This document shows, piece after piece, positions 1 through 26,823 of a stretch of DNA of 26,823 nt. Source of the DNA: a virus; the UHGV virus genome UHGV-0250493; one strand, written 5' to 3'. Made by a program: the position numbers and the translations under genes. Each line of letters starts with the position of its first letter. Positions within the stretch are counted from its first letter, which is position 1. The notes below the pieces were generated by a model. That model saw nothing but the letters and a program-made list of their open reading frames with translations. It searched no databases and was not told the origin of the DNA.

Positions 1-10
1 GAAGCAGGCT

Positions 11-166
11 ATGAAGCAGCAAAAGGCGATGTTAATCGCCCTGATCGTCATCTGTTTAACCGTCATAGTGACGGCACTGGTAACGAGGAAAGACCTCTGC
101 GAGGTACGAATCCGAACCGGCCAGACGGAGGTCGCTGTCTTCACAGCTTACGAACCTGAGGAGTAA
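11..166 (+). CDS. hok: Hok/Gef-family type I toxin, 51 aa
   Basis: ATG 11, TAA 164-166. Translation MKQQKAMLIALIVICLTVIVTALVTRKDLCEVRIRTGQTEVAVFTAYEPEE closely resembles HokC/Gef small membrane toxins. Below the ORF-track size cutoff. The mok/Sok region would lie upstream of the window. Confidence 0.8.
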   Translation: MKQQKAMLIALIVICLTVIVTALVTRKDLCEVRIRTGQTEVAVFTAYEPEE

Positions 167-234
167 GAGACCCGGCGGGGGAGAAATCCCTCGCCACCTC
201 TGATGTGTCAGGCATCCTCAACGCACCCGCACTT

Positions 235-262
235 AACCCGGTTCGGCGGGTTTTGTTTTTTT
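235..262 (+). terminator. intrinsic terminator after hok
   Basis: Hairpin AACCCG-GTTCGG-CGGGTT followed by TTGTTTTTTT. Confidence 0.5.
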
Positions 263-333
263 CTGGCATTCTGGTTTACAATTCGCACGTCAGCCTGAAC
301 ACCTGACACCTGCTGCGCCAGCAGAGAAAACAG

Positions 334-606
334 ATGGCGCACAAAACCAAATTTCACAATTCTGATACCGACCTTGCCATCCGGCATGGGCGGCGTTCAC
401 ACGCATTTAAAACCGACTGGTACCAACACCCACCATGTACTGAAGAACAGGCCGAATGGCTAATTCATAACTACCGCAGACGCGGATACGAGATTAAGAA
501 AGCCCTCAGCCTCGATTATCGTCACTGGATAATCTCCGTCAGGCTTCCTTACTCTGAACGCCCACCGCGTCCGTCCCGCACATTCCAGCAACGCATCTGG
601 AGGTAA
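334..606 (+). CDS. hypothetical basic protein, 90 aa (same position as rem in Qin-type prophages)
   Basis: ORF from ATG 334 to TAA 604-606 lying between hok and the YdfU-like gene. No family recognised by eye. Confidence 0.45.
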   Translation: MAHKTKFHNSDTDLAIRHGRRSHAFKTDWYQHPPCTEEQAEWLIHNYRRRGYEIKKALSLDYRHWIISVRLPYSERPPRPSRTFQQRIWR

Positions 607-607
607 C

Positions 608-1663
608 GTGCGGGTATTACTTCGACCTGTTCTGGTACCGGAACTCGGGCTGGTGATCGTTAAGCCGGGCCGTGAATCCATGCCGGTATTCCACAATACC
701 CGGGTACTGGTGGAGCCGGAACCGAAAAGCATGCGTAATCTGCCGTCCGGGGTCGTTCCTGCCGTTCGCCAGCCGCTGGCGGAGGATAAATCATTACTGC
801 CATTTTTCAGCGACGAACGAGTGATTCGTGCTGCTGGTGGCGCTGGCGCATTGTCTGACTGGTTACTGCGCCATGTTAAATCCTGCCAGTGGCCACACGG
901 CGATTATCACCACAGTGAAACCGTCATTCACCGTTATGGTACCGGCGCAATGGTGTTGTGCTGGCACTGCGACAACCAGCTGCGCGACCAGACCTCCGAA
1001 TCACTCGGGCAACTTGCTCACCAAAACCTGTTTGCATGGATGATTGACGTCATACGCCATGCAATGAATGGCTCGCAGGAACGGGAATTATCGCTGGCTG
1101 AATTATCCTGGTGGGCGGTCCGCAATCAGGTGGCGGACGCGCTACCGGAAGCGGTATTACGTCGTTCGCTGGGGTTGCGTGCGGAAAAAATCCGCTCAAT
1201 GTACCGTGAAAGCGACATCGTACCGGGAGAGCAGATCGCCACCAGCATACTGAAGCAGCGCACAAAAAATCTTGCGCCGCTGCCTCACGCCCACCAGCAA
1301 AACCCGCCACAGGAAAAGACGGTGGTCAGCATTGCCGTTGATCCGGAGTCACCGGCTCAGTATCTCCAGCGCCAGAAATCACAACGGGAAGAGATGCCTG
1401 TATACACGCGTTGGGTAAAAACGCAGAAATGCATGACGTGTGGCAATCAGGCAGATGATCCGCATCACATCATTGGTCATGGACTGGGAGGGATGGGAAC
1501 AAAGGCTGATGATTTGTTTGTTATTCCGCTGTGCCGTAAATGCCATAGCGAACTACACGCCGGGGTAAAAGATTTTGAAGAAAAACACGGCAGCCAGCTG
1601 TTGTTGCTGATTCGTTTTTTAATGCACGCGAGAAATTCGGGTGTTCTGAAGTGGAAAGCATAA
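608..1663 (+). CDS. DUF968/YdfU-like protein with C-terminal Cys/His (HNH-like) zinc-binding motifs
   Basis: 351 aa ORF from GTG 608, immediately after the upstream stop. C-terminal CMTCG...HHIIGHGLGG...CRKCHSELH motif. Position between hok and rusA matches ydfU in Qin-type prophages. Confidence 0.65.
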   Translation: MRVLLRPVLVPELGLVIVKPGRESMPVFHNTRVLVEPEPKSMRNLPSGVVPAVRQPLAEDKSLLPFFSDERVIRAAGGAGALSDWLLRHVKSCQWPHGDYHHSETVIHRYGTGAMVLCWHCDNQLRDQTSESLGQLAHQNLFAWMIDVIRHAMNGSQERELSLAELSWWAVRNQVADALPEAVLRRSLGLRAEKIRSMYRESDIVPGEQIATSILKQRTKNLAPLPHAHQQNPPQEKTVVSIAVDPESPAQYLQRQKSQREEMPVYTRWVKTQKCMTCGNQADDPHHIIGHGLGGMGTKADDLFVIPLCRKCHSELHAGVKDFEEKHGSQLLLLIRFLMHARNSGVLKWKA

Positions 1664-2044
1664 ATGACTGAACGCATAGAATTTGTTTTGCCTTACCCGC
1701 CAACGGTGAACACTTACTGGCGACGTCGTGGCAGCACATATTTTGTATCAAAAGCCGGGGAGCGTTATCGCCGGGCAGTGGCGCTTATTGTTCGCCAGCA
1801 GCGGCTGAAATTAAGCCTGTCCGGAAGGCTGGCGATAAAGGTGATTGCAGAGCCACCGGATAAGCGTCGTCGCGACCTGGACAATATCCTGAAAGCACCG
1901 CTGGATGCGCTGACGCATGCGGGAGTGTTAATGGACGATGAGCAGTTTGATGAAATCAATATTGTTCGTGGTCAGCCAGTATCTGGTGGACGTCTGGGGG
2001 TGAAGATTTACCCCATAATGCATGAAGAGCAGGTCAAAAAATGA
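1664..2044 (+). CDS. rusA: RusA-family Holliday junction resolvase
   Basis: 126 aa. ATG overlaps the upstream stop (TAAATG). Shares the PDxRRRDLDN and LDDxQ motifs with E. coli RusA. Confidence 0.85.
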   Translation: MTERIEFVLPYPPTVNTYWRRRGSTYFVSKAGERYRRAVALIVRQQRLKLSLSGRLAIKVIAEPPDKRRRDLDNILKAPLDALTHAGVLMDDEQFDEINIVRGQPVSGGRLGVKIYPIMHEEQVKK

Positions 2045-2862
2045 AACTGGAAGATTTACCGAAATACTACTCCCCAAAATCCCCCGGCCTGACCGATGCA
2101 TCGGCCTCAACGTCAAAAGATGCGCTGAGTATCACTGATGTGATGGCCGCGCAGGGCATGACACAGAATCGGGCTGAGATGGGTTTTTCTGCGTTCCTGG
2201 GGAAAATGGGCATCAGTATGAATGACAGGGCGCGGGCAACAGAATTACTGGCAGATTATGCACTCAGTCGGTGCGATCGTGTGGCGGCGTTGAGAAAACT
2301 TCCGGCAGAAATAAAACCGGTAGTGATGCGCATTATGGCTTCGTATGCGTTTGAAGATTATGCCCGTAGCGCGGCGAGCAAAAAACAGTGCCCCTGCTGT
2401 CACGGAAAAAAATTTATTGAAAGCGAGGTTTTTACAAACAAGATCCAGTATCCGGATGGTAAGCCACCAGTGTGGGCAAAGTGCACAAAAGGCGTGTATC
2501 CGTCTTACTGGGAAGAATGGAAAAAAGTCAGGGAGGTGGTAAAAGTTGCCTGTCCGGAGTGTGGCGGAAAGGGTGAGGTTTCCACCGCCTGTAAGGATTG
2601 CCGTGGGCGTGGTGTCGCCATTCATCGTGAAGAGTCGGTAAAACGTGGTATGCCTGTTATCAGAGACTGCCAGCGTTGTGGTGGTCGTGGCTGTGAAAGG
2701 CTGCCATCAACGGAGGCATTTAATGCCATATGCAAAGTGACGAGTGCTATCACGCTTGATACGTGGAAAAAATCAGTGAAACGCTTTTACGATACGTTGG
2801 TGGTTCGGTTTGACATTGAAGAGGCATGGGCGGAGCGGCAGTTAAAGAGGGTAACGCGATAG
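2041..2862 (+). CDS. Q: late-gene antitermination protein Q
   Basis: 273 aa with start overlapping the rusA stop (ATGA). Multiple CxxC zinc-finger pairs. Followed directly by a lambda-like PR'/tR' region. Confidence 0.8.
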   Translation: MKLEDLPKYYSPKSPGLTDASASTSKDALSITDVMAAQGMTQNRAEMGFSAFLGKMGISMNDRARATELLADYALSRCDRVAALRKLPAEIKPVVMRIMASYAFEDYARSAASKKQCPCCHGKKFIESEVFTNKIQYPDGKPPVWAKCTKGVYPSYWEEWKKVREVVKVACPECGGKGEVSTACKDCRGRGVAIHREESVKRGMPVIRDCQRCGGRGCERLPSTEAFNAICKVTSAITLDTWKKSVKRFYDTLVVRFDIEEAWAERQLKRVTR

Positions 2863-2867
2863 TGTTG

Positions 2868-2895
2868 TTGATTTTTCCCGAATCTGTGGTAAATT
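2868..2895 (+). promoter_or_regulatory. PR'-like late promoter (-35 TTGATT, 16 nt spacer, -10 TAAATT)
   Basis: Sequence GGTAAATTTGCTCTAACGATGGG closely resembles the lambda PR' -10/start region (GGTAAATTTGACTCAACGATGGG). Lies directly after Q. Confidence 0.55.
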
Positions 2896-2943
2896 TGCTC
2901 TAACGATGGGCGTTTTATGCCTGACGTTAGAAGATTTTTTACA

Positions 2944-2967
2944 CCCCGCCGCCTGGCGGGTTTTTTA
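2944..2967 (+). terminator. tR'-like intrinsic terminator
   Basis: GC hairpin CCCGCC-GCCT-GGCGGG followed by TTTTTT, about 65 nt downstream of the PR' -10. Confidence 0.6.
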
Positions 2968-3088
2968 TGACTGAAATCGCGTCAGTACAGTAAACGCGCT
3001 GGTGGCGGTGAATACCTGTCTTTCAGCTTGCTGGCTTTTTCGACAAGAGTTATTGGTGTGTCACGTTAACCGGAAAAGGGAAAAAGAC

Positions 3089-3286
3089 ATGCTAAAACAG
3101 CAGGATATGACAGAAACCGCCAGAGTAGTGTTTAATGAATTAAGCGTTACCGAACCGGCGACAGTCGGGGAGATTGCACAGAATACTTACCTTTCACGCG
3201 AACGCTGCCAGTTAATACTGACCCAGCTGGTTATGGCGGGTCTGGCAGACTATCAGTTCGGTTGTTACAGACGCCTTCCGCAGTGA
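3089..3286 (+). CDS. hypothetical small protein, 65 aa
   Basis: ATG 3089 with AAGGG 8 nt upstream, in frame within track ORF 3002..3286. First ORF after tR'. Start is uncertain (alternative ATG at 3106). Confidence 0.4.
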   Translation: MLKQQDMTETARVVFNELSVTEPATVGEIAQNTYLSRERCQLILTQLVMAGLADYQFGCYRRLPQ

Positions 3287-3436
3287 AGGCTTTTTTATTT
3301 GTGGTAAATGGGCGGCTGGTGGGTGTTAGGGGCACCCACCAGCCATCTGCTCATGCGTTGGGTTCACAAGCAAACCTCAGGCCCACTGCTTTGCGCAAAA
3401 GCAGAATGAGCCTATCAGAGACAGGCTTAATGATCC

Positions 3437-4486
3437 ATGCTTAATACTGTAAAAATATCCAGTTGTGAGTTAATCAACGCCGACTGCCTGGAATTTATCC
3501 GGTCGTTACCCGAAAATTCTGTTGACCTGATAGTCACGGACCCGCCGTACTTTAAAGTGAAGCCTGAGGGCTGGGATAACCAGTGGAAGGGCGACGATGA
3601 TTACCTGAAGTGGCTGGACCAGTGTCTGGCGCAGTTCTGGCGGGTGCTGAAACCTGCCGGAAGTCTTTACCTGTTCTGTGGTCATCGCCTGGCATCTGAT
3701 ATCGAAATCATGATGCGTGAACGCTTCAGTGTGCTGAACCATATTATCTGGGCGAAGCCGTCCGGACGCTGGAACGGATGCAACAAGGAAAGCCTGCGGG
3801 CGTATTTCCCCGCCACAGAGCGCATTCTGTTCGCGGAACATTATCAGGGGCCGTATCGTCCGAAAGATGCCGGGTATGCGGCGAAGGGCAGTGCACTGAA
3901 ACAGCATGTGATGGCCCCGCTGATTTCTTACTTTCGTGATGCGCGCGCGGCCCTGGGGATAACGGCAAAACAGATTGCAGATGCCACAGGAAAGAAAAAC
4001 ATGGTGTCGCACTGGTTCAGTGCCAGTCAGTGGCAGCTACCGAACGAAAGCGATTATCTGAAATTACAGTCGCTGTTTGCCCGGGTGGCAGAAGAGAAAC
4101 ATCAGCGCGGTGAACTGGAAAAGCCCCACCACCAGCTGGTGGATACGTATACGTCACTGAACCGGCAGTATGTGGAGCTGCAGAGTGAATATAAGCATCT
4201 GCGGCGGTATTTTGGTGTGACGGCGCAGGTGCCGTACACGGATGTGTGGACACATAAACCGGTGCAGTTCTATCCCGGGAAACATCCGTGCGAAAAACCG
4301 GCAGAAATGCTGCAGCAGATAATCAGCGCAAGCAGTCGTCCGGGTGACCTGGTTGCAGATTTTTTTATGGGCTCAGGTTCAACGGTAAAAGCGGCACTGG
4401 CGCTCGGGCGTCGTGCGATTGGCGTTGAACTGGAGACCGGACGTTTTGAGCAGACAGTCAGGGAAGTTCAGGATTTAATCGTTTGA
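3437..4486 (+). CDS. DNA methyltransferase (N6-adenine/N4-cytosine class, DPPY motif)
   Basis: 349 aa with the catalytic motif DLIVTDPPYF near the N-terminus and a C-terminal AdoMet-binding-like FFMGSGST motif. No adjacent restriction endonuclease gene. Confidence 0.85.
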   Translation: MLNTVKISSCELINADCLEFIRSLPENSVDLIVTDPPYFKVKPEGWDNQWKGDDDYLKWLDQCLAQFWRVLKPAGSLYLFCGHRLASDIEIMMRERFSVLNHIIWAKPSGRWNGCNKESLRAYFPATERILFAEHYQGPYRPKDAGYAAKGSALKQHVMAPLISYFRDARAALGITAKQIADATGKKNMVSHWFSASQWQLPNESDYLKLQSLFARVAEEKHQRGELEKPHHQLVDTYTSLNRQYVELQSEYKHLRRYFGVTAQVPYTDVWTHKPVQFYPGKHPCEKPAEMLQQIISASSRPGDLVADFFMGSGSTVKAALALGRRAIGVELETGRFEQTVREVQDLIV

Positions 4487-4535
4487 AACGGATGAGATTG
4501 CAGAATTAATTACGCACCATTATTATTCTGCTCCC

Positions 4536-4611
4536 GGCCCTTTAGCTCAGTGGTGAGAGCGAGCGACTCATAATCGCCAGGTCGCTGGTTCAAATCCAGC
4601 AAGGGCCACCA
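4536..4611 (+). tRNA. ileZ: tRNA-Ile2 (anticodon CAU, lysidine type; may be annotated as tRNA-Met)
   Basis: Cloverleaf folded by eye: acceptor GGCCCTT/AAGGGCC, D-arm GCTC...GAGC, anticodon CAT at 4569-4571, T-loop TTCAAAT, encoded CCA. Near-identical to E. coli ileX. Confidence 0.85.
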
Positions 4612-4618
4612 TCACATA

Positions 4619-4695
4619 CCGCCATTAGCTCATCGGGATAGAGCGCCAGCCTTCGAAGCTGGCTGCGCGGGGTTCAAGTCCCCGATGGCGGTCCA
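4619..4695 (+). tRNA. argN: tRNA-Arg (anticodon UCG)
   Basis: Acceptor CCGCCAT/ATGGCGG, anticodon stem CCAGC/GCTGG, loop CTTCGAA (anticodon TCG at 4653-4655), T-arm CGGGG-TTCAAGT-CCCCG, encoded CCA. Confidence 0.8.
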
Positions 4696-4708
4696 TTATC
4701 TGCATCAT

Positions 4709-4752
4709 GCGTTGTTAGCTCAGCCGGACAGAGCAATTGCCTTCTAAGCAGC
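4709..4752 (+). tRNA. tRNA-Arg (UCU)-like 5' fragment, apparently truncated (argO-like)
   Basis: Canonical acceptor 5' strand GCGTTGT, D-arm, and anticodon arm with loop CTTCTAA (anticodon TCT at 4743-4745). No T-arm or complementary acceptor 3' strand (ACAACGC) found by eye in the following 100 nt. Confidence 0.4.
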
Positions 4753-5120
4753 TGTGGTTGCACTCCTGTTGTTTCTGGTGGTGATGGTGGACTTCAGCAG
4801 CCGGATAATGTCGGTGCTGTCTGATGGTGTTTTGGTGGCGGGTGTGTGGTTGTTGCTTTCCCGTTGCTGAAAAAGAAAGCATCAGGCGATTAGCAGGGTA
4901 TCAGTTACCCGTTGAAATTTTTAAATACCTCACAATTCCACAGCTTGATGATTGTCTGGCTGCCGGAGAATTTGTTAAAAATTACATCGCATGGTGAATC
5001 CCCCTGTGCGGAGGGGCAATCAGCGAGTAGGTATATGGGATAATCGCGGATTCAGGTGCTGGTACTGAATTCACCGGGAGGCACCCGGCACCATGCAATG
5101 GCACATAGCGCCACTCTCCA

Positions 5121-5155
5121 GCCCCTCTCCGGAGGGGCTGTTTATATTGATTTTG
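5121..5155 (+). terminator. intrinsic terminator in the toxin-slot region
   Basis: Perfect 7 bp stem GCCCCTC-TCCG-GAGGGGC followed by the T-rich tract TGTTTATATTGATTTTG. Confidence 0.5.
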
Positions 5156-5174
5156 TCAGATGTGAGTAAACTCC

Positions 5175-5510
5175 TTATGGACTTTGTTGTTTTAGTCCAT
5201 AAGGACATATTTGCAGAGTGCAACGGTTATTAAAGCATTCATTCAATACGTTATCTGTATTTGTAGGGCATTCCTGGCTGTTTTTGATTAAATTCCAGAA
5301 TGTTTTATTGAATGGCACTACGTTGTAAATGGTTACAGGTAGCACTTTGTTATTGAGCATGATGCCTGTGTGAGTCAGTGTAAATATACTTTCAGGAGGT
5401 AAGAAAGCATCCGATTGATACCAGATTATTAATTTTATTTTACTCCATATGACTGAAAAAGATATTCCGCATGATGGCTGGATAACTGTATCAATCACAA
5501 TCCACTTCAT
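5175..5510 (-). CDS. hypothetical protein, 111 aa, in AT-rich DNA (Cys-rich C-terminus)
   Basis: Minus-strand ORF with ATG at 5510 preceded by AAGGAA 5 nt upstream, stop at 5175-5177. Plausible promoter upstream (TTTACA, about 15 nt, TATACT). Local GC is far below the flanking phage genes. No family recognised. Confidence 0.5.
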
Positions 5511-5770
5511 TTAGTTTCCTTGTTTATGCCTTGCTGGTGATGTTCTGAAAAGTATAAATGATATTTTTGATTGTAAACCATAGAGCAGAATTATTTTTCT
5601 GATGTTGTTTATTGTTTATTTAAATGCAGGGTGGTTTATATCTCGTCTTGTAGTTTATCCATGCATATCTGCTTGATGATGAGGTTTTTATTTAAGGTAT
5701 GGTTTTGTTTTTTTTCTGTATTACATGTCAGGTATTTTAAAGAATCATTTTTCAGATGGTGGAAAGAACC

Positions 5771-7627
5771 ATGGCATTTAAACACTATGATGTTGTCAGG
5801 GCGGCGTCGCCGTCAGATCTTGCGGAAAAGCTGACACATAAACTGAAAGAGGGCTGGCAGCCGTTTGGTAGTCCGGTGGCCATAACCCCTTATACCCTGA
5901 TGCAGGCGATTGCAGCAGAAGGTGATGTGGTCGTCAGTGGTGCAACTGAGCCGGAGTGGTACTACGTCATCGTACTGGCCGGGCAGTCCAATGCCATGGC
6001 TTACGGTGAAGGGCTTCCGCTTCCGGATTCATACGATGCGCCCCATCCGCGCATTAAGCAACTGGCCCGTCGTAACACAGTGACTCCCGGTGGCGAAGTA
6101 TGCGTATTTAACGACATCATTCCTGCTGACCATTGTCTGCATGATGTTCAGGATATGAGTACGATTAACCATCCCCGGGCTGACCTGAGCAAAGGGCAGT
6201 ACGGTTGTGTCGGACAGGGCTTACATATTGCCAAAAAACTGCTTCCGTATATCCCTAATAATGCGGGGATCCTGCTGGTACCATGCTGTCGTGGTGGTTC
6301 GGCATTCACCAAGGGCACGGAGGGGACATTCAGCGAGTCCACGGGGGCCAGTCAGGATTCGGCTCGCTGGGGAGTGGGTAAGCCGTTATATCAGGATCTG
6401 CTTTTCCGCACGAAGGCAGCATTGCAGAAAAACCCGAAAAACGTTTTGCTGGCGATATGCTGGATGCAGGGGGAATTTGACATGAGCGCTGCCACCTACG
6501 CACAGCAACCGGACCTGTTCACGGCCATGCTGAAGCAGTTCCGTACTGACCTTTCCGGATTTAACGCGCAGTGCCATGGCGGCAGTGCTGCAGTTGTACC
6601 GTGGATTTGTGGCGACACGACGTATTACTGGAAAAACACATACGGCACACAGTATGACTCCGTCTACGGCGCGTACAAAAACAGGGAGAGCGACAACGTT
6701 TTCTTTGTGCCGTTCATGACCGACGGTAACGGCAACAACACGCCCACCAACTTACCGGCAGAAGACCCGGATATTGCTGATGCAGGTTATTACGGCGCGC
6801 AATCCCGTAGTAATGGTAATTGGGTATCGTCAAATCGTCCGACACATTTCAGTTCATGGGCGCGCAGGGGCATTATTTCGGATCGCCTGGCAACCGCTAT
6901 TCTGAACGCAGTTGGTCGAACCAGCGCCTTCATCAGCGGTACCGCACCGGAGATTAAACCCTCGCCCGGCGGCGACACGCCATCGGGGCCGTCTGATGGT
7001 GACACATCCGTTCGTACAGTCTCCCTGCTGCCGACAGCCGGAGAGGCTGCTGCGCAGGGCTGGACCATCACCGGCGGCAGTGTTGCGCTGGAAGATGGTG
7101 TGTTTAAGGTTACCAAGCAGAGCAATAAAACCTGGTCCCTGATGCATCCGGTGGATGACGCAGTCTCCCTGCTGACACGGGGTGGCAGACTGAGCTGTAA
7201 GTTTCGACTGTCAGGCGCACTGACCAACAACCAGTTCGGTCTGGGAATTTATCTGTATACCGATGTAGCGTTACCTGACGTCGTGGCGATGACCGGGACT
7301 GGTAACCCGTTCCTGATGTCGTTCTTCACCCAGACCACAGACGGCAAACTGAATCTGATGCATCACAAGAAAGCCGGAAACACAAAGTTGGGCGAGTTCG
7401 GGAATTACAGTAACGACTGGCAGACGCTGGAGCTGGTGTTCACCGCCGGCAGTGCCACGGTTACTCCGAAACTGAATGGAGTGGCTGGCCCGGCATTCCA
7501 GGTCATAAAAGACAGTCTGACACTGGGGCTGAATGCGCTGACGCTGACGGATATTACCAAAAATGCAGCGTATGGCGTTGAGATAGAAAGTCTGGTGCTG
7601 GAGATAAATGCACCGGCATCATCATAA
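5771..7627 (+). CDS. nanS-p: prophage 9-O-acetyl sialic acid esterase (NanS-p type: DUF1737 N-terminus plus SGNH esterase plus C-terminal domain)
   Basis: N-terminal MAFKHYDVV...EGWQPFGSP (DUF1737-like), then the SGNH-type motif VIVLAGQSNAMAYG. Position matches the large ORF downstream of the toxin slot in Stx-type prophages. Start taken at ATG 5771 (GGAAAG RBS) rather than track start 5756. Confidence 0.8.
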   Translation: MAFKHYDVVRAASPSDLAEKLTHKLKEGWQPFGSPVAITPYTLMQAIAAEGDVVVSGATEPEWYYVIVLAGQSNAMAYGEGLPLPDSYDAPHPRIKQLARRNTVTPGGEVCVFNDIIPADHCLHDVQDMSTINHPRADLSKGQYGCVGQGLHIAKKLLPYIPNNAGILLVPCCRGGSAFTKGTEGTFSESTGASQDSARWGVGKPLYQDLLFRTKAALQKNPKNVLLAICWMQGEFDMSAATYAQQPDLFTAMLKQFRTDLSGFNAQCHGGSAAVVPWICGDTTYYWKNTYGTQYDSVYGAYKNRESDNVFFVPFMTDGNGNNTPTNLPAEDPDIADAGYYGAQSRSNGNWVSSNRPTHFSSWARRGIISDRLATAILNAVGRTSAFISGTAPEIKPSPGGDTPSGPSDGDTSVRTVSLLPTAGEAAAQGWTITGGSVALEDGVFKVTKQSNKTWSLMHPVDDAVSLLTRGGRLSCKFRLSGALTNNQFGLGIYLYTDVALPDVVAMTGTGNPFLMSFFTQTTDGKLNLMHHKKAGNTKLGEFGNYSNDWQTLELVFTAGSATVTPKLNGVAGPAFQVIKDSLTLGLNALTLTDITKNAAYGVEIESLVLEINAPASS

Positions 7628-7712
7628 AAAGTGAGCCAGTCAAATGGAAGGTATCGTTAAACTCACCGGTAGTGTCAGTGGGTCGTCTGAGATGCCTGCA
7701 TGAGTTATCAGA

Positions 7713-7743
7713 GCCATCAGTACTTAACTGGTGGCTTTTTTTA
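7713..7743 (+). terminator. intrinsic terminator after nanS-p
   Basis: 9 bp stem GCCATCAGT-ACTTA-ACTGGTGGC followed by TTTTTTT. Confidence 0.5.
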
Positions 7744-7777
7744 TTGTTGTCAGCTTCCGGATAACGGGAGACGGGGT

Positions 7778-7993
7778 ATGTACCAGATGGAAAAAATCAC
7801 AACAGGTGTGTCATACACCACGTCAGCGGTGGGAACGGGCTACTGGTTCCTGCAGTTGCTGGACAGGGTTTCCCCGTCTCAGTGGGCGGCAATAGGCGTG
7901 CTGGGGAGTCTGCTGTTTGGGCTGCTGACATATCTGACTAACCTGTATTTCAAAATCAGAGAGGACCGTCGTAAGGCGGCACGGGGAGAGTAA
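7778..7993 (+). CDS. S: class II holin (S21-like pinholin)
   Basis: 71 aa, [71 protein letters not shown], near-identical in pattern to phage 21 S. Dual-start motif (Met1 and Met4). GGGAG RBS. Confidence 0.85.
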
Positions 7994-7997
7994 TTCA

Positions 7998-8348
7998 ATG
8001 ACTCAAAACTATGAACTGATTGTGAAAGGGATCCGCAATTTTGAGAATAAAGTTACGGTAACTTTAGCGTTACGGGACAAAAAACGCTTTGACGGTGAAA
8101 TTTTTGACCTGGACATCTCGCTGGACCGTGTTGAAGGTGCCACGCTGGAGTTTTATGAGGCAGCAGCCAGAAGGAGCATCAGACAGGTCTTCCTGGATGT
8201 TGCTGCCGGGTTATGTGAAGGGGATGAGCAGTCGCCGGAAAAGCGCCCCGTAATTTTAGAGGCGCAGAATGTATGGATAACCTACAAAGGAAAGCTACCG
8301 GGAATAATTACTGGTTCTCTGAAGACTCCTCCGGAATCACAACCTTAA
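7998..8348 (+). CDS. YdfR-like protein (DUF1327-type) inside the lysis cassette
   Basis: 116 aa ORF with GGGAGAG RBS, between holin and endolysin as ydfR is in the Qin prophage. Function unknown. Confidence 0.6.
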   Translation: MTQNYELIVKGIRNFENKVTVTLALRDKKRFDGEIFDLDISLDRVEGATLEFYEAAARRSIRQVFLDVAAGLCEGDEQSPEKRPVILEAQNVWITYKGKLPGIITGSLKTPPESQP

Positions 8349-8411
8349 GTCACTGACCGGAACAGATAAACCTGTCCGTGGGCAGAAACCGATAAATCCT
8401 GATAAATATCC

Positions 8412-8945
8412 ATGAACACCAAAATCAAATACGGCTTGTCGGCTGCCGTTCTGGCGCTGATTGCCGCTGGTGCGCCTGCGCCTGACATTCTCGACCAGTT
8501 TCTGGATGAAAAGGAAGGTAACCACACCACGGCATACCGTGATGGCGCGGGTATCTGGACCATCTGCCGCGGTGCCATCCTGGTGGATGGCAAACCTGTC
8601 GTTCCGGGCATGAAGTTGTCGAAGGAAAAATGCGACCGGGTTAACGCCATTGAGCGTGATAAGGCGCTGGCATGGGTGGAGAAAAACATCAGAGTGCCAT
8701 TGAGTGAACCCCAGAAAGCGGGGATCGCGTCATTCTGTCCGTACAACATTGGCCCCGGTAAGTGTTTTCCGTCGACGTTTTATAAACGAATTAATGCAGG
8801 TGATCGCAGGGGAGCGTGTGAGGCGATTCGCTGGTGGATTAAGGACGGTGGCAGGGACTGCCGTATTCGCTCAAATAACTGTTACGGTCAGGTATCCCGT
8901 CGTGACCAGGAGAGCGCGCTGGCGTGCTGGGGAATCGACAGATAA
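8412..8945 (+). CDS. R: SAR endolysin (GH24 lysozyme with N-terminal signal-anchor-release domain)
   Basis: 177 aa. N-terminal weakly hydrophobic Gly/Ala-rich segment LSAAVLALIAAGAPAP. Lysozyme catalytic region E...D...T (DEKEGNHTTAYRDGAGIWTICRG). Paired with a pinholin as in phage 21. Confidence 0.85.
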   Translation: MNTKIKYGLSAAVLALIAAGAPAPDILDQFLDEKEGNHTTAYRDGAGIWTICRGAILVDGKPVVPGMKLSKEKCDRVNAIERDKALAWVEKNIRVPLSEPQKAGIASFCPYNIGPGKCFPSTFYKRINAGDRRGACEAIRWWIKDGGRDCRIRSNNCYGQVSRRDQESALACWGIDR

Positions 8946-9039
8946 GCAGAATATTTTGCTAATAAATGACGTTGGCCAAGGCGGACGGATAACACGAAAT
9001 CCTGCGAACTGGCAAAATGTAAGTGAATAAAAGTAAAAA

Positions 9040-9074
9040 CCCCGTTTGTTGGCAGCAAGCGGGGTTTTGTTTTT
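9040..9074 (+). terminator. intrinsic terminator immediately after the endolysin gene
   Basis: 9 bp stem CCCCGTTTG-TTGGCAG-CAAGCGGGG followed by TTTTGTTTTT. Confidence 0.5.
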
Positions 9075-9139
9075 ATGGCAGTAAGCTATGGGAGGCTGCC
9101 TTGATTGATTTTAGCAAACTGATTAGGGAGTTGCGACTC

Positions 9140-9235
9140 ATGATTAGTCAATTACCAAACTGGAAATTTTTGCTGGTCTGGAGCATCCCTTTTTTATGGG
9201 TAGTATCCCAGTTAATTGTGGCAATTAAGGGGTAG
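9140..9235 (+). CDS. small membrane peptide A, 31 aa
   Basis: ATG 9140 with AGGGAG 9 nt upstream. MISQLPNWKFLLVWSIPFLWVVSQLIVAIKG, one predicted TM helix. Below ORF-track cutoff (it is the 3' part of track ORF 9023..9235). Confidence 0.45.
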   Translation: MISQLPNWKFLLVWSIPFLWVVSQLIVAIKG

Positions 9236-9237
9236 CT

Positions 9238-9369
9238 ATGTCAGACAAACTCATAACGCCGGCAAAGGTCCTGTGTGTGATTGTCGGTATTTCATTTTCA
9301 CTAATGCTGGTTGCTCTTTTTCTGTCCCTCGCCTGGGTGATGTTGTCTTCGTCGGGGCTGCTGGGGTGA
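9238..9369 (+). CDS. small membrane peptide B, 43 aa
   Basis: ATG 9238 with AAGGGG 6 nt upstream, 2 nt after the peptide A stop. MSDKLITPAKVLCVIVGISFSLMLVALFLSLAWVMLSSSGLLG, one TM helix. Confidence 0.45.
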   Translation: MSDKLITPAKVLCVIVGISFSLMLVALFLSLAWVMLSSSGLLG

Positions 9370-9488
9370 CAGTGACTGATGACATCAGCAGAGCGCTGGC
9401 TTTTGCTATTAAGTGGGTGGCTGTTGGTATTGCTGTGTCTCCGATGCTGTATGGGCTGGCAAAACTGGTCATTGCGCTGAAATCGTGA
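9366..9488 (+). CDS. small membrane peptide C, about 38-40 aa, paralogue of D
   Basis: GTG start at 9366 overlapping the B stop (GGGGTGA), or at 9372. ...DDISRALAFAIKWVAVGIAVSPMLYGLAKLVIALKS. Similar to peptide D at protein and DNA level. Confidence 0.4.
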   Translation: MTVTDDISRALAFAIKWVAVGIAVSPMLYGLAKLVIALKS

Positions 9489-9499
9489 ACTTTAAAAAG

Positions 9500-9586
9500 A
9501 TGAGTGCTGAACTTATTCGGGCAATGGCATTTGCCATTCGTATTGTGGCCATTGCTGTTCTGGTCTGGGCAATCCGTTGGTGGTGA
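9500..9586 (+). CDS. small membrane peptide D, 28 aa
   Basis: ATG 9500. [28 protein letters not shown]. Stop TGA lies 1 nt before the Rz start. Confidence 0.4.
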
Positions 9587-9587
9587 T

Positions 9588-10055
9588 ATGAACCGTGTTC
9601 TGTGTGTGGTGATTATTGTCCTGCTGGTAGCCTGTGGTGTGCTTAGTCTGGGGCTGAATCATTACCGCGATAACGCCATCACCTACAAAGCGCAGCGCGA
9701 TAAAAAAGTCAGTGAGCTGAAACTGGCGAACGCGACAATTACTGATATGCAGATACGCCAGCGTGATGTCGCTGAACTTGATGCCAGATACTCGAGGGAA
9801 TTAGCCGATGCGAGAGCTGAAAATGAAACTCTGCGTGCTGATGTTGCCGCTGGTCGTAAGCGCCTGCGGATCAACGCCACCTGCTCCGGTACCGTGCGTG
9901 AAGCCACCGGCACCTCCGGCGTGGATAATGCAACCGGCCCCCGACTGGCAGACACCGCTGAACGGGATTATTTCATCCTCAGAGAACGGTTGATGACAAT
10001 GCAGAAGCAGCTGGAAGGGGCACAGGACTATATCCGCACTCAGTGCCTGAACTAA
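9588..10055 (+). CDS. Rz: Rz i-spanin
   Basis: ATG 9588 with GGTGG upstream. N-terminal TM helix ([16 protein letters not shown]) followed by a long charged coiled-coil-like region. Contains the embedded Rz1 frame. Confidence 0.8.
9823..9993 (+). CDS. Rz1: Rz1 o-spanin (lipoprotein, embedded in the +1 frame of Rz)
   Basis: [15 protein letters not shown] lipobox followed by a proline-rich tail, wholly inside Rz. An alternative start at 9808 is possible. Confidence 0.75.
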
Positions 10056-10357
10056 GTTTTGCTGATGCGCCGTATCGTCGCTGTATTCCCTCATTAACAG
10101 AGACCGCAGCCCGACAGGGAGACTCCTCTGCGCGAGTGTGCGGGGATAATCAAAAACGATACACACCGGGGTTTACCGCGTTAACGGAGCGCGGCGTTGT
10201 CCCCTCATAGTCGCCAGTCCGGTGCGATGGTGGAAGAAACAGGACGATGTGTTACCTCGCAAGCCCTGTTATGTCATGTGTCTGATTTGTGATTTAAGTC
10301 GGATAATTGTCGTTGCCATTAAGCAGAGGATTGATGACCGACAGGGCGGCATTGTTA

Positions 10358-10372
10358 GAATAAGACTTATTC
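10358..10372 (+). promoter_or_regulatory. palindromic operator-like site GAATAAG-A-CTTATTC upstream of the TonB-like gene
   Basis: Perfect 7-1-7 inverted repeat overlapping a putative extended -10 (TGTTAGAAT, 10353-10361), 22 nt upstream of the start codon. AT-rich, loosely Fur-box-like. Confidence 0.35.
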
Positions 10373-10393
10373 TTATCTGTGCGGGGAATGAAA

Positions 10394-10720
10394 ATGAAAA
10401 GAAATCTTCCGTTAATTATTTTGTTGTCTTCTCTGGTTATGGGCTGTACGCAACATAAAACAGATATGCCCCGACAGTTGGTTAAGGCATTACCACAATA
10501 TCCGGCCTATGCAGCGGCAAATTATATAAAGGGACGGGTTGATGTGAGGTTTGATATTGGTGCTGATGGTACTGTCACCCGAATTGAGTTTATTCGTTCA
10601 GAGCCGCACCATCTGTTTGATGAGCAGGTTGTAAAGGCGATGGCAAAATGGCGATTTGAGAAGGACAGGCCGTGTAAAGGCGTGAAGAAAACGTTTATCT
10701 TTAGTCCTTCTGCACACTGA
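10394..10720 (+). CDS. lipoprotein with TonB C-terminal domain
   Basis: Signal peptide with lipobox (LVMGC). The mature part PQYPAYAAANYIKGRVDVRFDIGADGTVTRIEFIRSEPHHLFDEQVVKAMAKWRF aligns closely with E. coli TonB residues about 160-230 (PQYPARAQALRIEGQVKVKFDV...REVKNAMRRWRYEPG). Confidence 0.75.
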   Translation: MKRNLPLIILLSSLVMGCTQHKTDMPRQLVKALPQYPAYAAANYIKGRVDVRFDIGADGTVTRIEFIRSEPHHLFDEQVVKAMAKWRFEKDRPCKGVKKTFIFSPSAH

Positions 10721-10851
10721 TTATTTCATCAGAAATTAATTATCACTCTGTTGTTATTCTGTACATCCCGGCAGGGTAAGTATTGTTCCGTCGGATATGA
10801 AGATGAAATATTGTTGGAGGACAGTGGGTACCTGCTCCTGTAACCGAACGT

Positions 10852-11052
10852 TCATTTCTCGTTATTTGTCATGCTGGCCGGGCGCAGATGCGTTGCATCT
10901 GTTGCCAGCCTTCTCCTGCAGGCTTCAATAACCCACGCTGAAAAGTTACCGGACCCTTTATGCTCAAGGGCGATGTTGATCTGTTCAATCATGTGATTGG
11001 GGAAACGGATATTGCGGGTTGTGGTTCTGCGGGTACGGTTTTTCGATGACAT
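10852..11052 (-). CDS. ribbon-helix-helix (CopG/Arc-like) small DNA-binding protein
   Basis: 66 aa from ATG 11052 (AAGGAA RBS) to stop at 10852-10854. MSSKNRTRRTTTRNIRFPNHMIEQINIALE...NFSAWVIEACRRRL fits the RHH beta-alpha-alpha pattern. Position upstream of terminase matches ylcI/ynfO. Confidence 0.55.
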   Translation of the reverse strand: MSSKNRTRRTTTRNIRFPNHMIEQINIALEHKGSGNFSAWVIEACRRRLATDATHLRPASMTNNEK

Positions 11053-11093
11053 ATTTATTTCCTTTACTGATTGCCATATGACGGGGATTTTAC

Positions 11094-11459
11094 ATGGCTG
11101 AGCTTCGTACACTCCAGAGCAGAATCAAAACACTGAATACCCGACGGGTGAATATTCTGAAGGGTGAACAGCGTCGTGTCAGTGGCAGTGCACGTGTTTC
11201 CCTCAAGCGTCATATCTGGCTCAGGGACGCCGGGCAGTGCCGTCTCTGTGGTCGTGTGGTTGACCTCTGTGACAGTGAACTCGATCACCGAATTGCACTT
11301 CAGTTCGGTGGTGGTAATGAGGAGACGAATCTCTGGACGCTCTGTACCGAATGCCATCGACAAAAGTCTGCTCGTGAAGCGGCGAGTGATATGCCGGACC
11401 CGACGCTGCCGGAGGTGTCCGGAGGTAGTGGCAGAGAGGACGACATCATCGGACTGTAA
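11094..11459 (+). CDS. HNH endonuclease (terminase-associated type)
   Basis: 121 aa with CxxC...DHRIALQFGG...NLWTLCTECHRQK HNH motif. GGGGA RBS. Sits next to the putative cos region and TerS, as in HK97-like phages. Confidence 0.8.
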   Translation: MAELRTLQSRIKTLNTRRVNILKGEQRRVSGSARVSLKRHIWLRDAGQCRLCGRVVDLCDSELDHRIALQFGGGNEETNLWTLCTECHRQKSAREAASDMPDPTLPEVSGGSGREDDIIGL

Positions 11460-11547
11460 CCCGACCCCGGGGGGGTATCATCCGGCGTAAAAAACGATCG
11501 CTTTGGACACCGCGCCCCCTCTCACGCAGAGAAAAAATTCCCGTTTC

Positions 11548-11682
11548 AGGGCAGTTAACATGTTAACTGGCTGCCCGGGCATTTTTGCGGTTTTTATCTT
11601 TATTATTCAGTTTGTTGTGCGGAAAAAATGTTAACAGGCTTTTTCAGCAAATGTTAACCAGGCAGCAGTTAACATTTGCGGC
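11548..11682. repeat. cluster of GTTAAC-containing palindromes (putative terminase-binding/cosB-like region)
   Basis: Perfect 18 bp palindrome CAGTTAACATGTTAACTG (11553-11570), AAATGTTAACAGG (11626-11638), and inverted pair AAATGTTAAC...GTTAACATTT (11650-11678), all between the HNH and TerS genes. Confidence 0.5.
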
Positions 11683-11749
11683 ATGAGACGCCGGGAAAAA
11701 TGGGCTGAACCATACCCGGCTGAGTGCGTTCTGGACCCGGGAGGAGGCT

Positions 11750-12340
11750 GTGCTGACAACGCAAAAACGAAAATTTGCGCTGGCGCTCATGTCCGGGAAA
11801 AACAAAACAGCGTCAGCCATTGCCGCCGGTTATTCGGCGAAGACCGCCAGGGTTAAAGGCTCGCAGCTGGCAAAAGATCCTGAGGTGCTTGCGTTTATAG
11901 CCCGTAAACAATGCGAGACGGTGGAGGTGGATGAGGTTCCTGTTTACCGGCAGAAAAAATCAGAGCAGGAGGATAAACCCCGTCGCCGTGAGGCGGCTGC
12001 AATACCACAGCCGGACGAAAACAATCTGGAGATGCCACCGTCCGCGGTGATGTCTCCTGGTATTGAATATATGGAGGATGGTCTTCCCGATCCGGTGAAA
12101 GCCATGGGGCGGATCCTGGTGGAAAACCTCTGCATTGATCCGAAACTGGCACTGGATGCGGCCTGGCGTCTGGCGCAGTTCACGCACCATAAAAAAGGGG
12201 ATACCGGGAAAAAATCGGCAAAAGATGATGCCGCGAAAAAAGCGGCTAACCGTTTTGCGGTGCCACCGCCACCCCGACTGGTGGTGAATCCGCCACCAGA
12301 GGTTCAACCCGGCTCCAGTCCAGAATACGCAGTTCTTTGA
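11750..12340 (+). CDS. terminase small subunit (C-terminal about 17 codons probably altered by a rearrangement junction)
   Basis: GTG start with GGAGGAGG RBS. N-terminal region KNKTASAIAAGYSAKTARVKGSQLAKDPEV typical of TerS. The 3' end overlaps, on the opposite strand, the end of the inverted portal fragment. Confidence 0.7.
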   Translation: MLTTQKRKFALALMSGKNKTASAIAAGYSAKTARVKGSQLAKDPEVLAFIARKQCETVEVDEVPVYRQKKSEQEDKPRRREAAAIPQPDENNLEMPPSAVMSPGIEYMEDGLPDPVKAMGRILVENLCIDPKLALDAAWRLAQFTHHKKGDTGKKSAKDDAAKKAANRFAVPPPPRLVVNPPPEVQPGSSPEYAVL

Positions 12341-12734
12341 TCTGCCCCCGGGCATTACGGATTTTCAGCACCACCGTATTGCCATGACGCAGTTTGGCGT
12401 TCAGCCACAGTTCAAAAAACTGGATGCGGTTCTGCTGGGCGTTGGGACGACGACAGAGGCGGGCAATATCCCCCCGGCGCGTTTCCCTGCGTATCCCATG
12501 CGCATCCGTCTGCATAAGACGCAGCCGCATTTTGGCGATATCCTGGGATATCAGCGAAATACATGCAAACACCGCATGAAAGGAGAGGACGGCTTCAGGA
12601 TCGGCTTTCACGCCCTGCTGCCAGGCGCCGGAAAAGGGCTCAGCCACCGCCTGAAACAGGCTGGTCCAGCCCGCCTCTCTTACGTCACGTCCTGATTTCT
12701 GGTTTTTTCGGGTTCGCCGTAAAAGGTTCCACAT
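12246..12734 (-). CDS. portal protein, N-terminal portion only (gene interrupted, inverted relative to its C-terminal part)
   Basis: ...SGAWQQGV...AVFACISLISQDIAKMRLRL...GNTVVLKIRNARGQIKELRILDWSRVEPLVAD matches the HK97-family portal N-terminus. After about position 12288 the frame runs 13 unrelated codons to a stop. Confidence 0.6.
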   Translation of the reverse strand: MWNLLRRTRKNQKSGRDVREAGWTSLFQAVAEPFSGAWQQGVKADPEAVLSFHAVFACISLISQDIAKMRLRLMQTDAHGIRRETRRGDIARLCRRPNAQQNRIQFFELWLNAKLRHGNTVVLKIRNARGQIKELRILDWSRVEPLVADSPPVGVAVAPQNG

Positions 12735-12901
12735 TCGCCATGCTCCGCATCACGTTTCTTTTTCTGACCTGCCGGACGTCGCACCGTGATGTACTCCGCC
12801 TTTCCCAGGCGAACCAGCACCTCCGCACACGGCTGTGCCACATCACGGATATCCCCGGCCCGGGCATCATGCGTGCCCTGCAGATATCGGATCTTTGCCA
12901 T
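12680..12901 (-). CDS. hypothetical small ORF between capsid and portal-N genes
   Basis: 73 aa ORF with weak RBS, overlapping the portal-N start in another frame. May be spurious. Confidence 0.2.
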   Translation of the reverse strand: MAKIRYLQGTHDARAGDIRDVAQPCAEVLVRLGKAEYITVRRPAGQKKKRDAEHGECGTFYGEPEKTRNQDVT

Positions 12902-12945
12902 AACCTGTTACGGGAGGCGCACGCCTCCCGTCCTCCTTATCAGAC

Positions 12946-14883
12946 TCAGCCGCCGGACGCACTGCCGTAGTTCACTCCGGTGATCACCGCCACCGCCGCA
13001 GTACGGCGACGACGCCAGTTGATCCAGCGCTCCGCACGGATGGCCACGCTGCCTGTCTGGAACATGGAAACCAGCTCCACCGGGGACGGCGTGGTACTGT
13101 CGCCGGTCGGCTCAGACTGCATTTCCAGTGATGCCTCGCGGGACATATCCACTGCCACGCCGCCGTCATCCGCCAGATAAATATCCGGGGCATTCACCAG
13201 CACCAGCTGGTCACCCACGTACTGGGAGACAATCACCGGCAGCCCCTGGAAGGAGCCACCCAGCAGGGTCATGTCCGGGTATTCCTTCTGACCCAGCGCA
13301 TTTTTACGCATGGACAGTGCCAGGGCATTGGTGCTGGACATCAGCCAGACCGCACCGGTGGGCTGCAGGTTTGCTGCCACAAACTGTCCAAACGCAGCCT
13401 CTGCATCCGCATCCGGGTTACCGGTTGATGCCGTGCCCTTCACATCATGGGTGATGGACGCCGGGGAGACATCTGCCACTGCGGCTTTTTTCGGGTCCAC
13501 AAAGTCTGTATCCAGACGCGCCACCACCGCTTCCGCCAGCGCATTACGGACCAGTGCATCAGCAGCCGGACTGGAAAAACGGATCAATTCTTCCGTCAGT
13601 ACCGCAATGGCCGACACCTTCGCATGACTGAAGGTGATGGATTCAAAATCAAACTTCGTCAGGGGTTTTGCCTTACCCTCACCCACCCAGCCGGCAGCAC
13701 CGCCGGACACCTGGGCGTGCACACGGATATTGAATGGCACCTGACGAAGTGCAGGGATCCCGCCCTGACCAAATCGCCCGATAATGGTCTGCGGACGCAG
13801 GTAATCAATAAAGTCCTGTGCGTATTCCTGATATTCAGACAGGCTGCCTGCCCACTGCGGATCCGTGGTGGTCCCCGCGCCCACTGCCGATTTCAGGACA
13901 TGATGCAGACGACTGTCATCCGGATACTGACGACGGGCCACTTCCAGGGCTTCAGATCGGACGCCTTTAGCCGCAGCCAGCGATTTGGCAAAGCGGGCGA
14001 AGCCAATCCCCTTATCCAGTTTCTGCTCCACACGGATCACCGGCGCAGAAGCCACCGCGGCCACATTCCCGTTACCGGCCTGTTTCACCGGCTGCGCCGT
14101 GGCGGCCTTACCGGCTTCCAGTTCACGCAGGCGCTTCAGGTGCGCATCCACCTGACGGATTTCCGCTGCGGTGTTGTCGTAATGCTCTTCCTCCTCCACA
14201 TCCAGCGTGCGCCCTTCCTCTGCGGCTTTGGTCATGACCTCCTCAAGGGAGGCTGCCAGCGCTGCACGCTTGTTTTCAAAACTTTTAATCTGTTCGCCAA
14301 TATTCATTATGGTCTTTTCCTTATGAAAAACGGTTGTTGACTGTGCCGCAGCGCCGGCAGAAGATGCGATTTTCACCACCGGTTTCCGGTTGCCGGACGC
14401 GGCAGAAAACGGGCGGTCGTAAGATTTAATGGTCCGGATGGTGCATTCCGCATTCGCGGGCACGGTGACGGCAGACACCTCCATCAGTTCCCAGCGCAGA
14501 AAATGCAGTCCGCCTCCGTCCAGAAAGGTGTATTCATGGGGACGGAAGCCCACGGACAGCCCCCTGACCAGCCCGGTCTTAATGGCCGCCCAGACCTCAT
14601 CCAGCCGGGCAGCCAGTTGCGACGGCATATCCGGTACGGGCTTCACCAGTGTTGCCGTGATTTCCAGCCCTTCGCTGACCCGGCGCACCGTACACTGCCC
14701 CACCGGGCGGGAATGGTCATGCTGCCAGAGAAACGGTATCGCACTGCCAAACTCCGCGCCCTCCGGCTCCAGGATGTCACCATCCCGATCCGGAGAAGGC
14801 GTTGACGCAATCCCGGTGATCACCCGTTCATCCTCACTGAAGGATTTCACCGTCAGCAGGGAACAGGCCCGTTTAAGAGTCAC
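12946..14883 (-). CDS. prohead serine protease - scaffold-like linker - HK97-fold major capsid protein fusion
   Basis: 645 aa. The N-terminus has prohead protease motifs (PFLWQHD, GLSVGF, EVSAVTVPAN). The middle is a charged coiled-coil-like region. The C-terminal about 300 aa has an HK97-type capsid pattern. GTG start with AGGAGG RBS. Confidence 0.8.
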   Translation of the reverse strand: MTLKRACSLLTVKSFSEDERVITGIASTPSPDRDGDILEPEGAEFGSAIPFLWQHDHSRPVGQCTVRRVSEGLEITATLVKPVPDMPSQLAARLDEVWAAIKTGLVRGLSVGFRPHEYTFLDGGGLHFLRWELMEVSAVTVPANAECTIRTIKSYDRPFSAASGNRKPVVKIASSAGAAAQSTTVFHKEKTIMNIGEQIKSFENKRAALAASLEEVMTKAAEEGRTLDVEEEEHYDNTAAEIRQVDAHLKRLRELEAGKAATAQPVKQAGNGNVAAVASAPVIRVEQKLDKGIGFARFAKSLAAAKGVRSEALEVARRQYPDDSRLHHVLKSAVGAGTTTDPQWAGSLSEYQEYAQDFIDYLRPQTIIGRFGQGGIPALRQVPFNIRVHAQVSGGAAGWVGEGKAKPLTKFDFESITFSHAKVSAIAVLTEELIRFSSPAADALVRNALAEAVVARLDTDFVDPKKAAVADVSPASITHDVKGTASTGNPDADAEAAFGQFVAANLQPTGAVWLMSSTNALALSMRKNALGQKEYPDMTLLGGSFQGLPVIVSQYVGDQLVLVNAPDIYLADDGGVAVDMSREASLEMQSEPTGDSTTPSPVELVSMFQTGSVAIRAERWINWRRRRTAAVAVITGVNYGSASGG

Positions 14884-14893
14884 ATCAGCCTCC

Positions 14894-14922
14894 TGAAAAT
14901 AAAAAAACCGCCGGAGCGGTTC
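14894..14922 (-). terminator. intrinsic terminator between TerL and the capsid gene (minus strand)
   Basis: On the minus strand, hairpin AACCGC-TCCG-GCGGTT followed by TTTTTTTATTTT, immediately before the AGGAGG RBS of the capsid gene. Confidence 0.5.
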
Positions 14923-14946
14923 GTGATGGTTACAGTGTGAACAGGG

Positions 14947-22960: not shown

Positions 22961-25900
22961 ATGGGAAAAGGTGGCGGTAAGGCACACACGCCTCGTGAGG
23001 CGAAGGATAATCTCAAATCCACGCAGATGATGAGTGTGATTGATGCGATTGGTGAGGGACCGATAGAAGGTCCGGTGAAGGGACTGCAGAGTATTCTGGT
23101 GAACAAAACCCCACTGACGGACACGGACGGCAATCCCGTGATACACGGTGTGACCGCGGTCTGGCGTGCCGGGGAGCAGGAGCAGACACCACCGGAAGGC
23201 TTTGAGTCCTCCGGAGCTGAAACCGGACTGGGCGTGGAAGTGACGAAGGCAAAACCGGTGACGCGCACCATTACGTCCGCGAACATTGACCGCCTGCGGG
23301 TTACCTTCGGGGTGCAGTCACTGGTGGAGACCACCTCAAAGGGTGACCGTAACCCGGCATCCGTCCGCCTGCTGATTCAGTTACAGCGTAACGGTAACTG
23401 GGTGACAGAAAAGGACGTCACCATTAACGGCAAGACCACCTCACAGTTCCTGGCCTCGGTGATTCTGGATAATCTGCCTCCCCGGCCCTTTAACATCCGG
23501 ATGGTCAGGGAGACGGCGGACAGCACCACGGACCAGCTGCAGAATAAGACGCTGTGGTCGTCATACACCGAAATCATCGATGTGAAACAGTGCTACCCGA
23601 ACACGGCCATTGTGGGGCTGCAGGTGGATGCGGAGCAGTTCGGCGGCCAGCAGATGACGGTGAACTACCATATCCGCGGTCGCATCATCCAGGTGCCGTC
23701 AAACTATGACCCGGAAAAACGCACGTATAGTGGTATCTGGGACGGCAGTCTGAAACCGGCATACAGCAACAACCCGGCCTGGTGTCTGTGGGACATGCTG
23801 ACTCACCCGCGCTACGGCATGGGAAAACGTCTGGGGGCGGCGGATGTGGACAAGTGGGCGCTGTATGCCATCGGGCAGTACTGCGACCAGACGGTCCCGG
23901 ATGGTTTCGGGGGGACCGAGCCGCGGATGACCTTTAATGCGTACCTGGCACAACAGCGTAAGGCGTGGGACGTTCTCAGTGATTTCTGCTCTGCGATGCG
24001 CTGTATGCCGGTATGGAACGGTCAGACGCTGACGTTCGTTCAGGACCGCCCGTCGGATGTGGTGTGGCCGTACACCAACAGCGATGTGGTGGTGGATGAT
24101 AACGGCGTGGGATTCCGCTACAGCTTCAGTGCCCTGAAGGACCGGCACACGGCGGTGGAGGTGAATTACACCGACCCGCAGAACGGCTGGCAGACCTCCA
24201 CGGAACTGGTGGAAGACCCGGAAGCCATACTGCGCTACGGACGCAACCTGCTGAAGATGGACGCGTTCGGCTGTACCAGCCGCGGTCAGGCCCACCGTGC
24301 CGGACTGTGGGTGATAAAGACCGAACTGCTGGAAACGCAGACGGTGGATTTCACGCTCGGGTCTCAGGGGCTGCGGCACACACCCGGTGACATTATTGAA
24401 ATCTGTGATAATGACTATGCCGGGACCCTGACCGGCGGACGTGTCCTGTCCATTGATGCTGCCACGCGCACCCTGACGCTGGACCGTGAGGTTACCCTGC
24501 CGGAGACAGGTACATCGGCGGTGAACCTGATTAACGGAAGCGGTAAGCCGGTGAGTGTGGACATCACCGCACACCCCGCGCCGGACCGGATACAGGTCAG
24601 TACCCTGCCTGATGGTGTGGAGACATACGGGGTGTGGGGACTCTCCCTGCCGTCACTGCGCCGTCGCCTGTTCCGCTGTGTCTCCGTCCGGGAAAACACG
24701 GACGGCACCTTTGCCATCACGGCGGTGCAGCACGTACCGGAAAAAGAAGCCATCGTGGATAACGGTGCCCGCTTTGAGCCGCAGTCAGGTTCCCTGAACA
24801 GCGTCATCCCACCGGCAGTACAGCACCTGACGGTGGAGGTGAGTGCAGCTGACGGCCAGTATCTGGCGCAGGCTAAATGGGACACGCCGCGGGTGGTGAA
24901 GGGCGTGCGCTTCAGTCTGCGCCTGACCAGTGGTAAGGGAACGGATGCCAGACTGGTGACCACCGCCATCACCGCAGACACGGAGCACCGTTTCAGCGGC
25001 CTGCCGCTCGGGGAATACACCCTGACGGTGCGGGCGATAAACAGCTATGGCCAGCAGGGTGAACCTGCCACCACCACCTTCCGGATTGCCGCACCGGCAG
25101 CACCGTCGCGGATTGAGCTGACGCCGGGCTATTTTCAGATAACCGCCACGCCGCATCTTGCTGTTTATGACCCGACGGTACAGTTTGAGTTCTGGTTCTC
25201 AGAAAAGCGGATTACCGATATCAGGCAGGTTGAAACCACAGCCCGCTATCTTGGTACGGCGCTGTACTGGATAGCCGCCAGTATCAATATCAAACCGGGC
25301 CATGATTATTATTTTTACGTTCGCAGTGTGAACACCGTTGGCAAATCGGCATTCGTGGAGGCTGTCGGTCGGGCGAGCGATGATGCGGAAGGTTACCTGG
25401 ATTTTTTCAAAGGAGAAATCGGGAAAACACATCTGGCCCAGGAGTTGTGGACGCAGATTGATAACGGTCAGCTTGCGCCGGACCTGGCTGAAATCAGGAC
25501 GTCCATTACGAATGTCAGCAATGAAATCACGCAGACCGTCAATAAAAAACTGGAAGACCAGAGTGCGGCAATCCAGCAGATACAGAAAGTTCAGGTTGAT
25601 ACAAATAATAACCTGAACAGCATGTGGGCCGTGAAACTGCAGCAGATGAAGGACGGACGCCTTTATATTGCGGGTATCGGAGTCGGTATTGAGAATACGC
25701 CAGCAGGTATGCAGAGTCAGGTGCTTCTGGCTGCTGACCGGATTGCGATGATTAATCCTGCGAATGGCAACACAAAGCCGATGTTTGTTGGTCAGGGCGA
25801 TCAGATATTCATGAACGACGTGTTCCTGAAACGCCTGACGGCTCCGACCATTACCAGCGGCGGTAATCCTCCGGCATTTTCCCTGACACCGGACGGGCGG

Positions 25901-26434
25901 CTGACGGCGAAAAATGCCGATATCAGCGGTAACGTGAATGCGAACTCCGGGACGCTCAACAACGTCACGATTAACGAGAACTGTCGGGTTCTGGGAAAAT
26001 TGTCCGCGAACCAGATTGAAGGCGATCTCGTTAAAACAGTGGGCAAAGCTTTCCCCCGGGACTCCCGTGCACCGGAGCGGTGGCCATCAGGAACCATTAC
26101 CGTCAGGGTTTATGACGATCAGCCGTTTGACCGGCAGATTGTTATTCCGGCGGTGGCATTCAGCGGCGCTAAACATGAGAAAGAGCATACTGATATTTAC
26201 TCCTCATGCCGTCTGATAGTGCGGAAAAACGGTGCTGAAATTTATAACCGTACCGCGCTGGATAATACGCTGATTTACAGTGGTGTTATTGATATGCCTG
26301 CCGGTCACGGTCACATGACACTGGAGTTTTCGGTGTCAGCATGGCTGGTAAATAACTGGTATCCCACAGCAAGTATCAGCGATTTGCTGGTTGTGGTGAT
26401 GAAGAAAGCCACTGCAGGCATCACGATTAGCTGA
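22961..26434 (+). CDS. J: central tail fiber / host specificity protein J
   Basis: 1157 aa with AGGGGAAGG RBS. Large lambda gpJ-like protein. N-terminal [22 protein letters not shown] matches the gpJ start pattern. Fibronectin-III-like repeats in the central part. Confidence 0.85.
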
Positions 26435-26453
26435 ATTTTATAACCCAGATACG

Positions 26454-26478
26454 GGCGCCAGAAATGGCGCCTTTTTTA
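26454..26478 (+). terminator. intrinsic terminator after J
   Basis: Stem GGCGCC-AGAAAT-GGCGCC followed by TTTTTT. Confidence 0.6.
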
Positions 26479-26501
26479 TTGCAGAAAAGCGAGAGGTAAT
26501 T

Positions 26502-26823
26502 ATGCGTAAATTATGTGCTGTTATTTTGTCCGCAGTAGTCTGGCAGGTCGCCGCTGCTACGCCAGCGAGTGCAGCAGAACATCAGTCCACGCTGAGCGCG
26601 GGGTATCTCCATGCCTCGACGAACGTTCCCGGTAGTGATGATCTGAACGGGATTAACGTGAAATACCGTTATGAGTTTACGGACGCGCTGGGGCTGATTA
26701 CGTCCTTCAGTTATGCCAATGCTGAGGATGAGCAAAAAACGCGCTACAGCGATACCCGCTGGCATGAAGATTCCGTGCGTAACCGCTGGTTCAGCGTGAT
26801 GGCGGGGCCGTCTGTGCGCGTGA
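26502..26823 (+). CDS. lom: Lom/Ail-family outer membrane protein (3' end beyond window)
   Basis: ATG 26502 with GAGAGG RBS. Signal peptide MRKLCAVILSAVVWQVAAA. Mature part GINVKYRYEFTD...RWFSVMAGP matches the lambda Lom/Ail/PagC beta-barrel family. No stop codon before the window end. Confidence 0.8.
   Translation, partial: MRKLCAVILSAVVWQVAAATPASAAEHQSTLSAGYLHASTNVPGSDDLNGINVKYRYEFTDALGLITSFSYANAEDEQKTRYSDTRWHEDSVRNRWFSVMAGPSVRV

Follow-up and report, generated by a model that had tools for sequence, protein, structure and literature searches.

The window, by which we mean the whole stretch of 26,823 nucleotides analyzed here (UHGV virus genome UHGV-0250493), opens on a short toxin gene and the RNA elements that follow it. 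Positions 1-262 very probably make up the 3' two-thirds of a type I toxin-antitoxin locus of the hok/sok kind (allele hokD) in a lambda-like E. coli prophage, with replication/queH genes on one side of it and DUF968-RusA-Q on the other, and the window edge splits this locus in two. The first base of the window lies 10 nt before the hok ATG, and no base of the mok start, the Sok target or the sok gene falls inside; the window part holds, besides the ORF, regulatory RNA elements (hairpin, fbi, and terminator). The order of the genes downstream agrees with the sequence-only reading, which had placed the toxin gene upstream of YdfU-like, RusA, and Q genes. The features are:

1-10, plus strand: final stretch of the hok leader, gaagcaggct, with the Shine-Dalgarno region before it and the hok ATG after it (identical to L001 8001-8010 and L007 3394-3403, two of the near-identical loci described below)
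11-166, plus strand: hokD coding sequence, ATG start, 51 codons, stop TAA at 164-166; product MKQQKAMLIALIVICLTVIVTALVTRKDLCEVRIRTGQTEVAVFTAYEPEE
149-152, plus strand: UACG motif at the Tyr47 codon, read from the sequence
174-195, plus strand: G+C-rich hairpin GGCGGGGG-AGAAAT-CCCTCGCC just past the stop codon, 8 pairs, conserved
216-228, plus strand: fbi (fold-back inhibition) element CCUCAACGCACCC, the pairing partner of the 5'-terminal tac GGGUGCUUGAGG in the full-length hok mRNA
235-262, plus strand: intrinsic terminator of the hok mRNA, from a terminator scan; stem AACCCG/CGGGTT at 235-252, loop GTTCGG, T-run to 262
334-606, downstream of hokD: 90-aa ORF, no Pfam match
608-1663: DUF968/YdfU-like gene
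1664-2044: RusA
2041-2862: antiterminator Q

The hokD toxin gene

The 51-codon ORF at 11-166, which had been read as Hok-like from the sequence alone, proved to be just that: it matches the HOK_GEF profile (Pfam PF01848) over its full length (profile positions 1-42 of 42; 82.9 bits against a cut-off of 22, E 1.2e-23), and its DNA equals the K-12 MG1655 hokD (relF, b1562) coding sequence with no differences. The translation has a hydrophobic N-terminal helix, Cys30, and Tyr47, and it contains the RKDLCEV and TEVAVF..YE motifs, both of which are kept in at least 50 relatives. Judged by its sequence, the 51-aa product is a Hok/Gef-family inner-membrane toxin, allele hokD. The idea that 11-166 is a chance short ORF without coding function, for which nothing speaks except its small size, is refuted by the full-profile Pfam match (E 1.2e-23) and the identity to the characterised gene hokD of K-12, and it also conflicts with an amino acid sequence that is kept with synonymous variation in at least 50 loci.

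The hokD region is present in about 4,700 of the 5,426 complete E. coli genomes, and RefSeq gives the product in matching loci as 'type I toxin-antitoxin system toxin HokD'. The NCBIfam Hok-family HMM NF007279 scores HokD at 48.5 bits, below its curated cut-off of 73. Despite this sub-cut-off score, the identical or near-identical protein is called HokD in RefSeq, presumably by some rule other than NF007279, which seems to be tuned to other Hok subgroups. A search of the PDB returned no relative of the HokD toxin. The window hokD is therefore not new, being a named gene that is routinely annotated in thousands of genomes. The sequence-only reading stated that the gene had been missed by the ORF track, and it is indeed absent from that list, because 51 aa falls below the usual 60-aa listing limit; this is only a matter of a length threshold, and the NCBI pipeline does call the gene. 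A short toxin gene skipped by a length-filtered ORF list is still a standard named gene, and its recovery has little import beyond correct annotation.

K-12 HokD, which is sequence-identical to the window product, is among the previously characterised toxic controls used elsewhere (bioRxiv 10.1101/2025.08.07.668861). The same work reports A-to-I editing by TadA at UACG, which recodes Tyr to Cys in hokC/D/E mRNAs (bioRxiv 10.1101/2025.08.07.668861). TACG at the Tyr47 codon is invariant across the 43 loci that we aligned, which come from several genera.

Conserved RNA elements of the 3' untranslated region

The earlier statement that the ORF is followed by a terminator holds as far as it goes: the site at 235-262 is the only terminator-like site within 1-700, and it is kept in K-12 hokD and in the relatives. 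However, 167-262 also holds the hairpin at 174-195 and the fbi element at 216-228, and the 3' UTR is a conserved regulatory element beyond a mere terminator. The comparison that bears on this draws on 53 hok loci fetched from Escherichia, Shigella, Kluyvera, Citrobacter, Pseudocitrobacter, Photorhabdus, Pantoea, Erwinia, and others, 43 of which were aligned (MAFFT), with the segments picked by fixed distances from the ORF; choosing loci by an exact complement to fbi was dropped because it would have been circular. Pair counts in the alignment refer to the outer six tac-fbi pairs and the hairpin, and duplex energies refer to the whole element. The inner six tac-fbi pairs were left out of the alignment count because their register differs from clade to clade by a one-base bulge.

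For the fbi pairing, the tac partner was taken from the relatives and the 3' UTR from the window itself. This duplex reaches -21.1 kcal/mol, compared with -9.9 +/- 2.4 for shuffled tac, and when each tac is combined with its own 3' UTR the mean is -20.3 kcal/mol, again compared with -9.9 +/- 2.4 for shuffled tac. A foreign tac put in place of the native one gave a weaker duplex in 82% of 928 combinations, and the two weakest tac-fbi duplexes belong to L011 and L053, which are visibly decayed loci. Across the 43 aligned loci, the six outer tac-fbi pairs are 98% paired; pair 4 covaries, with UA in 27, CG in 11, and UG in 3 instances. For the hairpin at 174-195, 97.4% of cells are paired (43 loci) and three pairs have changed on both sides. 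The covariation score of both helices together (tac-fbi plus hairpin) was reached by 0 out of 500 shuffles, and pairing falls to 47-61% when the partners are slid out of register.

The full-length RNA, taken from a relative that is 99.9% identical, has a predicted length of 422 nt and folds with z = -6.45; in it, nt 1-12 (GGGUGCUUGAGG) pair with CCUCAACGCACCC, and the hairpin at 174-195 is present in the minimum-free-energy fold. The pairing of nt 1-12 with 216-228 is the classical tac-fbi fold-back of hok mRNAs. By analogy with the R1 hok mRNA, the hairpin at 174-195 is likely to be the 3'-end barrier of the processed, active mRNA.

On the minus strand, RefSeq relatives carry a call for a 59-aa 'hypothetical protein' at 208-387, antisense to the hokD terminator and to the start of the next gene. 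This call has no family match on record and overlaps the conserved RNA elements, and for these reasons it is probably spurious.

The upstream leader and the prophage neighbourhood

None of the 5,426 complete E. coli genomes matches the window exactly; the best whole-window match among them has 80% coverage at 97.9% identity, and the best match for 1-620 has 99.8% identity. Four near-identical loci were nevertheless available for the comparison. Two of them, L006 and L007, were found by an exact-sequence look-up of the neighbouring DUF968 protein and have two mismatches and one mismatch to the window, respectively, over 5,663 compared positions; L001 has two mismatches in the first 3.6 kb, and L002 has one in 1.2 kb. 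The 240 nt upstream of the window's first base are identical across all four, and in each of them the order is queH, a 237-nt spacer, and hokD. The sequence-only reading had placed the regulatory partner upstream of position 1 and had pointed to the mok frame, the Sok promoter, and the antisense RNA as what to look for there. When this search was run on the near-identical loci (one or two mismatches over 2.1-5.7 kb), the mok frame, the Sok promoter, and an antisense sok gene were all present, and the queH-hokD spacer contained a full mok/Sok leader. Two elements of this leader read in the hok sense:

queH-hokD spacer of the relatives, hok-sense strand: hok promoter, sigma-70-like, TTGGCG-17-TAGAAT, the sole such site in the scan
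L001 7954-8166, hok-sense strand: mok, 70 codons, in frame with hok

The hok promoter ends 7 nt before a match covering the whole of the Rfam RF01794 'sok' model, which scores 120.5 bits where the gathering score is 59. This model follows the hok sense and stops at the hok ATG, and the counterpart of window positions 1-10 in L001 and L007 is the 3' end of the match. An independent gene caller returned the same 70-aa mok product with a HOK_GEF match. When the 5' end of Sok was carried over by alignment from the annotated K-12 sokC and sokB, both placed it at the same base, L001 7962, which lies 8 nt inside mok. On the minus strand, the relatives have a Sok promoter (TTGCCT-17-TAACCT), and the sok end consists of a long hairpin and a U-run. 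The leader elements stop at least 4 nt before the window's first base. A permissive Rfam search of the window's first 3.5 kb gave no match at 1-330, as expected, since the 'sok' model covers the leader, which lies off the window.

The gene immediately before hok/sok in these loci, queH (epoxyqueuosine reductase, PF02677; L001 7108-7773, L007 2480-3166), is a phage-carried tRNA-modification gene. A hok/sok locus of Erwinia sp. CGal63 has three CRISPR-DR4 repeats immediately upstream (L056 250-397).

The earlier reading had held that the completeness of the module could not be judged here. This is correct insofar as the window holds no mok start or sok, but the question is answerable by proxy from the near-identical loci, and on that basis the source would very probably carry a complete hok/mok/sok module. 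The full-length locus is found in 4,072 complete E. coli genomes, and a K-12-like class covers its 3' 56% only. At least 80% of window positions 1-620 (hokD plus downstream flank) is held by 3,215 complete E. coli genomes, and at least 80% of a query made of the leader, hokD, and the same flank, a threshold that is unreachable without the leader, is held by 3,222. Given these two numbers, genomes with hokD and this flank essentially always have the leader.

These counts also bear on the alternative that the window carries an orphan hokD as in the Qin prophage of K-12, in which the promoter, mok, and sok were lost and the gene is read through from upstream, for example from relBE, without forming a self-contained toxin-antitoxin system. 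K-12 and K-12-like strains have exactly such an arrangement, and the homology of K-12 to the full-length loci sets in some 14 nt ahead of the ATG, only a few bases from the window start. Leaderless orphan hokD genes do exist (K-12 relBEF, the K-12-like L012, and L033 from Kluyvera), the leader has decayed in L011, and the Rfam sok match is absent in L003, L012, and L033. A 553-nt contig of E. albertii (L014) starts 13 nt before the ATG, which, being so near the window start, suggests a common assembly break at the repeat boundary where hokD leaders diverge. We nonetheless consider an orphan very improbable. The window's flank from 263 on is not of the K-12 type: it diverges from that of K-12 right after the terminator and is not the rem-bearing Qin flank that goes with the relBEF operon of K-12. 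Moreover, the leader is present in essentially all genomes with the window's flank (3,222 versus 3,215), and the closest loci (one or two mismatches in 5.7 kb) have queH, not relE, together with a full leader upstream of hokD. The bases 110A and 173C differ from some close loci, but both are found in other full-length loci, so that a K-12-type donor is unneeded. We also asked whether misassembly had fused a K-12-type hokD copy into the first ~200 nt of the window, given that 110A and 173C match K-12, and rejected this because the same alleles occur in full-length loci.

Further downstream, the window contains several genes that we note in passing. The 90-aa ORF at 334-606 was considered as a candidate for Rem and rejected, as it is unrelated to Rem. 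A DNA methyltransferase gene at 3437-4486 is followed by a tRNA pair, one with a CAT anticodon (tRNA-Ile in RefSeq relatives) and a tRNA-Arg(TCG), and then by a full-length match to the Rfam STnc100 sRNA (133.7 bits; regions 4536-4695 and 4959-5149). A 111-aa gene on the minus strand at 5175-5510 corresponds to IraM in the relatives (anti-adapter, PmrD-like), and a 623-aa SASA/DUF1737 sialate esterase (NanS-p-like) is encoded at 5756-7627, between the Q gene and the lysis genes.

In the head region, a 4,343-bp block at 12288-16630 runs in the opposite orientation to the remaining late operon, whose natural order is terS-terL-capsid-portal on one strand. The block contains the 3' end of terS, terL, a protease-capsid fusion, a small ORF, and ~450 nt from the start of the portal gene. 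Two of its genes are:

12946-14883, minus strand: prohead protease-capsid fusion, inside the inverted block
14947-16608, minus strand: terL, inside the inverted block

The inversion thereby cuts short both terS (11750-12340) and the portal gene (16589-18439, Pfam profile from 94 of 321). Many E. coli genomes and prophages carry the block with 100% identity, its inverted arrangement occurs in 0 of the 5,426 complete E. coli genomes, and no inverted repeats were found at its breakpoints; it represents either a real inactivating inversion or a misassembly.

Proposed function and comparison with known systems

Our proposal for how the complete module might work is drawn step by step from established hok/sok biology, namely that of plasmid R1 and of hokW-sokW of Sp5/933W. 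A stable mRNA of ~420 nt would be made that is untranslatable and resistant to Sok for as long as the 3' fbi pairs with the 5' tac. Slow trimming from the 3' end toward the hairpin at 174-195 would strip off fbi, upon which the mRNA would refold and expose the mok ribosome-binding site and the Sok target. As long as it is made, the unstable Sok RNA would bind the exposed target, block translation of mok and hence of the coupled hok, and lead to cleavage of the duplex. Once Sok synthesis stops, because the element is lost, transcription is shut off, or the prophage is induced, Hok would be made, insert into the inner membrane, and collapse the membrane potential. The pay-off for the prophage is likely to be maintenance, help with lysis on induction, or both.

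An intact hok sequence is no guarantee of such activity, since the chromosomal hok loci that have been tested showed no post-segregational killing (summarised in bioRxiv 10.1101/2025.08.07.668861), and the same work reports an enrichment of hok genes in prophages (bioRxiv 10.1101/2025.08.07.668861). The module could accordingly be complete and still a biologically silent relic that does not kill on loss, has no effect on the phage, and hitch-hikes in a mosaic prophage. Decayed copies do exist (L011, L049, and L053), and the head genes of the window's own prophage are rearranged, so that this prophage may be defective owing to its disrupted head module. Against this, the leader, ORF, hairpin, and fbi have been kept in Escherichia, Kluyvera, Citrobacter, Photorhabdus, Pantoea, and Erwinia, with compensatory changes, and this pattern across genera points to selection on the regulatory fold. 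A silent relic also sits poorly with the functional hokW-sokW, whose toxin is 92% identical. We regard a silent relic as unlikely.

More tentatively, we speculate on where the K-12 arrangement came from. The order queH - sok/mok/hokD - DUF968 - RusA - Q could be ancestral to the orphan relBE-hokD of K-12, in which the leader would have been replaced about 14 nt before the ATG. Separately, a module so close ahead of the late-gene antiterminator might serve to set the time of lysis or to keep out other phages, and not to stabilise the prophage. Both ideas are possible, though we would not rate them as probable. In Kluyvera sp. CHPC 1.2972, a relE-like 3' end and spacer abut hok (L033 516-700) in what is nearly the relBE-hokD junction of K-12. 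The relE-like end and spacer are, by eye, closely similar to those of K-12, the hok allele is a different, Citrobacter-like one, and L033 has no Rfam sok match. The relBE-hok composite therefore also occurs outside K-12-like E. coli, and its junction with a different hok allele hints that it is a mobile, recombining composite module and not an accident of K-12.

The sequence-only reading had likened the locus to hokD/relF in Qin-type prophages. In gene order this likeness stands: each hokD gene belongs to a lambdoid prophage and precedes a YdfU/DUF968 gene and a Q antiterminator. The coding sequence of Qin hokD (b1562) is identical to that in the window, and its 3' UTR has the same hairpin, fbi, and terminator, with two base differences before the terminator T-run. 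In K-12, however, relB-relE replace the leader from about 14 nt before the ATG, leaving no mok, sok, or Rfam sok match; rem follows the terminator where the window has an unrelated 90-aa ORF; and there is no RusA gene at the place where the window has one. Since K-12 hokD has no mok/sok and has relE directly upstream, the Qin analogy is positional only. The name hokD thus stands for two different things: in most E. coli prophages the gene belongs to a complete hok/sok module, whereas in K-12 it is an orphan that follows relBE. Caution is needed when carrying knowledge of K-12 hokD over to other hokD loci.

A closer parallel to the module as a whole is hokW-mokW-sokW of the Stx2 phage 933W and the Sakai prophage Sp5. 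HokW is 92% identical to the window toxin, four C-terminal residues differing (TA..P.E versus VD..S.K), and hokW-sokW of 933W has ~92.6% DNA identity to the full locus of the window's relatives, with which it shares its layout: a 70-aa mok in frame, a 51-aa hok, and an antisense sok. The two differ in position, as hokW-sokW of 933W lies near one map end by ead/Ea22-like genes, whereas the locus studied here has queH on one side and DUF968-RusA-Q on the other. In Sp5, hokW-sokW acts as a toxin-antitoxin system of type I and aids phage release; upon treatment with mitomycin C, sokW RNA was lost, HokW was induced in a RecA-dependent manner, and phage release doubled (PMC8621323). Phage-borne hok/mok/sok is thus already annotated in 933W and characterised in Sp5 (PMC8621323). 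We found the hok/mok/sok arrangement in 102 phage records.

Plasmid R1's hok/sok (parB) system and the chromosomal loci hokB/sokB and hokC/sokC in K-12 belong to the same family and share the tac-fbi pairing, the coupling through mok, and a Sok 5' end just inside mok. In sequence they are more distant, the hokC locus having ~77% DNA identity. In the window's relatives, as in hokC, mok is in frame with hok, whereas in R1 it is out of frame.

Follow-up and report, generated by a model that had tools for sequence, protein, structure and literature searches.

What occupies the toxin slot of a lambdoid prophage that has the late-region gene order of a Shiga toxin (Stx) phage and no toxin? The window considered here (the whole stretch of DNA analyzed, 26,823 nucleotides of UHGV virus genome UHGV-0250493) raises this question between its tRNA genes and nanS-p. 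The backbone order, Q, methylase, ileZ, argN, argO, slot, nanS-p, lysis genes, was recognized in the initial annotation as the one that carries stxAB in Stx phages, and the same lambdoid gene order is indeed found there. The slot itself had been described as holding a truncated tRNA gene, hairpin-rich DNA and an AT-rich orphan reading frame that had come in as a replacement for the toxin cassette. The answer reached here is plainer. We hold with high confidence that the region at 4709-5755 is a stretch of mosaic cargo belonging to the late operon of a lambdoid E. coli prophage, and that its elements are all already known, each having been described before and being labeled by standard annotation; no evidence against the identification of these elements was found. 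It is an ordinary region for an E. coli prophage: two broken genes (one for a tRNA, one small), the small RNA STnc100 and the anti-adaptor gene iraL. In map order (position, strand, identity, basis) the features are:

4536..4611, plus strand: intact tRNA with anticodon CAU, ileZ type (ARAGORN; Rfam tRNA, 72.5 bits)
4619..4695, plus strand: intact tRNA-Arg(UCG), argN type (ARAGORN; Rfam tRNA, 58.4 bits)
4709..4750, plus strand: argO' remnant, the first 42 nt of tRNA-Arg(UCU) (alignment with intact argO)
4754..4870, plus strand: DUF3927/TciB pseudogene remnant, 38 codons from an internal GTG (Pfam PF13064, 42.6 bits)
4959..5149, plus strand: STnc100 sRNA gene with its intrinsic terminator (Rfam RF02076, cmscan)
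5150..5769, no strand: AT-rich iraL module, 32.7% GC (composition, with the STnc100 terminator and the nanS-p start as bounds)
5175..5510, minus strand: iraL coding sequence, 111 aa, RssB anti-adaptor of the IraM/IraL family (111/111 to CFT073 IraL)
5511..5578, minus strand: iraL 5' UTR and putative promoter (match to the CFT073 5'RACE sequence)
5756..7627, plus strand: nanS-p type sialate O-acetylesterase, the right-hand backbone gene (Pfam: DUF1737, SASA and DUF6645); PGAP starts it at 5771 and names it "SASA family carbohydrate esterase"

The minus-strand reading frame at 5175-5510 had been taken for a gene of no recognizable family. It is iraL. Its translation is identical at every one of 111 positions to that of CFT073 IraL (C_RS06710, WP_000871291.1), and WP_000871291.1 is the RefSeq protein both in the identical locus of strain AF58 (PGAP) and in the CFT073 potB prophage. 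Against the NCBIfam profile NF007393 (anti-adapter protein IraM) it scores 162 bits (cut-off 121, E 4.7e-48), with residues 1-110 aligned on profile positions 1-113 of 114, and in a sequence search its residues 1-78 match the IraM chain of PDB 8TWD (E 9e-32). A Pfam search with the same 111 residues returns no match, and this probably accounts for the "orphan" impression. (The other small reading frames of the region, at 4715-4882 on the minus strand, 4824-4997 and 5631-5834, match no Pfam or NCBIfam family, and are treated as spurious because they overlap the tRNA remnant, STnc100 or the iraL promoter.)

That the gene is well signaled, as first described, is borne out: the sequence AAGGAA lies 5 nt before its ATG, and a promoter of its own can be assigned by reference to CFT073, where the 5' sequence of iraL mRNA has been determined by 5'RACE (ACATCACCAGCAAGGCATAAACAAGGAAACCA, 32 nt; PMC4045071). 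That sequence matches CFT073 exactly, and matches the minus strand of the window at 5542-5511 with one substitution, which would place the transcription start at 5542 and give a 32-nt leader containing AAGGAA. Seven nt upstream of this start is a -10 hexamer, TATACT, at 5555-5550, the same in CFT073 (the assignment of the hexamer is ours and not that of the cited paper), and -35-like sequence (TTTACA/GGTTTA) is found at 5571-5578; iraL is accordingly provided with what reads as its own σ70 promoter. Three differences from CFT073 fall in the promoter and leader, within ~45 nt of the transcript start: one beside the -35-like hexamer, one at -2, and one in the leader, 4 nt before the ATG. At the other end of the gene, a perfect 11-bp inverted repeat with a 10-nt loop (CCTTATGGACT ... 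AGTCCATAAGG; 5175-5206, minus strand) covers the last codons of iraL and its stop codon and, read on the iraL strand, lies ~35 nt upstream of the STnc100 terminator hairpin; it may be a 3' end structure of the iraL mRNA.

In CFT073, IraL interacts with RssB, and the log-phase half-life of RpoS drops by half when iraL is deleted (Hryckowian et al. 2014, PMC4045071); RssB binding and RpoS stabilization have also been shown for the S. sonnei iraL, and IraL has been reported to be enriched in uropathogenic and Shigella isolates (PMC4045071). By binding the adaptor RssB, the CFT073 protein slows degradation of RpoS by ClpXP and raises the level of RpoS in log phase. We infer the same anti-adaptor activity in the host of this prophage because the reading frame, ribosome-binding site and -10 hexamer are conserved and the transcript-start sequence is a single substitution off; rssB and rpoS lie outside the window, and the presence of these targets is assumed from the species.

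Might this copy of iraL nevertheless be unexpressed or inactive, left over in a prophage that is decaying? Both of its left-hand neighbors, argO and tciB, are remnants, three substitutions distinguish its promoter and leader from those of CFT073, and the prophage would be defective if an inversion that splits its portal gene is real. Set against these considerations are an intact reading frame whose protein is identical to that of the active CFT073 allele, a -10 hexamer and ribosome-binding site as in CFT073 with only the substitution at -2 in the transcription-start context, and the retention of the STnc100-iraL block in at least 26% of complete E. coli genomes (1416 of 5426 cover the query, 4700-5760, to the required 80% or more). 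We regard a silent iraL as unlikely.

The inversion just mentioned concerns 12290-16630, which is turned relative to the late operon and places the portal N-terminus, a prohead protease-capsid fusion and the large terminase on the minus strand; it splits the portal gene, the C-terminal part of which is at 16589-18439 on the plus strand, and separates terS from terL. The AF58 prophage, otherwise 99.98-100% identical, has a terL-to-portal deletion in place of the inversion. None of the 5426 complete E. coli genomes has sequence spanning the 12289/12290 junction, and 12290-16630 is not flanked by inverted repeats of 20 nt or longer; either this is a strain-specific inversion that makes the prophage defective, or it is a misassembly. 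Two further observations from elsewhere in the window can be recorded with it. A hokD toxin reading frame (51 aa) opens the window at 11-166; the sok antisense RNA expected upstream of it is cut off by the window edge, and CFT073 has sok at the equivalent place. Just past the lysis genes, at 10394-10720, the identical AF58 locus is annotated with a small "TonB family protein" reading frame, which may be another cargo gene of the late region.

To the left of iraL the initial annotation had noted hairpins and an intrinsic terminator. Both are present, but the description of this DNA as anonymous and hairpin-rich gives way to a specific identification: it is the gene of a full-length STnc100 RNA (RF02076), scoring 133.7 bits against a gathering score of 47 (E 1.6e-30, model positions 1-206 of 206). 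A terminator scan finds a 9-bp stem with 7 GC pairs at 5119-5140, followed by the T-run TTTATATTGA; the folded RNA has a minimum free energy of -73 kcal/mol (z -2.2). The PGAP "hypothetical protein, partial" at 4985-5104 on the minus strand sits on this RNA gene and is probably spurious. The family is represented at the equivalent place in Stx2a_F723, phi296, JLK-2012, CFT073 and phage 1717, and the copy in the window is a diverged one, the Stx2a_F723 copy scoring 207.7 bits. STnc100 has been treated as a prophage sRNA related to PasD (bioRxiv 10.64898/2026.05.13.724894); going by the Rfam model alone, the copy in the window would be STnc100 rather than PasD. A consensus scan finds no promoter-like site on the plus strand upstream of 4959. 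Eleven STnc100 copies are transcribed in EDL933, one of them confirmed by northern blot (PMC5331693), and in Stx2 phages STnc100 lies 75 nt downstream of the stx2 operon (PMC12370729); by analogy with these other prophages, the copy examined here is probably expressed.

STnc100 is single in the window and in CFT073. Most close relatives of the locus have a tandem pair, as in E. coli 266917_2 (locus positions 3260-3453 and 3729-3917), and two copies are also found in the locus of phage vB_EcoS-813R8. Between the tandem copies are ~275 bp, among them the terminator that usually comes directly after argO, an arrangement resembling a fusion of two late-region modules. The single copy of the window is closer to the second member of the pair than to the first (95% vs. 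83%).

The tRNA cluster begins with two intact genes, of which the CAU tRNA at 4536-4611 is labeled tRNA-Ile by PGAP in the identical AF58 locus. The third, tRNA-Arg(UCU), had been said to retain only its 5' part, and this is correct: ARAGORN and Rfam find two tRNAs and no third one (at 4709-4790 there is no ARAGORN call and no Rfam match at E<=1), and similarity to argO ends abruptly past 4750, three nt into the 3' strand of the anticodon stem. Up to that point the remnant is identical to the intact argO of phage phi296 (42/42) and has one loop difference from that of Stx2a_F723. It keeps the 5' strand of the acceptor, the D arm, the anticodon loop and 3 nt of the 3' side of the anticodon stem, and is without T arm and acceptor 3' strand. 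A terminator-like hairpin that alignment places 3' of argO in Stx phages is also missing from the window. (In the induced, iraL-carrying phage vB_EcoS-813R8 the tRNA in the argN position, locus 2613-2700, appears to be disrupted or replaced in its middle part, and a single tRNA is annotated or detected at that cluster.)

What follows argO' is the remains of a second gene. The match of 4754-4870 to PF13064 is partial (profile positions 11-39 of 53); no ribosome-binding site can be made out before it; the first 8 codons of JLK-2012 TciB are absent, the junction having removed the 5' end; and the C-terminal frame is displaced by a 1-nt deletion. PGAP labels the identical AF58 locus "frameshifted". 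Homology to JLK-2012 starts exactly at 4751, within tciB. A deletion joined argO, at its nucleotide 42, to a tciB (DUF3927) gene, at its ninth codon, taking out the terminator normally located 3' of the tRNA cluster and leaving behind two dead, inert remnants (argO' and tciB, 4709-4870). Since the junction has no microhomology beyond 0-1 nt, the join looks like the product of illegitimate recombination. It is an inherited allele and not a private event: 325 of 5426 complete E. coli genomes share it (query, the 80 nt across the argO'/tciB join, at least 80% covered).

What do these identifications say about the slot? The arrangement of the cargo in related phages and prophages, from annotation and Rfam maps, is as follows:

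Stx2a_F723: argO, stxA, stxB, STnc100, AsxR (minus strand), nanS-p
phi296: argO, STnc100, nanS-p
JLK-2012: other tRNAs, tciA, tciB, STnc100, nanS-p
CFT073: argO, 566 bp, DUF3927, STnc100, iraL (minus strand), nanS-p'
Stx2c phage 1717 (NC_011357): three tRNAs, stx2cA, stx2cB, STnc100, IraM-family gene (opposite strand), nanS-p

In lambdoid prophages the DNA that separates the tRNA cluster from nanS-p thus offers no fewer than two neighboring positions for cargo. The first lies between the tRNAs and STnc100 and contains stxAB, tciAB or nothing; the second lies between STnc100 and nanS-p, and its occupant is AsxR, iraL or a different IraM-family gene. In Stx2a phages it is the antisense sRNA AsxR that takes the second position, and in Stx2c phages the other IraM-family gene; no AsxR-like RNA is found in the window (Rfam, E<=1). 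Since phage 1717 has both, the position of iraL is a neighbor of the stx position and its occupant can co-occur with stx. The window is collinear with the phage 1717 stretch over 4930-6093 (68% identity). That the slot lacks stx, as first reported, is confirmed: neither stxA nor stxB lies between the tRNAs and nanS-p, and the stx-equivalent position, from argO to STnc100, is here a segment of 208 bp (4751-4958) that contains only the TciB/DUF3927 remnant and is effectively empty.

The AT-rich block fills the second position. The sharp break in composition at its edges stands as described (the iraL coding sequence has 34.8% GC and the iraL upstream region 29.0%, against 54% for the whole window), and so does its separate acquisition: in comparison with Stx2a_F723, phi296 and JLK-2012, homology ends at ~5097-5139 and begins again at 5770-5778, coinciding with the edges of the block at ~5140-5150 and 5770.

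One could still propose that the prophage descends from an Stx phage, and that stxAB was lost in the very deletion that cut argO short. The left breakpoint is suitably placed, in argO, directly upstream of the stxA site in Stx phages, and loss of stx from prophages has been proposed (bioRxiv 10.64898/2026.05.13.724894). However, the right side of the junction is tciB, which in JLK-2012 follows tciA and not stx; no stx-derived sequence is left, and no trace of a former stx is found in this lineage; CFT073 has intact argO, 566 bp, DUF3927, STnc100 and iraL without stx; and in phi296 argO is directly followed by STnc100. As the arrangements of CFT073, phi296 and JLK-2012 are all without stx, non-stx states of the slot are common and suffice as ancestors, and we judge descent through the loss of stxAB to be very unlikely. 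The suggestion made at the outset, in which the toxin cassette gave way to a foreign AT-rich segment bearing a novel orphan gene, draws on the AT-richness of 5150-5769, the homology breakpoints at both of its edges and the absence of stx, but is almost certainly wrong: the gene is iraL (100% identity), and in phage 1717 stx2cAB, STnc100 and an IraM-family gene are all present, with order and orientation the same as here, which separates the STnc100-nanS-p position from that of stx.

Returning to the reading of the region as a mosaic of known cargo, one regulatory proposal can be attached to it. The iraL gene falls within the Q-dependent late transcription unit and is read from the other strand, immediately past the STnc100 terminator. 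With the terminator 3' of the tRNA cluster also lost in the argO deletion, read-through into iraL becomes possible: transcription from the tRNA or pR' promoters, especially after induction, could run through STnc100 and convergently into iraL, tying the stability of RpoS, and STnc100, to the state of the prophage. We put this forward as a speculation with a small chance of being right; if true, it would constitute a new regulatory link and not a new kind of gene.

What, then, is the case worth? The features first described are real and none of them is new: iraL and STnc100 are labeled by standard pipelines (PGAP and Rfam, respectively), the function of IraL has been in print since 2014, and little is gained beyond correct annotation. 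The locus does illustrate that a prophage without stx can still bring its host a physiological factor by way of this cargo stretch.

The closest known system is the potB prophage island of CFT073 (PMC4045071), which shares the STnc100-iraL-nanS-p neighborhood at 95.6% nucleotide identity over 4795-5990. It differs from the window in that argO is intact and is followed by 566 bp and a longer DUF3927 reading frame before STnc100, in that its nanS-p is truncated, and in its site: the prophage of CFT073 is at potB, while the window-identical AF58 prophage is beside ompW. The better-known relative of the protein, K-12 IraM (b1160), is a different paralogue of the same family, 62% identical to IraL over 107 aa and 4 aa shorter; all four C-terminal cysteines and Cys14 are conserved between the two. 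The K-12 gene, considered as a possible occupant of the same context, is not one: the coding sequences alone align (70% nucleotide identity), the flanks are unrelated, and there is no STnc100 beside K-12 iraM. Mg2+ starvation is what induces IraM; IraL, by contrast, acts in log phase and is reported to contact RssB in a different way (PMC4045071). The RssB-IraM structure (PDB 8TWD, for which IraM 1-78 was crystallized) names nine contact residues (PMC10844676). By alignment, five of the nine are identical in IraL (Cys14, Phe18, Trp30, Ile61 and Tyr62); the other four are changed from IraM to IraL as Thr13 to Ser, His63 to Asn, Ile64 to Val and Leu75 to Ile.

Phage 1717 and its relatives (e.g., phage 2851) share the order tRNAs, slot, STnc100, IraM-family gene (opposite strand), nanS-p, holin, endolysin, Rz, and differ from the window in having an intact argO and stx2cAB in the slot. 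Their IraM-family protein represents a third lineage, with 75% identity to IraL and 65% to IraM. Its gene (107 aa; phage 1717 locus 4001-4324) lies directly downstream of stx2B and STnc100 on the opposite strand, and is left unannotated in many Stx2c and Stx2a phage records. A tblastn search of a phage collection with IraL returns 46 records: four are induced phages without Stx, in which IraL is 98% identical, and ~40 are Stx2c or Stx2a phages with the third-lineage protein.

Follow-up and report, generated by a model that had tools for sequence, protein, structure and literature searches.

The segment downstream of the tRNA genes in the window, which is the whole stretch of 26,823 nt analysed here, very probably represents one STnc100 small-RNA gene that carries its own promoter and terminator in the late region of a stx-less lambdoid E. 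coli prophage, and an Hfq-type trans-acting role is proposed for its product. The stretch is real as a finding, but STnc100 is a known small-RNA gene that prophages of E. coli and Salmonella carry very commonly, and is among the most frequently annotated sRNAs of bacterial genomes (PMC9029176). Two similar GC hairpins, which an earlier note on this DNA had placed at about 5001-5016 and at 5121-5138, are present at these positions, and both are parts of one RNA of about 160 nt, the former being helix P2 and the latter belonging to the terminator. The GT-rich run and the 57-codon ORF described in the same note lie outside the RNA as functional parts. The annotation of the window is settled accordingly: the RNA is named, and a false ORF as well as a false minus-strand pseudogene call are removed.

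Identity, promoter and terminator of the RNA gene

From the density of hairpins, the earlier note had suggested a structured RNA or leader and had proposed an Rfam scan as a check. The scan gave a match to RF02076 (STnc100) at 4959-5149 on the plus strand (133.7 bits against a threshold of 47, E 1.4e-29), which covers the full model length (model positions 1-206 of 206). The suggestion of an RNA is borne out by this match, while that of a leader is not, because the RNA has its own promoter and a minus-strand iraM-like gene lies before nanS-p, the next plus-strand gene. When 4690-5800 was scanned against Rfam at E ≤10, just two chance snoRNA matches were found besides STnc100, and no riboswitch, ribozyme or cis-regulatory family matched. 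The fold of 4989-5150 reaches -69.5 kcal/mol (z -2.9), and 0.00 chance occurrences of the 24-nt 5' motif are expected in the window. STnc100 relatives in the same phage position score 107-177 bits, relatives were found in 2860 of 5426 complete E. coli genomes, and the same junction is present at ≥99% identity in 145 records. The features of the segment are as follows.

4709-4750, plus strand: 5' half of an argO-type tRNA-Arg(UCU), the third tRNA gene, ending past the anticodon loop
4754-4870, plus strand: DUF3927/tciB remnant (the GT-rich run), a small membrane-protein gene without its 5' end
4824-4997, plus strand: 57-codon ORF (ATG 4824, TGA 4995-4997, 57 aa), judged non-coding
4890-4915, plus strand: hairpin and U-rich run inside the 57-codon ORF, possible terminator of the tciB remnant
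4952-4981, plus strand: predicted sRNA promoter, with -35 TTGTCT (4952-4957), a 15-nt spacer and extended -10 TGtTAAAAA (4973-4981)
4989-5150, plus strand: STnc100-family small RNA (about 160 nt); predicted start at G4989, end in the U-tract past the terminator
4989-5096, plus strand: structured core, from the minimum-energy fold and covariation
4989-4996/5089-5096, plus strand: helix P1, from the minimum-energy fold; covaries
4997-5000, plus strand: J1/2, AAU(C), joining P1 and P2
5001-5005/5012-5016, plus strand: P2, CCCCU/AGGGG, the first GC hairpin, near-invariant in the family
5019-5025 with 5057-5063, plus strand: pseudoknot, from a pairing test against permuted partners
5048-5055/5065-5072, plus strand: P4, from a pairing test against permuted partners
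5073 and 5074-5078/5084-5088, plus strand: A5073, then P5 with loop AGGCA; compensatory variants
5097-5118, plus strand: 3' tail, AAUGGCACAUAGCGCCACUCUC, mostly single-stranded, candidate target-pairing region
5119-5150, plus strand: intrinsic terminator, with a 9-bp GC-rich stem (5119-5127/5132-5140), loop UCCG and an interrupted U-tract
5175-5510, minus strand: iraM-like gene, between the sRNA terminator and nanS-p

The promoter call rests on conservation and on the 5' ends of the PasD RNAs, because a simple consensus promoter scan did not include the sRNA promoter in its plus-strand list. In an alignment of seven E. coli-type copies, the flanks of which otherwise diverge, the promoter columns TTG.C and T.TGTTA.AA are invariant. 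The predicted start, G4989, aligns with the RNA-seq 5' ends of PasD2 and PasD1 (NC_011601 741157 and 1060260), which both open with GCAUGGUGAAUCC. As well, an RpoD ChIP-exo signal is present at STnc100 promoters in Salmonella LT2 (PMC10794520).

The core of the second hairpin, GCCCCUC/GAGGGGC at 5121-5138, extends to nine pairs at 5119-5140 and is followed by UUUAUAUUGAUUUUG. It had been called a clean terminator, and this call stands: the hairpin has a folding energy of -20.3 kcal/mol (z -4.24), was equalled in stability by 0 of 200 shuffles and was also flagged by a terminator scan. The U-tract past it, UGUUUAUAUUGAUUUUG, is interrupted and weaker than those of typical Hfq-class sRNAs; the U-tracts of other STnc100 copies range from UUUCUUAUGG up to U7. 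On sequence grounds, this STnc100 copy is a stand-alone transcription unit with a predicted promoter and an intrinsic terminator of its own.

Structured core and 3' tail

All elements of the core, namely P1, P2, the pseudoknot, P4 and P5, are intact in the window copy. The outer pairs of P1 are canonical in 107-108 of 110 copies, versus 88-89 in shuffles. The folding energy of the P2 hairpin is by itself unremarkable (z -1.0), while both P2 and P5 show compensatory variants among family members. For the pseudoknot and P4, the pairing tests drew on two independently collected sets. The pseudoknot duplex averaged -8.96 kcal/mol with its own partners, compared with -5.61 +/- 0.21 kcal/mol with permuted ones (0 of 1000 permutations), and this was replicated in viral contigs (-9.50 versus -6.35 +/- 0.31 kcal/mol). 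The P4 duplex gave -8.86 kcal/mol with its own partners in the viral set, versus -4.69 +/- 0.25 kcal/mol with permuted ones (0 of 1000). The minimum-energy fold also contains a helix P3 (5023-5026/5044-5047), which overlaps a pseudoknot strand, is not conserved and was treated as unreliable. CsrA-type GGA loop motifs were considered too and are not conserved, since the P2-loop base that would complete GGA varies among A, C and U.

The five-element fold with its covarying pseudoknot is kept across Enterobacterales, where it is also found upstream of KdgM-type porin genes and beside tRNA genes.

Past the core, the tail (5097-5118) and the terminator are identical in the Stx1-phage and phi296 copies, despite an internal variable region that differs. 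The tail is a candidate for the target-pairing region; in PasD, the predicted seed UGUGAG sits in the corresponding tail.

Late-region setting, known relatives and proposed action

Annotation of an identical record and of related phages places the gene in the late region, where Q, tRNAs and cargo are followed by STnc100 and then by nanS-p and the lysis genes. The local order is tRNA(CAU), tRNA-Arg(UCG), half of a tRNA-Arg(UCU), the tciB remnant, STnc100, the iraM-like gene on the minus strand, the nanS-p esterase gene, holin and lysozyme. Since stx occupies the place of the tciB remnant in Stx phages, the usual position of this sRNA is immediately past the toxin slot. For instance, an STnc100 relative sits 79 nt past stx1B in an Stx1 phage, and one sits past the intact argO in phi296.

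The STnc100 copy downstream of stx2B is known as EcOnc27 in EHEC Sakai and as sRNA103 in EDL933/86-24. The window copy shares its map place with the Stx-phage copies (toxin or cargo slot, sRNA, nanS-p), but it differs from them in the internal variable region and in the pseudoknot sequence, and no stx lies upstream of it. The copy downstream of stx2B makes the family clinically interesting, as SNPs in it contributed to the prediction of haemolytic uraemic syndrome by machine learning (PMC12711010).

PasD1 and PasD2 of EPEC E2348/69 are homologues of EcOnc13, a name under which a literature search found no paper. The PasD2 locus resembles that of the window in containing a DUF3927 gene, the sRNA and an esterase gene, and PasD has the same promoter layout, an identical stretch of the first 13 nt and retained P1, P2, pseudoknot and P4. 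However, what the two genes share is limited to the promoter, the 5' 26 nt and parts of the core, while tail and terminator differ. PasD has lost the 3' half of P5 and carries a longer tail with a predicted UGUGAG seed, which is absent from the window RNA according to sequence comparison, and it has another terminator, the U8 tract of which is clean. The PasD loci fall below the STnc100 threshold. A preprint reports that PasD and STnc100 have a common ancestor (Zhu, Shabalina and Storz, bioRxiv 2026). The genes of the prophage anti-sRNAs AgvB and AsxR (RF02702, RF02703) frequently lie in the neighbourhood of Pas and STnc100 genes. Neither family has an Rfam match in the window; like the window RNA, they are small RNAs in lambdoid prophages of pathogenic E. 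coli, but they are short sponge RNAs without a multi-helix core, unlike STnc100.

Another late-region RNA, StxS, is reportedly a short transcript of Stx phages that runs from pR' to tR' and turns into an Hfq sRNA. The window RNA resembles the Hfq-associated StxS as a late-region prophage RNA with an intrinsic terminator that Q-modified polymerase would pass. Unlike StxS, whose transcription begins at the late promoter immediately after Q, it has its own promoter. A late-promoter (pR'-tR') transcript was ruled out for the window RNA, because the tR'-like terminator, which stands right after Q at 2945-2960, is about 2 kb upstream of the sRNA.

In the lysogen, host RNA polymerase would initiate at about G4989 from the sRNA's own sigma-70 promoter, as promoter conservation and the PasD2 5' end suggest, and would stop at the terminator to release an RNA of about 160 nt, which the sequence predicts and which Northern blot and RNA-seq have shown for homologues. 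The first 108 nt form a compact pseudoknotted multi-helix core, as the covariation shows. Judging from the homologues, the 3' tail and terminator hairpin are likely the part that binds Hfq and pairs with targets, with mRNAs of host and phage being acted on in trans. In addition, the terminator probably shields nanS-p and the lysis genes from transcription of the tRNA region in the lysogen, while upon induction Q-modified polymerase from the late promoter would be expected, from lambdoid phage biology, to pass through it.

Previous studies of homologues bear on this proposal. Eleven STnc100 copies are transcribed in EDL933, one of which (STnc100_4) was verified by Northern blot (PMC5331693). 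EcOnc27/sRNA103 binds Hfq and its overexpression raises espA and fimZ transcripts (PMC12711010, PMC5030294), while complementarity of sRNA103 to espA is absent according to the literature. PasD1/2 are supported by Northern blot, RNA-seq and RIL-seq and associate with Hfq (PMC8550237), and many RIL-seq partners are on record for both EcOnc27/sRNA103 and PasD1/2. In the literature, a direct target is established for no STnc100 copy.

Classical seed pairing fits poorly, because conservation peaks in the structured core and not in a seed, some copies have no tail, and others lie upstream of porin genes. It is possible, although we do not favour it, that the conserved pseudoknotted core and not a seed is the functional unit, an aptamer-like or tRNA-like module that would bind a protein or a ligand and to which the tail is secondary. 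This reading agrees with the best explanation on the identity of the RNA and differs from it on mechanism alone. It supposes three settings for the core: standing alone as a prophage RNA, within a tRNA operon, and ahead of KdgM-type porin genes. Two blocks, GGUGAAUCCCCC..GCGG.GGGG and ACCGGGAGGCACCCGGCACC, are near-invariant in many Enterobacterales genera and in ≥120 viral contigs, while the 33-78 nt separating them are free to vary. Bases in unpaired loops and junctions are conserved too; covariation is seen in P1, the pseudoknot and P4, and compensatory changes turn up now and then in P2 and P5. A few STnc100 copies sit inside tRNA operons, and two of the family (L063 and L085), which lack a tail or terminator of their own, stand directly upstream of a tRNA that follows 4 nt past the core. 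KdgM-family porins account for 17 of the 97 nearest downstream ORFs, the core lying 150-320 nt upstream on the same strand.

Some traits of the window RNA recall a tRNA: it adjoins the phage tRNA cluster, its closing helix stacks on a 5-bp hairpin, as P5 abuts the 3' strand of P1 like a T arm on an acceptor stem, and a hairpin of 4-5 bp (P2) begins 3 nt past the 5' strand. However, neither ARAGORN nor the Rfam tRNA model (RF00005) calls a tRNA here, the T-loop sequence and an anticodon arm are absent, and a pseudoknot is extra. A tRNA-like 3' end was also considered; N-CCA was found past P1 in 24 of 114 copies, nearly all of them in the related KdgM subfamily, and thus gives no general support. 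The core-centred reading is further weakened by the lack of a known partner or ligand and of any Rfam riboswitch or ribozyme match even at E 10, by published homologue data that favour Hfq and RNA-RNA chimeras, and by the possibility that the high core identity stems partly from recent horizontal spread. Its boldest form appears rather unlikely to us, namely that the STnc100 core is a new class of structured RNA module, binding a conserved protein or small molecule or mimicking a tRNA, and at heart not a seed-pairing sRNA. Enterobacterales phages and chromosomes would then reuse the core in stand-alone RNAs, which often form tandem arrays, in tRNA operons and upstream of KdgM-type porin genes, and the window copy would be an ordinary instance. 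The pseudoknotted core, which is under the strongest constraint and also occurs beside tRNA and porin genes, offers a concrete handle for finding the role of the RNA.

A cis-acting leader or attenuator, in which a riboswitch-like aptamer and terminator would control nanS-p and the lysis cassette, is improbable. An intrinsic terminator placed after a conserved domain of several stems is a layout that would suit it, the esterase gene begins 86-220 nt past the RNA in other phages, the KdgM-subfamily core lies upstream of a same-strand porin ORF, and base pairing is conceivable between the 3' strand of P2 (GAGGGGC) and the 5' strand of the terminator (GCCCCUC). In the window, however, 606 nt and the minus-strand iraM-like gene separate the terminator from nanS-p, and the similarity of P2 and terminator is found in E. 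coli-type copies, while most family members have unrelated terminators. Moreover, each unit of the tandem arrays has a promoter-like element and a terminator, Q antitermination drives the late genes regardless of terminators, and homologues are seen as discrete stable RNAs. The RNA was not assigned to a riboswitch or cis-regulatory leader class, as the next gene is on the opposite strand, the alternative pairing of P2 and terminator is not conserved and Rfam gives no match of this kind.

Upstream cargo-slot debris and the 57-codon ORF

The earlier note had also considered the segment as the residue of an element that once occupied the toxin slot, which proves right for the tRNA half (4709-4750) and the tciB remnant (4754-4870) but not for the STnc100 RNA itself. 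ARAGORN and Rfam call intact tRNAs at 4536-4611 and 4619-4695 only. In alignment, 4709-4750 is identical to the opening 42 nt of the tRNA-Arg(TCT) that phage phi296 carries intact (L127 3014-3090), and the sequences diverge thereafter. Compared with the intact tciB of phage JLK-2012, the remnant has its 5' end replaced by tRNA sequence, carries a 1-nt deletion (a missing G) and is frameshifted at its 3' end. Its 38-aa product matches Pfam DUF3927 (PF13064) with E 5.8e-11 over profile positions 11-39 of 53 only, and the intact TciB of JLK-2012 (54 aa) matches with E 4.8e-20. PGAP annotates a 'DUF3927 family protein, frameshifted' at window positions 4784-4893 in the identical record and an intact protein of 38 aa in another record. 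The reported GT-rich run at 4770-4860 is indeed there, with 78% G+T against 51.6% in the whole window, and it is the most G+T-rich 91-nt stretch in 26.8 kb. Both the GT-rich run and the half tRNA are what recombination has left of earlier toxin-slot cargo, and the odd upstream sequence is accounted for as half an argO joined to a decayed tciB.

The sRNA copy of the window has its upstream flank from one tandem copy and its body from the other, and it looks like a product of recombination between two tandem copies. This appearance, the interrupted U-tract and the half tRNA and truncated, frameshifted tciB upstream would suit a reading in which the whole interval, a dead sRNA copy included, is inert debris of the toxin slot. 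We consider this very improbable, as the sRNA copy is full length with every element from promoter to terminator intact, is on a par in score with copies whose expression is known and shares its junction with the many near-identical records mentioned above.

The plus-strand ORF at 4824-4997 had been noted as lacking a convincing ribosome-binding site, and no Shine-Dalgarno-like sequence is found upstream of it. An ATG-initiated frame of 57 codons does exist and is intact also in the near-identical sequences of E. albertii and of further E. coli, but it matches no Pfam or NCBIfam family, and PGAP did not call it in the identical record. An ORF that is conserved and expressed as a normal protein gene had been named as evidence against a structured RNA; among diverged copies the ORF is not conserved. 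The frame leading to TGA 4995-4997 stays open for 62 codons in near-identical DNA alone; elsewhere among the sRNA copies it runs for 5-33 codons, and in JLK-2012 the ATG reads ACG and the frame is shifted. In another frame, the ORF runs over the end of the tciB remnant; it then crosses a terminator-like hairpin and the sRNA promoter and takes in the first 9 nt of the RNA. It is an accident and not a gene, and the reading that it codes for a small protein, with the hairpins merely as its flanking signals, has next to no chance of being correct. The hairpin within it (4890-4915) has a fold of -9.9 kcal/mol (z -2.3) over 4885-4925, lies in a stretch (4871-4942) that is identical in JLK-2012 and, from its sequence, is a possible terminator of the tciB remnant.

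An STnc100 gene in the late region of a lambdoid prophage

The Rfam scan of the entire window returned a full-length match to STnc100 (RF02076) at 4959-5149 (+), with a score of 133.7 bits (E 1.4e-29) against a curated threshold of 47 bits, and a permissive scan of 4690-5800 gave no credible family besides it. This match supports the structured-RNA interpretation of the earlier note, and both GC hairpins described there are present at the coordinates given, as parts of the STnc100 RNA: CCCCU 5001-5005/AGGGG 5012-5016 is helix P2, and the 9-bp stem at 5119-5140, which has a U-rich tail (-20.3 kcal/mol, z -4.24) and was flagged by the terminator scan, is the terminator. STnc100 is a curated RNA family that was already known and is very common, so the finding itself is not new; what it adds is a corrected annotation of the locus, along with notes on the structure and genomic contexts of the family. 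Of 5426 complete E. coli genomes, 2860 carry relatives of 4925-5150 (median two, maximum 12 places per genome), and a review places STnc100 among the most frequently annotated sRNAs, with no function listed (PMC9029176).

E. coli isolate AF58 (NZ_OZ547038.1) carries 4696-5760 on its chromosome at 100% identity, and close relatives of this stretch are found in thousands of E. coli genomes as well as in Stx-converting phages. The ORF, Pfam and NCBIfam checks, read alongside the annotation of the AF58 record, place the locus in the late part of a lambdoid prophage, with the following gene order.

Gene order around the STnc100 gene
11-166: hokD-type gene, a 51-aa type I toxin ORF at the left edge of the window (per annotation of the identical record)
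Between hokD and the Q-type antiterminator: a DUF968 gene, then rusA
2041-2862: Q-type antiterminator (Pfam Antiterm)
2945-2960: tR'-like terminator, just past Q
3437-4486: DNA methyltransferase
4536-4611: tRNA, anticodon CAU
4619-4695: tRNA Arg-UCG
5175-5510, minus strand: iraM-like gene (NCBIfam IraM subfamily, 162 bits)
5756-7627: nanS-p sialate esterase
After nanS-p: holin, then lysozyme

STnc100 occupies an equivalent map position in related elements, namely in an Stx1-converting phage, 79 nt past the stop codon of stx1B (176.7 bits), in phage phi296, between an intact argO tRNA and NanS (158.3 bits), and in phage JLK-2012, 3' of tciA-tciB (107.1 bits). The cargo slot, occupied by stx in Stx phages, thus has the RNA at its downstream border. 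Downstream of the Q gene are two strong hairpins resembling terminators, each with a T6 tail (2945-2960 and 3273-3290); the former, about 80 nt past the Q stop codon, is a candidate for tR' of the late operon, and a simple scan found no consensus promoter. The iraM-like gene, which is convergent with the sRNA and gave no match in a Pfam search, encodes a prophage-borne homologue of IraM, an anti-adapter that antagonizes RssB and stabilizes RpoS. The AT-rich spacer between this gene and nanS-p (5511-5755, 245 nt) presumably holds divergent promoters.

Upstream remnants and the 57-codon ORF

The other possibility raised in the earlier note, a residue of the former occupant of the toxin slot, is correct for 4709-4870, since 4709-4750 are the first 42 nt of argO (tRNA-Arg, UCU), identical as far as the anticodon loop, where similarity ends, and 4754-4870 are a 38-aa tciB remnant (Pfam DUF3927, E 5.8e-11). 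This remnant is a tciB body without a start, and one nucleotide is deleted in comparison with the 54-aa TciB of JLK-2012, which is intact. The direct joining of argO to a 5'-truncated, frameshifted tciB forms a recombination scar, and the same junction is also present in the common two-copy relatives (locus L002). The GT-rich run at 4770-4860, with 78% G+T against 51.6% window-wide, ranks top among equal-length stretches in the 26.8 kb and is the hydrophobic segment of the tciB-type small membrane protein. The terminator of the tciB remnant may be the hairpin at 4890-4915, which is conserved and has a U-rich tail.

An ORF of 57 codons, also pointed out before, does run from ATG 4824 to TGA 4995-4997. 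It starts within the tciB remnant in another frame, crosses both the hairpin and the promoter of the sRNA, and ends on the TGA in GGTGAAT, at the ninth base of the RNA. A ribosome-binding site is absent, as had been suspected, Pfam and NCBIfam searches of the ORF gave no match, and PGAP did not call it in the identical record. Only in near-identical DNA (the window, E. albertii and copy 1 of the common two-copy form) does the frame leading to this TGA stay open for 62 codons, compared with 5-33 codons in all other sRNA copies examined; in JLK-2012, ACG stands in place of the ATG and the frame is shifted. For want of a ribosome-binding site, a family match and a frame kept beyond near-identical DNA, the ORF was rejected as a gene. 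A PGAP pseudogene call ("hypothetical protein, incomplete", 4985-5104, minus strand) in the identical RefSeq record lies wholly inside the sRNA, recurs in relatives, and is probably an annotation artefact due to the unannotated RNA.

Promoter, core fold and pseudoknot

Elements of the STnc100 gene
4952-4957, plus strand: sRNA -35, TTGTCT
4973-4981, plus strand: sRNA extended -10, TGtTAAAAA
sRNA start: GCATGGTG, conserved across seven E. coli-type copies
4989-4996/5089-5096: P1, then AAU(C)
5001-5005/5012-5016: P2, with the variable region next
5048-5055/5065-5072: P4, then a single A
5074-5078/5084-5088: P5, loop AGGCA, running straight into the 3' strand of P1

The -35, the extended -10 and the RNA start are invariant or nearly so in seven E. 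coli-type copies with flanks that are divergent elsewhere. RNA-seq placed the 5' ends of PasD2 and PasD1, related sRNAs of EPEC E2348/69, on the G of GCAUGGUGAAUCC (NC_011601, 741157 and 1060260; PMC8550237, supplementary table S6), which aligns with window 4989, and an RpoD ChIP-exo signal was reported at STnc100 promoters in Salmonella LT2 (PMC10794520). An RNA of about 160 nt, from 4989 to the terminator at 5119-5150, is predicted; the Rfam STnc100 model begins 30 nt 5' of this predicted start, within the promoter.

The core is predicted to fold across 4989-5096, on which the minimum-energy fold and comparative analysis agree. The comparative set comprised 110 distinct copies from species-representative genomes, found by the 5' motif, and a second block outside the search query, ACCGGGAGGCACCCGGCACC, was located 33-78 nt 3' of this motif in 126 of 128 occurrences. 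Of the two outer P1 pairs (beside GGUG/CACC), one is canonical in 107 and the other in 108 of the 110 copies, compared with 88-89 in shuffles (maximum 95), and the next two in 80 and 69 copies, compared with 61 and 41. Compensatory changes in P5 are few (CCUGG/CCAGG, UCGGG/CCCGA).

The 6-10 nt directly 3' of P2 are complementary to the P4 loop, forming in the window a pseudoknot of AUCAGCG 5019-5025 with UGCUGGU 5057-5063. Across Enterobacterales genomes and viral contigs (loci L005-L124 and L129-L208), this complementarity is kept by many differing sequences, such as ACUGGAUA/UAUCCAGU, UUUGAUC/GAUCAAA and GAGCCACAA/UUGUGGCUU, and in the genome set the mean duplex energy is -8.96 kcal/mol with a copy's own partner versus -5.61 +/- 0.21 kcal/mol with permuted partners (0 of 1000 as good). 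In a second set of viral contigs, gathered independently via the 3' block, the corresponding values are -9.50 versus -6.35 +/- 0.31 for the pseudoknot and -8.86 versus -4.69 +/- 0.25 for P4 (0 of 1000 as good in each case), and P2 has compensatory variants (CCUUUC..GAAAGG, GCG..CGC). The Rfam structure line is without the pseudoknot, which covariance models cannot show anyway. A P3 helix in the minimum-energy fold of the window overlaps a pseudoknot strand, is not conserved, and was considered unreliable.

Relatives, proposed role and history of the gene

Eleven STnc100 copies are transcribed in EDL933, one of which was confirmed by Northern blot (PMC5331693). The copy 3' of stx2B is known as EcOnc27 in Sakai, where it binds Hfq, and as sRNA103 in 86-24/EDL933, and overexpression of sRNA103 raised espA and fimZ transcripts, apparently indirectly (PMC12711010, PMC5030294). 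SNPs in this copy were among the HUS-predicting features of a machine-learning study (PMC12711010), and the RNA is present in STEC outer-membrane vesicles (PMC12370729). PasD1 and PasD2 depend on Hfq, accumulate to high levels and have many RIL-seq partners; a seed, UGUGAG, is predicted in their 3' tail (PMC8550237). A common ancestor of PasD and STnc100 is proposed in a preprint by Zhu, Shabalina and Storz (bioRxiv 2026), and our alignment agrees with such an ancestry: PasD shares with STnc100 the promoter layout, the first 13 nt, P1, P2, the pseudoknot and P4, whereas half of P5 is lost and the tail and terminator are different. Against the STnc100 covariance model, the PasD loci scored below threshold.

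The window copy is a family member with an intact promoter-like element, core fold and terminator. By analogy with its homologues, transcription from its own promoter in the lysogen would yield a stable RNA of about 160 nt, which may associate with Hfq and base-pair in trans via the tail 5097-5118, a segment conserved among E. coli prophage copies. This mechanism is weakened by the interrupted U-tract, by the lack of a validated direct target for any STnc100 member, and by selection that acts most strongly on the core and not on a seed. As suggested by lambdoid phage biology, in the lysogen the terminator would shield nanS-p and the lysis genes against transcription from upstream, and after induction Q-modified polymerase would pass through it.

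Most close relatives possess two tandem STnc100 genes, 467 nt apart and with differing variable regions, both scoring 132-138 bits (L002, at 1764-1957 and 2233-2421; E. albertii locus L062). The single gene of the window corresponds to copy 1 in its upstream flank and to copy 2 in its body, with the switch inside the shared GCATGGTGAATCCCCCT, and is most economically read as the deletion product of recombination between two tandem copies; its junction is found in 145 records at at least 99% identity. In its tail and terminator the gene is identical to the Stx-phage copies, while its variable region agrees with JLK-2012; evolution of the family is mosaic.

Among 97 diverse Enterobacterales loci, the nearest downstream ORF is a KdgM-family porin in 17 and the nearest upstream ORF a LuxR/GerE-type regulator in 17, while prophage context is represented by antiterminator Q in 10-13 and by lysozyme or holin in about 12. 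In the porin subfamily (L012, L020, L022, L024, L027, L034, L037, L044, L058, L064, L076, L083, L084, L086, L093, L114 and L124), from Kosakonia, Klebsiella, Raoultella, Enterobacter and Citrobacter, the core precedes a same-strand porin ORF of about 233 aa by 150-320 nt, often with a LuxR/GerE-type regulator as upstream neighbour. These cores still score as STnc100 in Rfam (78-86 bits), and the core-to-porin interval holds no obvious terminator, save a candidate weak hairpin in some copies; here the core may serve as a 5' leader, or it may be an sRNA gene of its own. The chromosomal nanC of E. coli, a KdgM family member, forms one operon with nanS, and nanS-p, the phage homologue of nanS, follows the RNA in the window. 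In about one fifth of loci, tRNA genes lie close by (within the 8 kb analysed), and in two Pantoea-type loci (L063, ~4797-4975; L085, ~455-635) a tRNA-Met gene begins 4 nt past a core that lacks its own tail and terminator, as if the core were a member of a tRNA operon. The porin-adjacent and tRNA-adjacent contexts suggest, quite tentatively, that the STnc100 core may itself be a functional module.

Tandem arrays are frequent, with two or three units 230-470 nt apart (three in each of L032, L097 and L110), and each unit apparently has its own promoter-like sequence and terminator. In L110, an Rfam match to the Hfq-binding RNA isrI (5617-5713) lies between STnc100 copies, so that prophage sRNA families are interleaved there.

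Follow-up and report, generated by a model that had tools for sequence, protein, structure and literature searches.

Reshuffled arrays of predicted single-helix membrane peptide genes between the endolysin and Rz genes of temperate enterobacterial phages

Introduction

Lysis timing decides the burst size of a phage and, for Stx phages, the release of toxin. In lambdoid phages, the lysis cassette is considered a solved unit of four genes, encoding holin, endolysin, Rz and Rz1.

Antiholins and other holin regulators, such as lambda S107, phage 21 S71, P1 LydB, T4 RI and BSPM4 ORF52 (PMC11657625), are late-expressed small membrane proteins, encoded in or beside the lysis cassette, that adjust the timing of lysis without being required for it. 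The releasin of phage Mu, gp25, is a 99-aa single-transmembrane-domain protein with an N-out/C-in topology and a 73-aa acidic cytoplasmic domain (DUF2730); its gene follows that of a SAR endolysin at a distance of a few genes, and the protein acts on the pathway to lysis at the inner membrane (PMC9239132). HokW, a type I toxin of Stx phage Sp5, is a small membrane peptide of a prophage that is controlled by antisense RNA, is made on induction, appears before R, and promotes lysis and phage release (PMC8621323). Finally, HK97 gp15, a YebO-like exclusion protein of the inner membrane, is the product of a small extra gene, or moron, that lies in the late operon of a lambdoid phage, occurs in some relatives only, carries a promoter and a terminator of its own, and is expressed in the prophage state (PMC3594210).

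Here we describe four very small genes (A, B, C' and D) that lie between the endolysin gene (R) and Rz in a 26,823-nt stretch of DNA (UHGV virus genome UHGV-0250493), referred to below as the window. Their predicted products have points in common with each of these systems. Like the holin regulators, they are small, putatively late-expressed and dispensable membrane proteins of the lysis cassette, but they are separate genes after the endolysin rather than alternative starts of a holin gene, searches of Pfam, NCBIfam and PHROG revealed no sequence relation to antiholins or holins, and the co-occurrence of B and A with unrelated families of holin speaks against a specific holin partner. They resemble releasin in having a single transmembrane (TM) domain and a position shortly downstream of a SAR endolysin; however, they measure 28-60 aa, their TM helix is C-terminal and followed by no more than a few residues, and they also occur beside endolysins that are not of the SAR type. 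A releasin-like role was suggested in a preliminary description of this DNA, but the peptides are not relatives of releasin: there is neither a DUF2730 match nor a cytoplasmic domain. Unlike HK97 gp15, the array has no detected promoter, its terminator lies upstream, and no sequence similarity to that protein was found; unlike HokW, the peptides have no conserved antisense promoter and no Hok-family similarity. The four are members of PHROG families 6632 (A), 4906 (B), 1115 (C) and 4493/3246 (D), which carry no functional annotation.

Results

The R and Rz genes of the window are separated by 642 bp, from the lysozyme stop codon at 8945 to the Rz ATG at 9588, close to the 640 bp first reported. 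The features of the insert and of the flanking cassette are listed in Table 1. The lysozyme has an Ala/Gly-rich, weakly hydrophobic N-terminus (Kyte-Doolittle mean 1.74 over residues 9-27), and its translation contains the E-8aa-D-5aa-T motif. The R-Rz slot is empty in the K-12 prophages Qin and DLP12, and, among 68 related cassettes from other species, about 43 have the two genes overlapping or abutting, in agreement with the earlier idea of an insert in an otherwise tight junction.

Table 1. Features of the lysis cassette and of the R-Rz insert in the window
Feature	Position	Strand	Evidence and remarks
Class II holin, phage 21 S family, dual-start motif MYQM	7778..7993	+	Pfam PF04971 'Bacteriophage P21 holin S', E = 9e-33; PGAP 'class II holin family protein'
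GH24 phage lysozyme, SAR-type	8412..8945	+	Pfam PF00959; rrrQ/lysozyme in RefSeq
Non-coding spacer 3' of the lysozyme stop	8946..9035	+	Varies between otherwise identical arrays
Intrinsic-terminator-like hairpin and T tract	9036..9078 (stem 9036-9068)	+	5' boundary of the putative mobile module
Peptide A, 44 aa (most likely start)	9101..9235	+	TTG start; SD GGGAGG at 9090-9095; PHROG 6632
Peptide B, 43 aa, one predicted TM helix	9238..9369	+	SD AAGGGG at 9227-9232; PHROG 4906; WP_001280935.1
Peptide C', 40 aa	9366..9488	+	GTG start overlapping the B stop (GGGGTGA); PHROG 1115; WP_042004856.1
Peptide D, 28 aa	9500..9586	+	No SD; PHROG 4493/3246; WP_032140280.1
Rz i-spanin	9588..10055	+	Pfam PF03245 and PF06085 for the Rz/Rz1 pair
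Rz1 o-spanin	9808-9993	+	Embedded in Rz

Copies of the insert in three E. coli are 97.8-98.6% identical to that of the window over 642 nt, and most of the differences fall within the spacer (9 of 9, 11 of 16 and 12 of 12, respectively); the array is identical while the adjoining spacer differs by 10-13%. A 24-aa ORF within the spacer showed no protein-level conservation. The hairpin that follows folds with a z score of -4.9, and compensatory base changes preserve its stem across E. coli, Salmonella and Providencia; Stx phage P27 has a different hairpin at the equivalent place. The intrinsic terminator originally placed at the opening of the insert, at 9040-9074, is thus supported by covariation. 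An Rfam scan of the insert returned no family at the gathering threshold, only sub-threshold, terminator-driven matches (E ≤ 10).

Downstream of the hairpin, four contiguous ORFs, A to D, run in the same orientation on the plus strand. Each has one hydrophobic stretch (Kyte-Doolittle 19-residue mean 1.9-2.9), as expected from the single TM helix predicted for each in the preliminary description, and four such non-overlapping ORFs were found in 0 of 2000 dinucleotide shuffles (maximum 2). Across all four families, pN/pS lies between 0.09 and 0.44 in frame, compared with 0.6-19 in shifted frames and with 0.10 for R and 0.41 for Rz. These substitution patterns mark all four ORFs as true coding sequences that are subject to purifying selection. 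Relatives show genuine conserved genes rather than frame-shifted fragments of one longer known gene, an outcome that would have spoken for pseudogene debris. All four match PHROG families (E = 1.8e-13 to 3.8e-6 for the forms in the window), and these four narrow families are essentially confined to Escherichia and Salmonella, with rare hits in Providencia. The expectation that such short genes would be unannotated holds for A in most genomes, but not for B, C and D, which are present in RefSeq/PGAP as 'hypothetical protein'.

None of the six peptide forms searched matched a Pfam or NCBIfam family at threshold; the peptides gave no match in the PHROG 'lysis' category and no informative match in a sequence search of the PDB. 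We did not find them, or expression, localisation or phenotype data for them, in the published literature on lysis cassettes, spanins and prophage small proteins, and the supplements of an O157:H7 Sakai RIBOseq study do not contain the peptide strings. The small proteins YnfQ/R/S/U detected by ribosome profiling of K-12 are located elsewhere in Qin, and the K-12 R-Rz junction is without peptides.

Peptide A combines a basic amphipathic N-terminus with one predicted TM helix. An internal ATG at 9140 would yield the 31 aa originally given, but translation most likely begins at the TTG at 9101: protein-level conservation, with synonymous changes, extends through the 13 codons that precede the internal ATG, and in a homologue ATG takes the place of the TTG. 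Shine-Dalgarno (SD) sequences precede both starts (GGGAGG, -10.2 kcal/mol, before TTG 9101; AGGGAG, -8.4 kcal/mol, before ATG 9140), and the SD of B is equally strong as the latter (AAGGGG, -8.4 kcal/mol), in line with the strong SD sequences claimed for A and B. Compared with its homologues in loci L179 and L180, A has a pN/pS of 0.19-0.23 at a pS of about 0.5; it matches the phrog_6632 profile with E = 1.8e-13, has a GC content of only 38.5%, and is present, mostly unannotated, in 892 of 5426 E. coli genomes. A 70-aa ORF at 9023-9235, called by PGAP in some genomes, was rejected: it would run through the hairpin of the terminator, and relatives have an interrupted or unconserved N-terminal part.

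Peptide B (phrog_4906 profile, E = 4.5e-21) keeps a fixed length of 43 aa among variants down to 62% identity, with invariant residues K4, G17 and F20 (GISFS motif) and a pN/pS of 0.14-0.44. Its AlphaFold2 model is a single helix over residues 3-41 (pLDDT 85). Of 5426 complete E. coli genomes, 1702 have it, with 4602 places in total and up to 11 in a single genome. A minus-strand ORF at 9251-9472 has neither hydrophobic character nor other support.

C' and D are shortened genes. C' is a 5'-truncated copy of a gene of 48-60 aa in which only the TM helix is retained (PGAP calls a 51-aa version from CTG 9333), and D represents the short version of a C paralogue of 37-50 aa. Full-length C, modelled by AlphaFold2 as a short helix followed by a long one (residues 25-59), matches phrog_1115 with E = 3.7e-42; D matches phrog_4493 with E = 3.8e-6, and its long form with 3.3e-24. 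C and D cross-match PHROG 1115 and 4493, share the core motif R-A-x-AFAI-[KR], and form natural hybrids (P0116, P0236), so that the paralogy and duplication proposed earlier hold at the family level, with about 40% identity at the widest divergence and the architecture kept. The pN/pS is 0.09-0.14 for the C family and 0.26 for D; an alternative-frame hydrophobic ORF at 9379-9480 was discarded, its pN/pS being 0.6-0.9 as against 0.1 for the C frame. The B-C'-D block recurs in locus L066, and full-length C precedes D in L086. SD sequences of C' and D are weak or absent (-5.0 and +0.3 kcal/mol), and the two peptides may be poorly translated here.

The genes are closely coupled to one another and to Rz. 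Two nucleotides separate the A stop from the B ATG, B and C overlap in GTGA, 11 nt separate the C stop from the D ATG, and a single nucleotide separates the D stop from the Rz ATG; the B/C overlap and the D-Rz spacing had been noted before and were confirmed. D ends in IRWW, whose last codons, TGGTGGTGA, make an SD-like sequence for Rz, and in general SD-like, G-rich codons (GGTGGTGA or GGGGTGA) end whichever peptide abuts Rz. Translation of the last peptide may therefore deliver ribosomes to the Rz start. A specific pairing of the last peptide with the TM domain of Rz was rejected, as B, D and A2 can each precede one and the same Rz N-terminus.

This SD-like 3' end, which the Rz-abutting peptide always supplies, could also mean that the peptides are largely neutral by-products of recombination, whose ORFs are kept since their translation carries ribosomes past the terminator and spacer to Rz. 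C' and D would then be relics, consistent with their 5' truncation, their lack of an SD and their joining at short homologies, and occasional nonsense or frameshift variants exist (in the A of L003 and in P0191, P0198, P0070 and P0104). However, purifying selection acts at the amino-acid level in all four families and extends to TM cores far from the Rz start, the AFAI core and the K4/G17/F20 residues of B are conserved, and the families persist in some contexts where no Rz follows. We regard this neutral origin as improbable.

A simple consensus scan, which weak promoters may escape, found no plus-strand promoter-like site in three arrays (the window, L004 and L179). Because no promoter was detectable, a terminator lies upstream and the genes form a stop-to-start chain to Rz, the peptides would be made only from the Q-antiterminated late transcript, alongside the lysis proteins.

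On the minus strand, a promoter-like site at 9244-9215 (CTGACA, 18-nt spacer, CACAAT with TG) is antisense to the A/B junction, and the hairpin folds with a U tract on this strand too. A (or B) could thus be the depolarising toxin of a type I toxin-antitoxin-like pair, with an antisense RNA that starts at this site and ends at the bidirectional hairpin. The peptides are small and hydrophobic, as such toxins are, and HokW provides a precedent in aiding the release of Stx phage Sp5 (PMC8621323). Yet the number of promoter-like sites is within chance (2 found versus 3.4 expected), and the site at 9244-9215 is absent from the homologous A-B junction of L179 and from C-B arrays (L004). Moreover, no Rfam family reached threshold (ohsC scored 21.6 bits against a cut-off of 50), the structure of the putative antisense RNA is not unusual (z = -1.6), and the genes lie inside an operon rather than in a stand-alone toxin locus. 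A toxin-antitoxin arrangement is consequently highly improbable.

Single close queries gave near-identical copies of the array only; other contexts came into reach once the search started from a divergent sequence. The slot holds C-B, A-B-C'-D, C-B-C'-D, A-B, A2, C-D, E-C-F-D or D alone, and in Stx phages it holds the antirepressor gene ant together with B. Arrays have evidently been reshuffled, duplicated and truncated between closely related prophages; we found no earlier description of a shuffled, terminator-led array in the post-endolysin slot.

A divergent B profile recovered 80 loci, all 80 in a lysis-cassette context. Upstream holin or endolysin genes and a terminal Rz or lipoprotein gene were present at 61 of them; at the other 19, a contig end cuts the cassette or only part of it is retained. 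About 36 of the 80 have the phiP27 layout, in which two holins precede an M15 or GH108-like endolysin, and the rest belong to the phage-21 type; the holins that accompany B are of the P21-S type and the holin_8/holin_3_7 type. In L179, A and B lie 3' of an M15 peptidase endolysin that is signal-less and has no N-terminal hydrophobic segment; C and B follow a GH108-like endolysin (a class called by eye), and in both cases the cassettes have holins of other families; in Providencia (L180), A lies 3' of a CHAP-like hydrolase and ahead of an Rz-like gene; and in Salmonella, C lies between a different SAR lysozyme and Rz. The link of the peptides to lysis genes is strong, not absolute: some C-type relatives are located after tail-fibre genes, and on one metagenomic contig a D-type and A2-type pair lies ahead of a portal-like gene.

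These exceptions bear on whether the peptides are moron-like cargo unrelated to lysis, for which the junction would simply be a permissive late-operon slot. Such cargo might serve conflict or host functions, e.g. blocking the entry of superinfecting phage DNA at the inner membrane or countering membrane-based host defence, with the exclusion protein HK97 gp15 as a precedent (PMC3594210). By the definition of Hendrix and Juhala (PMC3594210), a moron is extra DNA in some phages that is absent from close relatives, as is the case here, and its base composition differs from that of its flanks, as it does here (46% GC in the A-D block versus 55% in R and 54% in Rz). Combinatorial shuffling, the multiple copies per genome and the presence of an antirepressor gene in the same slot point the same way, and the relative in L178 (assigned to the A2 type) matches phrog_35629, 'moron... 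membrane protein', with E = 5e-8, whereas A of the window and the E. coli A2 do not. However, the classical layout also includes an own promoter and a downstream terminator, and the consensus scan of the window array, L004 and L179 detected no plus-strand promoter, while the sole terminator lies upstream; because of this arrangement, expression in the lysogen is doubtful. A search of PADLOC-DB with the six peptide forms returned 0 defence families at E ≤ 1, and lysis cassettes of several unrelated types account for the great majority of sampled occurrences. Cargo of this kind is a serious alternative, if an unlikely one. The earlier suggestion of toxic, exclusion or abortive-infection peptides found no positive support.

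Discussion

The insert is best explained as a horizontally mobile module in which a spacer, a terminator hairpin and an SD leader are followed by very small genes in a variable array. It would plug in directly 3' of the endolysin gene in temperate enterobacterial phages, and each of its genes is predicted to encode a single-pass inner-membrane peptide.

As to function, a lysis-related role is plausible, because the same families recur just downstream of endolysins in several unrelated cassettes. It is quite possible, if short of probable, that the peptides are late-expressed accessory microproteins of the lysis cassette that act in the inner membrane, where they would tune the timing or efficiency of lysis while being dispensable for it. 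Because A and B occur with unrelated holin and endolysin types, their target is more likely to be generic than to be specifically the pinholin S21 or the SAR domain; it could be the energisation or integrity of the membrane, or a membrane component of the host. The preliminary idea of lysis-timing regulators is thus retained in part: its appeal to a pinholin and a SAR endolysin is not supported, given the unrelated holins and the M15, GH108-like and CHAP-like enzymes. Several observations weigh against an accessory role in lysis. Many functional cassettes are without the peptides, and gene content as hypervariable and reshuffled as this is seen more typically in accessory or conflict genes than in the machinery of lysis. 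In addition, there are C-type relatives after tail-fibre genes and a D/A2-type pair ahead of a portal-like gene, and C' and D have no SD.

A broader reading, which we consider somewhat unlikely, is that the peptides form a class of portable lysis modulators: interchangeable single-helix microproteins that could work behind any endolysin and with any holin type, set the timing or robustness of lysis via the energised inner membrane or a host factor, and diversify by shuffling, duplicating and truncating units. The carriers of B-type peptides include Stx-converting phages and ExPEC and EPEC reference strains (EC958, E2348/69-like O127:H6), and phages PhiR5 and PhiR12, with E. coli K-12 or C as recorded host, also carry such peptides. 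If portable modulators they are, Stx phages and about one third of E. coli genomes would possess, in the post-endolysin slot, a tunable 'lysis clock accessory' locus.

More generally, if the peptides modulate lysis, they would represent a missing and easily testable regulatory layer. If they are instead exclusion or anti-defence peptides, the post-endolysin slot would be a new hotspot for genes of phage conflict. In both cases, four conserved families are added to the poorly charted membrane microproteome of bacteria and their phages.

The lysis cassette and its insert

The window covers the late region of an E. coli lambdoid prophage, in which two tRNAs and the STnc100 sRNA (133.7 bits) are followed by a SASA-family esterase with DUF1737/DUF6645, a holin, a DUF1327/YdfR gene, a lysozyme, the insert and Rz. 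The preliminary description had placed four small peptide genes in a pinholin/SAR-endolysin cassette (a paradigm summarized in PMC6139136), and this reading of the surroundings is sound given the holin family, the lysozyme N-terminus and the Rz/Rz1 pair (see table). The gap it had put at about 640 bp measures 642 bp from lysozyme stop to Rz ATG, and copies of this 642-nt insert with 100% identity occur in many complete E. coli genomes.

Several neighboring features were also recorded. The late region approximates the layout of Stx phages without stx (4536-5149, 5756-7627, 10379-10720). The DUF1327/YdfR gene between holin and lysozyme is absent from phage 21 and DLP12, and a RefSeq-annotated hypothetical protein lies almost wholly inside it on the opposite strand. 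Downstream of Rz is a small protein that has a TonB_C domain and, at its N-terminus, a signal- or lipoprotein-like sequence.

Features of the lysis cassette and insert, with in-frame pN/pS (Nei-Gojobori counts on distinct nucleotide variants; R and Rz for comparison)
Feature	Position	Strand	Identification	pN/pS
Holin	7778-7993		Phage-21-type, PF04971	
DUF1327/YdfR gene	7998-8348	+		
Hypothetical protein	8034-8306	-	RefSeq, 90 aa	
Lysozyme (R)	8412-8945		GH24; N-terminus Ala/Gly-rich, weakly hydrophobic	0.10
Hairpin	9036-9068		15 pairs	
A	ends 9235	+	PHROG 6632	0.19-0.23
Promoter-like site	9244-9215	-	CTGACA, 18 nt spacer, CACAAT, upstream TG	
B	9238-9369	+	PHROG 4906; WP_001280935.1	0.14-0.44
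C	9366-9488	+	PHROG 1115; WP_042004856.1 (51-aa version)	0.09-0.14
Hydrophobic ORF	9379-9480	+	33 aa, ATG; rejected	0.6-0.9
D	9500-9586	+	PHROG 4493; WP_032140280.1	0.26
Rz	9588-10055			0.41
Rz1	9808-9993		Embedded in Rz	

Four genes for single-helix peptides

The four ORFs are co-oriented and each contains one hydrophobic stretch (19-residue Kyte-Doolittle mean 1.9-2.9), in agreement with the single transmembrane helix originally assigned to each. Four non-overlapping ORFs of this kind appeared in 0 of 2000 dinucleotide-preserving shuffles of the region, the maximum being two. The in-frame pN/pS values, obtained for A at a synonymous divergence of about 0.5, compare with 0.6-19 in the two shifted frames, and nonsense or frameshift variants are few and fall in rare clusters, as expected for mutational noise. 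Judged from these substitution patterns, A, B, C and D are genes and not frame-shifted fragments of one longer known gene, but D and the window's copy of C (C') are truncated versions of slightly longer genes of the same family. The suggestion that all four are probably unannotated holds for A in most genomes, RefSeq/PGAP occasionally carrying a 70-aa over-extension of it, but overstates the invisibility of B, C and D, which RefSeq/PGAP lists as hypothetical proteins.

A hydrophobic ORF in the +1 frame over C, open in relatives, was rejected as a further gene on its pN/pS, the C frame having about 0.1. This is the frame in which rare frameshift hybrids occurring in nature (protein variants P0070 and P0104) end.

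A had been read as 31 aa, the length obtained from an internal ATG at 9140; it almost certainly starts at TTG 9101, predicting a product of 44 aa. GGGAGG at 9090-9095 precedes the TTG (-10.2 kcal/mol against the anti-SD), and homologues in another enterobacterial genome (L179) and in Providencia (L180) preserve the protein sequence of the 13 codons before ATG 9140 (IDFSKLIRELRL), their codon differences being synonymous (CTG/CTA, AGG/CGG, ATT/ATA, CTC/CTT). The L179 copy has ATG exactly where the window has TTG. Variants of B that share as little as about 62% identity still have exactly 43-44 codons, with K4, G17 and F20 invariant and a GISFS motif conserved; an AlphaFold2 model from family alignments gives one helix over residues 3-41 (pLDDT 85).

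In most prophages C encodes 48-60 aa (MxKYKRILLRLT-MKNGLELKAPVTDDISRA-AFAIKW...ALKS) behind its own SD, and the full-length model, built in the same way, has its long helix over residues 25-59, preceded by a short N-terminal helix and a loop (pLDDT about 90). The window carries a 5'-truncated copy: here and in a related C-B-C'-D array (L066) B runs at its 3' end directly into the middle of C (GGGGTGA|CAGTGACTGATGAC), so that C' retains only the helix and its start, if any, is a GTG that overlaps the B stop and has a weak SD (-5 kcal/mol). D corresponds to the short form of a paralogue that measures 37-50 aa, as in locus L006 (VRKYKRFFLRLSIMKGIEVETPASLDLTRAAAFAIRIV...IRWW), and has an ATG without an SD. 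The proposed paralogy of C and D is borne out by cross-matches to PHROG 1115 and 4493, an invariant AFAI core and natural hybrids (P0116 joins a C-type N-terminus to a D-type end, P0236 the reverse); DNA similarity is modest and limited to short seeds. At about 40% identity the family still keeps a basic N-terminus, an acidic linker and the transmembrane helix, and closes with either ...ALK[S] or ...IRWW.

D-type and A2-type peptides, which belong to unrelated families, both end in (A/Q)IRWW-stop (window 9572-9590; L008; L178 480-740). On the metagenomic contig L178 both copies have an identical 21-nt 3' end (GCCGCCATCCGCTGGTGGTAG), and just one abuts a downstream gene; the common ending could be a signal for ribosome binding or coupling, a C-terminus that is itself functional, or a recombination linker.

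A selected hairpin and a recently spread block

The intrinsic terminator said to open the insert was recovered by a consensus scan as a hairpin followed by GTTTTTAT, and the fold of the segment is much stronger than those of shuffled sequences (z = -4.9). When the E. coli, Salmonella and Providencia versions are aligned, compensatory changes preserve the stem: one pair occurs as U-G, U-A, A-U and G-C, and a second changes from C-G to A-U. In Stx phage P27 this place is taken by a different hairpin. The hairpin is thus a selected feature and not a product of chance.

Three copies of the insert are 97.8-98.6% identical to the window, and nearly all differences fall within the 90-nt pre-terminator spacer; their 486-nt peptide block has 0-2 changes, all synonymous. 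Judged by where these differences lie, the array behaves as a block that has spread recently and has a recombination boundary close to the terminator.

Whenever the post-endolysin slot is filled, a terminator hairpin of variable sequence and conserved structure lies directly 3' of the endolysin gene within the late operon (window 8946-9078; L170 2810-2960; L180 405-545; L176 895-1050). Possibilities for such a mid-cassette terminator include an insulator in the lysogen, an mRNA 3' stabilizer or a recombination boundary. Where arrays are otherwise identical, no part varies more than the spacer, although it holds a conserved GGATAACAC(G/A)AAATCC core that is shared with Salmonella.

Narrow hosts, variable slots and unrelated cassettes

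All four families are narrow in host range. C/D occurs in Escherichia and Salmonella, with just 27 representatives at E <= 1e-3 among 1.84 billion cluster representatives; every named match to B is E. coli; and A is found in E. coli, Salmonella and one Providencia contig. Among 5426 complete E. coli genomes, 1702 carry B-like DNA (4602 places, up to 11 per genome) and 892 carry A. The full A-B-C'-D array (>=80% of the insert) is present in 587 E. coli genomes, and also in sequenced Escherichia phage records, including PhiR5 and PhiR12 phages, with E. coli K-12 or C as recorded host.

Related prophages usually have no gap at this junction, and elsewhere it holds other content. K-12 Qin and DLP12 have overlapping lysozyme and Rz genes, and among 68 loci recovered from other Enterobacterales species with lysozyme as query, about 43 have a next large ORF that overlaps or abuts the lysozyme gene; no locus outside Escherichia carries the peptides. 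Filled slots are combinatorial: across 170 viral and genomic loci, 79 have R-C-B-Rz, including truncated and duplicated variants of that order, 81 have A-B-C'-D (partial contigs included), and a few each have C-B-C'-D, A-B, A2 alone, C-D, E-C-F-D or D alone (A2, E and F being further peptide types). Stx-converting phages have R, hairpin, ant, B and Rz. One and the same Rz N-terminus occurs behind B, D or A2, which means that last peptide and spanin TMD have no fixed pairing.

A divergent B variant used as query led to a second, unrelated lysis cassette in phiP27-, Rac-SA53- and SerU-LTIIb-type E. coli phages. Its holins are holin_8 and holin_3_7, and its endolysin is an M15 L-alanyl-D-glutamate peptidase or a lysozyme judged GH108-like from sequence, all unrelated to the window's genes. 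Of 80 loci, about 36 have a hairpin after the endolysin, then C-B, A-B, E-C-B or F-C-B, then a small lipoprotein gene in place of Rz. In Providencia a CHAP-like hydrolase and an Rz-like gene flank A, and in Salmonella C lies between a different SAR lysozyme and Rz. The peptides thus travel as a terminator-led module, and the endolysin genes behind which it lands belong to at least four classes. Exceptions are C-type relatives downstream of tail-fibre genes and one metagenomic contig with a D-type gene, terminator and A2-type gene before a portal-like gene.

The predicted phiP27-type lipoprotein (60-65 aa, lipobox LVGC, phrog_7528) has a start overlapping the end of B (L288/L289 2125-2322; L341 1851-2039; L179 1762-1887) and may be the outer-membrane component of its cassette. 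The slot of phiP27 itself has other content, a 90-aa opposite-strand ORF (L341 1510-1782, -) and no peptides. In the Salmonella cassette L170, a 29-aa hydrophobic ORF (MICFVAAFMLACDGRSGWGWFLLVGLIVM; 2726-2815) overlaps the endolysin stop via ATGA, and an 8-codon mini-ORF precedes the C gene (2978-3003), a mini-ORF layout also present in E. coli L006.

Expression and possible roles

A-D are co-oriented with the late operon behind the conserved terminator, and a consensus scan of three different arrays found no promoter for them. The genes form a chain, with 2 nt between the A stop and the B ATG, an overlap of B with C, 11 nt between the C stop and the D ATG and 1 nt between the D stop and the Rz ATG, and the last codons of whichever peptide abuts Rz supply its G-rich SD-like sequence. 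In lambdoid phages Q-modified RNA polymerase reads through terminators; by that biology the peptides would be made only late, alongside the lysis proteins, and Rz translation would be coupled to the upstream peptide. That they are mostly neutral coupling ORFs is improbable, being contradicted by amino-acid-level selection.

By association, the peptides would be accessory lysis-cassette microproteins of the inner membrane. The preliminary description tied their action too closely to the pinholin/SAR system: they also accompany unrelated holins and both SAR and signal-less endolysins, which makes a specific antiholin- or releasin-like mechanism less likely. We therefore favor, at somewhat short of an even chance, a generic target such as membrane energization, lipid packing or a host factor. 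Lysis-unrelated cargo, for example late-acting exclusion or anti-defence peptides, is a distinctly less probable reading; it would suit the hypervariable content, the GC of 46% in the array against 54-55% in R/Rz and the non-lysis contexts, and is opposed by the missing promoter and by the lack of any PADLOC defence-profile match. Very unlikely is a type I toxin with antisense RNA: the minus-strand promoter-like site antisense to the A/B junction, with a bidirectional hairpin, could give an RNA of about 180 nt over A, but a single such site does not exceed chance expectation, and neither L179 nor another related locus (L004) conserves it. What probability remains falls to some other explanation.

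The PHROG families of all four peptides have no assigned function, and searches found no relation to annotated holin or antiholin families and no match among solved structures. The peptides differ from releasin (PMC9239132) in having neither a DUF2730 match nor a cytoplasmic domain, and the array falls outside the definition of a moron, which demands its own promoter and terminator (PMC3594210). The nearest precedents for their function are antiholins and modulators of lysis timing, for example BSPM4 ORF52 (PMC11657625), Mu releasin, Sp5 HokW (PMC8621323) and HK97 gp15 (PMC3594210).

The A-D insert is a real, widespread and uncharacterized feature, correctly seen at the outset, and is best filed with the accessory small membrane proteins of phage lysis cassettes. 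It is set apart by its mobile, reshuffling, terminator-led organization and its promiscuity across cassette types, and the hypotheses on its role are directly testable in standard E. coli systems.

What the first reader, a model, noticed from the sequence alone, without database searches (positions are those of the whole stretch)
10331..10720. Prophage-encoded lipoprotein that is essentially a lipid-anchored TonB C-terminal domain
The 108 aa product has a lipoprotein signal peptide (lipobox LVMGC), and its mature part aligns closely with the C-terminal domain of TonB, the part that contacts TonB-box motifs of outer-membrane receptors. It lacks TonB's N-terminal anchor and proline-rich spacer. 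Such a protein could compete for TonB boxes and thereby block TonB-dependent entry of phages or colicins (superinfection exclusion) or modulate iron uptake. The gene is AT-rich, follows the lysis genes like a moron, and is preceded by a perfect palindrome (GAATAAG-A-CTTATTC) overlapping a putative extended -10, suggesting repressor control, possibly iron-responsive.
Basis: partly seen in the sequence, partly recalled or inferred. Interest (0 to 1): 0.7.

Follow-up and report, generated by a model that had tools for sequence, protein, structure and literature searches.

The report
Prophage lipoprotein made of TonB's C-terminal domain
A lambdoid E. coli prophage carries, just after its lysis genes, a small outer-membrane lipoprotein that is little more than the receptor-docking domain of the host energy transducer TonB; it belongs to an uncharacterised enterobacterial family that mostly sits behind iron-repressor (Fur) boxes and probably acts as a brake or decoy on TonB-dependent entry of phages, colicins and siderophores.

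Summary
Window 10394-10720 (+) encodes a 108-aa protein with a lipoprotein signal peptide (LVMG-C18, Thr at +2, so outer-membrane sorting is predicted). A 7-residue tether leads to a TonB_C domain (Pfam 8.6e-15; 38% identical to E. coli TonB 153-231). The AlphaFold model lies 1.1-1.2 Å from TonB as seen bound to BtuB and FhuA.

The gene is not a tonB remnant: dN/dS is 0.11 against the phage-21 version. It matches 691 of 5,426 complete E. coli genomes. Relatives occupy the same slot, between the lysis genes and terminase, in at least seven prophage lineages. Others sit at chromosomal loci in Serratia, Raoultella/Klebsiella, Erwinia and Gibbsiella.

New here: most relatives carry canonical Fur boxes (up to 14/14 of TGATAATnATTATCA, 18/19 of the classic box) 10-20 nt before the start codon. 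The window has a different perfect palindrome at that place (13/19, weak), and the phage-21 clade has none.

A 72%-identical homologue is transcribed in an LF82 lysogen. No functional study was found.

Best reading (inferred, about 0.45): an outer-membrane-tethered TonB-box binder that competes with TonB, like engineered periplasmic TonB fragments. This would be a new variant of receptor-jamming phage lipoproteins. Interest 0.6.

The parts
10334..10361 (+). sigma-70 promoter-like site: -35 ATGACC (10334-10339), 16-nt spacer, extended -10 TGtTAGAAT (TG at 10353-10354, TAGAAT at 10356-10361)
   Evidence: 9 of 12 hexamer positions, TG present; 3 such sites in 9800-11200 against 1.9 expected. The ATTGT[T/C]AGAATAAGAC stretch is conserved in phage 21.
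10358..10372 (.). perfect 7-1-7 palindrome GAATAAG-A-CTTATTC overlapping the -10 box and the likely transcription start; candidate operator
   Evidence: It is present in 73 of the 80 near-identical IMG/VR loci. The right arm is not conserved in phage 21. It lies where relatives carry canonical Fur 7-1-7 boxes but matches that motif at only 8/14 positions (counted by eye in the palindrome register).
10359..10377 (.). weak Fur-box-like 19-mer AATAAGACTTATTCTTATC (13/19 to GATAATGATAATCATTATC, reverse orientation)
   Evidence: shuffle p = 0.016. About 4.7% of control upstream regions reach 13/19 or more.
10383..10387 (+). Shine-Dalgarno-like GGGGA, 6 nt before the ATG
   Evidence: Read from the sequence.
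10394..10720 (+). CDS, 108 aa plus stop: lipoprotein with a TonB C-terminal domain (RefSeq WP_000828071.1 'TonB family protein')
   Evidence: dN/dS is 0.11 against the phage-21 homologue.
10394..10447 (+). lipoprotein signal peptide MKRNLPLIILLSSLVMG plus the lipidated Cys18 (codon 10445-10447); Thr at +2 predicts outer-membrane sorting
   Evidence: Read from the sequence. The Cys is invariant in family alignment A4. Lipoboxes are present in distant homologues.
10469..10705 (+). TonB_C domain (residues 26-104, equivalent to E. coli TonB 153-231), including the YP motif (Y36-P37) and the beta3-equivalent strand 94-103
9504..10055 (+). context: Rz i-spanin gene, with Rz1 o-spanin embedded at 9808-9993. 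The TonB_C gene lies 338 nt downstream on the same strand with no predicted terminator between them, so late-operon read-through is likely.
   Evidence: Phage_lysis 1.3e-49; Rz1 1.7e-21; no terminator-like site.

Best explanation
[quoted passage not shown] There a 7-residue tether holds a TonB C-terminal domain close to the periplasmic face of TonB-dependent transporters.

It has no membrane anchor or proline-rich spacer to connect it to ExbB-ExbD, so it can dock but cannot deliver energy. The inferred activity is beta-augmentation binding of TonB boxes, both those of transporters such as FhuA, FepA and BtuB and those of TonB-dependent colicins.

That would compete with the scarce genuine TonB. 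The expected effect is to damp or block TonB-dependent steps: irreversible adsorption of T1/phi80-type phages, import of group B colicins and microcins, and, as a cost, siderophore uptake.

In the wider family, expression is predicted to be Fur-repressed, so the protein would be made when iron starvation derepresses the transporters. In this E. coli prophage clade the canonical Fur box has been replaced by a different perfect palindrome over the promoter. The gene can also be read through from the late operon.

Shown: the ORF, the signal and lipobox, the fold, purifying selection, the recurrent prophage slot, the Fur boxes in relatives, and lysogen transcription of a homologue. Inferred: outer-membrane location, TonB-box binding, an inhibitory outcome, and regulation of this copy.
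For: 1. The TonB_C assignment is strong at sequence and fold level. The AF2 model lies 1.1 Å from TonB in the BtuB:TonB (2gsk_B) and FhuA:TonB (2grx_C) complexes. The beta3-equivalent strand that pairs with TonB boxes (Braun 2024 review) is present at residues 94-103.

2. The lipobox and Cys are conserved. Residue +2 is T, S or A, never D. The tether is short, 7-14 residues across the family.

3. Overexpressed periplasmic TonB domain is reported to inhibit iron import by TonB-dependent transporters in E. coli (citing Howard et al. 2001, J Bacteriol 183:5885). From my memory of that paper's abstract, phi80 infection and colicin M killing were inhibited too.

4. T1 irreversible adsorption needs TonB. 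TonB boxes occur in all TonB-dependent transporters and in all TonB-dependent colicins.

5. There is a precedent for small periplasm-facing phage lipoproteins that jam a TonB-dependent transporter: T5 Llp on FhuA.

6. Selection and spread: dN/dS is 0.11. The gene matches 691 of 5,426 E. coli genomes, with up to 4 copies per genome. IMG/VR holds 220 relatives. The same post-lysis slot is used in prophages with different packaging modules in E. coli, Klebsiella, Sodalis and Citrobacter and in two metagenomic lineages.

7. The phage-21-type homologue (Perceval LF82_160) is transcribed 8-fold above prophage background in a lysogen.

8. Canonical Fur boxes lie in front of most family members. This ties the family to the iron and TonB-dependent-transporter regulon.
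Against: No experiment on any family member was found.

Fur-regulon membership and conserved chromosomal copies (Serratia, Raoultella/Klebsiella, Erwinia, Gibbsiella) are more typical of uptake components than of inhibitors. A general TonB inhibitor induced during iron starvation looks costly.

Residues implicated in TonB-box genetics are not conserved. The Q160 equivalent is L here and Y in the phage-21 type, and the R166 equivalent is Y. Note, though, that TonB Q160L is itself a functional suppressor allele.

I could not check with coordinates whether a 7-residue tether lets the domain reach a transporter's TonB box.

The prophage's own J tip is 99% identical to VT1-Sakai J and about 74% to lambda-like J proteins. 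I infer that its own receptor is probably not a TonB-dependent transporter, so self-exclusion is unlikely to be the purpose.

The protein is not in PADLOC.
Confidence: 0.45

Rival explanations
1. It is a positive accessory factor of TonB-dependent iron acquisition. The outer-membrane-tethered domain would capture or pre-organise exposed TonB boxes, or protect them, and hand them to TonB. It might instead stabilise or cluster transporters. The prophage copy would then be a host-fitness moron like sitABCD.
For: Most family members carry canonical Fur boxes at the promoter, as iron-uptake genes do. Conserved chromosomal copies exist in several genera. Perceval carries both this gene and sitABCD as expressed morons.
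Against: There is no known precedent for an energy-uncoupled TonB domain aiding transport. The only experimental data reported are inhibitory. The two E. coli prophage clades have lost the canonical Fur box, which would be odd for an iron-uptake helper.
Confidence: 0.2
2. It targets the TonB machine itself rather than TonB boxes. It would heterodimerise with the TonB C-terminal domain, or bind the ExbD periplasmic domain, and trap TonB at the outer membrane. The inhibitory phenotype would be the same but the partner different.
For: TonB CTD fragments crystallise as dimers (1u07 is the top structural match). From memory, Howard et al. 2001 offered mixed dimers as an alternative explanation for their inhibition.
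Against: Postle and colleagues argue that the dimeric crystal forms do not exist in vivo (title of PMC3005593, listed). With 38% identity, strand-swapped heterodimers are uncertain.
Confidence: 0.12
3. It is an envelope or virulence lipoprotein unrelated to TonB boxes. The TonB_C fold would serve as a generic peptidoglycan- or protein-binding module that strengthens the envelope or confers serum or stress resistance, like Bor/Iss, which occupies the same genomic slot.
For: It occupies the slot where lambda and phage 21 carry bor; phage 21 has both genes side by side. The TonB_C fold is reused in non-transport contexts (GltG and AgmX hits). A proposed peptidoglycan affinity of the TonB CTD is from my own memory only.
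Against: The domain is far closer to enterobacterial TonB CTDs (E about 1e-15 to 1e-20, rmsd 1.1 Å) than to the generic variants. The Fur boxes point to iron and TonB-dependent-transporter biology.
Confidence: 0.1
4. It is a lysis accessory or spanin-like protein, as the PHROG label 'Rz-like spanin' suggests.
For: phrog_1267 (6e-42) is labelled as a lysis protein / Rz-like spanin. The gene follows Rz/Rz1 on the same strand with no terminator between.
Against: The window already has a complete Rz (Pfam 1.3e-49) and Rz1 (1.7e-21) pair. The protein has a globular TonB_C fold, not a proline-rich o-spanin. Chromosomal homologues have no lysis genes nearby. The label is most likely propagated from gene position.
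Confidence: 0.03
5. It is a non-functional captured remnant of host tonB (a 'TonB fragment' or 'partial tonB-like' gene).
For: Some database records use such names.
Against: It is only 38% identical to E. coli TonB. It has its own signal peptide and lipobox. dN/dS is 0.11 across clades with near-saturated dS. The length is conserved in 74 family proteins. A homologue is transcribed in a lysogen.
Confidence: 0.02

Closest known systems
C-terminal domain of E. coli TonB (residues ~153-239; PDB 1U07, 2GSK chain B, 2GRX chain C)
   Same: The fold is the same (rmsd 1.1-1.2 Å over 76-83 columns), identity is 38%, and the YP motif, F180, G186, F202, W213 and F230 equivalents and the beta3 strand that pairs with TonB boxes are all present.
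   Different: There is no N-terminal membrane anchor, no proline-rich spacer and so no link to ExbB-ExbD. It is anchored to the opposite (outer) membrane by a lipid. It ends 5 residues after the F230 equivalent, so the last TonB strand is missing. It has a family-specific YPxYAxAN helix motif in place of YPARAQAL, and the Q160 and R166 equivalents are not conserved.
Engineered periplasmic TonB fragments (Howard, Herrmann, Stratilo & Braun 2001, J Bacteriol 183:5885)
   Same: Both are a TonB C-terminal domain delivered to the periplasm without its energy-coupling part. The engineered fragments are reported to inhibit TonB-dependent uptake.
   Different: Those fragments were soluble, artificial, identical in sequence to TonB and needed overexpression. 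This protein is natural, diverged, lipid-tethered at the outer membrane and has its own (ancestrally Fur-controlled) promoter.
Phage superinfection-exclusion lipoproteins that jam FhuA: T5 Llp, and Cor of phi80/N15/T1-like phages
   Same: All are small phage-encoded outer-membrane lipoproteins. Llp is shown to face the periplasm and bind the periplasmic side of a TonB-dependent transporter, blocking its functions.
   Different: There is no sequence relationship: the PHROG hits are only 1267, 34172, 812 and 5155, although Llp and Cor were not compared directly. Llp binds the FhuA plug and acts allosterically on one receptor. A TonB_C decoy would act on the TonB box shared by all such transporters and by TonB-dependent colicins. 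Its own phage probably does not use such a receptor (inference).
Bor/Iss lipoprotein moron of lambda and phage 21
   Same: Both are small outer-membrane lipoprotein genes in the same slot between Rz/Rz1 and the cos/terminase end of lambdoid genomes. Phage 21 carries bor and the TonB_C gene next to each other.
   Different: The fold is unrelated and the strand is opposite. Bor is a serum-resistance factor.
Specialised TonB paralogues (HasB, FusB, Vibrio TonB2)
   Same: Each has a diverged TonB C-terminal domain dedicated to particular partners. The FusB CTD is among the top structural hits.
   Different: These are full-length, inner-membrane-anchored, energy-transducing proteins.

Membership tests
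TonB_C domain (Pfam PF03544 / TIGR01352) | Profile match above the curated cut-off | tested here: met
   PF03544 scores 55.4 bits against 24.6. TIGR01352 scores 55.2 against 27.1.
TonB_C domain (Pfam PF03544 / TIGR01352) | Alpha/beta fold of the TonB CTD (three-stranded sheet plus two helices) with the conserved YP motif | tested here: met
   The AF2 model has pLDDT above 96 in the domain. rmsd is 1.1-1.2 Å and TM 0.88-0.92 (normalised to target) against 1u07, 2gsk_B and 2grx_C. Y36 is invariant and P37 is conserved in at least 90% of sequences.
Bona fide TonB energy transducer | N-terminal inner-membrane anchor that couples to ExbB/ExbD, and a proline-rich periplasm-spanning spacer | tested here: not met
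   The protein is 108 aa. The N-terminus is a cleavable lipoprotein signal, and only 7 residues separate Cys18 from the domain.
Bona fide TonB energy transducer | Reaches the NCBIfam TonB equivalog cut-offs | tested here: not met
   The best equivalog, NF008084, scores 73.7 bits against a cut-off of 315, and only over the C-terminal part.
Bacterial lipoprotein (Lgt/LspA substrates) | Positively charged n-region, hydrophobic h-region, lipobox [LVI][ASTVIM][GAS]C with Cys within the first ~35 residues | tested here: met
   K2 and R3; L5-M16; V-M-G-C18. The Cys is invariant in A4, and lipoboxes occur in distant homologues. The rule itself is recalled from PROSITE PS51257.
Bacterial lipoprotein (Lgt/LspA substrates) | Actual lipidation and outer-membrane localisation (no Asp at +2) | not testable with these tools
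   The +2 residue is Thr here and S, T or A in homologues, which predicts Lol-dependent outer-membrane sorting. No experiment is available.
Receptor-jamming superinfection-exclusion lipoproteins (Llp/Cor type) | Small phage-encoded outer-membrane lipoprotein | tested here: met
Receptor-jamming superinfection-exclusion lipoproteins (Llp/Cor type) | Homology to Llp or Cor | tested here: not met
   The PHROG scan returns only phrog_1267, 34172, 812 and 5155, and the fold is TonB_C. This is indirect: Llp and Cor sequences were not compared directly.
Receptor-jamming superinfection-exclusion lipoproteins (Llp/Cor type) | Binds a TonB-dependent transporter from the periplasm and blocks phage infection | not testable with these tools
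   This needs binding and plating assays.
Moron (independent transcription unit added to a phage genome) | Own promoter active in the lysogen | tested here: inconclusive
   There is a promoter-like site with an extended -10. A 72%-identical homologue is expressed 8-fold over background in an LF82 lysogen. No data exist for this copy.
Moron (independent transcription unit added to a phage genome) | Own terminator | tested here: not met
   No terminator-like site was found in 9800-11200. The fold of 10715-10860 has z = 0.29.
Moron (independent transcription unit added to a phage genome) | Deviant base composition and patchy presence between conserved modules | tested here: met
   GC is 43.4% against 54.2%. 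The gene matches 691 of 5,426 genomes. The same slot is used next to different packaging modules.
Fur regulon | Fur box (GATAATGATAATCATTATC, or 7-1-7 TGATAATnATTATCA) overlapping the promoter | tested here: inconclusive
   This copy: 13/19 (p = 0.016), and 9/14 in the best register (p = 0.30) or 8/14 in the palindrome register (by eye). Relatives: 14/14 in four loci, 13/14 in three, 12/14 in four, and 18/19 in Serratia. The feature is met for the family but not clearly for this gene.
Fur regulon | Iron- and fur-dependent expression | not testable with these tools
   This needs reporter fusions, EMSA or FURTA.
Spanin (PHROG 1267 label) | Proline-rich short o-spanin, or coiled-coil i-spanin, paired in a lysis cassette | tested here: not met
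   The protein has a globular TonB_C fold. The window has separate Rz and Rz1 genes. Chromosomal homologues have no lysis genes nearby.

The most novel reading that the evidence does not exclude
Enterobacterales and their temperate phages share an uncharacterised, ancestrally Fur-controlled device: a TonB receptor-docking domain tethered by a lipid to the outer membrane. It would act as a gatekeeper on the universal TonB box. When iron starvation floods the surface with TonB-dependent receptors, it would limit their exploitation by TonB-dependent phages, colicins and microcins. Lambdoid phages would have captured it repeatedly as a broad-spectrum, receptor-independent exclusion moron and, in E. 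coli, rewired its operator away from Fur.
Probability: 0.3. Interest if true: 0.8.

Novelty: new variant of a known kind. Interest (0 to 1): 0.6.

Why it matters
If the inferred mechanism is right, this would be a natural dominant-negative form of TonB. It would be a one-domain, generic way to shut the energy-dependent gate that many phages, group B colicins, microcins and siderophore-antibiotic conjugates use, rather than blocking one receptor as Llp and Cor do.

The gene matches about 13% of complete E. coli genomes, including Stx1-converting and O157/O145/O103-type prophages, sometimes in several copies. It could therefore influence phage-therapy host range, bacteriocin sensitivity, iron acquisition in the gut and susceptibility to Trojan-horse antibiotics.

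The comparative result also matters. A family-wide Fur box has been lost or replaced in the E. coli phage clades. That gives a concrete, testable case of a host iron-regulated gene being captured and re-regulated by phages.

E. coli K-12 lacks the gene as far as I recall, which probably explains why it has not been studied. The tests are simple plating, colicin and iron-uptake assays.

Tried and rejected
Literature:
- Ten full-text searches found no functional study of a phage or chromosomal TonB_C lipoprotein.
- What turned up was the LF82 transcriptome table, database labels, and background on TonB, Llp and Cor.
- Howard 2001 (PMC99666) and one review (PMC3108441) are not held.

Database scans without result:
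- PADLOC gave no hit.
- The BFVD viral structure library gave no match at E <= 0.001.
- Rfam found nothing in or near the gene.

Sequence features that did not hold up:
- No terminator was found after the gene.
- The palindrome and the promoter are not statistically exceptional on their own.
- The palindrome is invariant only among near-identical E. coli copies, which is uninformative.

Searches that failed or added little:
- The search for related loci failed with alignments that were too diverse.
- It found no viral relative of P0039.
- The first IMG/VR scan returned only near-identical E. coli loci.

Ideas rejected:
- A spanin role: a separate Rz/Rz1 pair is present.
- A tonB pseudogene: dN/dS is 0.11.
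- Self-exclusion of the carrier phage: its J tip is lambda/VT1-Sakai-like.

Not possible with these tools: modelling a complex with a TonB box or FhuA, and inspecting model coordinates for tether geometry.
Full report
**1. The observation**

Window 10394-10720 (+) is an intact 108-codon ORF. RefSeq annotates the same ORF in identical E. coli prophages as WP_000828071.1, 'TonB family protein'.

The N-terminus, MKRNLPLIILLSSLVMG-C18, has the charge, hydrophobic core and lipobox of a lipoprotein signal peptide. The Cys is invariant in the family alignment. Residue +2 is Thr here and S, T or A in relatives, never Asp. By the +2 rule (established knowledge) that predicts sorting to the outer membrane.

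After a 7-residue tether, residues 26-104 match TonB_C:
- Pfam 8.6e-15, 55 bits against a cut-off of 24.6.
- TIGR01352 6.9e-15.
- E. coli TonB CTD structures at about 1e-15, with 30/79 identical residues.

An AlphaFold2 model built on a 21-sequence alignment has pLDDT above 96 over residues 30-100. It superposes on 1u07, on TonB in BtuB:TonB (2gsk_B) and on TonB in FhuA:TonB (2grx_C) at 1.1-1.2 Å.

There is no TonB membrane anchor or proline-rich spacer. The full-length TonB equivalog models are missed by a wide margin (73.7 bits against 315).

The gene is AT-rich (43.4% GC against 54.2%). It lies 338 nt after Rz/Rz1 and before a ylcI-like gene, HNH and terS.

The palindrome GAATAAG-A-CTTATTC is at 10358-10372. 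It overlaps TGtTAGAAT of a promoter-like site.

**2. Is it more than chance?**

The coding features clearly are. Against the 72%-identical phage-21-type gene, dN/dS is 0.11, although dS (1.66) is near saturation.

The gene region matches 691 of 5,426 complete E. coli genomes, with up to four copies per genome. IMG/VR holds 220 relatives.

The palindrome and promoter alone are not exceptional. The window has 3 perfect 7-1-7 palindromes against 1.5 in shuffles. The region has 3 promoter-like sites against 1.9 expected. The palindrome's right arm is missing in phage 21, although the extended -10 and left arm (ATTGTyAGAATAAGAC) are conserved there.

**3. The family**

Exhaustive and profile searches define a family of about 107-135-aa proteins, all named only 'TonB family protein'. 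They are confined to Enterobacterales: E. coli, Klebsiella, Raoultella, Citrobacter, Serratia, Erwinia, Gibbsiella and Sodalis.

Nearly all have lipoboxes and short tethers of 7-14 residues. They share motifs that differ from true TonB: YPxYAxAN, SEPxHLFD and KWRFExxKP.

Prophage copies occupy the same slot, between the lysis cassette and the packaging genes, in:
- the window;
- phage 21, next to bor;
- Klebsiella phage ST13-OXA48phi12.4;
- a Sodalis prophage;
- a Citrobacter prophage;
- two metagenomic prophages.

These prophages have at least four different terminase types.

Other copies are plainly chromosomal:
- beside lacZ-lacI in Raoultella/Klebsiella;
- in the minC...dsbB-nhaB-fadR region of Serratia;
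- next to ahpCF in Gibbsiella-like genomes;
- next to araA or panE in Erwinia.

So this is not a phage-only gene and not a recent fragment of host tonB.

**4. Regulation (new here)**

I scanned the upstream regions for the Fur consensus. Strong boxes lie just upstream of the start codon in most lineages:
- Serratia 18/19.
- Sodalis prophage 17/19.
- Klebsiella R390, E. typographi and the Citrobacter prophage 16/19.
- Raoultella, the P0034 prophage and Gibbsiella 15/19.

With the 7-1-7 motif TGATAATnATTATCA the results are:
- four loci are perfect (14/14): the Citrobacter and P0034 prophages, R. lignicola and Klebsiella R390;
- three reach 13/14 and four reach 12/14;
- the sites end 10-20 nt before the start codon, except 50 nt in Serratia.

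Shuffle p-values are 0.0002 or lower for the best sites. Among 321 control upstream regions, 6 reached 15/19 or more. Their count and scores match those of the family's own loci, though I did not trace each one individually.

The window's site is weak. It scores 13/19 (p = 0.016), 9/14 in the best register (p = 0.30), and 8/14 in the palindrome register by eye. The phage-21 clade has nothing (11/19 or lower, 7/14).

The family is therefore predicted to be Fur-repressed. The two E. coli prophage clades have lost the canonical box. The window clade keeps a different, perfectly symmetric palindrome at the equivalent place over the -10 box and likely start site. That suggests a retained operator of altered or weakened specificity, but this is inference.

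In line with loss of iron control, the phage-21-type gene of prophage Perceval ('TonB fragment', LF82_160) is transcribed 8-fold above the prophage background in LB-grown lysogens.

No terminator separates Rz from the gene or follows it. Read-through from the late operon during lytic growth is therefore also likely.

**5. Mechanism**

What follows from established TonB biology:
- The TonB CTD binds the TonB box of transporters by beta-augmentation on strand beta3.
- The same box is present in all TonB-dependent colicins.
- T1 irreversible adsorption needs TonB and the proton-motive force.
- Overexpressed periplasmic TonB domain inhibits uptake (citing Howard et al. 2001). That phi80 infection and colicin M killing were also inhibited is from my memory of that abstract.
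- T5 Llp shows that a small periplasm-facing outer-membrane lipoprotein can jam a TonB-dependent transporter.

A TonB CTD that is lipid-tethered beside the transporters, and cannot be energised, should therefore compete with TonB for TonB boxes and damp TonB-dependent entry. This is the best-supported reading (about 0.45).

Its main weakness is that Fur control and conserved chromosomal copies fit an uptake helper at least as naturally (rival, 0.2). Other rivals:
- sequestration of TonB or ExbD itself (0.12);
- a Bor-like envelope role (0.1);
- a spanin or lysis role (0.03; the PHROG 1267 label is contradicted by the separate Rz/Rz1 pair and by the chromosomal homologues);
- a pseudogene (0.02).

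The carrier phage's J tip is VT1-Sakai/lambda-like. Any exclusion would therefore be aimed at other phages or bacteriocins, not at the phage itself.

**6. Comparison and novelty**

The protein is a member of the TonB_C domain family and a predicted lipoprotein. It is not a TonB: the anchor, the spacer and the equivalog score all fail. It is not homologous to Llp, Cor or Bor by the scans run here.

It would work like an engineered periplasmic TonB fragment and, at a higher level, like Llp and Cor. The gene and its TonB similarity are already recorded in databases ('TonB C-terminal domain protein' in phage 21, 'partial tonB-like...' in CP-933N). One paper lists it as an expressed moron.

I found no functional work. 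A 2024 review of superinfection exclusion lists only Cor for FhuA. PADLOC has no model.

I rate it a new variant of a known kind, with interest 0.6. It is a simple, widespread and directly testable candidate for a generic anti-TonB device, with an unexpected family-wide Fur link. Its function and even the direction of its effect are still unproven.

**7. Seen in passing**

Window 12288-16630 (terL, the protease-capsid fusion and the 5' part of the portal gene) is inverted in place relative to every matching complete E. coli genome. No inverted repeats lie at the breakpoints. The inversion truncates terS and splits the portal gene.

Noticed in passing
window 12288-16630: This 4,343-bp segment carries terL (14947-16608, -), the prohead protease-major capsid fusion (12946-14883, -) and the 5' part of the portal gene (12246-12734, -). 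It is inverted in place relative to complete E. coli genomes. It matches them at 100% as one piece at the collinear position but on the opposite strand to the flanks. None of 1,258 matching genomes covers 80% or more of 11600-18600 in one place. The inversion cuts the 3' end of terS and splits the portal gene (C-terminal part at 16589-18439, +). No inverted repeats lie at the breakpoints. It could be a rare rearrangement, an assembly error or an artefact of how the window was made. It would inactivate packaging.
   Followed up: partly
window 10394-10720 (PHROG phrog_1267): The PHROG family that this protein matches best (6e-42) is labelled 'lysis / Rz-like spanin'. The label looks like a positional mis-annotation. 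The protein has a TonB_C fold, the window has its own Rz (9504-10055) and Rz1 (9808-9993), and chromosomal homologues have no lysis genes nearby.
   Followed up: yes
L084 6738-7301; L003 277-903: A DUF1440 (YagU-like inner-membrane protein) gene lies immediately downstream of the chromosomal TonB_C lipoprotein gene in Raoultella ornithinolytica. A DUF1440 gene is also carried by the Klebsiella phage that has a TonB_C gene, about 3 kb away from it. This may be coincidence or a functional link.
   Followed up: no
L089 about 5880-6000 compared with L003 about 3880-4000: The second TonB_C copy of Raoultella planticola sits among EAL/GAF and GNAT genes. It shares about 100 nt of upstream sequence with the Klebsiella-phage copy, which suggests that this 'chromosomal' copy is a prophage remnant.
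   Followed up: partly
window 4536-5149 and 5175-5510 (-): Two tRNA genes (4536-4608, 4619-4692) and the sRNA STnc100 (4959-5149, 133.7 bits) lie downstream of the Q antiterminator region. They are followed on the opposite strand by an ORF that is annotated in the identical EcPF7 prophage as anti-adapter IraM. These are further accessory cargo of this late region.
   Followed up: no
window 5756-7627: The 623-aa DUF1737 / SASA-esterase / DUF6645 ORF upstream of the holin is intact in the window. In the otherwise identical EcPF7 prophage it is annotated as frameshifted with an internal stop.
   Followed up: no
window 10056-10393; L002 about 2790-3000: The spacer between Rz and the TonB_C gene contains a block (CCGGTGCGATGGTGGAAGAAACAGGA...) that is conserved with phage 21 and appears partly duplicated there. 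In phage 21 this region is annotated as a 45-aa hypothetical CDS. Its significance is unknown.
   Followed up: no

What the first reader, a model, noticed from the sequence alone, without database searches (positions are those of the whole stretch)
11460..11749. Array of GTTAAC-centred palindromes between the HNH endonuclease and TerS (likely cos / terminase recognition region)
Within 130 bp there is a perfect 18 bp palindrome CAGTTAACATGTTAACTG plus at least three more ATGTTAAC / GTTAACAT elements in both orientations. An HNH endonuclease gene ends just upstream and TerS starts just downstream, the arrangement in which HK97-like phages place cos and where HNH proteins assist terminase cleavage. 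The repeats are good candidates for TerS binding sites, or alternatively operators for the adjacent RHH protein.
Basis: partly seen in the sequence, partly recalled or inferred. Interest (0 to 1): 0.45.

Follow-up and report, generated by a model that had tools for sequence, protein, structure and literature searches.

The report
Phage cos site with terminase-binding repeats
This is the DNA-packaging (cos) signal of a very common E. coli Stx-type prophage family: a mapped cutting site followed by five ATGTTAAC repeats that most likely dock the small terminase, and that small parasitic islands have copied so they get packaged too.

Summary
All five ATGTTAAC copies in the 26.8-kb window lie in 11554-11675 (0.56 expected). 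They include a perfect 18-bp palindrome and a perfect 12-bp inverted repeat.

The HNH-terS spacer is the cos site. Virion ends mapped in the close relative Lys8385Vzw and in Acinetobacter phage fEg-Aba01 align to the window. They place a 10-nt 3' cohesive end at 11511-11520, 32 bp upstream of the first palindrome.

The repeats sit where lambda has cosB. They are probably binding sites for the TerS N-terminal helix-turn-helix:
- Two PICI-like satellites with no terminase or HNH gene keep all 38 half-site bases, but only about 64% of the bases between them.
- A variant prophage changes all five half-sites together to ATGTTTAY. Its TerS HTH has seven substitutions, while its RHH protein is 100% identical.
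- Chimeric TerS proteins show that the array follows the HTH domain.
- In short-spacer relatives the hexamer pair overlaps the terS start codon and freezes codons 2-3.

The RHH-operator, structured-RNA and terminator readings are not supported. TerS is SF6/SPP1-like, not HK97-like. No protein binding has been measured. I rate it a new variant of a known kind, of moderate interest.

The parts
11094..11459 (+). HNH endonuclease gene (121 aa), the presumed accessory nuclease for cos cleavage
   Evidence: Pfam HNH PF01844, E=3.7e-8. Annotated as HNH endonuclease in RefSeq relatives.
11469..11475 (.). G-run (GGGGGGG), the conserved left-hand element of cos, 29 nt upstream of the core
   Evidence: Present at the same position in all enterobacterial, Acinetobacter and Burkholderia relatives and in the satellites. 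HK97 also has a G-run about 45 nt before its right end. ISEc20 abuts it in PPompW prophages.
11505..11542 (+). cos core GGACACCGCGCCCCCTCTCACGCAGAGAAAAAATTCCC, which includes an A-tract at 11532-11537
   Evidence: Aligns without gaps over 38 nt with the fEg-Aba01 end junction. Near-invariant across 20 taxa. Identical in the STEC1587 prophage; the CH427 satellite differs at one base (11540).
11511..11520 (+). Predicted 10-nt 3' cohesive end CGCGCCCCCT, with the top-strand nick at 11520|11521 and the bottom-strand nick at 11510|11511
   Evidence: The Lys8385Vzw record ends ...GGACACCGCCCCCCCT and begins CTCACGCAGAG. PhageTerm gave 3' cohesive ends CGCCCCCCCT (PMC7946995). fEg-Aba01 has the 3' cohesive end CGCCCCCCAT at the homologous position (PMC7354433).
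11552..11569 (.). Perfect 18-bp palindrome CAGTTAACATGTTAACTG, made of half-sites 1 (-) and 2 (+), at +32 to +49 from the nick
   Evidence: Homologous to the GTWAAC-RT-GTTAAC pair that overlaps the terS start codon in short-spacer relatives.
11582..11617 (.). T-rich spacer with a weak IHF-like match (ATTCAGTTTGTTG, 11605-11617); a possible bend between the site groups
   Evidence: Partly conserved in the satellites and the STEC1587 variant. The IHF consensus match has 1 mismatch and is not statistically significant. This assignment is speculative.
11628..11635 (+). Half-site 3, ATGTTAAC (an isolated site, not part of any inverted repeat)
   Evidence: Invariant in the satellites, and changed to ATGTTTAT in the STEC1587 variant.
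11647..11679 (.). Perfect 12-bp inverted repeat GCAAATGTTAAC-N9-GTTAACATTTGC, made of half-sites 4 (+) and 5 (-); marks the right end of the cis-acting module
   Evidence: Satellite similarity to the window stops right after this repeat.
11750..12340 (+). terS (Terminase_2 family). The N-terminal HTH domain, residues 1-55, is encoded by 11750-11914. The C-terminus beyond 12288 is altered by the inversion.
   Evidence: Pfam PF03592. The profile matches the SF6-type TerS DNA-binding domains 4ZC3, 2CMP and 3ZQP. The AlphaFold N-domain has pLDDT 94-97, with helices at 4-14, 19-25, 33-41 and 44-55.
14947..16608 (-). terL (HK97-type ATPase plus nuclease), the enzyme expected to nick cos; it lies in an inverted segment in this window
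   Evidence: Pfam TerL_ATPase PF03354 and TerL_nuclease PF20441. Inversion shown.

Best explanation
The HNH-terS spacer is the cos packaging signal of this lambdoid, Stx-phage-like prophage. It has three modules: a G-run (11469-11475), a conserved core (11505-11542) and a 128-bp array of five ATGTTAAC half-sites (11552-11679).

In the core, TerL with the HNH protein would make staggered nicks at 11510|11511 and 11520|11521. This leaves a 10-nt 3' overhang, CGCGCCCCCT.

The array lies at +32 to +159 on the end that is packaged first, between the nick and terS. That is the position of cosB in lambda. I propose that the N-terminal helix-turn-helix domains of the oligomeric TerS bind these half-sites: a palindromic pair, a T-rich spacer of about 60 bp that may bend, then three more sites. 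This would anchor the terminase next to the core and set packaging specificity.

Shown (by homology to mapped relatives and by comparison): the position of the termini, the conservation pattern, and the covariation with TerS.
Inferred: physical TerS binding, any bend or IHF role, and the division of labour between TerL and HNH.
For: Termini:
- Lys8385Vzw (TerS 94% identical, spacer 97% identical) has PhageTerm-mapped 3' cohesive ends CGCCCCCCCT. Its record ends align to window 11520|11521.
- fEg-Aba01 has a 10-nt 3' end, CGCCCCCCAT, at the homologous position of a 38-nt ungapped alignment.
- The core is conserved across Enterobacterales, Acinetobacter and Burkholderia.

The array acts in cis:
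- Two different PICI-like islands (L108, L156) have no TerS, TerL or HNH homologue. Both carry the G-run, the core and all five half-sites at the same spacing.
- In them, half-site positions are 38/38 identical, against 64/99 and 62/99 for the other positions (Fisher p about 1e-6). Similarity ends right after the last repeat.

The array goes with TerS:
- The STEC1587 prophage has RHH 100% identical, HNH 97% identical and an identical core. All five half-sites change together to ATGTTTAY. TerS has seven substitutions between residues 19 and 35, in and around the two HTH helices.
- Loci L231-L235 encode a chimeric TerS with the window-type HTH and a STEC1587-like remainder. They keep ATGTTAAC x5.
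- TerS residue 32 tracks the hexamer type. Thr goes with TTAA in 10 of 10 combinations. Ser goes with TAAA in 21 of 23.

Constraint at the DNA level:
- In 30 distinct short-spacer relatives the hexamer pair overlaps the terS start. Codons 2-3 are invariably TTA ACA, while later codons vary synonymously.
- Where the start codon is displaced (this window, Proteus), codon 2 is CTG or CTA.
- fEg-Aba01 has three AAGTTAAA repeats between cos and terS.
Against: - No binding, footprint or packaging assay exists for this TerS or these repeats. Everything about binding is comparative.
- The residue-32/hexamer association has two exceptions (Ser with ATTAAC: the Rouxiella type and L315/L317). It is also not corrected for shared ancestry.
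- The STEC1587 difference coincides with a mosaic boundary. Array and terS could therefore differ together simply because they are linked, although the concerted same-position changes argue against drift.
- Spacings between sites (8, 68, 23, 15 bp) are not multiples of a helical turn.
- In HK97 the TerS site is a single A-tract site at +15 to +29 (PMC11331095). The conserved A-tract here (+12 to +17) could be a TerS contact as well, or instead.
- This particular prophage carries an inversion that splits its portal gene, so its cos may only ever be used in trans.
Confidence: 0.75

Rival explanations
1. The repeats are operators for the adjacent ribbon-helix-helix protein (YlcI/YnfO, DUF3950; 10852-11052, minus strand), which would regulate late or packaging genes.
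For: The RHH gene lies about 500 bp upstream. RHH proteins commonly bind tandem or inverted repeats (general knowledge). One satellite also carries a gene that RefSeq annotates as YlcI/YnfO family.
Against: The STEC1587 prophage encodes a 100% identical RHH protein, yet all five repeats have a different sequence. The repeats lie inside the packaged left end, 450 bp or more from the RHH gene's own upstream region. The satellite protein gave no Pfam hit at E<0.01. In the satellites the array has no gene downstream to regulate.
Confidence: 0.03
2. The repeats are non-functional debris: leftover duplications of the ancestral terS 5' end (ATG TTA AC = Met-Leu-Thr), created when about 180 bp was inserted between cos and terS.
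For: In short-spacer relatives ATGTTAAC is literally the terS start, and it aligns on the window's palindrome. Direct-repeat families such as AACATGTTAACTGGCT / AAAATGTTAACAGGCT suggest duplication.
Against: Half-sites are 38/38 conserved in the satellites, against about 64% for neighbouring bases. All five change at the same motif positions in the STEC1587 lineage. The 24-codon ORF starting at 11560 is not conserved; the satellite copy stops after 4 codons. Duplication may well explain where the array came from, but not why it is maintained.
Confidence: 0.05
3. The palindromes act at the RNA level in the late transcript, as a terminator, an attenuator or a structure controlling terS translation.
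For: Both dyads would form hairpins in RNA. Dyad symmetry is kept by changes on both arms in the STEC1587 variant. In short-spacer relatives the dyad overlaps the terS ribosome-binding region.
Against: The fold of 11521-11749 is no more stable than shuffled sequence (z = -1.54). There is no Rfam match at E<=1. The scan found no terminator-like site in the spacer. The unpaired half-site 3 changes in concert with the paired ones. The satellites keep the array with no downstream gene.
Confidence: 0.05
4. The repeats are bound by a different protein: the HNH endonuclease, TerL, or a host factor. TerS would instead recognise the conserved A-tract core, as in HK97.
For: HK97 TerS binds a single A-tract site at +15 to +29 (PMC11331095). 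Here a conserved A-tract sits at +12 to +17. HNH differs at 4 residues between the window and STEC1587.
Against: The core with its A-tract is identical in lineages whose TerS HTH and repeats both differ. The array type follows the TerS N-terminal domain in the chimeric TerS loci. The TerS here is not of the HK97 family.
Confidence: 0.1

Closest known systems
Lambda cos (cosQ-cosN-cosB, with R3-I1-R2-R1 bound by gpNu1 and IHF)
   Same: Several short repeats in both orientations lie between the nick site and the small-terminase gene, on the end packaged first. They fall into two groups separated by an AT-rich segment. cosB specificity is exchangeable and is exploited by PICIs (PMC6092414, PMC6739421).
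   Different: Lambda has a 12-nt 5' overhang and no HNH partner, and gpNu1 belongs to an unrelated TerS family. The repeat sequences are unrelated. An IHF site is not established here.
HK97 cos (10-nt 3' overhang, HNH gp74, single TerS site at +15 to +29; PMC11331095)
   Same: Gene order HNH-cos-terS-terL. TerL, portal, protease and capsid are of the HK97 type. A G-run lies upstream of the end. The overhang is 10 nt and 3'. An A-tract follows shortly after the nick.
   Different: HK97 TerS is a different family, and terS starts only 49 bp after the cut. Here TerS is Terminase_2, the leader is 229 bp, and it carries five repeated half-sites.
cos ends reported for Stx1 phage Lys8385Vzw (PMC7946995) and Acinetobacter phage fEg-Aba01 (PMC7354433)
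   Same: Homologous cos core and cohesive-end position. Lys8385Vzw has the same five-site array. fEg-Aba01 has three AAGTTAAA repeats in the equivalent place.
   Different: The passages of those papers retrieved by term search report only the 10-nt cohesive end. No mention of the repeats or of TerS recognition sites appeared in them.
SPP1 / SF6 small terminase (G1P) and its pac site
   Same: The TerS N-terminal HTH DNA-binding domain is homologous (Pfam Terminase_2; matches to 4ZC3, 2CMP and 3ZQP). In those phages TerS also recognises repeated boxes flanking the cut (general knowledge).
   Different: Those phages package by the headful (pac) mechanism, without HNH and without defined cohesive ends. 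The repeat sequences are unrelated.
cos-carrying phage satellites (EcCICFT073, SaPIbov5)
   Same: The CH427 and L156 islands carry a helper-type cos at one end and lack terminase genes. L156 has the EcCICFT073-like set of integrase, D5-type primase, lambda-E-like capsid and D-like decoration protein.
   Different: EcCICFT073 uses a lambda-type cosN with a divergent cosB, plus Rpp to retarget TerS (PMC6739421). These islands copy the helper's repeats exactly.

Membership tests
HNH-assisted 3'-cos packaging module (HK97-like) | An HNH endonuclease gene immediately upstream of cos and the terminase genes | tested here: met
   HNH at 11094-11459, terS at 11750.
HNH-assisted 3'-cos packaging module (HK97-like) | HK97-type TerL, portal, prohead protease and major capsid protein | tested here: met
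   Pfam PF03354 and PF20441, PF04860, PF04586 and PF05065.
HNH-assisted 3'-cos packaging module (HK97-like) | Defined 10-nt 3' cohesive ends between the HNH gene and terS | tested here: met
   Met by alignment to the mapped ends of Lys8385Vzw and fEg-Aba01. Not measured on this element itself.
HNH-assisted 3'-cos packaging module (HK97-like) | TerS of the HK97 gp1 / P27 family | tested here: not met
   TerS hits only Pfam Terminase_2 and SF6-type DNA-binding domains.
HNH-assisted 3'-cos packaging module (HK97-like) | cos cleavage requires or is stimulated by the HNH protein | not testable with these tools
   Needs in vitro cleavage assays or a deletion mutant.
Lambda-type cosB | Repeated TerS-binding elements between the nick site and the terS gene | tested here: inconclusive
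   The position and the repeats are present. TerS binding is supported only by covariation and by retention in the satellites.
Lambda-type cosB | gpNu1-family TerS and the R-element sequence | tested here: not met
   TerS is Terminase_2. The repeat is ATGTTAAC, unrelated to lambda R elements (the R-element comparison rests on general knowledge).
Lambda-type cosB | An IHF site between the repeat groups | tested here: inconclusive
   A one-mismatch consensus match at 11605-11617, not above chance (41 matches against 27.5 expected in the whole window).
Terminase_2 (SF6/SPP1-type) small terminase | An N-terminal HTH DNA-binding domain | tested here: met
   Pfam PF03592 over residues 2-57. Profile matches to 4ZC3, 2CMP and 3ZQP. 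AlphaFold gives a four-helix N-domain with pLDDT 94-97.
Operator array of the neighbouring RHH (YlcI/YnfO) protein | The repeat sequence covaries with the regulator | tested here: not met
   RHH is 100% identical while all five repeats differ.
Structured RNA or intrinsic terminator | Stability above background, a match to a known family, or a stem followed by a U-tract | tested here: not met
   z = -1.54. No Rfam match. No terminator-like site in the spacer.

The most novel reading that the evidence does not exclude
The TerS N-terminal HTH and its repeat array form an exchangeable packaging-specificity cassette, with at least two natural specificities in E. coli: Thr32 with ATGTTAAC and Ser32 with ATGTTTAY. 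These specificities would decide which of the many co-resident lambdoid or Stx prophages, defective prophages and PICI satellites are packaged by which terminase. The five-site, two-group layout over 128 bp would also be a natural test case for the disputed wrap-around mode of DNA recognition by ring-shaped SF6-type small terminases.
Probability: 0.4. Interest if true: 0.6.

Novelty: new variant of a known kind. Interest (0 to 1): 0.5.

Why it matters
This spacer is present in 1,287 of 5,426 complete E. coli genomes, with up to 8 copies per genome. It belongs to the head module of many Stx1 and Stx2 phages.

If the repeats are the TerS recognition code, they would determine which prophages, defective prophages and satellites can be mobilised by a given induced phage. 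That bears on the spread of Shiga-toxin and effector genes.

How small terminases read DNA is still debated. This system offers natural specificity variants, chimeric TerS proteins and satellites that copy the site. Together they make the question directly testable with simple EMSA and transduction experiments.

It is not a new kind of element. It combines a known logic (cosN plus cosB-like sites) with an unusual set of parts: HK97-type TerL and HNH, a 3' overhang, and an SF6-type TerS.

Tried and rejected
- **Rfam and the promoter/terminator scan:** nothing in the spacer apart from one weak promoter-like match on the minus strand, built from the repeats themselves.
- **RNA fold:** not significant.
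- **IHF consensus:** a one-mismatch hit in the T-rich spacer, no better than chance. I keep it only as speculation.
- **Small ORF at 11560-11634 (MLTGCPGIFAVFIFIIQFVVRKKC):** rejected, because the satellite copy stops after 4 codons.
- **Variation among 48 distinct close relatives:** the half-sites never vary, but the whole array is too conserved at this distance for that to be informative.
- **Full-text search for the cos core sequences:** only irrelevant hits.
- **Record starts as evidence for termini:**
  - The Burkholderia records start at inconsistent offsets, 28-60 bp before terS, so I did not use them.
  - The phi330 record is opened arbitrarily, and its note was truncated.
- **Satellite capsid gene:** BLASTP against the window's protease-capsid fusion found no similarity.
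- **HK97 itself:** it shares only the G-run and the left-half architecture, not the right-hand sites.

Full report
**Observation.** The spacer 11460-11749 lies between an HNH endonuclease ORF (11094-11459, Pfam HNH) and a small-terminase ORF (11750-12340, Pfam Terminase_2).
- ATGTTAAC occurs five times in the 26.8-kb window. All five copies lie in 11554-11675, against 0.56 expected, and 0 of 100 shuffles reach five.
- They form a perfect 18-bp palindrome (11552-11569), an isolated site (11628-11635), and a perfect 12-bp inverted repeat with a 9-nt spacer (11647-11658 / 11668-11679).
- The description is accurate and well above chance.

**Context.** The window is a lambdoid prophage of E. coli.
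- The HNH-spacer-terS stretch is 93-99% identical to many Stx1/Stx2 phages, including BP-4795, 2851, 1717 and YYZ-2008.
- The spacer with its gene edges occurs in 1,287 of 5,426 complete E. coli genomes, with up to 8 copies per genome.
- TerL, portal, protease and capsid are HK97-type by Pfam.
- TerS is not HK97-type. It matches Terminase_2 and the solved DNA-binding domains of SF6-type small terminases.
- An AlphaFold model gives a confident four-helix N-domain, with pLDDT 94-97 and helices at 4-14, 19-25, 33-41 and 44-55.

**Where cos is.**
- A block of about 100 bp upstream of terS is conserved across Enterobacterales genera, and recognisably in Acinetobacter and Burkholderia phages. It consists of a G-run, about 29 variable bases, then GGACACCGCGCCCCCTCTCACGCAGAGAAAAAATTCCC.
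- Acinetobacter phage fEg-Aba01 has a 10-nt 3' cohesive end, CGCCCCCCAT. It was identified by PhageTerm, and the presence of cohesive ends was confirmed by a heat/cool restriction gel (PMC7354433). Its end junction aligns without gaps over 38 nt with window 11505-11542.
- The close relative Lys8385Vzw (TerS 94% identical) was reported as a cos phage with 3' cohesive ends CGCCCCCCCT (PMC7946995). Its record ends ...GGACACCGCCCCCCCT and starts CTCACGCAGAGAAAAAATTCCC. The first 229 bases then run through all five repeats to terS, at 97% identity to the window.
- The window's cohesive end is therefore predicted at 11511-11520 (CGCGCCCCCT), with the top-strand nick at 11520|11521. The repeats occupy +32 to +159 of the end that enters the capsid first.

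**What the repeats are.** Five lines of comparison point to a cis-acting, TerS-specific recognition array.
1. *Satellites.*
   - E. coli CH427 carries an island of about 9.5 kb next to clpS. It encodes an integrase, regulators, an Icd-like protein, a RepA-type helicase and its own protease-capsid fusion. Its last element is a copy of the G-run, the core and all five half-sites at the same spacing.
   - A second island (L156) has a different backbone: integrase, D5-type primase, SSB, a lambda-E-like capsid protein and a D-like decoration protein. It shares the same end module.
   - Neither island has a TerS, TerL or HNH homologue.
   - Across 11543-11679 the half-site positions are 38/38 identical in both islands. 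The remaining positions are 64/99 and 62/99 identical (p about 1e-6). Similarity stops right after the last repeat.
   - The satellite-type copy occurs in 50 of 5,426 genomes.
2. *A second specificity.*
   - The STEC1587 prophage type occurs in 12 of 5,426 genomes.
   - Its RHH protein is 100% identical, its HNH 97% identical and its cos core identical.
   - From the first palindrome onward the sequence diverges. All five half-sites change at the same motif positions to ATGTTTAY, which preserves both dyads.
   - Its TerS carries K19R, S22A, I24V, A25E, A30E, T32S and V35C, in and around the two HTH helices.
   - The isolated site 3 changes in the same way. Hairpin maintenance alone would not explain that.
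3. *Natural chimeras.* Loci L231-L235 encode a TerS that is STEC1587-like outside the N-domain, with the window-type HTH. They keep ATGTTAAC x5.
4. *Short-spacer relatives.*
   - In most genera terS starts 39-40 bp after the nick. The hexamer pair GTWAAC-RT-GTTAAC overlaps its start codon, so ATG TTA AC encodes Met-Leu-Thr.
   - Among 30 distinct such 5' ends, codons 2 and 3 are always TTA and ACA. Codons for Gln, Arg, Lys, Phe and Ala vary synonymously.
   - Where the start codon is displaced from this position (the window, Proteus), codon 2 is CTG or CTA, and a GTTAAC still sits at +34.
5. *Residue-base association.*
   - Residue 32 lies at the N-terminal cap of the predicted recognition helix.
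   - It is Thr where the first hexamer is of the TTAA type: the window, the L126 clade, Serratia, Proteus, fEg-Aba01 with three AAGTTAAA repeats, and Burkholderia.
   - It is Ser where the hexamer is of the TAAA type: most short-spacer lineages, STEC1587, and an Acinetobacter MAG.
   - There are two exceptions.
   - This association is not corrected for shared ancestry.

**Mechanism proposed.** TerS N-domains bind the half-sites. These form a palindromic pair at +34/+42 and three sites at +110, +133 and +148, separated by a T-rich stretch that may bend. Binding would hold TerL and HNH over the conserved core. The staggered nicks there give the 10-nt 3' overhang, and packaging proceeds toward terS. 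The positions of the ends rest on mapped relatives. Binding, bending and the roles of the two nucleases are inferred.

**Rivals.**
- *RHH operators:* contradicted by the identical RHH protein with a changed motif.
- *RNA structure or terminator:* no support, and the satellites have no downstream gene.
- *Neutral duplication debris:* may explain where the array came from, but not how it is maintained.
- *Another binding protein, or TerS reading only the A-tract as in HK97* (PMC11331095): cannot be excluded without biochemistry. The core is invariant between lineages whose TerS HTH and repeats both differ.

**Comparison with known systems.**
- It works like lambda cosB, but with unrelated proteins and the opposite overhang polarity.
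- It shares HNH, TerL, the G-run and the 3' overhang with HK97, but not the TerS family or the single-site layout.
- The TerS DNA-binding domain is of the SF6/SPP1 type, otherwise known from headful packagers.
- The passages retrieved from the papers on Lys8385Vzw and fEg-Aba01 report only the cohesive-end sequence. I found no description of the repeats in the held library.
- cos-carrying PICIs are known for lambda-type cos. There the island's cosB differs from the helper's and Rpp retargets TerS (PMC6092414, PMC6739421). Here the islands copy the helper's repeats.

**Verdict.** This is a new variant of a known kind, of moderate interest.

Noticed in passing
window 12288-16630: A 4,343-bp segment holding terL, the protease-capsid fusion and the portal N-terminus is inverted relative to every complete E. 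coli genome searched, including one that is 100% identical piecewise (NCCP15648). The inversion splits the portal gene (12246-12734 on the minus strand, 16589-18439 on the plus strand) and alters the TerS C-terminus. There are no inverted repeats at the breakpoints. It could be a rare rearrangement or an assembly artefact. Either way the prophage as written would be defective, with an intact cos.
   Followed up: partly
L108 1-9500 (E. coli CH427, NZ_CM166357 about 639,900-649,400) and L156 (IMG/VR UViG_2563366903_000013): Two PICI-like islands with different backbones share a 93-aa ORF of unknown function plus the cos-and-array module at their ends. Neither has terminase or HNH genes. Each encodes its own capsid protein, unrelated to the window's. 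The satellite-type cos is in 50 of 5,426 complete genomes.
   Followed up: partly
L109 2556-2860 (E. coli STEC1587 prophage): An alternative array with all five half-sites as ATGTTTAY, paired with a TerS whose HTH differs at seven residues. Found in 12 of 5,426 complete genomes.
   Followed up: yes
window about 11472 (G-run); L311 1146-2604: In PPompW prophages the IS110-family element ISEc20 abuts the cos G-run. The lysis genes and the HNH gene between the Q-linked tRNAs and cos are absent there.
   Followed up: partly
L085-L101 and the short-type L110-L229 loci: In most Enterobacterales relatives the terS start codon sits inside the hexamer pair, 39-40 bp from the cos nick. Leu2 is frozen as the rare TTA codon and Thr3 as ACA in 30 of 30 distinct sequences.
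   Followed up: yes
L312 470-533 with L001 1-50 (HK97 ends): HK97's right end also has a G-run about 45 nt before the terminus, and its left half resembles the fEg-Aba01 and Rouxiella sequences. This suggests that the left half of cos, on the TerL/HNH side, is shared more widely than the TerS side.
   Followed up: partly
window 10379-10720 and 10852-11112: A TonB_C-domain lipoprotein gene and a minus-strand DUF3950 (YlcI/YnfO) gene sit between Rz and HNH. The longest form of the DUF3950 ORF overlaps the HNH start. The function of both is unknown.
   Followed up: no
window 11560-11634: A 24-codon hydrophobic ORF (MLTGCPGIFAVFIFIIQFVVRKKC) starts at the ATG homologous to the ancestral terS start. 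It is not conserved in the satellite copy, so it is probably not a gene.
   Followed up: yes
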